A DNA stretch of 64,000 nt from Chrysomallon squamiferum (taxonomy: Eukaryota; Animalia; Mollusca): assembly GCA_012295275.1 (NCBI GenBank), contig CM022671.1, positions 9,114,001-9,178,000 on the forward strand. Direction: 5' to 3'. The translations under genes and the position numbers were made by a program. Below, one piece after another: positions 1-64,000 of the stretch. Below the pieces are notes generated by a model, which was given only the letters and a program-made list of their open reading frames with translations, was not told the origin of the DNA and ran no database searches. The first letter of the stretch is position 1. Every line of letters starts with the position of its first letter.

Positions 1-1214
1 CAGTTTTCAATGGAGAAAACTTTCTTAAAATGAAGGAGAAAATCTCTTGCTTACGTAGTCAGAAAATGCATTAATTTTCAGTCAGATTTCTTCATGATGC
101 TTGCATTGTCATAAAAGTAAGCTTTGCTTTTTCCTTCTATTACATCTTCATTAGCTTTGTTTTTACTTCTTTTTTAGAAATAAAATAAAATTGTTAAAAA
201 TTCCATGGTACTTTCACTTATTATCCAGTAAAAGCATTAGCTAACAAACAAGAAACATTACAATAGATCAAACAACAAACAAGTATAAATCTATATTTGC
301 AGCTTTCATAAAGTGCTTTGAATCCATTACTAGTCAAAAACCAGAAATATTTTAACAAAGGCATTATGTAAGAGATTTATTAACATAGTTTCAAAAAAGA
401 AAAAAGAAAAACTAAATTGATAAGTGAAAAAAAAGAAGAAAATGTTTATATGTCTACTGACTTAAGTACTTGTTAGTACTTTTATCTTTCCCTGAACACC
501 AAAAATCCCTCAGACAAATCATATTTGAAGAAGCACAAAAGCTGACAAAGGACTTGATTTACAAGTATTTTATTTCTAGTCTGCCTCAGTGAAGGAGAAT
601 GAAAACTATAAAAGGAGAGGATTATAAGAGCAAGAAAAAAAATGGAAAATATTTTATTATATTTCTGGGTGTTTTTTTTTTAAAAATAATTAATAATATT
701 GTTCAATAATTTTTTTGCAAAGTTTCTACTGTCTATAACTATTTTTCAAGCTAAAAATGTATATTAAAAAACCCACAAAATAATATAACATTTTTTAAAA
801 ATTGTTCTTCAAAGCCAACTAAAGATCTTTAGTTTTTTATATATAATAGTAATCATTATGTAAAAACAGACCTGTTGTAATGATAACAAAAAATTATGAC
901 TTATCTCTAGAGAAACAATTCCTTTCTTCTGAAGAATAATTTAAGCATTCATTATTAAACCATACGAAATGCAGTTACATTTATTTCCTGGTTATTTTAG
1001 GTAATATGGTCTCTGATGAACCAACCAGGAAGAATGCAACAATGATTGGCATTAAACAGCAAATGTGTACATTGGTGAATTCTAATTATTTTAATAATCA
1101 TACAGTTAATCATTAATAATATTCCTATTACCTACCTTATACATTCTGTGTCACAGAGGACAAATGTATATTACTTTTAAAATCTGTAATTAAATAATTT
1201 ATTTTTTCTTACAG

Positions 1215-1272
1215 GACAAAATATTTTAGGGGTAAAAAGATCTTTGGAGACTGGGATATACGTGTTGAACAG
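1215..1272 (+). CDS. Syn: Synapsin exon 2-equivalent (58 nt) [19 protein letters not shown]
   Basis: ttacag|G...CAG|gtgagg; start of the C domain. Confidence 0.95.
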
Positions 1273-2432
1273 GTGAGGATTATTTGATGTGTTATTTTTT
1301 TGTATTTTTTCTTTTTGTGATCTGCTTGGTGTGATCACCACCATGCATGTTTGATCACAGAGAAGGCTTTTTTGTTTCTTGCAAAATATTGTTTAATCTT
1401 TCACACTTTTATTTTGCTAACACACCATCAATTCCTTTTGATTACAAAATATATATTCTTTAATACTGTTCAGCCTTTTCATTGAAGATAAATTTTATTT
1501 ATTTAATTTTTAAATGTTTTTTTTTGTATTATTATTCTTTTCTTTCCATTTAAATTTTGCTGATACTTCAACTCTCCAAACCACTGATATAAGAGGATAT
1601 TAAAATGAAAACTAGAAAGGGTTAACAGACATAATTATCTTTAATAAATACTCAGGACAAAGTCTGCCAAGCTTGTAGGTTCCAGTAATTTCAATCATAA
1701 TGTGTCAACACTAAAGAAGAATTGTTTGTCAGAAAAGTGAACCAGAATCATGTGATAAAGGGACTTCTGAGATACACAACACCCACAGGTCATTGCCACA
1801 CACTGTGTTGGTGGTTTCCTTAAACAGTATACAAGGGAGAGAAAATTACTGTCTGCACAACAAGACAGATCATTTCAGAGGGTGAATGTCTGGTTAATGG
1901 AATGATAAAGAAGTTTGGAAAAACTCTGCAATTTATTAACACAGATTTCTTGTTTGCTTTGGTTACTATCAAGTTTTTTTGTTTGTCTGAAATTGTGGTC
2001 TGTGTATGTGGTTTTAAAACAAATCTGCAGAATACTCCTATTTCACAATTGATTTTTAGTCATATATATGCTCCACATGTCTGTTTTTAACCATTTGGGT
2101 TTTGGTTTCTAAAACTGGGTTTTTGGTTCAAGTATATTACATACTAGTCATGTATTGTAAAATGGAGATGCACTGTGACAGCAACTAATGATCTAGAAAA
2201 CTCAGTTCAAAACTACTTAAAGCTTAAACCTGTCAAAGAAAGGTTTTAAGTTTCTGTGCAATAAGCTCTGAGAAATGTACTGACATATGATATGAATATT
2301 TGTGGAAGAGTTTATGCATATGTAAGCAAATCAGTACATGTGTGTGTGTGTGTGTGTGTCTTTATTTGTAAATGTGAACATATATTTAATTAAATCTAGA
2401 ATTGTAGAAACAGAAGAGCATCTTTGTATTTA

Positions 2433-2477
<45 letters not shown>

Positions 2478-2863
2478 CAAGGACCATGGACTCAAGGATT
2501 AAATCTTTGTGGTAGACTTAATAGTTTGGTTGGCTGAACAGTTGAAACTGTTTCCTACAAACATCCTTGAGAGTAAGTGTATTTGTATTGATTTAACTGT
2601 CTGTATGTTTCTTGCCTAGAAAACTAAATGTTTCCAATGGTGACACTTAAATCAATGGAGAGAATGCACAGGAGACTTTCAGTGATACTTAGAAACAATT
2701 GCTGGCAAATACTGACTCAACATTTTTACCATAAATGAAATTGATTGCAGCTTTTTATTTTAAATCAGGCTGAATGTTTTTTTTTTTCGAATCACAAAGT
2801 GCAGACAAAGTACAGAAAGTTAAACATTAATTTGAGTTGTACTTTACAGTAAACATACATACA

Positions 2864-2901
<38 letters not shown>

Positions 2902-5097
2902 ATTAATTTCAGAGGTAAAATATAAAATGTAAAAAAGAACAATAGCTCATTATCTTGGTTTAAATTATTGAAGACTGATACATCATTTCAGAAATGGACC
3001 TTTATTTATTTATTTTTCTTGGCCTTAGCTTCAGTAATTGCTGTGTGAAAGACAAGTTGTTTTCCTGTCTGCAGAAAGAGGTGGGTTGATAATAAGGCTG
3101 CACATAACACAAGAGGTTGCAGGGCCAATCCCCCCCCGACCAGCCACTGCAGTACGACCACTGCACGATTGTCTTTTACAGCCACTGCACTGTGACTGAC
3201 ATGTCTAATGGAAGGTGCATATAAAATACAGAAAAAGAGCAGCAAACATCTTCACTCATTATCTGCTGGGTCCTATAACACATACACACATATATAATAC
3301 AATCTAACATACATTATAAATAAGTCAATTTTTTGTTAAATAAAATACCATTTCCTTCCTTTCTGCCTGCAGCTGTAATATATTCTTTGAATTCCTTTTA
3401 ATAAGCATCTATCCACTTCAGTGAATTAAAAAATTATAGCATACACATCAACAGTCTGCGACAGAAATGAGATCTTCAGAAATTAAGTCTGGAAAGAACA
3501 GTGATGTTTTATCAGCATCAATTAACCTGTGCCATGACCTTCAACAAAACAAGGAATCAAATTTAAAACCTAAACAACATTCATTCTGATATAAAAAAAA
3601 TAGTTTTTTCTCTGGCTCTGAAATTTCAATACATTTTTTTCTTATTCTGTCATTTTTACTTCCAACAACAAGCAGTTCTAATTTTTACACAGATTATTTT
3701 TTATTGTCTCTCTAGAACAAGATTATTAATGATGATTATTATACCAGGAATTCCTTCATTTAAAAAAAAAAATACAATTAATTTAATTTTTTTTTTTTAA
3801 AGAACAAGAAAAAAGGACATAATCTCTATTTAATTGTCTGAATGGCAGACAGGCTGGCTTCAGTCCTTCCATTTGTCATTTTTATTGCTGCCATATTGTA
3901 TTGATCAGTTATTTTCAAAAAAAACACCATGTTTTGTTTGTGGATTTATTTCATTCTGTATTTAGATGTGTATGAAGTGAATTGTTTTGCATTAGGCTGA
4001 TATTTTCTGACAAATATGTCAATAATGATATTAACATTTATCCATTAAATTAATATTGTGTTCTGTTGAGACAGGAAAGGTTTTGGTTAGGACTTGTCTA
4101 CTGATGTGTAACCGTATAGTTATTACATTGCCATTAACATTTTTTTCATTTTTCTTCTTCTTCTTTATTATTATTATTATTATTATTATTAATTTATTTA
4201 TTTATTTATTATTTATTTTTTGTTTTTTATACTAAAGTTTCATTTTCATTACCTTGTTTTTGTCTTTCTTTGGTGTTTTTTTTCTTTCTTCCTCTTTGCT
4301 CATTTCATTTTTTCTTTCCTTCTCACCTACTCTTTTACTTCATTTTGTTTTCTCATTTTAATTATATCTTTTTTTTCTCTTTCCCTTTCTGTTCTTTATT
4401 TTTATTTAATTATTTATTTAGTTTTTTGGTTCATTACTGTTTTTTACCCATAAGTTGTCATTATGTTTTCTTTATTTACGTTCATCTTTAACAACTATTT
4501 CTCTTTTTTTTTTCTTTTTTCTTTTGACAATTATTTCTCTTTATTTTTGTTTTATTTGTTTTATTTTTTTCATATATATCTCTTTTTTTTTTCTCTTTAT
4601 TAAGTCATGGAATTAATTCTTTTTCTTAATCTTTTATCAAGACTTTTAGTCATAGCCATTTTCCTTTCTCTAGTATTTTATCTTTCCATTAGATATTATT
4701 TTTCTGCCTTTCATTCTCTTGTTCTTGAGGACATTACTTTGTGACTGAAAAACGTCTACATTCTTTCTTTTATTTTAATGGGTTTTTTCTTTATAACATT
4801 CGTTTATAGCTTTTACTTGTTTTTTCTCATCCTTATCAATTTTATCCATTTTATTTAAATAAATAAATAAACTAATATAATATATTTATTTTATGAATTA
4901 ATCAATAATATATATAAACAAACAAATAATAAAATAAATTTAAAAACAAATAAATAAACTAATATAATTAATTTATTTTATGAGTTAATAAATAATATAT
5001 ATAAAAAAACATAATACAATAAATTTAATGACAAATAAAAAACCCAAATAAATTAGACATACAAACAAACACACAAATAAAATAAATAAATAAATAT

Positions 5098-5133
<36 letters not shown>

Positions 5134-8100
5134 ACAAGCAAAGAAAGAGAGAAACAAACAAACAGATAAGTAAATAAACAAAAAACACAAAAAATAAAGA
5201 ATTAAAAAATAAAAATTTCTGACAAATCATTTATTATTTAAAACACAGAACAAGTAATATGACAGAAACTAACCCTATTTTCATTCCTCCTAAACTGATT
5301 ATTTTTGAAATCTTCTTATCAGCTCATAATTATAGCAGACACACACACTAAAATAAAAATACTGGATGTATTCACACATTGACATCAGGCTTGCTGAGAT
5401 AAGCTTTTGATGCTTATATCAGATACTTTTAACGATAAAAGATTAATTAATTTTATTGATTTTATTGATCTCCAGAAGCTGTAAAAGAATGATGACACAC
5501 TGTGAATGTGGAATTTTTTCACTCAGTGAAGTTCTTGAATGTTCAGGATTCTAACATGTTTATGCATTAGTTTAATTGTTATTTTTTATGTTAAAGATTT
5601 CTTGGATGGGTATGTGCATGAATGTGAAAAATGCAGATTTAAATATTCAACACTGACAATATTTCGAGTATACTGACATGTGAATTTGTACGATTTACAA
5701 ATAAAAAAATTAATTATTTTGTTTAATGATTTCAACATCAAATTATATATATATATATATATATATGCTAAAGATACTTTTGAAGATGTACAAAATGTTA
5801 CTGATTTTCATCTTGGCTTGTCTTGATGAAGATAGCTTAACTTTAAGGTTATTGTTATCTGGCTTTCAGCAGGTCCACATATTTTATGATTTTATTTAAA
5901 ACATAAATAATCCCAAAGTAAACACAAGAGTGATATCATTTACGTAGCCTTTTAACTTTTGGCATTAATTAACCCATGATTGATTTTGGCTTTGTCTATA
6001 AACTTCAGAAAAATTCATCTCTTTGTTCTCATATGAATAGAAAAGGTTATAGATTAAAAAAGGTTTAGCTTTGGTTTGTCACATATAATGCATATTCAAG
6101 ACAGATAAATAGTTCAATATATGCATGAAGATATATTTGGTTATAAAATATTAATCAATTATTGTTAGATTAAAAACAAAAAATGCTTCGTCTACCAGCT
6201 TGGGAATTTATTTTATAAAATTACAGTCAAAGTAGCTGTCATCCAAAAAATATTACATTTTCCTTTTTGATGACAGGTTTTGTCCCAAGGTTCTTAAATT
6301 TTAATTAAAAAAAAGGGTTTTTCAGCATTTTTTGTTTTACTGCAAATTAGATGGGAAAATGGCATAATAGCATGCTTATGTAATTGCTTGCATCAATATA
6401 AACACATACACAGACATACAAAAACGTGTGCAAACACATGCAGAATGCAAACACTGTACACATTTCAAATACACAAACATACACACACACACACACACAA
6501 AAAAAACACACATACATTCATTAACCAACACAGAAACAGCAAACAAAAATTCAAACATACATGAACACACATGTACAAAAACATATACAAAAACTCAAAC
6601 AAATTCAAATGCACACGCAAAAACACACACTCAAAAACACACACACTTACAAATGTACAAACACAAACGCATTCAAACATACAAATACCAAACACATGTA
6701 AAAATACACAAACAGCATACACATTCAGACATACACACACAAACATACACACACATACACATACACAAGCATAAACAAACACACACACAGTGGTGTACAG
6801 AGGTCTGGTGATGTCTGGAGCCAACTCATTGATTGTATGACCCCAAAGACTTGAGTATAAGACCTAATACTGAGAAATATTATCAGAAAGGAAGATACTT
6901 TGAATATGTAAACACGGATAAACACTTTATTTGATTTAAATATAACTCAACCAAATTCGTTAAATCTTTTCTCAGACTGGATGCCCCCCCATTTCAATGC
7001 CCAGATCTTAGGCCCATTTGCCCCCCATTGCACGCCACAGACATACATATATACATACACCACAAATACGCATACACACATTTTCTTAAATAAAATAGCA
7101 GAAGAAAAAACACCTACACAGTGTGCATTACAGCTCTTATGTGTTCTGTGGGTGTAAGCACGTTCCAAATGAATGAGTGATAGAAGCATTATCAATGAAT
7201 ACATCTTAATGTCAAACATTATTACATAATATTGATCACAGATGAAATCTTATACCTGGTGTCTCAGAAGCAGTCTCTCTCACAGTCTCGGCTTTCAGGC
7301 TTGATAAATCACCTGCTATTTCAGGCACACACACACGTACAAAAAAATAAAATAATGAAAAAAAATGATTAAAGAGTTTAATAGCACATTTGGCTTTGAA
7401 AATATTTTAAATTATTACAGAAAAAATGCATCTGAAATTAGTGATGTGGACTGGATTGATCTCAACGATTGTGTTAGTAATGAAATAGAAATAATTGAAA
7501 TTTGTGTCTGTTTTAAGTGGACATTTTGTTGGGTTTTTAAAAAAAAAGGAAAAAAAAAAAAGCTAGATAATTTATTTATATAATTACAACAAAAGTGAGT
7601 GTTATCCAAAACATATTATAATTTCATTTTAGATGACAGCTTTTTTGTTTTTAGTGCAAATTGAGTTGGTAACTATTTCTGATTATGAAAATTATGTTTT
7701 TTAACTGTTGTCTGTTTTGTTCCATTGCAAAACATATCAGTGAGGCAATGAAATGTGTCGTGACATTTCTGCATGGAATAAACACTTGCAGTTTTCTGTG
7801 TGCTTTTTTTATGTTGCTATTAATTACAAATCAATAAATATTTAAATCCTATTTCACTTATATCTCCAGGCTGAGTTTTCTGAAATCAACCTTGCTGCTT
7901 ACTCAGATACAGGATGTATGGTAGATATTCAGGTGGACAGAAATGGTACAAAAGTAGTAAGGTGAGATTCTTTGGTTTTATTAACATATTGTATTGTACA
8001 TACATACATAAAAATGAGGTGATCATTAAGATGATGATGAAGATAATGATCATGTAACAATGTAGTAAAGCAGGGCCATTCAAGATGTTATAATTCTGTT

Positions 8101-11100
8101 ACCTATGTATGACAGATAACTTTTGAATATAATTAATTTTTTTATTTAAAATGTCATCTATGTTCCCATCTTGTACAATTTTAAATTAAATTTATTATTA
8201 TTATTTTTTTAATGATGAATATTTATGTAATAATGGTTTCAAGAGTATTTCTTAACTTAAAAATATTTTACATTTTACCATTAAATATGACATTAATTTA
8301 TTTATGAATTTATTATTATGATTATAATTAACTTTTTTTTTCAGATCTTTTAAACCGGATTTTTTATTAATACGACAACATGTTCGTGATGCACATGAGG
8401 ATTGGAGGAATTTACTACTTGGATTTCACTATGGTGGGGTGCCAAGCATCAACTCTATACACTCACTTTACCAGTTTCTGGATAAACCTTGGGTGGTGAG
8501 CATTATAATTCTTAAAATATTTTAAATGACTCAAACATTCATAGTTTAGTACATCCACACAACATTCATACATACACCATGCATGCATGTTTGTGCACAT
8601 ACATTCATACACAGACAGACAGACATGTATGTAGAGGTTTATATATGAATGGGAAACAGTGAATTAAAAAATGAAAACTGCCACTGAAATCAGGATGCAG
8701 GTTAAATTTTTTTTTTACTTTTTTAAAAACAAGAACACATCTGAAATATTCACGGGCTATTTTTGAATTACATATATATTTCTCTTTCTGTTTACTGATG
8801 CAGTAGGTGAGGTTAAAGGTCATGTGTTGACCTTTAGACTTGTTGACACAGTTCTGCTGATAGAATTTTAGATTGAAGTGGAAAATTTTATTGATTTCCT
8901 GTACTTGAAATTACATTCTGAGATTTGCAACATTTACATTAACAGACACAGTCAAAATATTGTCTTATAGCCATTTCAGTTCATGATACTGTCTTGTAAG
9001 CATTTCTAATCAAAATATTGTCATGTAAGCATTTCATATCAAAATATTATCTTACTATCATTGCAAATCATAAAACTGTCTGGAAATGATTTCAGATCAA
9101 AACACTGACGTGTAAACATTTAAAATCATAATACCTTGGAAGCAGTTTTAATATTTTAAACCAAAAAATATTTTGTTACACGCTTTAACAGTAAATGCTT
9201 TGTAAGCATTTCAAATGAAAACATATTTTTAATCATTTTTAGACCAAAGTATTGTTCATCAATATTATAAAAGAAAAATCTTTTCAAATTAGATATATTT
9301 TCCCATATGTATTTTAGATCAGTGCATTTCTTTAGCAAAATTATTCATAGATTTTTGCATTCATAGATGTATGTTGATTTTGTTTTAGTTTTCCACGATA
9401 ACTAATCACAAATCTTGTTCACATCCTGGTTGTTGTAGTACACAATAAACTTTTACTTCTTTCAAAGAATAACATCAAAAACACAAAGGCAGCTTATTTT
9501 TGGATCCACTTTTCAAAGTTGATAATTATTCAGTAGACGAAGTAACATATTAGCTGTCATAGTACTAAATACACTTGTAATTTTGTTTTTACTGTCATGA
9601 ATTTTGTGCCAGTTTTCATTAGCACATTTTTGGTGTCAGACACAAAGTGACGTCTGCTGTTTCTGTTTCAGTTCTCCAAGCTGATTACTATTCAGAAGCG
9701 ACTGGGTAAGGAGGCCTTCCCCCTGATAGAGCAGGCCTACTACCCCAACCACAAGGAAATGGTGAGTAACATGTGGGTACGTTTCACTTCCTCTCTTTTT
9801 CACAAAACCAATAACAAATGCATTTTTCAGAGAAATATTGAGTCCTTGCCACTTCAGTTAGCAAGATTTTAAAAACACTTTTGAGACTGTATAATTTAAA
9901 ACATTTTTTTTTTTTTTTAATAAGACTATAAAATTAAAATCAGAATTTTTAAAAAATTTTTTATGTTATGAAATAAAAAGAAAGATTTATAAAATTAAAA
10001 TCAGAATTTTTTAAAACTTTATAATATTATCAAAGTAAAAAGCACGATTTTTTAAAAGATTTTATAATTTCACAAAATTAAAATGTTGTATATTGAGTAA
10101 AGTGATTAGCTTTTAAAATGTTTTAAAAGAACAGAATGCATTTAAAGTAATTTTTGATGTTTGAATATCTAACAATAATTTCATTTTATAAAGTTAAGTT
10201 GTGAATCAAGAAAAAGTTATAATAATAATAGCATTAAAATAAATAAACAGTTTAATATTGTCTTATTTAATAAATAAATAAATAAATAAAAATATTTAGT
10301 ATATAAAACCTCACATATATGAAAATAAATCAATAAATACGATTCTGTTACTTGCTTCAGCTAGTATTCTACTGGTTTATCTAAAGCCATGACATTTGTT
10401 TTCAAACCCATGGGAAGGTGCAGAAAAGATCATTTGATTACTAAAAATGATTAGCCCATCTTATTCAGGTTTTCTTTCTCATAATCTGCATGGTCTTTAA
10501 CTAAAAATTTCTTCAATCCTCTATTCTAAATCTATGCATTTCTTGCTAAAAACGTATCATTTTGAACTTAGTAAAATGTTATTTCATTGGCTGAATGATC
10601 CAATTGCATAACAAAATTTTATGTAGCAGATTGTTACATAAATCTACAGTGGATATAAACATTGTCCTGAAAAATTCATTTAAAAAAAAAAAAAATCACA
10701 AAGAAAAAGAACAACAACAAGAATCAAAACAGAAAAAGAAAAAAAAGAAGAAACAAAATTCATGAAGGTGCCTAAAAAACTGTTCTTCCTCAGTTGTTGT
10801 AACTAAACTTCATTCCCTGAGAAAAAAAATTAATACCTTGATGATGTGTTGTAAAGACATTAAACATTTATTTGTATTAATGGGGAAAAACATAAAGAAG
10901 TAAAAAAACCCACTAAAACTTGTGATATTCCACAATTCTAATAAAACAATATTTCATTGCATGGAAAAATAATTTTGATGATGTGTCTTGATGATCTTTA
11001 ACACCAAAATGTTAAAAAAAAATGATTCTGTTGTATTTCTGAGACTACGATGCAGATAGAGACACTTGTCTGGGAACTGCATCTCCAGCTATTGTAGAGT

Positions 11101-12329
11101 ATTATTAATATCAGACCACATTCTGGCTCCTCCATCCATCATCTTCGCTCTGTCTCGGTGGAAATAAGAGACAAATTCATCGTGCAAGTGTCTGTATGAC
11201 AAGTCACTTGTGACTATTTCTCCCTGGACAGAATTTGAGATTCCTAATGAATCCAGATGCGACTTCAAAGAAAACAGAAACCTGTGGGAAATATCAATTT
11301 TAACTAAGTGTAGTTAAAATACAGGATTTATCTGCTTAGTATGTAATAACTATTATTAATGTATCAGTTTTAAATACTAAGTGTAGTTAAATGTATCAGT
11401 TTTAAATAATAAATATGATAGATTATATTGTATCTTTTTCTGAGAAAAATAAACTTTTGTATGCTTATAATTAGTTGTTTTAAAATTTAAAAGTTCATAT
11501 TTATAAATAAATATACAATGTAATATAATATAATATAATATAATATAATATAATATAATATAATATAATATAATATAATATAATAGTAATAATAAATTGT
11601 GTTATATTTCCTATCAGTTCAGTATTTTTAAAGAAATCAAAATGTCAGGTGTAAGAAATAATAATAAATAAAAGGCAGTATTTCTGAGTCTATATATTTC
11701 TTAATTTTCCTATATAGTGATTATTATTATTATTATTAATAGTAGTAATGAAAATATGAAAGTATTTATGTAATAGTAAAAGATAAGAAAAGAAAAAGAG
11801 AAAAAACTAAAACAAAGGTACATAGTATTTTTGGTAGGTTTTTGTTTGTTTACATCTCAAAAAGGAATCAGTATTTACTCTGAATATTGCATTTGATTAT
11901 TGAATATAGCTTTGTAGCTTTTATGAGCTAACAATTAAAGTGTTAAATTATACTTTACTGTAAACCACTTAATTTTTATTTATTTTTATTTTTAGGTTCT
12001 ATTTCATTTTTGTTTAAAATTCTAAATCAGATAGCATTTCTATTTATTTATTTATATAAAAGAAGTTTTAATTTCATTTTTTTTTTTTTAAAGTCTAAAT
12101 ACTAAAGATTTTCAATTTTTTTTCATTTGTTTGCTTCTATCTTTTTTGTTTGTCTAATTCAAAATAAATATATTAATTTTATTTCATTTGTGCATGAATA
12201 ATGGATGCTTATATAGAATCAAATTAAATTAAACAGACATGTTTTCATGATATATGTTTCTGATACTCTGTTATTGTCCAAAATAATAAAAAATAATAAT
12301 AATAATATTAAATAATGAAGATGATGTTG

Positions 12330-12386
<57 letters not shown>

Positions 12387-15300
12387 GTAGTAATGAAGAT
12401 GAAGAAGAGAAAAAGAAGATAAAATGAATGACACAAAGATGATTTCTGTTTCTTGGTGTTTATTATATAATATTAAAATAAAATCAGTTAAAAAAAAAAA
12501 ACAAAAAAAAAAACAAAAACAATTATGGTTACAGTAGAGTAAACCAATTTAATAATAGTGATTTAATGTCATCATATGAAACCCCCAACCAAATGTTTTT
12601 CTTCATGTGAAGTGTTGATGAAAACATAAGCAGACTATACAAAAATAAATTATAATTTTTTTCTTCAGTAGTTATATGTGTATAAATGGTGTAGCATAAA
12701 TACTGAACCAAAAAAAAAAAAAAAAAAAATAATAATAATAATAATAAATAATAATAAAAACAGCAATAGTAAAAATAACAATTTAATAAAATAATAATAT
12801 CAGTATGAACAACAGTAACAATGGTAATCATACGATAATAAATAATAATAATGAATCATGAAAAATAATGTTTCAGTTTAAAAATAAATTTAAATTTAAG
12901 AAAAACTAATGAAAAATGAAGTGGTTTACAGTAAGGAAAGAAGTGAAGCAGGGATGCAGTGAAACAGATAAACTTTGATCTCAGTTTGTGTGGTCCTCAT
13001 TTTTATCTTTTGTATGTTCGTCACTTGTGGTATTGTAAACCTTGTGAAATCTGTGTTTTATCTTGACTTTCTTCTAAAATGAACTTAAAATACTTGTGTG
13101 TTATATATATATTATTTATTCCTTTGTCTGGAAAAATAAAGAACAAGAATTATATAAAAGCAATTTAAAAACTTGGTTAAAATCTGTATGTTATGTAATA
13201 TCTGGCAAGTGTGTAGGTATATGTCTGTGTGTATATATGTCTCTTTGGTCTTATTTTTATTATTAATTGAACTATTTTCATGTATTTGACATGTCTTGAA
13301 ACAGACAGACAGACAGACAGACACATGCACGCATCCCCCCACACACGCACACATTTGTAATTAAGTATTTGCTCTAAATAAGGTCTTGTATATTTACTGT
13401 AAGTAACATATCTGGGTTGGGGTTTCTTATGCATTCACAAGACTAGGCCTAATATACCAATTCAGTTCTAACTACTGTTAACTCCTTATTATAACCTAAC
13501 ATTGTCAAAATCCATAAGCAACATTACATTTTTTGAAAATGTTTTAAATAATAAATGAATATGCTCTGTTGGCATATATCTATTCACAAAAGCTACATGA
13601 TCAAAGTTCAGTGACTAGTTAATTATTTAAACACATATTTTCTTTCAAAATTTATATTTTATGTAAACCATTGTCAAAAATAAATAGTGCAAAAAAAACA
13701 ACAATAAAAGAAAATTTAAAAAAAAAAATCTTAGATGGATGTGTCAATGTAAATTACTGCATATGTTTCAATAAAAAATAGAAAACAAAAGTAAATCATT
13801 CTTAATCATTTAATTTGAATGCATTTTTAAAATAACAATGTGTAAAAGTATCTCTACATAATTATCTTAAGATTAATGTTTATTAACTATTTAATTTTTA
13901 TTTTTTTAAATGATAATATAAAAGAAGAAACTCATTGCTACCATTTCATGGATAATTCTTATTAATTAGAATCAATGGCTCTTTTACATACATATTTCAG
14001 TGGTACAAGTTAGCACATACCATTGTCTTTGATAAGCCAGGAATAATGGACATGTTTGTGTGGGAAATAACCTGAAGGAAGAAAGCACAGAAATGTACTT
14101 CTCTGACTTGTCACACCTCAGACAGTCCTAGCACTGAGTTACAGCTGTTTTTCTATAAGATTCCAGTTAGCAACCTTCATTCTGTTAACACAGGCACAAA
14201 TTCCATTAACTTCTGTATGTGAGACACGTTTGGGTGCAGACATCACCTGATCCAGTCACCCTCATAGAATCCAAAATATAACAAACGAAGAAATATTCTA
14301 AAATACTCGTATCTTTGGAATCATTATAATAATAAAATAAAAAATGATTTTTAAAATACTGATAAAAAAAAAATTATAATAAAATAAAATAAAATAAAAT
14401 GGATAAAAAACTGAATGAATGAATGAATAAATGAATGAATAAATAAATAAATAAATATCTTTCATGGTATCTCTGAGTAATGGATTTGAAAGAATTTTTT
14501 TTTGTTTTGTTATATTTTTCTTTTCATTCGGAATAGAACAGATGCAAAAATCAGTACTTAGGAATCTGTGATGCATATTAATAATTTAAGGTATTTTCAC
14601 ACTTTATAACTCCTAGTGATGTAGGATTTGATGTGGTATTGATCAGAGAACAATAATACCAGATGCATGAAGTGTATTTCAATCACAAAATAACGTATTA
14701 AAAACTTCTTTTTTTTAATAATTTATCTTTTTTATGTTTTTATATTATTTTGTTTTACACTCAACATTTAAATATTTCAGTGGCTCAGACAAATTATGAT
14801 GGAATCAAACATCAATTTTGTTATTTTTAAAAAATTTCTGATTTCCATTTTTTTTTTTATTCCTCGAAATGAGTAGGCAGCAGCAGGCTTTAGATCTGAT
14901 CAGAGATAAAGTTTGGCACTGTGAGTTCTTTATACTTGCAAATTACTGTTTTACATGCCTCCAGTCATCATTAATAGTGAGTTATGACAAAATAATACTC
15001 TTACAAAACATTTGCAGATTTACTCCTTTAAAACAGAAATGACAGCATAACCTGTAAGACACACTGTATATTAAAGAATGCAGAGTGAACTGATTCACCT
15101 GTATGTAATAATGTTACAACAGACAACAAGACAAAATATATTTTTAACTCTATTCTCTTGTTATTATATTTTTCTGTTAACTGAAATTGGATAAAAAAGA
15201 CTAAAAAAAAGATGACTTTGGAAGTATAAACAATATATTAAGACTGTTTCTTTCTATCGCCAAGGGTTCATTTTAAAAGGCTGGGAAGTTTTCACAGGAT

Positions 15301-16384
15301 TAGCAGATGTCTTTAGTCTCTGTAATAAGAACAAATGAGCACTGAACTGCTGTTAAAGGTTTCATTGTTTAATTCATCCATCTTATTCATCATCCTTCTT
15401 AGTCTAGTGACTGTGATTGAGCATCCAGACCGAGTGTCCTACCAGATGTTGCAGCTGCCATTTTTATAAATCTTTTCTCTTATTCATCATGTCCTTCTGA
15501 GCCAAAATGAGATTTTAAAATGTTCTATTATTGAAAACCCCCCACAAAAAAACACTTAAATATATATATGTTGTTTGCAGTAATTATGATGTTTCTTTAT
15601 TAAAAAATTCCTGAGATTTTAATTTATTAAATTTTTATTTTATCCTGATCACTATCATAAAGAATGCAGACTGAGAGTAAAGGCTTTTGAATATATTTCT
15701 GACTGATGACAGTCTGAAGATATGATTAAATTTTGTTTTCATTTGATAAAGATTAAAGTGTGTCTTTTATTATTATTATTAAAAAAATATATATATGCAT
15801 TAAAAACTATTAAAATGTTAGACAGTTATAATCTGATTTTTATAAAAAACATATTTATTTAAAAACTTACTATTTTACATGCATGTTAATATCTTTCTGT
15901 AATATTTTTCTTCAGTTTCAAGGAATTTCTTTCAGTTTCATATTTTTTTGTTAAAAATGTTTGCATAATTTAATTTTTTAATTATTTTTTAAACTGGAGA
16001 AAATTGCTTGGGTTTCTGAGTATTTTTTTGGAAAGGTGAATTCTGTGTGTCAAATGTGCAATAACTGAAAATCAATGAGTGAAGACTCCTACTGGACTCT
16101 GTTACTCACTTGTCACAATCAATTACTCTGAACTGAGAACACAGAATAAACATTTCCTCAGCTCAAACACCAAATACAATCAAACTCTTTTTGCAGGTTT
16201 CATTTTTTTGCTCAAATGCTATCCAATATCGTGTTGTTCTTATGTATCTCTCTGTCTCTTTCTCTCTCTCTCTCTGTCTATCTCAATTTAAAATGATATA
16301 CTGTACGATAACTTACAATTGGCATGATAAACATACATATATATATATATATATATATAGACAGGTAGGTAGGTATATAGATAG

Positions 16385-16452
<68 letters not shown>

Positions 16453-16616
16453 AAGAGTTTTATACATATATATATACACATATATGTACATATACATACT
16501 TATTCTGAAAGGTGAACAAAATTACACATATTAGGTTGGATAAATCTATACAAATATCTTAATATTATAAAGAGTAATGAACTTTAGTTCCAGCCCATTA
16601 GATATGTTGAAATACT

Positions 16617-16659
<43 letters not shown>

Positions 16660-19600
16660 ACACACACACACCACCCATTTTTTTTTTTTGTCGTCCACAT
16701 ATTTTTGCATCGTCCATTTATCCAAATAATTCCTGATCCATTAGTGTGTCCATCCATCCCATTCATTCATCCATCCATCCATCCATCCATCTCTCTGAAC
16801 CCAGATCTCTCTCAGTCTCTGCTCTATTTCGCACAGTATTGGGTTTTTTTATTAAGGTCTCTCTGCAAATTGTGATTCATATAAGCTAATGTGCTTCACA
16901 GACTTTAATAATTAATATTAACTGTGGGAATAGATCCTGACAGCTCAGCTGGAAGAGGTTTTGGCTTTGAAACCAGAAATGCTGTTTAAAATCCTATCAT
17001 TGGAAATCTTGTAAATGTTTATGTTTTTATTGTGTCAATTGTATAAGCATCCAGTTATGTTTTATCTTCCAAGTAATGCTCATAGTTTGACAGACAGATA
17101 AAAAGATAGATAGATAGCTATAGATAGACAGATAAATATATAGATAGACAGATGGATAGATAAAATACATGGGTGGATGGATGGATGGATAGACAAATAT
17201 ATAGAAAACATACTGAACATACAGATATATAAAGTTGACTGTTCTTTCTTTCTCCACACTAAAACAAAAGGTGATAAATGACTTTGAGAAATGATGAAAT
17301 GATTGTGAGATCATTGTGACTAGAAAATTGAATCTGAAGTGCCATCTTCAGCGCTGTTGTCATGGCACCATTATGTAAAATGAAGAGTCAAACTGATCAA
17401 CCACATCGTCGCTGTCATCGTGTACTTTAAAGAAAAGTACGCAGATGCTTTTAGTTTCAGGTCATGTCATTAAGTTTGTGTGTTAAAGTGCTTTCACACT
17501 TAACAACTTTTAGTAACAGCTGGTATTACTGTTATTAACTTTTAGCATTAAGCTGTTTTCAGACAATTTATAGCAATAATAAAATTGGGAGAGAGAATAT
17601 ATCACAACAGATTTCTTAGTAAATTATCACAGATGTTAACGTTCAATGTTACGCTGTTTTCATACTGTACAACTTTTAGTAACAACTGATAGAACTGAAA
17701 TAAGATATTGGATCAGAGACTATATCAGAATGGATGTGTTTAATCATTGTTAAATTTCAGTGTTAAGCTGTTGTCACACTGTACAATGTTTAGTAACATC
17801 TGATATGATATTGATACAGAGTAATGTTAGAGTTAATTCTTTTTGTTTGTTATATCTTATTGATTTTAAATCTGTGATTAGTATTAAGCTATTTAACATC
17901 TGGATGGGAAAACTGATTTGTGATGAATCAGAGAGAGTTTGCATTTGTCCAAATCTTTCTTGAAAAACATGATGAACATTAAGATGCTTTCACACTACGC
18001 AATGTTTAATAATTTATATACTGAAGATGTAGCAATGATTTAGTTATTCTTTCAGTTATTATAAACATTACACATATGACATAATTTAAAAAACCCTCTT
18101 GAGCTAATTATTTTAAGTTTTATTTGAATTTTGAAGTATACATGACATATTTAGGCTGTTTGTTCCCTCAGCCTAAAATGCACATTAAAACAATATGCTG
18201 AGATATTTTTAAATTCAGATACTTATTTTCTTCTGGTAATCCTATATTTAAGTGCTGTAAATTCACAAAGATTTTATGTTTTGCATAAATTACAGAACTG
18301 TATCCTGCCACATTTGAATATTGTTAGTGTCAGATAGAAAAGATTCAAGGTTGAGTGTCCACTCACAAAACTAACTTTGTAAAATGCTGAAATGCACACT
18401 CAAAACACTGAAAACATGGATGAGAGTGAAGTTTAATTTGCAAGAACAGTTTGGCACTTCCAATGTCCTGTTTACAGCAGATTTTCCAACTTTCAGTGAT
18501 ACAACTTCCATCAAAATAGCAACTTATTCAATGCTTTTATCTGCTGTATAATTGATTTATATCCGTTGTAATTCAATAGATGTCTTTTTATTAAATTTGT
18601 GCTGTTTCAAAATAAACTGTTTTGGTCTAAAAAATGTACACTGTTTAACTATAGGAGGTTTCATACATTATGAATTTTGCTGCTTAAATATAGGATTACA
18701 TTTCTTTCTTACAATTAAATGCTGTATACAATTAAAATGTTTTATGAAAACAAATGTTTAATAATTAATTTCATAATCAGAAACATGAATCAGAGCTGTT
18801 GTTAATGCTTAGAGGAATTAATTAATTTTAATAAACAGATTTTACTGTTTTATGTCATATTTATTTTTTATCAGTTATCAATTATCAGTTACTTAAAGTA
18901 AGAGAATACAATAAAGGAATAGGATAAACATTTATCAGTATAATCAGCACTTAATTTAACAGATATATGCAAATAATGTCAGTGAAGTTTATTTTAAGTA
19001 ATATTTATCTATTATAGTTAAACTAATATTGAAATAAACAGATCAAGTCAAATAATATGAATAAATGAATGTTTTTTTATAAAAATATTATATTAATTGT
19101 TTTTTTTATTATATCTCTGTATTGAAATTAATAGGTCTGGTTGAATTATGTGAATGAACCTAAGATCTATTAATTTATATTTTGTATAAAGTAATAATTA
19201 AATTAAAATATCTAGTTAAATAGAATGACTGAATGAAAATGTGTTTTAAGACATATTCATCTGTTTTTCAGAAATTAATACTGAAATTAATAGATCTAGT
19301 CAAATAACATTTGTTTAAAGACATATTCATTTATTTTTAAATTAATACATCTGTTAATAAATATCTATTTTTCTGTTATCTTAATCAATAGCATATGAAT
19401 TTATGTAAATAATTTGATTGAATTATTGTTAATTTATAGACATACTAAATTATTTTTCAGTCTGTTTAATCATTACTGATGTTAATAGATCTATATAGAT
19501 ATCCGTAAATGAATATTAGTTTTAGAAATTATTTATCAATCAGTTTAATGCTGAAATTAACGGATTTGTACAAATAGCCTGAATGAATGAATCTTTGTCT

Positions 19601-22506
19601 TAACATTTCCTTTTATTTTAATTATTTCTAATTATTATTGAAACAAGCATATCTACCTGAAAATGCATTTTTTTAAATATATTTTTTTAAATTTAATACT
19701 GAAATTAATAGACGTAGTCAAATTATATGATTGAATAAATAATTTTAAAGATATATTAATTTATTTACCTGCCATTGTAATGAATATCAAACAATGATAT
19801 AAGAATAACATATTTATTAATTTCTTATGAATCCCAGTCAAAAGTAATATCAGCATGAAAGAATCAGTATAAGTTTAAAGATGTCAAATGCATTTTTCTG
19901 TCAATGGTTCTTAGATATCAGTCATTTATGTTTGAACTGATAATTAAATTTTTGTCAGAGGAAACAAGTTGTGTACATTATAAATATTCTCATCAGTTAG
20001 TAGTGCATTTTTATACAGATATGTAAGAACATGCCAAATATTTTGATATATATATGTGTGTGGAGCTTTCGTTTGGAATGGGAATTTAACAGCTGGAAAT
20101 ACTAAGGAGGATTGATCCTACTTCCCATAGATAATAATCTTATCATAGGGTGTTTACTAGTAACATAACACAGACTTAACCAATTAGTACCATGTTTTGT
20201 TATCTGATTTCTAGTTGTGACTAACAATAAAATAGAAAATATAGATTTTAAGAAATAATATTTGAACAATTATAATGTTTATTTTATTGTTGTTTTATTT
20301 TATTTTATTTTATTTTATTTCATTTCATTTTTTAAAAATACTTTTCTTAAATTAAAACTTTAAATATATTTAATTTTTTTATGAAAAAAAAAGCATTTTA
20401 AAAGTAATCTTTTTATTCAGTGTATCACAAATTTGTAATAAACAGAAAAATTACAACATCATAAAAATGTTCAAATATTAAGTAAAATTTTAAAATGAAA
20501 TTATTTTAAGAAAAGGCTTCTGTCACAAATCACAAAAATTAAACATTAATATCTAAAATTTTATTTTGCAGCTTATTACACCAAAGTTTCCTGTGGTTGT
20601 CAAAATTGGCCACGCCCACTCAGGAATGGGAAAGGTGAGATGTACTTTATTTTAATCATATATTTTCAATATCTTCTAACTGCTTTCATAAGTCAAGGAT
20701 CATTACAAATATATATATATATATTTTTTTTTTAAATATTATTTTAAATTTTGCCATTCATTAAAATAAATTTACTTGAAAAATCATTTATTTTATTTTA
20801 AACTGGATATTTAAAAATACTTAATTTATAAAATAAATATCTCAAACAATGATAATATTAGAAAAAAAAAAAAAAGTATTACAATAGTGATAATATCAGA
20901 AATGAATAATACACAATCAATGATAATATCAGAACTAAATAATACACAGTGACAATATCAGAAATAAGTATACACAATCAGTGATAATATCAGAAATAAA
21001 TAATTCATAGTCAATGATAACCTCAGAACTAAATAATATCAGAAATAAATACTACACAATCAGTGATAACATCAGACATAAATACTACACAATCAGTGAT
21101 AATATCAGAAATCAATAACACACAAGTGGTGATAATGTAAACAAATTAATAATACAATCACATTGTCAGAAGTAACATCACAATCAATGGTAACAGCAGA
21201 AACAAATAACAGACAGTCAGTGATAACATCTTTAATTCATCCAGTATTGATCATTAATATTGAGTAAGTGTTGAGAAAACAGTACATTGGTCAGCACGGA
21301 ATATACTGCACTCCAAACACAAATCAGATGAGTATGTGATTGCTTTTAGGTTCTGAGTAACCATTAGGTTTTCATCACAAAACCTTTCACTAGCCTGACT
21401 GCCAGGGGAAGATGTCTCTCATGTAATTACTCTTTGATTACCCTGACTCTTCTGAAACGAGACACACCCTTTAATATAATGCTTCCTCTTGATGCAGCCT
21501 CATCATTTTTTTGCTGGTCAGATGAAAAAGTCTCGTTCAGTTATGGATTTTGTCTCTTGGTCATGATGCTCCTGTTGTGCCAGTAGATTAGTCTGGTAAA
21601 GACAAAGACCTCTATTATTATCAGAGTGTTTTTTTGTTTGTTAACATACTAACAAGTTAAGACCACAGTGAGGTTATTGGATTAAGCTTGTAAACAGAAA
21701 AACAGTGGAACACATCTTAAAGTTATTTTCTGACTTGGTGACAAGTTAAATTGAAGTAAGATCTTTGGATTATATTTTTAAAAAGAAAAAAACAACAAAA
21801 ATGAAACAAACTAAAACTAACAAGCTAACATAGCATCAAGGTTACTGGTATTAAATTATATTCCTCAAAACTCAAAATTCAGATCTGAAGCTGTTTTCTA
21901 AAATAGGAGCATGCTAACCCAGCAGAAGTATAATGTATTAAAAACAATATAAGATCTAAATAGAATTTATATTTATGGTCTAAAAGTATTTACTTACTTA
22001 CTAACAAAACTAACACACTAAAATAGGCTGGTAAAGTGAAAAATGTAAGTTTATTAGTAAAGGCTATAATTATTTACTATAAGTAATCATTAGATTCTGT
22101 TTGAAACCAATTTAAAATTATACTTCATTAACTACTAACATACTAACAAATCAGTATCATATTGAAATTAAAATTTTGTTATCATCTATTGAAATTCTTT
22201 AGAATAACCATGACATTTAAATATATGACTAGAAAAATATCCTTAAATAACATTAATGGTGTATTTTTAATTGAATTTATTCATAAATATAGTTTATTTA
22301 TTTATTAATTTTATTCTTTTGTCTAAAGTGGCATAAATATTTTTGTAATATTGTTGATATCTGTAAACATTAAAAATGCAGAAAATAATTCAAAGATAAG
22401 AGTAGTGGAAAAAAGTAAATTAAAGTTTATTTTGATATTTCTGTTAGATTGTATTTATTGTTCAAAACTAATTGAAATATTTATTACATTGTTATTGTTA
22501 TTGTTA

Positions 22507-22576
<70 letters not shown>

Positions 22577-24922
22577 AGCAGTTAACTACCAGTCTTTTCT
22601 TGAAATATTCATGGGATATTGATTTTTTAAAATAATATTAAATAATGAAACAGTATTTGTATTCATAATGATAATTTTATATTTTAATATTTATTTCTAT
22701 TTTTTTCTGGTGATTTTAAAATTAAATATAATAATCTTGCTAAAATCATGAATTAAAATGTGCAATGGCTTTTTAAAATGAAACCACCAATGGCATCTGT
22801 TTTATCATGTTTTGGATTAGTGAAATGGAATATAATTTAAAAAAAAAAATAATAAAATAATTTTTAAAAATATTAGATTTCTTTAGTAAGAAGAATTTTC
22901 GGAATTTATATATCTCAGTACATTAAATGTTTAAGTATTCTAAAATCCATTTTTAAATTAAAAATAATACATTTCAGAACTCTGAGGGTTTTTTTAATTT
23001 ATGAGATAATATTTCCAGTTTTTACAATTATTAATTTCTAAAATAATATAATTAATAAAATTGAGAAATATATTTTGAGTTCTAAAGCAATTTTTATAAA
23101 TAAACATTCCTAATTTTATATGCATTTTTTTTTTACTTCTACATTAAAATTCACATTTTATAATTTTTACAAAATTTTCTTGCAAATATATATTGCTGAT
23201 TTCCAAAAAACAAATACGATTTTCTGATTTCCAAAAATTCAGAATTTTAGAAAGCAGTATTTCTCTCAATTTCTAAATCCAAGATTAAATAAAAAGTTAC
23301 AAGAATTATTTTTCCGCACTCAGATGAAGATAGACACTGCTCACAGTTTTCAAGATATTGCGAGCGTAGTGGCCATAACGCAATCATATGCCACCACGGA
23401 GGCGTTTGTCGAAGGAAAATATGACATCCATGTCCAGAAAATTGGAAACAATTACAAGGCCTACTTGTAAGTGAAGTGTGAATATCACTTACATGTGGCT
23501 GTTTTCATTATCTGTCTGTATGCAGGTAAAAAACACTGGGTGTCTGTCCATCTGTTTGTCCTCCACATGTCACTGGATGTTTTGTTTGTTAAACGATGGT
23601 GAAGAAAAAAAAAAAAAGATTGAAAACTTAAATTACTAAATTTCAATAATTATACAGAAGGAACCAGCAATGTTTATTGATAAATATTGATAAGTTCACT
23701 TTATAAATTACAATAATCATGTAAAAGAAACCAGCAGTCTTTCTTGATAAAGTATGTTTGGTTTTTTTTATTTACAAGTACATAAAGACTGAAAACTTTA
23801 ATTTATTAATTTCAAAATTTTTAAGAAGGAACCAAAATGTTTATTTATATAGCATACATGTTTGATAAATGGTTTAATTTCTAAACTTCAGTAACTATAT
23901 AAAAGAAAATAATACTGTTTATTTATAAAATATGAATAGTTTGTAAATATCAATATAATTATATCAAAAGAAACAGTAAAATTTATTTAATATATGATGT
24001 TTGATAAATGGTTTTAATTTCTAGATTTTTAAAATTATATATTAGGAACTAAAATTTATAGAGTATATAAAGTATGATTAATGTTTAAATCAGAATAATT
24101 ATATAAAACAAAAATGTATATTATATCTTTATTGATGAGATTTTTCATGAGCTGAAAGTTCTGACTTAATTTGTTTAAGATATCCATTTGTGTTAGGTTT
24201 CTATCATAAACAATCAAAAAAAAAAAAAAAAAAAAGCCAACAAAAATGACAATAATAATAATAATAATAAACAAAAAAAATATTTATAAAAATGTAATCT
24301 GAATTAGATTTTTATAATGCCGTTTTAACAAAATAATATCTCATTTTGCACAAAAGAGAAAAGTTAGAATATATAAAAAATAATTAGTATAGACATTTTT
24401 TTGTGATAATTATTATTTTTTATAAGACAGACTTATGTTCTCAGACCACACAAAATTATCTAAATGGACACCTGATGTTTTTTACCTGTAATTCTGGGTG
24501 TCTTATTTTTTTATTTAGCACTTTGTATTAGCCATGGATGTTTATAATAGAAAACCTTTTTTGAAATTATTATATATATTATTTATTTCGACTCATACCC
24601 AGTAGTTCTGTTATCCTTTAGTTATTGAACATTAGTTTTGAAAATCACAAGTAGAAACTATTTAACTACAAGTCTGCTTTTTATGTCATTTTGTGAAGTC
24701 CAAATTGCTAATGGCTGCTGCAGTTTTAACATTTGAAATGACTGTTACAAAAAAATCAAAGTTAAAAAAAAAATCAAAGAAAGGACAAACACTGTTAACT
24801 GAAAATTGAATTTAGCAATATTGAAAATCTAATATTACACTCTTCAGGGAATTTACTGGCTCAAAATATTATACACATAGTCATCAACATTTTCACATAC
24901 AACACACATACATACATACAAA

Positions 24923-24953
<31 letters not shown>

Positions 24954-24954
24954 A

Positions 24955-24985
<31 letters not shown>

Positions 24986-26431
24986 TTCACATTGACAAAG
25001 AAATGCATTTTTGAATGTATATTTATTTTATCATATTAATTCAAATTGTATTTCTTTAAATTTAAATTTTCTTGGGAATACTAATATTTAAATACAATTT
25101 TGTTTGTTTTCTTTAAATAACAAATAAATTAAACTAATGAAATGTTTCACTTTTTAAAAGAAAATAAATCATTTTTTTTTTTTTTTTTTAATTAATAAAT
25201 TCTTAAGACAACTTAATATTTCACATTTTCTAACAATAAAAACAATAAGTTTTTTAAATCTCCATTTCTACTTATACACATCCATGGCTTCATTTTCATG
25301 TACTGCATGCTTGCGTGGTCTTTCTGTTTAGCTACCATTTTTGACTTTTTCGGCTATACACGCAGGTTAGGATAGGCAGCCATTATGATTTTCAAGACAT
25401 CGCGGGTGTTGTGGCAGTTAGTTGCAGCTACTCCACAACAGAACCGTACATTGATGCCAAATTCGACATTCACGTTCAGAAGATAGGGACATTTTACAAG
25501 GCTTTCATGTAAGTGCTTGTTTCTGCCTAGCCTAGCCTCGTGAATTAGATTGTTCAGTGTTTGTTTTTTTTGTGGTTTTTTCAGCTGTAGCTTTCTGTTG
25601 TGTGTGGCTTTTCCTTTGTAAGTTGCTTCTGTGTGATACATTTTGATTGTGTTGCTTGAGTGTTGTGTTAAAAAAAAATTATGTGTTGCTTATGTGGGGT
25701 GTGTTTATTTGATGTCTTTATTTGAACTTCATGGTTTTAAAATTAAAATAGAAGTTAGAATTAATTACTTTTGAAAATGTTCATCATCATTATCATTATT
25801 AGTAGTATTATTAACTGCCAATACTGCTATAACTACTTTATTATTAATATTATTGTCATTATCATTCATTATTATTATTATTATTACAAAAACCCTTTTA
25901 TTATTAACAAAACATTGTACACACACACACACACACACATATAAATGTGTGTATGAATGTAAAATATATATAATGTTAGGAAAGTGGTTAATGGCTAATG
26001 GAAGTGTTAATTTACTAATTTACTAACCTACTAACAGGCTTTTTCTCTCCCTCACCTAACAGGATAACTGCATTTTCCCATTAGGGTCTACTTAAATGCT
26101 GTCTGTTTGACACGTAATTAAGAATGATAATTAAATTACAGGCAGACATTAATCACATTACATAAAACTCATCAGAAGGTCAATAAACAATGTTTGGGTC
26201 ATTTTGACCAATACTCAAACAGGTCATCACTCTGTTATCTGTGTAGAAAATGTCAAGATATAAATGAACTGCTTGTCTCACTGAAAGTATGGAAACAGGC
26301 TGAAAAATGCTGGTGGAAATGGTGGTAATAATAATAGTAATAACAACAAATAATAATAATAATAATAGTAATAGCAACAACAAATAATAATAATAATAAT
26401 AATAATAACAACAACAACAACAACAATAAAA

Positions 26432-26498
<67 letters not shown>

Positions 26499-27245
26499 TG
26501 AAGGAAATTTGACCTATATTGTGAACATCATAAAATAAATATCTGATCATATCTTTTGATGGAAAATGCTTCAGATGCATATGCGCACATACATACCTAC
26601 TCAAATATATATATATATATATTCACAGTGGTTTCTATTTATCACATAAAACTGACATCATTAATACTTTATTTTAATAGTTGAATGATTTGTCAGTGAA
26701 ATTACTATTACTGCTAGTACTATACTAATGCATAAAATATGAAATTAGTGTAGAAATCATCAGCTGTTCTGAATTAAGGTAATTTTGATTTTGGACATCA
26801 GAAGGGTTTGTTCTGAGATCTGAACTTGGCATCAAGAGTGCTTTACCACCTTTAATTTAAATTTTGTCAGTTTATCATTTTAATCAGATAATAACATTTT
26901 AAGAAAAAAAATTGTATGAATTCATATTGTTCTGTGTTTTTGTTGTGTATGGTTTTGTGTTGTGTTTTGATACTGTTTGATATTTGTTGTGAGTAATATA
27001 CACTGTGTATTTAGAGTTCTGTTTTTCATCTTTATCAGTTAAGTGTTTATATTTCATTCATTAGAAGGTGACGAAGTTAACAATATGTTCATGTATTTTA
27101 GTATTGTTTTCATTTCTTATTTATTAATTCTTTGATTTTTAATCACAGCTAGTCATGTCTGTATGTATGTGGATGGCCAGTGTATGTACATTTGAATGCA
27201 TGTACACACACATACATACATACAAACATACATACATACATACAC

Positions 27246-27280
<35 letters not shown>

Positions 27281-30200
27281 TGCATATTATGCATGCATTA
27301 AAAAACGTTGTAAAGCTATTTTTTGTTATTTCCTTGTATGAAACCAAACCAATACCAAGTTAATTGTTTTTCTGATTAATTAATATTTTAGACATTACTT
27401 TTGAAAGGTTACTACAACAAATGAGAATTTCTTCAGAATATCTATTTGTATACTAATTATTTCTTCTTAGAATAACTGACCCATTTTGCAAACCAATTTA
27501 ATTTTCTAAATATAAAAGTAAGATAGATTAAATTCTGAAGATGAATTTTAATATGATTTTTTTTGGAGCATCTACTCTGTTTTCTGTTTGCTTCTTTATT
27601 ACTCTGTTATTTCTTTTATTCTGCTCTTCATTCATGCTGTTTTTTACTAGTATTTTATATTTTAATGTTCTTCTTTTACACTCTGCTTTATTTTCTTCAT
27701 ACTTGATATTCAGCTCTACTGTTCTCTCCTTTCCTTTTCACATCATCTCCAGATTTTTCTTTCTTCACTTTTCTTTTCTTTGTTTTCTTCTCCATCCACT
27801 GTATCTTCTTTTCACTCACTTTATCTTCTTTTCAATCACTTTATCTTCTTTTCAATCACTTTATCTTTTTTCACTTGCTTTAATTTCATTTGACTTACTT
27901 TGTCTTCTTTGTACTGAATTTATTTGCTTTTGGCTCACTTTTTCTTTTTAGTTGCTTTATCTTCTTTTCACTCACTTTATCTTATTTTCTCATGCTTTAT
28001 CCTGTTTTCAAATATTTTATCTTTTCTTCATTTAGTTTATCTTCTTTTAAATCAATTTATATTCTTGTCAGTTACTTTATCTTCTTTTCACCTATATTAC
28101 CTTCTTTTCACTCACTTTATCTTCTTTTCACTTACTTCATATTCTTTGAACACACATTATCTTTTCTGTTGAAAATCTTCTATTTCATCATTTCATTTTC
28201 TTCACTGTTTAATTGTTTTTTCTTCTCTTACTCTGTTTTTCTTCATTGTTACTCTCTGCCTTTTCTTTTTTTATTGTTTTTATTATCTTTCTTTTTCTAT
28301 TTTTCTTTTTGTCACATTTTCTTTTTTGTTTTGTTTTGTTCTTTTTTTCATGAATTTTTTGCACTGAATACCTTCAAACCAACTTTTATTAAATCCTGAA
28401 AATCACTAATCGTTATACTGGGTAGTTTACAAAGCTAATAAAAAGAGGATGAAGGTTTAAAAGTTAGATAAAGAATTAAATAAAATGGAGTTAATTAACC
28501 ATAAAAGAAAGATCAGAGTATTAATCTGGTTTGATTAACCTAAGAAGAACATACTGATTACCCAGTCTATATAAAATATAAAATTTTATGTTTTCTAATT
28601 TTGGTGTAATAAGCGTATATATAGATTTATGTGTAAAAAAGAAAAACAATGTGAGAAGAACTTCATAAAACATGGGAATACATGTGCTGTGTGTAACCAG
28701 TGTCAGTAGATGGACAGATATAATTAAGTATGTTGAAGATGATTACAGATCTCTGTGTACTTTGTCAGGTTTCAACCTCTGGCTTTTTTCATCTCTAATC
28801 TCCGATTCTTTTTTCTTTGTCAAAATTTATAAATCCTTTTCTGGTAAATGTAGCTGAGAGTTTTAGAAGAATTTTTTTCTTTCTTGCTTTACTGGGTTTT
28901 TTTTTTTTGTTGTTTTTTTTGTTTTGTTTTTAATTTTAATTTATTATTAATATGATATTATATTAGGATTTTGTTAGTTATTTTTTATTTATTTTTTTTA
29001 ATATTTATTTAAAGAAAAACTAAATTTACTATTTCTTTTTAAGCATTTCTGTATTAATATATTAATATTATTATTATTATTATTAATATTTTATAATTAT
29101 GTATATATATATGTGTATGTATATGTGTGTGTGTTTATATGTTTGTGTGTGTGTGTGTTTATCACACTCTTCTCCATTATTTAACAATAAATAAAAAATA
29201 GGATATCAAGTTTTGTTAATCTTTTTTCAGATTATTATTAATGAAAATTCCCTGTTTATTCAGATTATTATTAATGAAAATTCACTTTTTATTCAGACTG
29301 TTATTAATGAAAATTCATTGTTTATTCAGGAGAAAGTCTATTTCTGGCAACTGGAAGGCTAACACTGGATCAGCAATGCTTGAGCAGATAGGAATGAATG
29401 AAAGGTTTGTGCATTGTACCAGAAACACATGATTTTATTTCGACTGGCCTAAGTTTTAAATTTTAATCATTAACCTTTCAGAAAAAGATAAAAATAAATT
29501 CTCTACTATATTTTATTAATTTTAATAATCTCCTTTATTGAACAGCAGTATATTACTAAATTTTAATTATGGAAAAATATTCCAGAATTATAAAGTTTTT
29601 ATTTTAATTATTTTGTTTCATCTATAATGTTGAATAAAAATATGAAGAAAATTTTTGATCACAAACTGTAATATTTTATTTTAATTATTCTTTATCATTT
29701 TTATTAAACCTTTTACAAAGTACAATTCTTTTAAAATATAACTTTATAATTTTTATATTTTAGTCAGGGAAGATTTACATTTTTATAACAAAGACTGAAA
29801 AAACTTTAGTATACTTTGAAATTGTTTTATATTAATTAAAGTTATACATTTCATTCTGTTTCAAAACCTCCCATTACATTCAAATTCTAAATTTGTCCAG
29901 TGTTTAATACCAGTTTGAAAGTCACAGCTTTTCTATTATTCAAGCAGTTTTATCAGTTTGCTACATTTATCTGACTTAGCATGTTTTAATGTGAAAGGAG
30001 ATGATATTTTGGTTTCTGTGGAAACTGGCTGACATTTTGCTATTTGAAACAGTCTGATATTTTCATGAATATTTTAGAAAACATATTTTTTATTTATAAA
30101 GTTTAATATATATTAAAACAATAATAATAATAATAATAATAGATAATTATATATTACAATTTAACTATGTTAGTTTTGAAATAGTAAGATTTTCTGTAAC

Positions 30201-31750
30201 AAATAAAATCAGTGAAAAACAAAACAGAAATCAGTGAAACAAAACAAGAGAAAAGAAATTCAAGCAGCTTTGAGATGCAGTTGTCACTGACATTGTTTCC
30301 TCACTGCTCCACACACCTCACATTGCCAGTGTTGATATCATTTTACACGTTTTGGTTAAAACAAATAATATGTTAAATGATATCCTCTATAAAATGCACA
30401 TTTTGGGTCTGATTAGGTATTTTTATGCATCTTGGTCTGATGTATGTTTGAGAACTGTTTGCTTTGACCACTGTATTAAAACTTTCTCAGTGAAATTCAG
30501 TTAACAGTGTGATATGGAATGAACAGAACTAAAGTTAACTCTGATGTTATTTCAGGTTTAAACTCTGGGTGGACGAATGCTGTACAATGTTCGGAGGGTT
30601 GGACATGGTGGCAGTAGAAGCAATACAAGGAAAAGATGGAAAGGAATATATTATTGAGGTTTATTGTCAAGAAATTATTATTTTTAAAATAAACATTGAC
30701 AAGTCTTTAGTAATGTAGAAATATCTACGAAAATAAATAATATTTATTATCATCATCTTGACATGCAGATAATGATAGTAATTATAATGATATCACTGTA
30801 ATAACAGGAATACTACTACAATTGTCATCAGTATCTTTGTATTATTCTTTCTTTTCTTTTTTTTAAATTAATTTAAATATCTTTTATATAATAGGTTAAG
30901 CTGATGTTACTCAGATTTGTTCAGTATTACTTTATTATGACAACATTTTTATATCCTCAAAATTTAAATTTCTGCTAATGTAAATAAAATTTGCAATAAT
31001 TGATCATCACTCAACTGCAAGACATTTCCAGTGTTAAATGAGAAATACTTTTGTGTTTATTAAACAAACAGAAACTAAAACAAAACATGTTGTAGTAACC
31101 AGAAATCAACAAAGAAAAAATATATATATTTTTTTTTTGGTAAAAATAAAAAATAATATAAAAAAAAACCCAACAATTTACTCAAAAAAAACCCCAACAA
31201 AAAACAAAACAAAAAAATACAAAAAATTTCTCCAAACAAAATCGGAAATCTCACAAACTGACTTCATCACTATGTCACTGATCATTTATCCTTTTTCCTT
31301 CTATCTCTGACTACAACAAGATAATAACTTTTCAGAATGTTTGAGCTTAACCACTGAGACAGAAATGTTGTAAAACCCAGTTAACAGACATTAACGGTGT
31401 TGTTGTTGTTACTGTTGACAGATAAATGGTTCAGCCATGACGCTGCTAGGTGAAGCCCAGGAAGAAGACAGGAGACATATTGCAGAACTTGTTTTAGCAA
31501 AGATGGAGACTCACTGTCGGCCTGTGGCTAATGTTCAGTAAGTTTTAATTGTGTTCTGATAAAAAAAATTAAATGATTGGAAATAAAAACGGAAGTTTAA
31601 AAGTTAGGGAATTTTTAATAAAATTTTTTTTTTTTTTTTTTTTTTAATATAATTTTAATTTATTATTGTTATTATTTGGAGAAATTTTCATTGGAAATCC
31701 AGCAGAATACATACATATAAAAAATGGGTGTATGTGCATGTCTGAGTATA

Positions 31751-31787
<37 letters not shown>

Positions 31788-32991
31788 GTCTTCATATCCA
31801 ACTAGCTTTAATAGATACAATACAAACAAATATAAACAAATTAAGATCAAACTAACAATAACTTTTTCTGTTGTGTAAGTGGAATAAAAATTATCTTTAC
31901 ATCTGCATCACTTCTATCCTAATGGAAAGAGACTGAAACAAGCCATTCTATTATATAAAAACTAAAACACATAATGCATACTGCAAAAAGTCCCATAAGA
32001 CTGGGATGACAGATTGCCATAATAAAAATGGCTGTGCCCTCTTTTTTTGCTGTACTCGGTCTGTACATTATATGAATTTATTGATCTTGCAAATATTAAT
32101 TTGTATTTCAGAAAACCACATGGAGGTCAACATCACCCACAACAACATCAGCAACAATTATCAATGAATGGGAACCAAGGCAACATGGCATTACAGCAAC
32201 CTCCTCAAGGGAGACAACCTGATGGGTAAGGCTTGTAATATCTGTTTTTGTTTTTATTTTTATTTTTCTCCAATTCTATTATGATCAGAATCTGTTTTCA
32301 TTTTTACTTATCTCTAGTTTTATGGTGGATTCATAATGTCTGGTATTAAGATGGCTAAAAAGTGACTGAATTAGAGTTGCTTTAAAAAAGCATTTTTTAA
32401 AATAATTATTTCAAAATCTTTGGTTTTATATTGCTTTCGGTTCACGTATGCTCTGTATATTCTTGAAATTTATTATTTTATTATTTGGAACTGAACAAAC
32501 TGTAGCTTAGTTACAGAACACTTGACTTGTGTCTGAAGGATCACAGGATCACTTTTTTTAGTTCAGATTAATATTCCAGCTACTGCTCTTTGTCAGTTGT
32601 TAAGAAATCCATTGTATTTGCTTCTCAGATTCAAACAGTTGACAAGAATAGTCTGTGTAATAGATAGTTTATTTAATAATTTTGTAATCATAAAATGAAA
32701 TCATAAAAATGAATAAGAAAAAATTAAATATAAAAAAAAAATAATAATTTAAATAAAATTAAATAAATAAATAAACAAAACAAACAAATAAATAAAGTAA
32801 AACAATTAATAAGAATACATCATGTAATAGACAGTTTATTTAATATTTCTGTAATCATAAAATGAAATAATAATAAAGAATAAAATAAAATAAATAAATA
32901 AATAAATAATTAAAAAAAACATAAATAATATAAAATAATACAAAATAAAAAAATAAATAAATAAATAATATAAGTAATATAAAATATTTAA

Positions 32992-33062
<71 letters not shown>

Positions 33063-33301
33063 AATAATTTAAATAAAAAAAAAAATAAAATAAAATAAAA
33101 TAAAAACAAAGCAAAAACAATTTGAGTAATGAAATTTGTGTTGTTTTCAGACTGTCACAGAGTATGAATGCTCTGCCACAAAGACCGTCAGGATCAATGC
33201 CGATGCCAATTCCCAACGCTGGTGGTCGCGAGAGCACCGAGGAAGAAGACACAATGAGAAATCTTAGAAAAACTTTTGCAGGAATATTTGGTGATATGTG
33301 A
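1215..33301 (+). CDS. Syn: Synapsin, 5'-partial multi-exon gene (C, D and E domains): join(1215-1272,7870-7961,8345-8495,9672-9761,20572-20634,[23324-23466 or 25366-25508],29330-29404,30556-30658,31422-31537,32112-32225,33151-33301)
   Basis: Spliced translation gives hallmark motifs [77 protein letters not shown] and the E domain [13 protein letters not shown]. All introns are GT-AG with consistent phases. Confidence 0.97.
6400..6787. repeat. Degenerate CA-rich low-complexity tract
   Basis: (CA)n/(CATA)n mosaic producing the H/T- and V/C-rich ORFs. Confidence 0.85.
6788..7040. mobile_element. Possible decayed non-autonomous DNA transposon (MITE, CAG-ended, hAT-like)
   Basis: Left end CAGTGGTGTACA and right end TGCACGCCACAG are imperfect inverted repeats (9/12); C-run subterminal motifs; sits inside a CA microsatellite; no clear target-site duplication. 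Confidence 0.35.
7870..7961 (+). CDS. Syn: Synapsin exon 3-equivalent (92 nt) [31 protein letters not shown]
   Basis: ctccag|GCT...AG|gtgaga. Confidence 0.95.
8345..8495 (+). CDS. Syn: Synapsin exon 4-equivalent (151 nt) [12 protein letters not shown]...QFLDKPWV
   Basis: tttcag|A...GTG|gtgagc. Confidence 0.96.
8940..9300. repeat. Degenerate ~30-bp tandem repeat (catttc..atcaaaatattgtc.tgtaag)
   Basis: Recurring cores visible. Confidence 0.65.
9672..9761 (+). CDS. Syn: Synapsin exon 5-equivalent (90 nt) [30 protein letters not shown]
   Basis: tttcag|TTC...ATG|gtgagt; a second in-frame donor lies at 9776/9777. Confidence 0.96.
11521..11583. repeat. (TAATA)n pentanucleotide microsatellite
   Basis: About 12 perfect units. 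Confidence 0.95.
16388..16448. repeat. (GA)n microsatellite
   Basis: About 30 perfect units. Confidence 0.97.
20572..20634 (+). CDS. Syn: Synapsin exon 6-equivalent (63 nt) [21 protein letters not shown]
   Basis: ttgcag|CTT...AAG|gtgaga; ATP-binding loop motif. Confidence 0.96.
20880..21230. repeat. Degenerate ~30-33-bp minisatellite (agtgataatatcagaaataaataatacacaatc)
   Basis: Recurring gtgataatatcagaa core. Confidence 0.8.
23324..23466 (+). CDS. Syn: Synapsin exon 7a (143 nt, mutually exclusive) [47 protein letters not shown](L)
   Basis: actcag|ATG...TT|gtaagt; open frame, phase 0 to 2. Confidence 0.95.
25366..25508 (+). CDS. Syn: Synapsin exon 7b (143 nt, mutually exclusive) [47 protein letters not shown](M)
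   Basis: acgcag|GTT...AT|gtaagt; same length and phase as 7a, 26/48 aa identical, no stop. Confidence 0.93.
27790..28145. repeat. Degenerate 20-bp tandem repeat (actttatcttcttttcactc)
   Basis: Repeated ctttatcttcttttca core; explains the spurious F/S/L-rich ORFs. Confidence 0.8.
29231..29329 (+). repeat. 3 x 33-bp tandem repeat, each unit ending in ttattcag, directly before synapsin exon 8
   Basis: attattattaatgaaaattccctgtttattcag and two variants. Confidence 0.9.
29330..29404 (+). CDS. Syn: Synapsin exon 8-equivalent (75 nt) [25 protein letters not shown]
   Basis: attcag|G...AG|gtttgt. Confidence 0.95.
30556..30658 (+). CDS. Syn: Synapsin exon 9-equivalent (103 nt) [34 protein letters not shown]
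   Basis: tttcag|G...GAG|gtttat. Confidence 0.95.
31422..31537 (+). CDS. Syn: Synapsin exon 10-equivalent (116 nt) [38 protein letters not shown]
   Basis: tgacag|ATA...CA|gtaagt; end of the C domain. Confidence 0.94.
32112..32225 (+). CDS. Syn: Synapsin Q/P/H-rich D-domain exon (114 nt, symmetric phase 2-2) [37 protein letters not shown]
   Basis: tttcag|A...GG|gtaagg; frame continuous with both flanking exons. Confidence 0.88.
33151..33301 (+). CDS. Syn: Synapsin last coding exon (E domain) [14 protein letters not shown]...[18 protein letters not shown]
   Basis: tttcag|A...TGA at 33299-33301; canonical E-domain motif. Confidence 0.96.
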
Positions 33302-34072
33302 AACTAGAAAGCAACTGCCAACATACTGCAAATACATTTTTTTTGTGTGTGTAGATTCATTCCGTGTATGACATTTGCTTTGCTGGGAACCGTTATAATC
33401 TAGAGAGGCAAACATGATCTCAAAGCAAAGTGTTTTCAGAGTTGTTCATGTCTTCATGTTTACAGTAGCATTCAGTTTTTTCATAATCTTCTCTTATCTC
33501 AATTGTCTCTTTATCGATCAGCCATTCTCAATGTTGTTACATTTCGAGATGTTTTCTACTTACTTCTTCCCTTAATAAAACTAAGAGGGTGTTTATGAGA
33601 AATTAAAAAATATCCTTAAAGTGTTCAATAAATAATGTTTCTGTGAACCCCCCCAAAAAACCCACCATCAGCCACTTCATTACTGCTTCAAAAATCACTG
33701 CACAGACACACATATTTACTTATTTACTTTACCTTATGTTATTTTATGTTAAGAAAAAAAAAAAAAAATTTAAGTAGCTTCTGTTGTTCACATAACTAAG
33801 TGAAGATGCTCAAGGTGGTCAGTATTAATTAATTACACATTTTAACAGTACATTTTACATAACCAGATTTTTATTAATTTGATATATCTTCTATCAAATA
33901 TGTCAAAATCTGTATGATAAAAAACCTTACACTAAGAAACATTGAAGTAAGAAGACTGTTTGAACAAAGGCAGATGGTTATGTGTGAGTGTGTGTATGTG
34001 TGCAAGCATAACCATAGAAACAAGTATTCAAAAACACATGCATTTATAAATATACTGAGAGTCAAAAAGAAA

Positions 34073-34143
<71 letters not shown>

Positions 34144-36327
34144 ACAAACACACAGACACAAACCATACATGTACATACACACAAATGCAGTGAGAATGTG
34201 TTAATATAAGGCATAAAAATATATCGGCTCTTGGATATTACACAGTGTGTAAAATAATTGTGTGTTTAATATATCTGGCTACAACTTTTCATTGCTATAA
34301 AGATTAAACCTGAGAAAAGAGCTGAAACATTTTTTCTTTTCTTCTTCTTCACATTTTCACAGTTTAATATCTTCGATCACCTCTTTTCACTGATCTGTTT
34401 ACTTTTGAAATTTCTTTAAATTATTTTTTAGATTTTTTTTTCAGCTTTTGTTTTGTATTGAAGTTTTAATCTTCTGAAGACTAAACAATAATTATTCAAA
34501 TGATAATTATTTTTACAGAACACATTTAGAGTACAAGATATCATTTTAGAACAACATAGTTTTCATAAATAATCATTTTGTGAAATTCAGAACAGTGAAT
34601 TCAGTATTAGCTTAGGAATGTAATTCATCATTAGAAACATAAAATATTATTTCTTGAAATAATTTGTAAATTTCATTAAGAATGATTTATGTACATGCTT
34701 CATTGTCATCAGTATCACCAGTAATAAATGCTGACATGTATAAAATAAGAACTTACCAAATTATTTCAGTTCTTTCAGATGAGTGGCTTAAATGGAATAA
34801 ATAAACAAATATCCTCAGAGAAATAGAAATTTTCACAAGTAAATAATTCTACAGTTTTTCAGTCTATTAGCTGGCATTTAGGATAGACTAGCTTTGCATG
34901 TGATGATAATAGAAGAGTATTGAGCTTGAAGTGAAGTTATCTGTAAATCTTTAGCCATAGTTTCTCATCTGGTAACCACTATTTTTCTTCCTTTGTCAAA
35001 AAAATTAAATATTTTGTTTTCAAAAATATTATGACACTGTTAAAAGACAAGACATACATTATCTTCCTTTTGATTCTTTATTCATTTAAAAATTAAGCTG
35101 GTCATAATTTTGTATAATATAAAAGGAACAAACAAAAATTATTAATATGATACCAGTGTCAGTTCCTAAATGTTTAATGTACTTTGGTGAGATTTATAAA
35201 TAACTGACTCTTGTTTTGTTTCAGAATTATCTCCCTTTTAATTTCTTGAAACAGTAAATAGCTTTTAATAAAAGTGATTTTTTTCTTCTGTTTTAAATTC
35301 AGAATGAACAGTGTATAGAGATGTTAAAGATTTTAGAACATTTAAAGTGTTTATTGACATTATAGAGCGTTTAAACTGTTTAATGATTATTAAAATATTA
35401 TATAAGCAAACAAAATAGATAAAAATTTAATAATAACTATTTGTTGATATTATTTATTTGATAACATTAAAATATTTAATTAATATTCATTAAATCTTTT
35501 GTACATTGAAATGATAGTGTGTTTGTTGCATGCTCTACTTATTTTAAAAGTAGGTTTACTATTATTCATTATGTAATATACTAGTAGTTATATGCAATAT
35601 GTACATTTACTTGACTTGTTTAGCAAGTTGTTTTTGTAAATAAATAACAACATAACCGAGTGTGATATTTTGATTAGCCTATAGTGAGTGTCATTTAACT
35701 GTTTTACTGACATCTACAAAACCAACACTGTCAGGTGATTATTATATCTACATAAATTGTGATATAATTATTATACTGACATCTATGTAATCTGCATAAT
35801 CAAATATCATATAATAAAATAATAACAATACCTACATAATTGTCAATAAAAATGTGTTTGATGCCAGCATACCTGCATAATAATAATAATAATAATAATA
35901 AGTATATTGTTATCAATATAACCAAATGCCATATGAAAACTGTATTGGCATCAACATAATTTAATGTTATACAATAATTATATTGATACCAAATAAATCA
36001 ATGAATTTAACAATCATATTGGTATCTACTAAAACAAATGCCTTATGATAAGTATATATGATAAAGGGGCAAATAATAATGATACTGATATTTAAATAAC
36101 CAAGAATTATAGAATGATTATATTGATGCATAGATAACCATGTCATATAATAATTACATTGGGCATCATATAAAAATAATACTGATGCCTGCATAACTGT
36201 CATTTAATAATTAATACAGATGCATGATCATTCATTTATCTTGTTTTTTTTTTAACTCACATATTAAAGCTTACTGTGTAGATATTTTTTGTTGATTTGT
36301 TCTAATATAATAGAGTTGAACTTGTCT

Positions 36328-36372
36328 AATAAAAATAATGCAAATGATAACAACTCTTGTGTTTGTTTTTTC
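36328..36372 (+). terminator. Candidate synapsin polyadenylation signal
   Basis: AATAAA at 36328 followed about 25 nt later by a GT/T-rich element; several other AATAAA occur earlier, so the assignment is uncertain. Confidence 0.3.
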
Positions 36373-37984
36373 AATGTGAATGTTGACAAATCACACTGAA
36401 TCGGGCCTCATGTCAGGCTTTGGCTCTTTGGAGTTATGAACATTTTCAGGATCAGTCACAGATTTAACTAATACATTTTTATATAACAGAACTAGGCAAA
36501 CTAAAAAAAACAAAAACAATAATAATAATTAAAAAACACACAAGTTAAACTACATTTATAAAATAACCTGTTTTATCTCAACTGATTCAGGCTAATTGGT
36601 TGCTTTAAACTGTACATGGGAGACAACTCTTTACAACTTCAAGTACAGCTTCTTAATGCATTTGCTTCCCTTGTTTGTGATTTGCATCCTTTACCAAACA
36701 TTTTTGCCAAGAAACTCTGTCATTATAATCAGCATAAAAAACATTGTGTAGCTCTGTTTAATACAATCCATGTAACTGTAGAATGATAGAATTTTCACCA
36801 CAAAAAAACATTCTTATGGATAACAATTACATTAGCTTTGAATGCCAGTTCCTAAGTAATGAATTCTAAATGCTAAGTGTTATCAGTTCAGTAAGATAAT
36901 ATCACACATAATAAATCATGCCGATTCACTGCTTGCAAGTTATGGGTTTATAGTAAGATCAGTTTTGAATGTATTTGTTAGATCTGCATGAGGTACAAAA
37001 GTGGGAGTAATATAATATTAAGAAATACAGGCACATAATTCTCTTTAAGATAGCCAAGATGTTGGGTGCAGCAAGGTGCTACATAGGGGAATTTCTTAAA
37101 AAGGAAAACAGGAAAGGGCAGTCTCAGTGTATTGGGGTATCTACATAATTTACAAAGGTTTTACTATCTTTTCATTATTCATTTATAAAAAAGAAATTTT
37201 AAATTTTTTTTTGTTATGCCTTCTTTTTTTTCTTTCTTTTTTTGCACAGGTATTCATACTTTATTTCAATTTGTGTATATTAGGTTTTAATGTTTTCTTC
37301 TCAACATATCCTAATGACTTTAAAATTTGTCCCCAAAGATCTCAGATTAAGGAAATTTGAAAAATATCTGTAGGAGTAAAATTATTATCATTTTTTTAAA
37401 TAATTTTTTTTTAGTGTTATTGAGAAAAATATTCTTGTATCATCAGAATTTGAAGTTTATAAATCAGAATAAAACAATAAGATTTAAAGCTTTTTAATTT
37501 TTTATTACTTTTATGTGCATAAAACCAATTCCCAAACCACAAAACAACATATTTATCCACAACTTTATATATAAATAATCTGTAGTGTTTTCATTTTTTT
37601 TTTACAACAAGAAAATAGAAACAAAAACATAATAAAAAAGAATTTCTACTTACTTGATACTTAACCGTTTGTTATAAACTGTGAATGTGAGTTGATTTTA
37701 AACATATTTCTCAACTAGAGAGGTTTAAATAGGTTGTTAATTTTTAGATAAATATTTTTTAGAAATAAAATATAAAATAGAAGCTAATCATTTTAATTTA
37801 ATTACTGCAATTTAATTTGATCGTATTAATTTCATGAATTTGTGTTCGTGTGTGTGTATCTGGTCAGTTTATTGTTACTGGATACAACAATTTACCATTC
37901 ATACTGAATGTACAGTCATATAAACATAACATTATTCATTCAGAATACAAATTTCATTTGACAGATCACACTGAAAGTATTAAT

Positions 37985-38460
37985 ACGTGATAAACATTTG
38001 TTATACAGTATTATAAATAGTTACGTTGTACAGTATTGTAAACATTTCAATTTTATATTGTACAGTACTGTAAACATTTCAAGTTTATGTTGTACAGTTT
38101 TATGAACATCACAGCTGTATAATTATACTAATAAAATGTACAAAACATCTAACTCATAAATACTAGATGTTTGCCTTTTATGAGTATACACAAAACTCTT
38201 TAATGATGACCATGTACAAAAACATTTGAAGACTAGCTCTTTGAATACACAAGCCCTAAAATGTGTATTATTTGTACAGAATATCAACATCTTTGTACAC
38301 AAGGTCCTGATTTCTGAAAGTTTACTGATATAAAATATAAATATCTTGACAGTCACTGTTTATACAACATGTACAAACACCTGAAGACTAGCTGTTTATA
38401 ATGAATATTCAAATACTTTTTTAAACGTTTTTTAAACACCTAATGGATGAACATTTGATC
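37985..38460. repeat. Degenerate ~33-bp tandem repeat (ttgtacagtattgtaaacatttca)
   Basis: Recurring tgtacag/aaacat cores between the two convergent 3' ends. Confidence 0.6.
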
Positions 38461-40884
38461 ACTAAAAGCAATCACTGAGGTCAAAGTTCAAAATGTGTAC
38501 ACTCAGCTGAAGGCTTACATTTGAATCTTTAAATACAAATATATATAACTGTTTGTGTATGATGTAAAACGATAAACAGATTTCAACTGTTTATAAATAA
38601 TATACTTTTACTTATCTGGAAACATAGAACTTAGTTAGCAATGTATTTTTAAAATGTTCTACTAACATCTGATGACATTAACTCAAACAAAATGTTTTCG
38701 TAACATCTTTATGAAGTGTGTTCATGTGGAGTGTGCATACAAAACATTCTAAGATTTAAATACAAATTTTGTACATTATAAAGACATACACTTTGCACAG
38801 TATCTAAATATTTATATTCATTCAATTCTTAATCATATGAAAATTTAATACAGGATAGGTGTTTATAAGTTTACAAATCATGTAGGATATGGTGTTATAT
38901 AATTTTATCATTTGCTTAAGTAGAAGAATCATTTGAAGTAATTTAAACTTGATATAATGTTACATATTTGTATCAAATATATTTGAAAAGTAATATTCAT
39001 GTTACATACAGATGCATAAAAAAGAGAAAATTCGAATTTGACCATTTTCATTATTTAAAGGCCTTTATGCTTTAATATTTTACTTTCAAAATATCATATT
39101 CTTTTCTGCTCAAATAATATTATTAATATTACTATTATTAATTTATTATTTTGGGAAGATTCATTTTTAATATATATCTATATACATGTATATATATGTA
39201 TATATGTATATGTATATATTATTTTTGAAAACAGAATATATTTTAAGTAAGTTAAATACTAATATTTTATATGACTAAAATAAATCATTTTAATTATCAA
39301 CAATTAATCACATCTGTTTTGATAACAATAAAGCTTACACACCTAAACCATTACAAAATATATATGTATAATGTACAAACAGAACATTAATTTATTTTAC
39401 AATAATTATAAGAAAAAAATAAAGAAAAAACCCACAAGTGTTAGACGGAGTGACTACAGACAACAGAAAAAATCTTGACAATACTGTGCAAATAAAACTC
39501 TCTATAAATAAACAATGTGCAAACAATTAATAACAAAATGTGTATCTATGGCTAATTTGTTTTTATTGTAGTTATATGTGCACATGTCTGTCTGTCTGTC
39601 TGTGTGTGTGTGTCTCGATGGGTCTGTATTGTGCAAGTCTTTTTGTATTGTGTGTTTAAATGTATGTGTGTATATTTTCTGGTGCCTATGTGTGTGTAAG
39701 TATATATGTATAATAATCAGGCACGACTGTTTACTGTGTGGGTGTACATATATGTGTGTGTGTGTGTGTGTCAAATATTGTCAGTGTGTGTGTATGTGTA
39801 TTCAGAATATTCTTTGACACATACGTTAATAAAATGAAAAAAATATATTTATTTTTGATGCTATTAGTTTTGGCATCTAGTCAAATTTAATATGTTAAAG
39901 TCACAACAACAGTTTAATTAAAATTAAGAAAAAATCTAAAGTAGAAAACATTAATATTGATAAATATTTTTTATTCATTCAGCTCTGGGCTCTAACATTG
40001 CACATTCATTTTTCTTTATCATTCCAACTACAGTAAACAGTTAACAATAAAAGTGAATTAACAGAAATTTTTTACCCTTAAACTGGTGTTAGACTGCAGA
40101 TTTAAATGTCTTAATTACAGCTTTTGATATTCCAACATAATAATAATAATAATAATAATTCAACAATAACAGTATTAGTAATTTACAATAATTCCAAAAT
40201 TCTTTTACAAAATAACAAATGATAATAATAAAAATATAAAAAATATCAAATTTAATAAAACAATTTAAAAATTCAGTTTAACTTGTCACTGTCCTTATTT
40301 TAATTTTTGGTATAATCTGTATTTGAGAATAACATGATATTTTTAAAATGCCAAAAGCTGTAGGAACTGAAATAAATGAAAAAAGAACACAAATTACTTC
40401 TCTCTTTCTTTTTTTTAATAAACCAATATTACCAATGTATGTATATTTTTTTAATAAACCAATATTACAGATTTTCAGCTGAAAACAGAAAAAATAAAAA
40501 AAATAAAAATAAAAGAGAAATAATTTTTATTATTTGTATTATTATTACCATTAATTTCTTTTTGTTTTTATTATTTTTTGCTATCATTATTAATATTATT
40601 GTATATTATTATAACTGTTATCATTATGTTGGTTATTATTATTATTATTATTGTTAATAATAATGATGATGATAATAATATCATCATTACCTTTGTCATT
40701 TTCATTTTCACATTCATTATCATTAACTTCATCATTATCATTATTATTAGTGCTTATTAAAATCAGCAATCCAATTTAACCCCTGGTATGCTCTGGACAA
40801 AATACTAAGATCACTTAATTCAGTTTCTCCTGATTGGACATTGAAAATCTGCATAGAGTTGTTGTTGATCACAGTAGTAGTCCT

Positions 40885-41048
40885 CTACATGCCGTTGTGC
40901 ACGTTCGATGCTGTTGGAGGTGCAAGCAGATCTTTGTATTCATGTAGTGCTTCTTTGAGTGCGCGGCAGACATTGGGCGACGATGACGTGGTGCAGTCAA
41001 CAAGAGCTGGGTACAGCTGAATAACCTGCTGCCAGACGTTGTGCTTGA
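40885..41048 (-). CDS. MON2: MON2 terminal coding exon [18 protein letters not shown]...SNVHNGM*
   Basis: ttccag|TC...TAG (stop at 40885-40887). Confidence 0.94.
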
Positions 41049-43338
41049 CTGGAAACAGTTAAATAACAGAAAGAACAAATGAAGAAAAATATATTAAAAA
41101 ACAAAATTAACCAAAAAAAAAAAAAAAAAAAAAAAAATAATAATAATAATAAAAATATATATAAATAAAAAAAATAATAATGATAAAAAAATAAAAAATA
41201 AGAAATAAAACAATTAATAAGTTAAAAAGAAAATTAAAATACAAAAATGCAAAAATGCAAAAATAAAATAATAATAATAAAAACAAAAGGAAAAAATAAA
41301 AAATGAATGTGAGTTTATTTATTTATTATTTTTTTAAAGGTTTTTTGAATACTTGCAACTGATCATTTACTGTACAATAATCAGATAATTTCAACCATTT
41401 ACAATTTTTCTTGAAACTATGCTAATTAAATAAACTGAGTAACAATATTTTTAATTATTATATAAGAGGTAATTTGCAAGAGGGTTTACATACCATTTAT
41501 CACTTTTAAAGAAAATGCTAAAAAAAAAAAAAAAGGATATAAGGTGATGCCATTAAAAATTCAGTGGTATTTTAGCACTGGATGTCATGATTTAGATTTG
41601 TCATCATGAAGCAATGGTTAATATAAGTTAGAGTACCAAACAGAGTTTTGTCAAAAATGGATCTAAGCCCTTTTGCAGTTTAATTGTTTATTTGATAATT
41701 ATTGATGAAAAACTGTTCATTGAATAGTATTGGCTAAATTATCCAGTTTATTAGAATCTGGATTTTGTTTTAACCAAAAATGTTAACATAATTAAAGAAA
41801 ATTTGATTTTATAATTGATTTTTTTTGACAAGATAAAAGTCAGTATTTATGAACATTTCACCTGCTCTGTTTGAAAGTGTGTAGGTTTAACTTACTGTTG
41901 TTGGGTGGTGCTTTCTTTAAGGACACTAACAAAGTGGTGATTGCTTTCAGTACTGAGGATATCTCAGCAAGGCGAGGTCTGGAAAACACAAAAAACACAA
42001 AATTCTGTATCACATTAAATTAAATAAATAATCTGTAATAAATAAATACAATATCAAAATAATTAAAATTAATACTATTTATTTGAAATTAAATAAATAA
42101 TCTGTATTAAATGAATACAATATTAATATAATTTAAATTAATGCTGTGTTATTTAAAATTAATACTATGAATTTAAAATTAATACTATGTTATATTAAAT
42201 TAATACTACATTATATTAAATTAAAAAAATAATCTATATTAAATGAATACAAAATTAAATTAATTTAAATTAATACTATATTATGCTAAATAAAATGAAT
42301 ACTGTGTATTAAATTAAACTAGCACTATATTAATTAAATTAATACTATTCTAAATCTAATACTACAGTAAATTAAAGAGTAATTCCATGATTACATTACA
42401 TGTGCTTTAGAGACATAATGTCTTACAACCAGTGTTGTGTTAACTCATATTGTATTAAATCATAACTAATAACTGATATTAATTTTCATATATTTTTACT
42501 GTCACAAAATGAATTCAGAAGAAAGACTTTTCAGCTTTTCAAATATGTCTTCAGTGATTAGTAATTGATCTTTAGTTGAGGTTGATACCTAAATACTGAT
42601 TCTGGGTTGTGGGCATTTAAAAACTACTTTTCCCAAAAAAAAAAAAAAATTCTAAGTTATTGCCTTATTGTAGTAACTGAAGAAAAAAAAAAAAAAAAAT
42701 AAAAAATAAAAATAATAATAATAATAAATAAACAAAACAAAACAAAAAAAAATGACATAAAAGATAATGAACAATATTTGTGGAACGGTCTATATTGACC
42801 TTCAACTAAGGTCAGTGCTCTTGACAAGATGACCACTCACCTGGGCAATGGACATTTGCCACTGAGCCGTTCATCTTCTACATATTTCTTGACCACCTCC
42901 TGGCACCTCTGAAGTAGGGATAACACGGCCAGCTTTGTGATTGACCCTTCTTTACTGTCAGATTTCGGCCCAACAAATGAAAACTGAAGAAGCGTTTCAA
43001 AACAGGTCTTTGCGAAATCCTCTCTTAGCTTACGACTTGATTCTGTATCTGAAATAGAAGATGAATCTGTTCCTATTATTAAAATATGACAGTCCTGAGT
43101 TGTTTGTGTCTTGTAGAAATTAAAATACATATCTAACAGTTTGTACCTGGTAGAAATAAAAATATATGTATCACAGTTAGAAAATAAATTATAACAGTTG
43201 TATGATGTTTGTATCTTGTAGAAATTTCTAGGTATATACAAACCATATAATACAAATAATAGATAAATAAATATTATAGTATTGATAATTATGATAATAA
43301 TAACAATAAAATAATAAATGTAACAATAATACAATGAA

Positions 43339-43408
<70 letters not shown>

Positions 43409-44928
43409 GTAATAATAATGATAATAATAATGATATAAAAATAATGATAATAAAAACAACAAAAACAAAAATATCTTGCTAAAACTGAGATAATTAAACC
43501 TACCAACAAAACTGTCTGAGGTGGTTGAATGTATTGATCCCTTGTTAAGAATGTCCATGATTCTGACCACAAAGTCCTGAGGTACGAGATGGGCACGTGG
43601 CAAAATATCATCCCTTATCAACTGTACCACCTGAACACAAAAATACAGAGTTTATTACTGAACATCCAGTACAAAACATGCACACTCTGAAAAACAGAAA
43701 ACATACAGGTGGATATCTACACCAGGGGTCAGCATATTTTTAAGTCCAAGAAACGCTTGATTTCTCACTGACCCTACCCAAAACATGTAAAATAAAGATA
43801 TAAATATTATCAATACATTTTTGACAATTATGATGAAAAAAAAAAAAAAAAAAGTTAAAAAAAGAAAAGATCATATATATCACAAGCTTCTTAAACCCAA
43901 ACAAGCCTGCCATAACTGACTCGTGTTAACTGACCTTCTTTGACCCACAGATATTCACTGACCCTTTGAATAATTTAAAAAAAAAAAAAAAATTACTTGT
44001 AATGTTTTTTGTTTTTTTTGGTAAATTGTCCATTGTCAACAAATCAGACATATGAATATAAATAAATAAATAAATAAAAACAATAAAATAAAATAAAATA
44101 ACATAAAATTTGAAAAATATATTAGTTTTAAATTTTATGTCTGGTGGAAAATACAGTAATTAATTTTTATTTTTATTTATTTTGAAAACTTTCATTTAAC
44201 AGATTTCAAACAGTTTTCTTCGTCAAGTTATTTTTTGCATGAATTTGTCCAAATTAAGAAAAATTTGACTGGTTTGGTTATTCTTTTTAAAAAGCATCCA
44301 TTTTAATCTATCTCACTGAATATGTACCTAATGCCTTCCATTTTTCTTCTTGGCAAAAGCTATTTATTTTTTTATATTTCTCACTTTTAAAAAGTAGGTT
44401 GAGAGAGAGAAAAAAAAGAGTGTCATGTAATATATAATAATGTCAGCTAAAACATAAAACTTGATATGAAATAAAATAGTCTGACATTTCGTTATTTTTT
44501 TTAAATTTAAACCCATCGATAATAATCATTGTGGAGCCTTGAATAAAAAATATCATCTGTCAGTTCATTATTTTCTAATACATTTTGTTTTTATGTGATT
44601 TACTGCTAAACACTGGTTTACTTTTATCGTAAACAAAATGAAAAATTAAAACCTTTGTGACAAGAGAAATGTGTAGTATTTGGCGTAACACAGAGAAATT
44701 AAATTAAAAGTGAAGTGATTACTGGTATTTACCTTGCAGTCGATTGCTTCATCTCTCTGGAAATCTTCAACAGACTGTGTGGGTGGAGATGGCCTAGAAA
44801 GATTAGAACAAATAAAATAAAATATTGTACTTTTTTTTTTTAAATGATAATTTGCACTTATAAAAGGATGAATAACTGAAATGAACTATAATCTGTCAAA
44901 GTAAAAAAAAAAAGAAATTTCAATAATA

Positions 44929-44997
<69 letters not shown>

Positions 44998-47900
44998 TTC
45001 TTCTATCTAAGATAAAAAAATTCAAATAAGACACAAGTAGATGATACTTTTTCATCATACTGTATCAGAATAGATCTGTCACAGTACATCAAGAGATTCT
45101 GTTGTAACTTTTTCTGACTGGTGAAATGATCACTGTGGATGCTGGGTACTTCAAATTTGTGACAGCTATAGCAGGATCACTAAAGATATTTAAGAGTTGA
45201 AACACTATTTCAGTTCTGTCTTTTTTAACTTTTTTCAAATTCAGTGACTATTATGAAATATTTTTGATATTTTAGATTAGTAGTACATTCATACATTTTA
45301 TCCAGTTTTATGAAATATTTAAATAATTTTAAAACAGACTTATAAAAATTTTAAACAAAGTTGTAATAACATACGATTTGGAAAAAAGAAAATCTTCAAA
45401 AGCATTTGCCAGTTCTGTCCACATAGCTGCACATGCAGCATCTAAAATGACAAATATTGTTATTGAAAAATATAATTACTAAAGCAAAAAAAAAAAATCA
45501 AAAAAAGACAATACAGGCCTTGAACTTAACAATTTAAATGGCCAACAACTTGTAAAAATGATTAGAACTGAACAATTAAAAAGAAACATGTTTTAATGAC
45601 AAAATACTGAAATTAAGGGATCAAAATTATTTCTTGTGTTCTGAGACATAAAAAGGTACATTTATGAAAACTATATTAACTGATGATATACTTAATTGAA
45701 ATTAGATTAAAAAAATTATCCTTATAATATTATGAAGTCGGAATATAATTAAAAGCATTACTGGCTAAGAAAAACAATATTAATGTATGATATAATTATG
45801 TTTTTCTAATATAATAATTTTTCCTAAATGAAGACACTGCCAATACAACATAAAACAACAAAAACTATGGCAGTAATAATAATATGGTGATAGTGATGAT
45901 ACGATGCAGATAATAATAATAACCATCTTTAGAAATATAATGTTGATCCATGGCAAGATATCTGCAGTGATACACCAATGTCTGTTTTGTACCTTTTTAA
46001 CTATGTAAAATACTGATTCTGACTCACCATGTTTTTCTGCAATTGGCAGCCCAACAGTGAGCACTGAGAACAGTGAGTTGATGACCAAGATCCACGTGGA
46101 TGCAGATGGGCAGTCATACTTTAAACTTAGTGGCAAGCGGAAAGCCTGAAACAGTAAAATAATTCACATTAAATATAAATTATTTAGTCATTTTTACACA
46201 CAATTCTCAGTGAGTAATTAATTAGTGTGGAAAATCAGGGTTTTTAAAATAAAGAATTAGAGAATGTTGTTGGTGAATAGTAATAGAGATTTATGTGAGG
46301 AAAACAGCAACATTCCTTATTGGATGTACTGAGAAAATATGGTTTATAAATATTTATTTTCATTTCAGATCATCCCAGGAAAATAAAACTGAAATAATAA
46401 AGAAACTTTTCTTCTTCTTTTATTATATATACAAATGAAAAACACAGCAGTTTAAATAACATCACCTTAGCTTTATGAATTATATGATTACACCAAGAAA
46501 ACATTAGTAAAAATATTTAAAAAAACGAAAAAAAGATAAAAATAATTTCTTTTTGTTAGTGCTGTTTAATTAGTAAAATTCTCTGTAGCTTTATCAAGTT
46601 TCTGTTTCTGTTCAAACCTCGTTTTACTGTCATTCAGAGCGGACTGGACACTAGCTTGTATTAGACTAGTTAATAAAACTGTAATTATAAAAGAAATCTT
46701 AATTTGCCATTCATGGTGGTAATTAATACAAAGCATAATATTATACCTAACAATTCATTTAATTATATTTGACAGTTTATTTAGATTGGTAAATTACATT
46801 TTAAAGTAACATGAATCTAGAGTGGCTTGTGTATAATACTGTAATATAAACTACCTTTGAGAATGTAAAGAGGGCCCAGCTATAAATTCTGATACACACT
46901 TAGATCACATCTCACTGTACATGCTTATCCTTGTAGCTAAGAAAAATATTATTAAATCATTATATTACAACTCCATCTAATAACTGTAAATATAAACCTT
47001 CTTCTTTGAGCTGTTGCCAAGCTGTCAAATTACAAATTCTCATACGTAAAATAGATAACTTATCACTGTAGCTGCAACATTTAAATCATTACATTAAAAC
47101 TCCAATACTGAGATCTAATAAGTGTGAATGTAAATCATCTTCTTTGAAATGTGGCCTGTTATAAATTCTAATACAAACTTAGATAACTTATCACTGTAGG
47201 CTTATCATCTGAATACTATTTTAATCAATACATAAAACTACATCAGTGACATCTAACAACTTGTAAATGTATCCCTTCTTCTTTGAAAGTGGCCATGATG
47301 TTATATTATGAAGTCTTATACATATGGAGAAGAATATTATTTTAATAATTATATTAATAGTTCTTCAGTGACCTTTCACATATAAAGTTGTGTTGAGGTG
47401 TTTATTCATTTATTAGTTAATAAAAACAACTAATTCTGTATGTTCAGAGAGCACAAACTGTTTTTCGTGTCAATAATAATTAGCATGTTTTCATTAATGA
47501 CATGTTCAAGCAAGCATGTCTTGGGTACAAGCTCTGAGAACACCAGTTTTCCATGTGCTGAGTACATGTCAGTTTTTAACTAAGATGGTAATCAGTTTCC
47601 AAAAAAATAATAAGTAAGTAATTAATAATAATAATAAATGTTTTAAAAATAATAAAAGCAATCTTTATGTGTATAAACCTGAAGATATAACATAACATTA
47701 CAAATATAAATTGAGTTCTGAACAGATTTTATAATATATATTTGAAATTATGGTGAAACTTAATTAAGTCCTGAATTTAAAATATAAATGTGAATTCATA
47801 AAATATTTTTGAAAAAGGGACCATAATGAGAAAAGTGAAATAAAAGTTTAAATCAAGTTGTGAAAAAGATTATTAATAATTATTTTTAAAAAAATGTTCC

Positions 47901-50900
47901 CTATAAAATCCCAAACTATATGCAAACTACCAATATATCCCAAGAAGTTCTGTGAGCTCTAAATGTATAATGTGATGACTGTAACAACATTAAACAAGTT
48001 GAGGTCATGGGAGTTGTTTGTGAAAATTCACCTCTAATTAAGGATTCTTTCAACACTTGAGGTTGGGCAGTGGTCATCTCATTGCTTACCAATTAAACTG
48101 TTTGTAAAGGCTAGAAACCTGTACACACTGGACATAACTGAAGCAGTGAAGCAAGCCGTGGCTGCAGAACAACTGGCATCCATGCTTGACCAGTCACGAG
48201 TGACCGACCATGCAGCAGCCGGTTAGCTAACATTGTGATGGGCATTATCAGAAGTTGCATAACGTCCAGCAGGCTGGTCCATAATGTCACATGACTCTGG
48301 GCTTAAAAATAACATGGTTGAGAAAGGTCAGGCTTTTGAAAGCTGCAAATTAATTGGTCAGCTGGCCTGGTAGTGGTGTTAAGTTTTTGTGCAACACTGG
48401 TCAGAGGTTTCGTAACCGGTGGTCAGTTCTGAACCTTCAGTTGAAAGAGAAAGTGGAGAAGTCATCAGCTCTGTGCAGGGCCAGAGTTGCTGTTGTGCAA
48501 GCCGACTGGCAAAATTAATAAGGTAATATTGGCTTACTCCGTCATCATCATCATCATCAGCAGCAGCTACAGCAGTGGAGGACTACACAACTTTGTTTTA
48601 TCTAAAGACTTTATTAACTGATTATGATTTACTGGAAAATTCTTCATGTAAAGCCACACTGAAGGTTTGTACTGAAATTAAGTGTTGTCAGCTAGATGGT
48701 CAGTTGTTTTTGTTATTATTATTAAATGACTGCCATAACAATTATTTTTTTTTTTGAAAAAAAAAAAAAAAAAAAAATGAAAAAAAGTAATTATAATTAT
48801 TTTTTGTTTTTTAAATTTTGGAGTAAATGTGTTATGAATAAAACACTTTATTATTTTGTTTTAAATCTGTCACTTTTTCACCTTGAATTGTAATTTTCAA
48901 ATGGACATCATTTATTTTCTTCTTATATAAAGTTTAATCTGAATATCATTTGAAATATTTCAAATGTTTCTTTACTTTGTATAATTTATATTACATGGAA
49001 AACAGTGAGAGAAAATATATAAAACTTCATTTGAAATTTATGAATGAAATACTTAAAATATTGACTGAAAGCCAATCCCAAAAAATTCTTACTCCCATTA
49101 TTACAAAAATTAAAAGTATATTGAATGACATCTTTATTATAATATTTCTAAATTATTACTGCAGGTCTTTCTTCAATATATATATATATTTAATGAGCTT
49201 GTATTTTCAAAGATCATTCCTATATTATACTGAATGCTAAAAGTTAAAAATATATTTTTTCATTTTAATATTATATGTTGTAGATGCTAGGAAACAGAAA
49301 ATAAAACAGCAAGAATTAAATACTTGAGACTGCAGAAAGTTTAGAAATATTTGCAACATTTATTAAAAATTACTGCAGTTTAGAAATAAATTGCTAATAA
49401 AAATCAATATGAAATTAAAAATGTATTATTATACAATGGGAATTTTTTGCTTTAAATAAATATTAAAATAATTAGTCTGAGAAAAATATAAAACAAACTG
49501 AAGAAGGCTGAATGTTTTGACTAAAATGTATTTCTCACAATATTCTCAATAGTTGTTTTTTTTAAATGCCATTAATTTTTGGAGCAATATGATTCTAAGC
49601 TAGAGAAGCTGTAACAGTCATGTATGGCATTCTTCAAGCAATAAATGGTGCAGAAATCAAATATGACTCAAGGTTATGGTCATGCATGATGCAACATTAG
49701 ACAACATTACCATGGAAATGGGTCAATGGCCCCTAACACTCCTATTTTACCCAAGGACTAAAAGCTGTAGATCATCCCGTGGTCAGTTAATAAGAAGGCC
49801 CAGAGAAGGTTGCAAATAAATTAAAAAATAATAATTAAACCTGAAAATGTCTTTTCAACAAAATAAATTATAACAAAAACAAGTTAATAGGTATTACTGA
49901 AAAAAAAAAGTTATTACAAAAATAATAATTATTTTAAACATATAAGAAGTATGTTATCACTTAGTTATTTAAAAAGAACCCTGAACAGGCCCTTCCCCAA
50001 CAGTTGGAAAAATGTTCAAACTCCAATTCTATTGAGATTGCATCATGTTATATAATTCTATGGAGTCATTACCTATGGCCAGCAAACTAAGCTCACAAAC
50101 AGTCAGTACAATTATCAGCCTTTGCAAACTGTTACTAGGCATGGCATAACACCTGCTGAGAAAGCCAGGCTAAATCAATAGAAGAGAATATTTGTGAGAA
50201 CTCACAACAACAAATTGACAAGTAGGAATCAACTGGAATATGGTTGTTGTGTGTGACAAATACTTTATATTCATAAAATGTCAAAGTAAAATATGATGAT
50301 CTATAATGAAAAACTTTATTAGTTTTTCAGACAAATGTTAAAAGTTGAATATTGTTGTTTTTTAATACTAAATACTTTTTTTTTTGCTTAAAGTTAAATT
50401 TTTTGGCAATGCTAAATAACAAACAAATATTTTCAGTGGATTATCTAAAATTATGCATTTTTAAAAGTAATATGTATTGGATAATGTATACAGAAAAGAA
50501 AAATATGATTGGATAATATATGTTGAAAGGCAATACATGACTGGATATTGAATACTAAAATGTAATATGATTGGCTAATGTATGCAGAGAGGTAATCCAT
50601 GATTGGTTATTATGTGTTGAATACTGATAAATAATCTTTAATTCTGTACTATAATCTGTGACTGGTTATTATGTTGATACTAGCAGTTGTAAGTTAATGT
50701 GTTAAGTCTTGCAACTGTTTGTGTATCAACAAGTATACAATGTATACAGGTCTATTTTTGTTGTAATATACAAGACAGATTTAAGATTATTTGTAACATA
50801 TAGCTCCTAAAATAATCAACTGATAGATTTTTGAATTGCTTGAAAAAAAAAAATGATATGATAATAAATTAAAAGTAAAGCTAAATCTAATCTGTATTAG

Positions 50901-53900
50901 GTCAAAAACCCAAGAAAATATGTCACAAAAATTTATTTAAAATTCTAAAATATATTTGTATTCTGAAATGAACCCATTTTCTAATGCAAATAATTATAAC
51001 CAAAAGGGAATAAAAGCTAGAGAGCTAAATGATAAAATGATTTGAAGAGCTATTCAGTTATAAGTTTGTATAAAAAAAGAAGAAAAAAAAGATTTAGTCT
51101 CATTTAGATCATCATGGCTGTTTTAAATTTCAGTCTACCTAAAATTTTGGTCTATGAATGGCAGTTTTGTGAAGGTAATGTTTACAGATAGGAATCCATC
51201 CATCTCCAGCCTGTCATACCTGCTCCATGTCATCTCTTTGTGCTTACAGCACTTCACGTAACCATTTGTCCAGTGACATAACCCAGACCCTGCACACTTG
51301 GCCCCAGTTTACTGTCAGTGGGGTAACAGTGCTTCTTACACACAAACCTGTCCTTACTTCCAGCAGCCATAACTTGATCCAAGTGTGGATGAAATGTTAG
51401 CCAGAATGAAGTAACAAAACATCACCATCACGGTTCTGTCCTCATCATTTTCTATCAGTGAGATCTTGATGTTACGGGAGATGAAGTAACTGGGAATACC
51501 AGGTTATAATCAGAGGCTTCATTTTACTACTCCATCTTTCAGCCTCCATTAAATTAGCATCAGTGAGGTAACAGGATCACAGGCTTGGATGGAACAGTGT
51601 CCTTAAAGAACACATTAAATAGCTTTTATGAGAATTCCATGAACAAGGAGTACTTGGGTTGTAAAGATTTTGTTTTCTTTCTTTAAGTCTAGACAGAAAT
51701 GTATTTACCATATAACACCATCTATTTAAATTAATTCACAGACTTTTGAGTACATGTAACAATTGTCTAAAACTGACATTGTAAAAGAATGACTGGCAAT
51801 TTTCATCACATGTAATTTTAAGTCATCTTTCTTAGATAAAATTGATAATTTTTAAAAACTATATTAGTAGCAGTCACTGGTTGCAAGTCAAAACAACTTC
51901 CAAATTATTATTATTATTATTTATGATTTCTTTTTTAAAAAACATTTTTAACTTCAGTAACAAAAATTGTAAGTATCTTTTAAAAATATAATAAAATAAT
52001 TATTAACAAATACTGCTTCAGTAATAACTGATTTTGTATTTCATCAGACATGGTAACGAAGACTCACAGCATATTAAATTGAGTATACGAATTAAATTTA
52101 AACAGCTAATAAAAGACTAATTGTTAATTTTTGAGATACATAAATAAGTCACAGACTTGCAGAAAAATGTACAAGGAAGTGTAAATAATTCTGAAACCTG
52201 AGGCAGAATTTAATAGTTAACTGGTCTATTCTTGATTACGTAACATGTCACTTTATGATCAACTGTTTTTTGAGAAAAAAATAAATCAATCTTGACAGTA
52301 ATAAACTGTTATGTAAACAATGAGATTATAGGAATTGTCTTGATCTAGCTTTTGTTTTTATTTTATTTTAAAGAATTTAAAGCAATGTCTTTGTTTCCTA
52401 ATCTAAACAAGATAAATGTTATTTATTACATTATAATAGGTGAGATGGAACACACTAAAATTCTAGAGCTTTTTTTATTATTATTATTTTTTTATATCAT
52501 TATTTCTCTTTAAAATTCTAGATGGTAATGATATAATTTTTGATTATTCCTAGACACCTAATAATTCCTTTAACTTGTATTTTCATATTCTTAATATATT
52601 TTCATATATTTATTTTCAGGTGATGTTCACCTGATCTAAAGCTGACAGCAAGAATTGTTGTAATTTGTTTTTCACATATCTGTGAGTGAAGTTGACAAAA
52701 AATGGAAAATGCATAGTTCATATGACCTATCAATGCATGGGCGAGACAATGTCGGGGACCGCCCATTCAAATCTTATCCCCACCACCCACAAGCCACAAT
52801 GCCATCTTCCTACTATGGCTCGGGCTACCCCACACAATCATACATGAACCAGTCTGCAAACTGTGGCATGCAGCTGCCTCATACTACTTCCCAGGACTAC
52901 TCCCAGTCAATGTCAGCATGCCGCGGTGGACTGGAAATGCCACTTCCAGGGACTTCAAGTTCAGATGGACTGCATTCAGGAAATGGCCACAATCGTCCTA
53001 TGCATCTCATGGACATGAATGTATCAATGACCAAGCAGGACGAAGATGACCACTACAGCCACCACAGTTCTCCGGGTATGGCATCCACTTCCATGAACTC
53101 ATCGTCAAGTCCTTTAGATGACCACGACACCAGCAACTCACCAGGAAAAGATGGAGATGCAGATGGCTCCTTTAAAATGCCTCCCAAGAAGCGTCCTGTT
53201 AATGTGGGTGAAGAACAGAAGGATGAGGGATACTGGGAGAAGAGAAAAAAGAACAACGAGTCTGCAAAAAGATCGAGAGAAGCTCGTCGCATGAAAGAAG
53301 AACAGATTGCACTTAGAGTTGTCTTCCTCGAGCAGGAAAATCTTCAGCTTCGCACAGAGGTGTCACTGCTGAAGAGTGAGATTGAAAAACTCAGGTGCAT
53401 GCTGTACAATTCTTGAAATGGGATGTGTGGTGATGTTTGATTGAATTAAAAACAAAACGAGAAAACTATGCAACATGTTGCTAAAGGATCTTTTACGTAA
53501 CTTGAATGTTCAGCTGGAAAAATTGTTGTGGATTAGAAATACTAAATATGTATGTGAAATTCTGATGGCTTAATGGAAATGTAAAAATTAAACGGAAAAA
53601 GAGAAAACTTTGTTGTGCTTTTGCCAGCTTAGAATAAAACCATGTAAATACTTCAATGTTTATTTGTTGTTGATATATTAACAAAAAATATTTTTTTAAT
53701 TATGTCTGAAGTGAGAAAGACACAAATAAGGGAAAAAAGAAAACCATAATTTTTTTTTTAAATATTTATTTAAATTCTGACAATTTCAGTGTGAAGCAAG
53801 CAGTGAGAATTTAAACATCTTAAATCCATGATTAAAAATAAGAATTATGGACAGGTTGTCATTTTCTTAAGCTGCATTAACTTATATATTTATTTATTGG

Positions 53901-56900
53901 TAGATAGCTGTGTTGATGAATATTTATTAAAGTAGTGGGAAACATTTAAAAAAATATATAAAAATTTAATATTGGTAAATAAAAGTAGAATGATGAAAAT
54001 TGTTTTGTCAGTGTGTGGATATATATATATATATGAACAATATTAATAATAACAGACACAAACAAAATAATTTTTAATTATCAGATTACTCTGTTAAACA
54101 AAAAAGCATTTTATTTAAAAACAATTTAATGAAAACTTCAATAATATTATTTAGTTTATTAATAATTCTTTATTAGAATCAGCAAGAGAATGAATAACAT
54201 CAGATTCAGAAAAAAACAAATCATTTTCAGCAATGTCTTTCTGAAAAGATTTGTATTAAGTAAAACATTCAAAAAAACAAAACAAATAACTATAGCCCAT
54301 TATGAGCAGATAAATAAAAAAAACAATTCAAATAAACCTGTTACAAACTTCCATTATTATTTTTTTTAACACCACTAATAAATCCATGCATCTTAACCCA
54401 AAATTAAATAAAATGTTATCAACAAGATTTTCTCAAAAGATTTGTAATAAATAATTAGTAATATAAAACACTGCTTTTAAAATTTTCAAATGTGAAAAGT
54501 AGCAGTTCTGTTCTGTTTTTCATCATTGTTTCAAAAATTTCTCAATATGAAAAGCAATAATTAAAATAAAAGAATCTCAATAAATAAATAAATTAATAAA
54601 TAAATAAATAAATAAAACAGAAAACAAACAAAACAAAACAAAAACAAGTTTTTCAACACCAGCTTCACACTAAATGTAATAACCCCACCCCTTCTTTCAG
54701 CTAATTGGTTCCGGCCCACCCCTCTCCTCTTTCTTCCAACCTACACACCAACTAGTTTGTCCCATTCATTGCTAAAGGATATACAGCCTGCCTGCCACTT
54801 CTGGCAATAAACCTGAATCCCTGCCAACAGACACTCTGTGAGTTCTCCACTGATCTAATCACAAATTAGACACCAGAGAGCCTGCACAAGGAGATCTTGA
54901 TGTCCAGGCTCTTTCTCTGATTCCCCACTTGAAGCTACCAGTTGTGTAACGTTATGTAACAGCTGTGGACTGAATAGCCGACTGTCCCCAGGGCAGAGTT
55001 TAGTCCTTGCAGGGAGGCTAAATGTAGGTGTTGTGGTGGATTATAATGTGAGACTTGTATATATAATTATAGATGGCTTTTCTAATTCTGAAAATATCCT
55101 CTAGTTTTCTGTTTCTTTAAAAATAGTTGAAAAAGTGTAGATTATAATTTACACTAAACATTAGTTTTTAATGATTTAGTTTTGAAATTCTCTAGTATTT
55201 GAATAAAAGAAAACTGAATATTAAGAAACTGTGATAAAGATTAATTATTTCTTTTTCTTTTTTTTGTTATTAGCAAAATGAAAAAAAAAAAAAAAACATA
55301 ACAAGAAAAATTAAAATTAAAATTAAACAGCAAATTAAAAATACAAATTAATTTTAGCTGTATGAATGTATGTTAGTGGCTGTATCAACAAACATTCTAA
55401 ATATATAATGTATACCATACATGTAGTGAGGTATTTTTGTTTTCAATCGTCAGCCTTTGCTATAACAAAGCAACTTGTTTCATGATGTCATTTTGTAAAC
55501 ACACACACACATATATAAATCCCTTGATAGACAGGTAACAGATAACCTTTAAATTAATTTTCTCTATCTCTGTTAACTAACATTCTGTCACATGATTTAT
55601 GCAGAAAGAAGAATAGAATGAATATTTTTATTTTACATCAGCTAGAATGGTGTCAGTCATTTCTAACAACTATTAAACCAGTTAACTGAAACCTTTGAAC
55701 CTTTTAGACAATTACAATAAAAAAAAAATTAAGAAAAATGTACTGAGTGACCAGCAGTGCCAGATGACCAGGAGGAGGGACAGAAGACTGACCCAGTGAA
55801 CATCATTGCAAGGATGTATCATGTGACAACACATTAATTCCTCTGTTTGACTGCCCAGCCCTTCTGATGTTAAAACCAGTGTGTAAAGACTAAACTATCA
55901 AATTCTTACAACTACCATCCTAGATCTCAGTGTTTGCTGCTCTTTTCACTGCAGACATGGGTGGGCTTGGTGTTACTGTTTAAACAGCATATCAGTTGCA
56001 CACTGCTCATTGAACTAAAGTAATATAACAGTTATTGCCTGCTGCAAAAACATCCATGTTGAAATTAACCTGACAGTGGGTGTTTCTTATGTAAAAATGT
56101 GTGCCTGTGTGATAGACAGACACAGAGAAAAAGAAAGAGAAAGGCAAGAAGGGAGAAAGAAGATAAAAGGGTGAGAAAGAAAGAGAAAAGCAGTGTTTGA
56201 GTATGTGTGAGTGAGAGTAAGGAGGGAAGGGTAAAGGAAAAAGATGAAACAAAAGGAAAGAAGGATAAACAATGGAAGATTACAAGAAAGATATATAGGA
56301 AAAAAGACTGAAATAGAGATTCTAAAGTCTTTACCAATTCTCACATGAAACATTAAATTAATAATAAAAATATAATAATAATAATTATAATAAATACAAC
56401 ATTTCTATTTGTCAATTAAATATGTAAATTTAATGTTTCACACAAATATCATTTAAGAAAATAATGACAGTCTAAAGTCATATTTTCCACACAAAGTAAA
56501 AATGAAGTGTAAATAAATAATCTAATCCACGGCAAATAATAGCTAGTTAAAATAATAGTTTGAAGATAAAAATGTTGGAATGAAATATATATTTTTTAAA
56601 TTTCGAAAAGAGTAAAAAATGTTTTAAAAACTAAACCCGTACTGAAAGATTAACATTCCTGAATGGGAGTGTCACGATGTTTCATAGCTGACATTGATAG
56701 TGGGTAAAGATGATGTTGACAATGGTGTGCGTTAGTCAAAGAGAATAATTAGGAAACAAGATACTAAACTGTGTTACACAGACCATTACAGTGTGAAGTA
56801 CTTCAATCAACATCTGTCAAACAAAACACCACACACCTTGTCCACTGACCACCACATTACCATAAAACTTGACCTCTTTCTGTTTTATCCATTTCTTTCT

Positions 56901-59356
56901 TCTTCTGTTTCTCTTTCTTTTCTATTTTTGCATTATTTAGTACTTTCTCTCATTTCTTCATTGCTCTATTTTCTCCTTTCTTTCTCTCTCCTTTATTTGC
57001 AGTTTCTTTCTCTCTCATTTACACACACATACATTCTCTCTCATTTTATTTAACTTGCAAACCTCTGCTTTTTCTTCTCTCTCATACATACACCTCTTCT
57101 CTTTCTCTCTCATGCAAGCATACATGCACACACGCAAGCATGCACACACACACACACAGACAGAGTCCTTCATCCATCCATTGACTCTTTCTCTTTCCCA
57201 AATTCTCCTTTTCTCTTCACACACATTTACACACAGAGAGCTAAAGCGTCTGAAGTAGTGGTGACAGAAATTGCAGATTAATTGATCAGTGGGCACGTGT
57301 GCTGTGAAAAGCCTGGAGAACTCAACAACAATGGAGAGCTGGAGTATAACCATTTGTTTACAGATGGTAACATCCACACAACAGAATGAACTCCCTCTGT
57401 ACAGAGCCACTCCACAGATGTTTGAATATTTTTAGCACTGGTATAGGTCATCTGTCTTTTCAAACAGGATTATTACAGGACCATTATAAAATATTTCACC
57501 TGCAAGTTGTGGCCAGCTCGTAGCTGGTTATTATGATATTCACAGACAAAAGACACTGTTTGTGCGACAAACTTTGGGCCATGTCAAGTTATGCTAAAAT
57601 TATCTTGTTCAAAAGTCAAATGATTTAAAGCTGCAGTTTGAAGAGAGTATCATTTAATCATTAAGAAAATTAAATTTAGCTTAAATCTGATTGGTAATTG
57701 GTTTTTGAAAGTCTTTATTGCATTCAGTGTTATGAAATATAGCCATCTCTTAAAAGCATATTTAATGCATATTATATTAAAATAGCAGCAATGATCATGG
57801 TGATGCATTAAGAAAATATGCCAAAAGTTACATGTAATTAAACAAGAACCTCAACTTAAATAAAACAGTTTCCTCAAAACTACAATAAAATTTCTGTTTA
57901 TTCTATGTCTTACTTTGATGTCATGCACAAATGACATATTTTCATACTGTCAGTTTAATGTTTTATATCTGATTATAAATATTTGTAACTAATAAAGCAT
58001 GATAATCAAATAACATGTTTATAATATTCGATTTATTGTTCTATTATTTCAATTTTATTATTATCTTTTTTCTTCTTTTTTTTTATGTATCTTTTCCTAC
58101 AGAAAATTGTATAATGAAAAAGAAGGAAAAAACAAAAAACAAAACAAAAAAAAATACAAATGCGATATACTGCGAATGATTTACTCAGTCTATCAGGTTC
58201 GTGTGCTAGAAATAAATAAAAAACTAATTTGGATTATACCAAAATGTGTACCAAACTGATACTATATCAGCATTAAGTATTGTTTCAGACAGAAAGTTTG
58301 CGAAAATAACATCCCACTGAAATGAATAATTTAAACTGTTAAGAATGTTAATAGTTGTATACCTTAATGATCTTCTGCAACACGTGGTTGTTGATGACGG
58401 CAGGGTGTTCAGCGTGAGCCACGTACAGCTCCACAACCATCTCTATGGCTCGCTCAGAAAATGGCACAAAATTCATAGTCACCCAGTCCACCTGTCAGAA
58501 AATAAAATGAAAACATATTTAAATACATTTACTATAAGGAATCATTTATACTTATTATACACTGTATGTCAGGATACATATAACACTCTAAATGTCAGGA
58601 TACTTGTAACACTTTAAATGTCAGGATACTTGTAACACTCTAAATGTCAGGATACTTGTAAAACTTTAAATGTCAGGATACTTGTAACACTCTAAATGTC
58701 AGCAAGCTTGTACTGTGTATGACAGGGGTTCTTATAATACTTTGGCAGGATACTTATTACACTGTGTATGAAAGGTGGGAAACAAAAAATATTTGATTCA
58801 ATGAAGAACTCAAATACATTTTAATTTCAGTTATATGACAGATATAACGAGAGACAGGAATTTTCCTTTACCATATGACAGGCTAATCTTTTTTGATTAG
58901 CAACAAATATTTGTTTATATGCACCTTACCACATATGCATCGCACACAATAGACTTTGACAAACCTACCAGTGAAAAATTCACACATACCTGTGGTCCTC
59001 GGACAGATCCAAAATTTTTTGTTTCCAAATGTCCATATTTGGGTAATTTTATCCCAAATTCCACGTAAGTCAACATCAGTGTGAAAATGTCAGGTAACAT
59101 GGCCTGCATTGAATCTGAACCTGAGGTCACAGTCTGTGAAAAAAAATGATAGCATTGTAGAAAGATATATGTGTTTTATTTAAAAACATTTCTATATACT
59201 TGTATGTTAATTATAGCATTGTTAGGCAGTACTTTGAAAAATAACCCAGAGTTACCACACAGTGGCTGATTTCACTACATATTGTTTTAGACTCCTTCTT
59301 ATTTCTAGGAGACTAAAATAGTAAGTCAAACTTCTGATTATGTTATGTCTTTTTAA

Positions 59357-59405
<49 letters not shown>

Positions 59406-62126
59406 TTTTTTTTTTTATATCTGTAGATTCAGACAAAAAGTTAAACATTTCAGTTTGAATTTTCAGCAAAGTTCATGTTTAATTTCATGAAACTGTGTTT
59501 CATACTCAGTAATATTTATGTAACTGTTTGCATTTTACAAACAGATTTTATTTTACCTTAATAAGAACTTGGACGGCCTGTAAGGTTGCTTCTTGTAGCG
59601 GGGTGATGGTCACTTCAGGAAAGGTGGGGATTATAAAGGGTGATGCTTCACCCTGGACAGGAATTGACAGAGCACTCTTCAAAACAGTGGACAGTTTCTG
59701 CAGGTCTATCAACACGAACCGACACTTGATGTGTTCAAACAGAGCTGGAAACGTCTGCACCAGGGCAGTGAGAAAGTTCTGGGAGGGGACATACATGTTC
59801 TCTGATTTGTCTGCCGGGTCTGGAGGCTTTGTTGCCATGGTGCCTATGTTGAGCCACACTTTCCAGGCTGATGTCCACAAACAGAGGTCACCTTCTGATT
59901 CAGGACATGTTGAAGTTTCAGGTTTTTTATCTGATGTGGCTATGTCTCCTGTTCTGCTCATCACCTCTTCCAAGGGAGGTGCAATATTTGGTTTCTGGGT
60001 AGTGGAGTCTTGAGTCTTTTTGGCAACATCTTTTGGATCTCTGTTGTGAAGGATTTCCTGAAAACTTTTCAGTGCTGCCAGTGACACCTCAGCATTGAGA
60101 CACAGAGCAGCTGATTCTATGTGTTCCAGTAACAGTGACCAAGCTCTGGGAAAATCACCTAAAACATTAAATGAAATTTTTGTTTGCAAAATGAAACTAA
60201 ATCATATCTGTTTGCAGTAATTAAGAAATAAAACATAAACTTGAAACATGAATATGAGAAAAAAAAAAAAATAATATAAATATAAAAGCAGTTAAATTGA
60301 TATTTGAAAATAAAATTAACAATTTAAAAACCAAATAAAAAATAACTGTTATAACAACCAAATTGTTTAAAACATTTGAAAAATATAACAAGAATGAAAA
60401 ATAAATATCTCTGAAATTGAAAATCAATAAATTAAATTGCTTGCTGTAATTATCTAATTTGTTTATATTATAAAACCCCCAAAACCCAGAAAAAAAACAC
60501 CAAAAAATGAACAATAATAAACTAAAAAAAAAAGAAATAGAAAAACTTAGAATTAATCTTTGAAAATAAAGAAAGCCACTCATACCTAACTGTTGCAAGA
60601 TACTCTTCTTGGAGTTGAAAGTTCTTGCGACTCCAGCTAAAGACAAGACTCTGGTCTCAGCCCACTGTTTTTCTGCCGTGTCGCGTGAGTGATGAATCAG
60701 AATGTTGCCTGATGACTGGGTTTCCTTCTGAGTTGAGGCACTGCTGGAGAACTTCTTTACTCTCTCCAGAAGTGGAAACAGAACCTGAAATTTAAAAACA
60801 AAAATTAAAATATTAATTTTTTTTGTAATTACATTTTGGTATTATGGAATATTTTAAAATTTTTAACTTCGTGTTATAAAGAATAGAAATCAAAAAAAGA
60901 AATTCAAATTAAATCAAGATTTTTAAAACAAAAAATAAAAAAAACATACAGGATTAAAAATCATTTACTATAAACATGTTAAATAGCTTAAACTTCATTA
61001 ATATGGGAAAAAGAATGGGTAATTTCAATTGCAAAAAAGTATGTTTCTATGTATGTATGGATGTATTAAATTTAATCTGATGAATTCCACTCACTTGCCA
61101 CAGAACATTCTTCCATGTCTCTTGCTGCAGCAGTGAGCCGTGAGCTGAAATAGTGGAGAAGAGCGTCTGTCCAGCACTCTTCCTCACTGCTGGCCGGGGA
61201 TCAACACACAGGTCTCCCAGCTTGGTGAAAATACACATCCACAGCGCATCAAACGGTTGCATGTTCTGAACATCTTGTTCTTTCCCCTTGGGCTGCTGCT
61301 TGTCCAGTTCCTGTTTGATCCTCTGTCGATTCTGGTAGAAGAAGTCAGAAATATTCCACTGAAAAAAAAAAAGAATTTTAATAATTTTTTAAAAAAAGAA
61401 AGAAAAATAGAACAAAAATGAGATTTGAAACAGAAAGGATGTAAATTAGGTAAATGAACATTTTGAAATGTTTTCTTAATTGAGCTTTTATCAGTGATGA
61501 ATCATCATGGAGTCTGATGATCAAAAAACAGCTACCAAACCATTTATCTGACTTCCAGAAATCCAGAAAATCCAGAAAAATGGCTGTTTCTGAATCTGGC
61601 TACTTTTGAACTGTTAGGTTTCCATCATGCCAGTTTAAGTGCGAATTTTAACACGTACAGATGATCCTCTCACAATAAATTATTATTTGTTTCAGTTTAC
61701 TCTTGTTTTCATTTATTAGCATGTCTAAAAGGACATCAAAACCTGGTCATAATCAACAGGGGATCAAAATCATGACCAATGTAGTGGTCACTAAATATAC
61801 CCAATATACACTTACCAATAAACCAATGGCAGTTAGACTGACATTCAGTTCTTGATTCTGGAGTCCAAAAGAGGCAGCAACTTCTACACTTATCTTCAAA
61901 TAAGTGCTTGGAATTATGGGTAGAAAGTCGGTTACAACAAGCTGTAAACACTGGAATGCTGTCTGAACCAGTTTTTCCCTGAAACCAGATTTTAATTAAT
62001 TCAAGTAAGAAAATAAACAAAAAATCAAACAAACAAACAAACAAACAAACAAATATAAATAATTTTTTCTTACTAAAATTGAAAATAACAACACGTTAAT
62101 TTACGATAGATTACCATCCTTTAACA

Positions 62127-62168
<42 letters not shown>

Positions 62169-63808
62169 CAGGCAAGCTGAAAATACTTGTGGTGAATATG
62201 GAAAAAAAAAATACACTTGGTTCTTAGATTTATAATTAATGTTATTTATAATGTGAAACAAATATGTATTTTTTGTTTTATGTATGTAAAGGGATAAATT
62301 ATATATATACATATAAATAATGAATTTCATTTAGGTTTATCCAGTTTGTTACTATACAATGATAAAAACAAAATGAAAAGAAAAAACAGTATTGTTGTGA
62401 CTTTTATACCTGAACAGTGATAAAAATAAAAACAAAAAGCATCTTCATTATAAATTATATAACAGTTAACATAATTAAAAGAATGCTTGAAAAATGTTCT
62501 TGAAAAAAATAAAAAAATGTATTATTAAAAAACAATTAATAATTTTTTATTATTTTTTAGAATCAAACAAACAGAAAAAAAAGAAGAGGTCAAGAAACCC
62601 CCCCAGAAAGTAACAATAATATCATAAATTGTCTTCCTTATCAATGATAAAACGAGATAAAAAATAAAACATTATTATGTTACAAGGTTGAAAAGACTGT
62701 ATATGTAAGTAAATGAGTTTTGTGCTGGACACGTCATTACCCGTGGCTGTTGTCTACAGCTCCGATGACGTCAAGAACCTGGGGCCAGCCATCACACAGT
62801 GTGTCGCCGTTGTTATGTAGAATATTCAGCACACATTCCAACTGTTTCTGTCGAATGTCCAGCTGATGTATGCTTGATAATTCATGTAGTGGGGACAGAA
62901 TGGCAGCCTGGAGTTTCTGTGAAGTGAAATGAAATCAATGAAAGAAAAGAAAAGAACAGAAAAGAAAAGAAAAGAAAAAGAAATGAAATAAAAAAGTGTT
63001 ACTGAAATAATGTAATTTAAATTTAACAGAAAAAAAATGAATTACAATACAAAATACTCCACAAATAATAATAATAATAAAAATAATAAATTACTAAGAT
63101 AAAATTAAAAACAAAAAAAGAAATTTAACAAAATAAAAAACAGAAATAATAATAAAATAAATCCTCATTAATCCCTCCCATTGCTCATCTCTGTATTTAT
63201 ATTATTTTCTTTTACTTTTCACTTTTATCTTTCCTTGTATCACTCATAAACACATATACACAAACCTGTTACATATAATCAACATCAGCCAATGAACATA
63301 AGAAATTAAAATTTAAAGTTGAAAACAAGAGTTATCTCTCTTACACTAACATTTGGACTAAAAAATAAAAAAATAAATAAATCGTGCTTAAAAGAGTTTA
63401 TAATTTAAATTTTTATAGTGTCTCTGTTTTCACATTTGTTATTTTATTTTTTATTTTTTAAACACAAAAGGAATCATTTGTTATACAGAATGAAATGGCT
63501 TTATGAATTACTTCTTCTAAAATTACTTCCTTATTTTAATTTTTTTATTTTTATTTTACAATTTTTCCTTCCTTTTTAAAGCTTTTTTCTTCTTATTTTA
63601 CAATTTTTCCTTCCTTATTTTAATGCTTTTTTTCTTTTTTCACTATTTTAAAGAAACTAATAAAACAGATTACTGTGTGAGTGTAAAAACAACTCACCAG
63701 GTTTTTCTCAAGTGGTGGATCAAATTTATAAGCAAGAGCTGCTCTGACAAGGGAGGTAACTGCTTCTGCACCCCACGTTCTCATTCCAACATGAGGATGC
63801 TGACACAC
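40885..63808 (-). CDS. MON2: Protein MON2 homolog, 5'-partial, last 15 exons: complement join(63698-63808,62741-62916,61816-61978,61095-61358,60586-60784,59557-60158,58990-59133,58363-58491,46028-46145,45375-45441,44733-44793,43504-43630,42841-43048,41896-41978,40885-41048)
   Basis: Translation shows MON2 motifs [131 protein letters not shown]. All introns are GT-AG with consistent phases. Confidence 0.96.
41896..41978 (-). CDS. MON2: MON2 exon [27 protein letters not shown]
   Basis: ttccag|A...A|gtaagt. Confidence 0.93.
42841..43048 (-). CDS. MON2: MON2 exon [24 protein letters not shown]...SGKCPLPR
   Basis: atttcag|AT...AG|gtgagt; a weaker in-frame acceptor lies 24 nt upstream (43072). 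Confidence 0.92.
43340..43430. repeat. (AAT)n microsatellite; similar tracts at about 2435-2477, 12331-12384, 22490-22575, 26437-26497, 44929-44992, 59360-59405
   Basis: Direct reading. Confidence 0.95.
43504..43630 (-). CDS. MON2: MON2 exon [11 protein letters not shown]...[13 protein letters not shown]
   Basis: gttcag|GTG...G|gtaggt. Confidence 0.93.
44733..44793 (-). CDS. MON2: MON2 exon [20 protein letters not shown]
   Basis: ttctag|G...AAG|gtaaat. Confidence 0.92.
45375..45441 (-). CDS. MON2: MON2 exon [21 protein letters not shown]
   Basis: ttttag|AT...TC|gtatgt. Confidence 0.92.
46028..46145 (-). CDS. MON2: MON2 exon [18 protein letters not shown]...GLPIAEKH
   Basis: tttcag|GCT...G|gtgagt. 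Confidence 0.94.
46850..47310. repeat. Degenerate ~140-bp tandem duplication, about 3.3 copies
   Basis: Recurring ctttga...aaattct.atac...tagat.ac.t.tcactgta blocks near 46855, 47003, 47140 and 47279. Confidence 0.65.
48050..48665 (+). promoter_or_regulatory. GC/CpG-enriched island; candidate promoter and non-coding first exon of the nested bZIP gene
   Basis: Local CpG enrichment; GTTGCATAAC (48254), GTCACATGAC (48286), GTTTCGTAAC (48407); candidate donors AAG|gtaata (48523) and AAG|gtttgt (48665). Confidence 0.45.
50468..50615. repeat. Degenerate ~32-bp repeat, 5 units each carrying ATTGG/ACTGG
   Basis: Cores at 50476, 50508, 50540, 50570 and 50602. Confidence 0.7.
52709..53416 (+). CDS. 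PAR-family-related bZIP transcription factor (ces-2/giant/TEF-like), 235 aa, single coding exon, nested antisense in a MON2 intron
   Basis: C-terminal [59 protein letters not shown] is a PAR-type basic region plus leucine zipper. First in-frame ATG is at 52709 (the track's 52682 start is GTG). A strong acceptor tattttcag|G at 52619/52620 implies an upstream non-coding exon. Confidence 0.93.
58363..58491 (-). CDS. MON2: MON2 exon [20 protein letters not shown]...VLQKIIK
   Basis: tgacag|GTG...AAG|gtatac; followed by the 12.2-kb intron 46146-58362. Confidence 0.93.
58560..58702. repeat. 26-bp minisatellite (aacactYtaaatgtcaggatacttgt), about 5 copies
   Basis: Near-identical units read directly in a MON2 intron. 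Confidence 0.9.
58990..59133 (-). CDS. MON2: MON2 exon [17 protein letters not shown]...GSVRGPQ
   Basis: tcacag|ACT...CAG|gtatgt. Confidence 0.92.
59557..60158 (-). CDS. MON2: MON2 large exon [18 protein letters not shown]...QAVQVLIK
   Basis: ttttag|GT...AAG|gtaaaa; lies within the 213-aa ORF of the track. Confidence 0.95.
60586..60784 (-). CDS. MON2: MON2 exon VLFPLLERV...[30 protein letters not shown]...QQL
   Basis: tttcag|GTT...G|gtatga. Confidence 0.95.
61095..61358 (-). CDS. MON2: MON2 exon [10 protein letters not shown]...[22 protein letters not shown]...VLWQ
   Basis: tttcag|TGG...CAA|gtgagt. Confidence 0.95.
61816..61978 (-). CDS. MON2: MON2 exon [20 protein letters not shown]...SLTAIGLL
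   Basis: tttcag|G...TTG|gtaagt. Confidence 0.95.
62741..62916 (-). CDS. MON2: MON2 exon [10 protein letters not shown]...[29 protein letters not shown]...
   Basis: tcacag|AAA...GG|gtaatg. Confidence 0.94.
63698..63808 (-). CDS. MON2: MON2 exon [37 protein letters not shown]
   Basis: ttttag|GTG...CTG|gtgagt; gene continues beyond the window end. Confidence 0.93.
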
Positions 63809-64000
63809 CTAAAAATAAAAATAAAAATATTTAGTTTGCATTTCTACAATAAAGTATGTGATTTTCTAAATATATGCTTATGTAGAGTAATACAGCACAT
63901 ACATATGCAACATGGAAACAAAATATTTTCATCCTAGTTTGTATTCAAGCTAAATATGAGTTCATTTGCATATACATATGTATGTACACAAATACACACA

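Follow-up and report, generated by a model that had tools for sequence, protein, structure and literature searches.

Candidate RNA Structures over the Splice Sites of Two Alternative Synapsin Exons in Chrysomallon squamiferum

Two homologous exons, 7a and 7b, stand in tandem in the synapsin gene of Chrysomallon squamiferum, which raises the question of whether RNA pairing at their splice sites governs the choice between them. An earlier note on this DNA had proposed that one intronic element pairs in turn with the 5' splice sites of both exons. Here, we report an analysis of the window, i.e., the whole stretch of 64,000 nucleotides (contig CM022671.1, positions 9,114,001 to 9,178,000), with most of the synapsin gene (plus strand) contained in its first 33 kb.

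Exon 7 encodes 48 residues of the ATP-binding C domain of synapsin. By alignment to the human sequence, these include a tyrosine that we take to be Src site 8 and that presumably lies near the adenine pocket. The Src site Tyr301 is named in PMC6817820. The two versions are identical at 87 of 143 nucleotides, and their proteins are just 55% identical. The nearest relative found was Gigantopelta aegis, the isoforms of which carry one version or the other (Table 1). Both versions were also found in three Haliotis species, Biomphalaria glabrata, and Aplysia (synapsin isoforms 11.1, 2.1, and 7.1 with 7b; 8.2 with 7a), and a Tegillarca protein model has part of one version fused to the other. Proteins listed for octopods, a chiton, caenogastropods, and several clams show 7a only and those of oysters 7b only, absence from a listing not being loss. 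A tree was built from 35 rows and 48 columns, and gastropods and bivalves occur in it both on the 7a side (18 rows; support, 95/88) and in the 7b clade (8 rows; support, 98/92); the pair is therefore old, the tree placing its duplication before the gastropod-bivalve split. Exons 7a and 7b are a genuine alternative exon pair common to gastropods and bivalves. The Octopus isoform Syn8.2 was considered as a case of the same exon swap and rejected, as all three Octopus isoforms share one exon 7 (PMC6817820).

Either exon alone between exons 6 and 8 leaves the reading frame open. With both included, the frame meets a stop at codon 3 of 7b, and with both skipped it meets one within exon 8, so by frame analysis both kinds of product carry the early stop expected where exclusivity is enforced by nonsense-mediated decay; mechanisms of exclusivity, decay included, are catalogued in PMC6071210. 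The intron separating 7a from 7b (23467-25365) is 1,899 nt long, which does not fit steric exclusion across a short intron, and the presence of GTAAGT at both donors and CAG at both acceptors does not fit U2/U12 incompatibility.

Table 1. Positions within the window of exons, splice-site elements, and predicted partners
Feature	Position	Strand	Basis
Exon 6 (upstream constitutive synapsin exon, 63 nt)	20572..20634	+	tblastn; open spliced frame
7a acceptor and exon start, predicted E2 partner (6 + 10 bp, 2-nt bulge)	23321..23338	+	duplex energy, -22.5
Exon 7a (alternative, 143 nt; CAG acceptor, GTAAGT donor at 23467)	23324..23466	+	94% identity to G. aegis isoforms X2/X4, which carry 7a; frame 6-7a-8 open
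Predicted 7a-donor hairpin; 3' arm is E1 (23485-23500, core 23485-23495)	23458..23500	+	complementarity, folds, shuffles
Further predicted hairpin with a cryptic donor inside (GT at 23526)	23508..23529	+	probability, 0.85
E2, intronic, complementary to 7a acceptor and 7b acceptor	23539..23555	+	duplex energies, -22.5 and -26.3; shuffles
Alternative local site predicted to pair with E1 (23491-23498, 8 bp) once the 7a donor opens	23563..23570	+	probability, 0.92
TGCATG upstream of 7b	25304..25309	+	motif scan
7b acceptor with first exon bases, predicted to pair with E3 or E2	25359..25382	+	duplex energies
Exon 7b (alternative, 143 nt; CAG acceptor, GTAAGT donor at 25509)	25366..25508	+	89% identity to G. 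aegis isoforms X1/X3, which carry 7b; frame 6-7b-8 open
7b donor, proposed long-range E1 partner	25506..25515	+	complement verified; pairing probability, about 1e-12
E3, intronic, complementary to 7b acceptor (4 + 8 + 7 bp)	25523..25542	+	duplex energy, -31.1
Exon 8 (downstream constitutive, 75 nt)	29330..29404	+	tblastn; spliced frame

All coordinates of the earlier note were verified. The core of its element (E1), TCACTTACATG, occupies 23485-23495 and begins at intron position +19 after 7a. Its first nine bases (23485-23493) are the exact complement of the 7a donor (23466-23474) across a 10-nt loop, the stem, which covers 23458-23500, is interrupted by a single U-U mismatch (23465/23494) and a single bulge (23462), and the overlapping 23486-23495 is the exact complement of the 7b donor. 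Hence, 10 of the 11 core bases pair with either donor. The CAT said to set 7b apart from 7a is indeed the end of exon 7b, against CTT in 7a, but the difference amounts to one base (-2) only.

The claim that E1 closes the 7a donor agrees with the folding predictions, in which this pairing had a probability of 0.995 to 0.998 in all unconstrained folds. The hairpin folded better than its shuffles (z, -4.4; 0 of 200 as good), and a stem of at least 9 bp over the 7a donor arose in 78 of 50,000 intron shuffles. Opening the donor cost 12.3 kcal/mol, compared with 6.5 ± 1.5 kcal/mol in shuffles (0 of 400 reached it); this was the highest cost among 12 donors, the runner-up being a constitutive donor (11.1 kcal/mol). 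The 7a donor is weak, its U1 pairing of -6.2 ranking fourth weakest among the 12, versus -8.3 for the cryptic donor at 23526 (both for pairing with the U1 end). E1 was also considered as a branch point serving the AG at 23524-23525 and rejected, since the branch A would sit 24 nt from the donor, too close by the usual spacing; a distant branch point for 7b was likewise rejected, given the many intervening AGs.

Two further elements are complementary to the acceptors. For E2, the predicted duplex with the acceptor and first bases of 7a has 16 bp, and the 7b acceptor is its top site across 33 kb of pre-mRNA. E3 begins at intron position +15 downstream of 7b and is predicted to form 19 bp with the acceptor of that exon, which would loop out 7b; with the 7a acceptor it reaches only -4.9, and no site on the entire plus strand of the window pairs better with the 7b acceptor. 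The pairing of each downstream flank with its own acceptor was compared with shuffles by the same statistic for 10 synapsin exons and 8 outside loci. Shuffles did as well in 5 of 1,000 cases for 7a (E2) and 2 of 1,000 for 7b (E3), versus 42 to 194 of 200 for the other eight exons and 41 to 170 of 200 for the outside loci, figures to be read with the knowledge that E2 and E3 were post hoc discoveries and that the test windows were chosen once both were known. The two exons of the 10 with own-acceptor pairing beyond shuffles were thus the alternative ones. With wider windows and four flank/site combinations, values of at most 1 of 100 occurred in 4 of 8 tests on 7a and 7b, versus 1 of 32 on other exons.

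In the folds, the pairing of E2 with the 7a acceptor had a probability of 1.0 in each of two local folds and of 0.14 when 2.3 kb were folded, and that of E3 with the 7b acceptor varied with context (1.0, 0.005, 0.999, and 0.13). By these probabilities, E1 is stable in all folds, and E2 and E3 are context dependent. Opening both 7a splice sites locally cost 21.0 kcal/mol, versus 7.3 to 14.7 kcal/mol for nine other exons; the 11.6 kcal/mol of 7b was ordinary. The joint cost of opening 7a and 7b was the sum of the separate costs (coupling, +0.5 and -0.3 kcal/mol), and a model without coupling between the exons fits independent locks better than a switch.

E1, E2, and E3 may accordingly be read as three local RNA locks predicted to hold the duplicated exons shut by default, rather than as a donor switch, a reading for and against which we see the scales standing about level. 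In its favor, each of the three elements is complementary to a splice site of 7a or 7b, the intron flanks in which they lie have the highest GC contents in the gene (after 7a, 0.41; before 7b, 0.38; after 7b, 0.39; others, 0.09 to 0.34), and stems formed at a donor or enclosing an exon reduce inclusion (PMC1802598 and PMC8052449), lower use being seen with looped-out exons and structure-covered splice sites (PMC8052449). E1 and E2 are predicted to nest and so to close 7a at both ends, and E3 would close the 7b acceptor in some folds only. A tissue- or state-specific protein, or fast binding of U1 or U2AF, might then open one exon at a time; upon opening of 7a, E1 would pair with its local partner, and nonsense-mediated decay would clear the frameshifted products. 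RNA communication between 7a and 7b would not be required. Counter to the locks, two bivalve-type 7a loci from metagenomes show no E1-like or E2-like pairing, and anti-donor hairpins also occur at constitutive exons. All structures are predictions on naked RNA.

The strongest competitor, which we consider rather unlikely though worth serious weight, is that the pairings are chance or mutational by-products, that proteins on the GC-richer flanks choose the exon, and that frameshift decay mimics exclusivity. The exon length of 143 nt is not a multiple of 3. A perfect 9-bp anti-donor lies at +30 in three of eight near-identical, insect-like single-exon loci and is absent from the other five. One further such hairpin exists among the 161 GTRAG sites of the window, every hairpin in that count appearing on both strands. 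As E1-like hairpins occur at other sites and loci, rarity is insufficient to prove function: the hairpin over the 7a donor exceeds chance, yet it is not unique. One constitutive exon reached 0 of 100 in the wider-window test, E2 is repeat-like, and template switching can generate short inverted repeats (PMC5453318). Against a chance origin, three separate elements target the splice sites of 7a and 7b, and no such element was found at the acceptors of the eight other exons or the eight outside loci.

A switch at the acceptors, in which E2 would close either 7a or 7b at its acceptor and thereby free the other, with E1 possibly nested outside, strikes us as improbable. Its model is human ATE1, in which one intronic element can pair competitively with regions covering either 3' splice site of an exclusive exon pair (PMC7797038), the layout of ATE1 R1/R3/R4 being that of E2 and its two acceptors. 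No shared element as good as E2 appeared in 1,500 shuffles, although E2 resembles a TCTG repeat and dinucleotide shuffles therefore flatter it. Given the homology of the exons, the double match had a chance of 0.004 and 0.006 (MCMC, from correlated samples). The E2 double match is therefore less likely to come from homology alone than that of E1, and E2 at the acceptors is a better dual-element candidate than E1 at the donors. Homology nonetheless contributes, since the 7b acceptor pairs at -22.6 even with a perfect anti-7a 24-mer. The TCTG repeat at 39586 also pairs with both acceptors, and on the plus strand of the window E2 ranks third for each acceptor and second, behind that repeat, as their shared partner. 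The pairing of E2 with the 7b acceptor reached 0.82 in one 2.4-kb fold but fell to 1e-7 in another long fold, in which E3 took the 7b acceptor, and the near-zero coupling also speaks against a switch.

Extended to the donors, the same idea would make the 75 nt after 7a a two-part cassette, E1 as anti-donor and E2 as anti-acceptor, closing 7a or 7b at both ends; we see a slim chance of this. The pairing of E1 with the 7b donor nests outside that of E2 with the 7b acceptor, so that both states are nested and need no pseudoknot, and their summed duplexes are nearly equal (-42.3 kcal/mol with 7a closed and -44.0 kcal/mol with 7b closed), sums that omit the cost of a 1.8-kb loop. If true, it would be a switch hiding both splice sites of the unused exon, in a pair that by the tree predates the gastropod-bivalve split.

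The proposal from which this analysis set out, that E1 alone alternates between the two donors and thereby enforces exclusivity, fared worse, and we regard it as very improbable. In three folds of 2.2 to 2.4 kb, E1 paired with the 7b donor at probabilities of 2.4e-12, 9.4e-13, and 1.6e-12; long-range folding models are crude, and the gap is large nonetheless. With the 7a donor forced open, the value rose only to 7.7e-4, E1 taking its local partner instead (0.92). Nor does the opening of one exon affect the other in the model. The perfect 10-bp match to the 7b donor, which had suggested one element made for both, has a chance of 0.064 (enumeration) or 0.087 (MCMC) once the 7a match is given. 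The caveat already attached to the proposal, that near-consensus donors partly cross-match, was well placed: the donors share the bases at eight paired positions and the C at -3, so that one base of E1, T23494, carries 7b-specific information. T23494 is the best base for the 7b donor (-17.7, versus -13.3 to -14.9 for the alternatives), and in pairing with the 7a donor it costs about 3.8 kcal/mol, both of which favor the proposal. The same base is also used in pairing with 23563-23570, however, and this local partner explains it equally well. E1 ranks third for each donor on the plus strand of the window and second as a partner of both, and shared elements as good arose in 3 of 1,500 shuffles (a null not conditioned on exon homology), but 4 of 40 shuffled island pairs attained -17.7. 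A single element switching between the 7a and 7b donors is unlikely.

That E1 is the splice donor of an antisense transcript, e.g., of a nested TIMP gene, we can practically set aside: its minus-strand reading is a consensus donor and TIMP genes usually lie antisense within synapsin genes (PMC2825198), but no TIMP or other family appeared at an E value of <0.02 in 40 of the 115 minus-strand open reading frames listed for the region from 9.8 to 29.3 kb, a TIMP motif pattern gave no convincing match, the antisense reading frame across E1 found no match as a query, the minus-strand MON2 gene has its last Pfam-matched exon near 40.9 kb, and E2 and E3 would be left unexplained.

The independent locks can be placed among known systems. 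Tau exon 10 reportedly has a stem-loop over its donor. In SMN2 exon 7, the hairpin TSL2 has been proven to cover a weak donor (PMC1802598; Singh et al.); E1 is likewise predicted to form a stable local hairpin over a weak donor and would compete with U1. Unlike E1, which is predicted and belongs to a duplicated pair, the SMN2 and tau structures concern cassette exons and have probing and mutant data behind them. As in human ATE1, whose exclusive exons are likewise a homologous 7a and 7b, the synapsin exons are tandem, homologous, and used one at a time, and E2 lies between them with complementarity to both acceptors; the E1 proposal was the donor mirror image of this layout. The ATE1 elements show conservation throughout vertebrates, and their role has been proven with compensatory mutants and antisense oligonucleotides (PMC7797038; Kalinina et al.), whereas the synapsin elements are candidates from sequence and folding, 7b has a stronger lock of its own (E3), and the model is without coupling. 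Competing pairings of comparable strength were not found in that model (E1 with the 7b donor, about 1e-12), and the synapsin pair is therefore not classed as an ATE1-type switch: as modeled, its mode of action is that of a donor-masking hairpin, and its layout is similar to that of ATE1.

Docking site/selector and bidirectional pairings are described for Dscam, 14-3-3zeta, Mhc, and srp (PMC6071210 and PMC4691838), and they share with synapsin an intronic complementarity, competing or paired, around duplicated exons. There, intron-intron pairing draws splice sites near each other and activates an exon, whereas every predicted pairing in synapsin covers a splice site and would repress. No Dscam-type docking site was found in the near flanks of exons 6 and 8, the best pairings with which were -7 to -17.

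Relatives of the locus were sought in several sequence collections. A metagenome scan returned 23 loci (19 with an intron after the exon, 2 spliced copies, and 2 unrelated), none of them with both exons and none gastropod-like. The two with a bivalve-type 7a peptide, mentioned above, lie on contigs that show no second exon copy; such clams list proteins with 7a only, so the missing pairing does not decide the matter. For orthologous introns, viral contigs gave no loci and prokaryote genomes gave two irrelevant ones. Contigs of four sequencing runs, compared with 22900-25750, did not cover 23188-23571 or contain an exon joint. One DNA contig over 25205-25750 showed no difference within 25205-25569, three of its four differing letters and both gaps falling at or beyond 25570 (one letter was not placed); the run may be the source sample, making the unchanged part a weak hint only. 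Rfam gave three weak microRNA matches on an AC/TG repeat, far under the cutoff, and a tRNA search of the sequence found none.

Among the openly readable matches listed for two literature topics (synapsin exclusive exons and mollusc exon duplication), no paper dealt with the synapsin 7a/7b pair or its control. The Aplysia isoform difference is printed as a "possible substitution" mid-protein in PMC2825198 and corresponds to the 7a/7b pair, which the passages on it do not present as duplicated exons and for which they propose no mechanism; Octopus synapsin has one exon 7 version only (PMC6817820). Should the locks prove conserved, they would offer a compact and testable example of masked splice sites beyond insects and vertebrates, with E2 as a second element of the ATE1 kind. 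The class of mechanism is already known, so the gain would be one of breadth, with no new principle. E2 and E3, together with a comparison of gastropod genomes, are the leads worth following.

Both exon versions are expressed in Aplysia, an animal in which synaptic plasticity has classically been studied. The TGCATG upstream of 7b is, we assume, an Rbfox-type motif.

Among the eight near-identical insect-like synapsin loci from metagenome data, each with a single copy of the exon, a perfect 9-bp anti-donor (an intronic complement of the exon's own 5' splice site) was found in three (L011, L014, and L015). The remaining loci (L012, L013, and L016 to L018) were without it. Three base differences between the two sets, in the stretch from roughly intron position +22 to +30, create the anti-donor.

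Downstream of exon 7a of the Chrysomallon gene, a second predicted hairpin contains a cryptic donor (GT at 23526), for which predicted pairing with U1 was stronger than for the true 7a donor. If used, the cryptic donor would add 59 nt, including an in-frame stop.

Coordinates of features in and around the synapsin gene
Feature	Position	Strand
GC-richer block, intron before 7a	21250-21640	
TTA repeat, upstream of 7a	22488-22575	
Second predicted hairpin	23508-23529	
GU-rich flank, 3' of E3	25540-25665	
TAA repeat, downstream of 7b	26383-26498	
MON2 gene	40888-62934	minus
bZIP open frame (250 codons), between MON2 exons	52664-53413	plus

For the GU-rich flank, which follows E3 (the element complementary to the 7b acceptor), folding predicted pairing along exon 7b, and one of the long folds also had it paired along exon 7a. 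The fold of 25340-25620 was not significant when compared with shuffles (16/200). Exons 7a and 7b are both bracketed by the TTA and TAA repeats, which are mutually complementary over ~69 nt; repeats of this kind are frequent here.

The GC-richer block has a GC content of about 0.4, and none of eight open reading frames tested from it had a Pfam match. A nested TIMP gene, usually placed in the long intron, was not detected in 9777-20571 by a scan covering a subset of open reading frames. Synapsin donors at 9762 and 9777, spaced 15 nt apart, give an optional five-residue insertion, VSNMW, also present in Gigantopelta and Aplysia isoforms; Octopus isoforms carry VSNLW.
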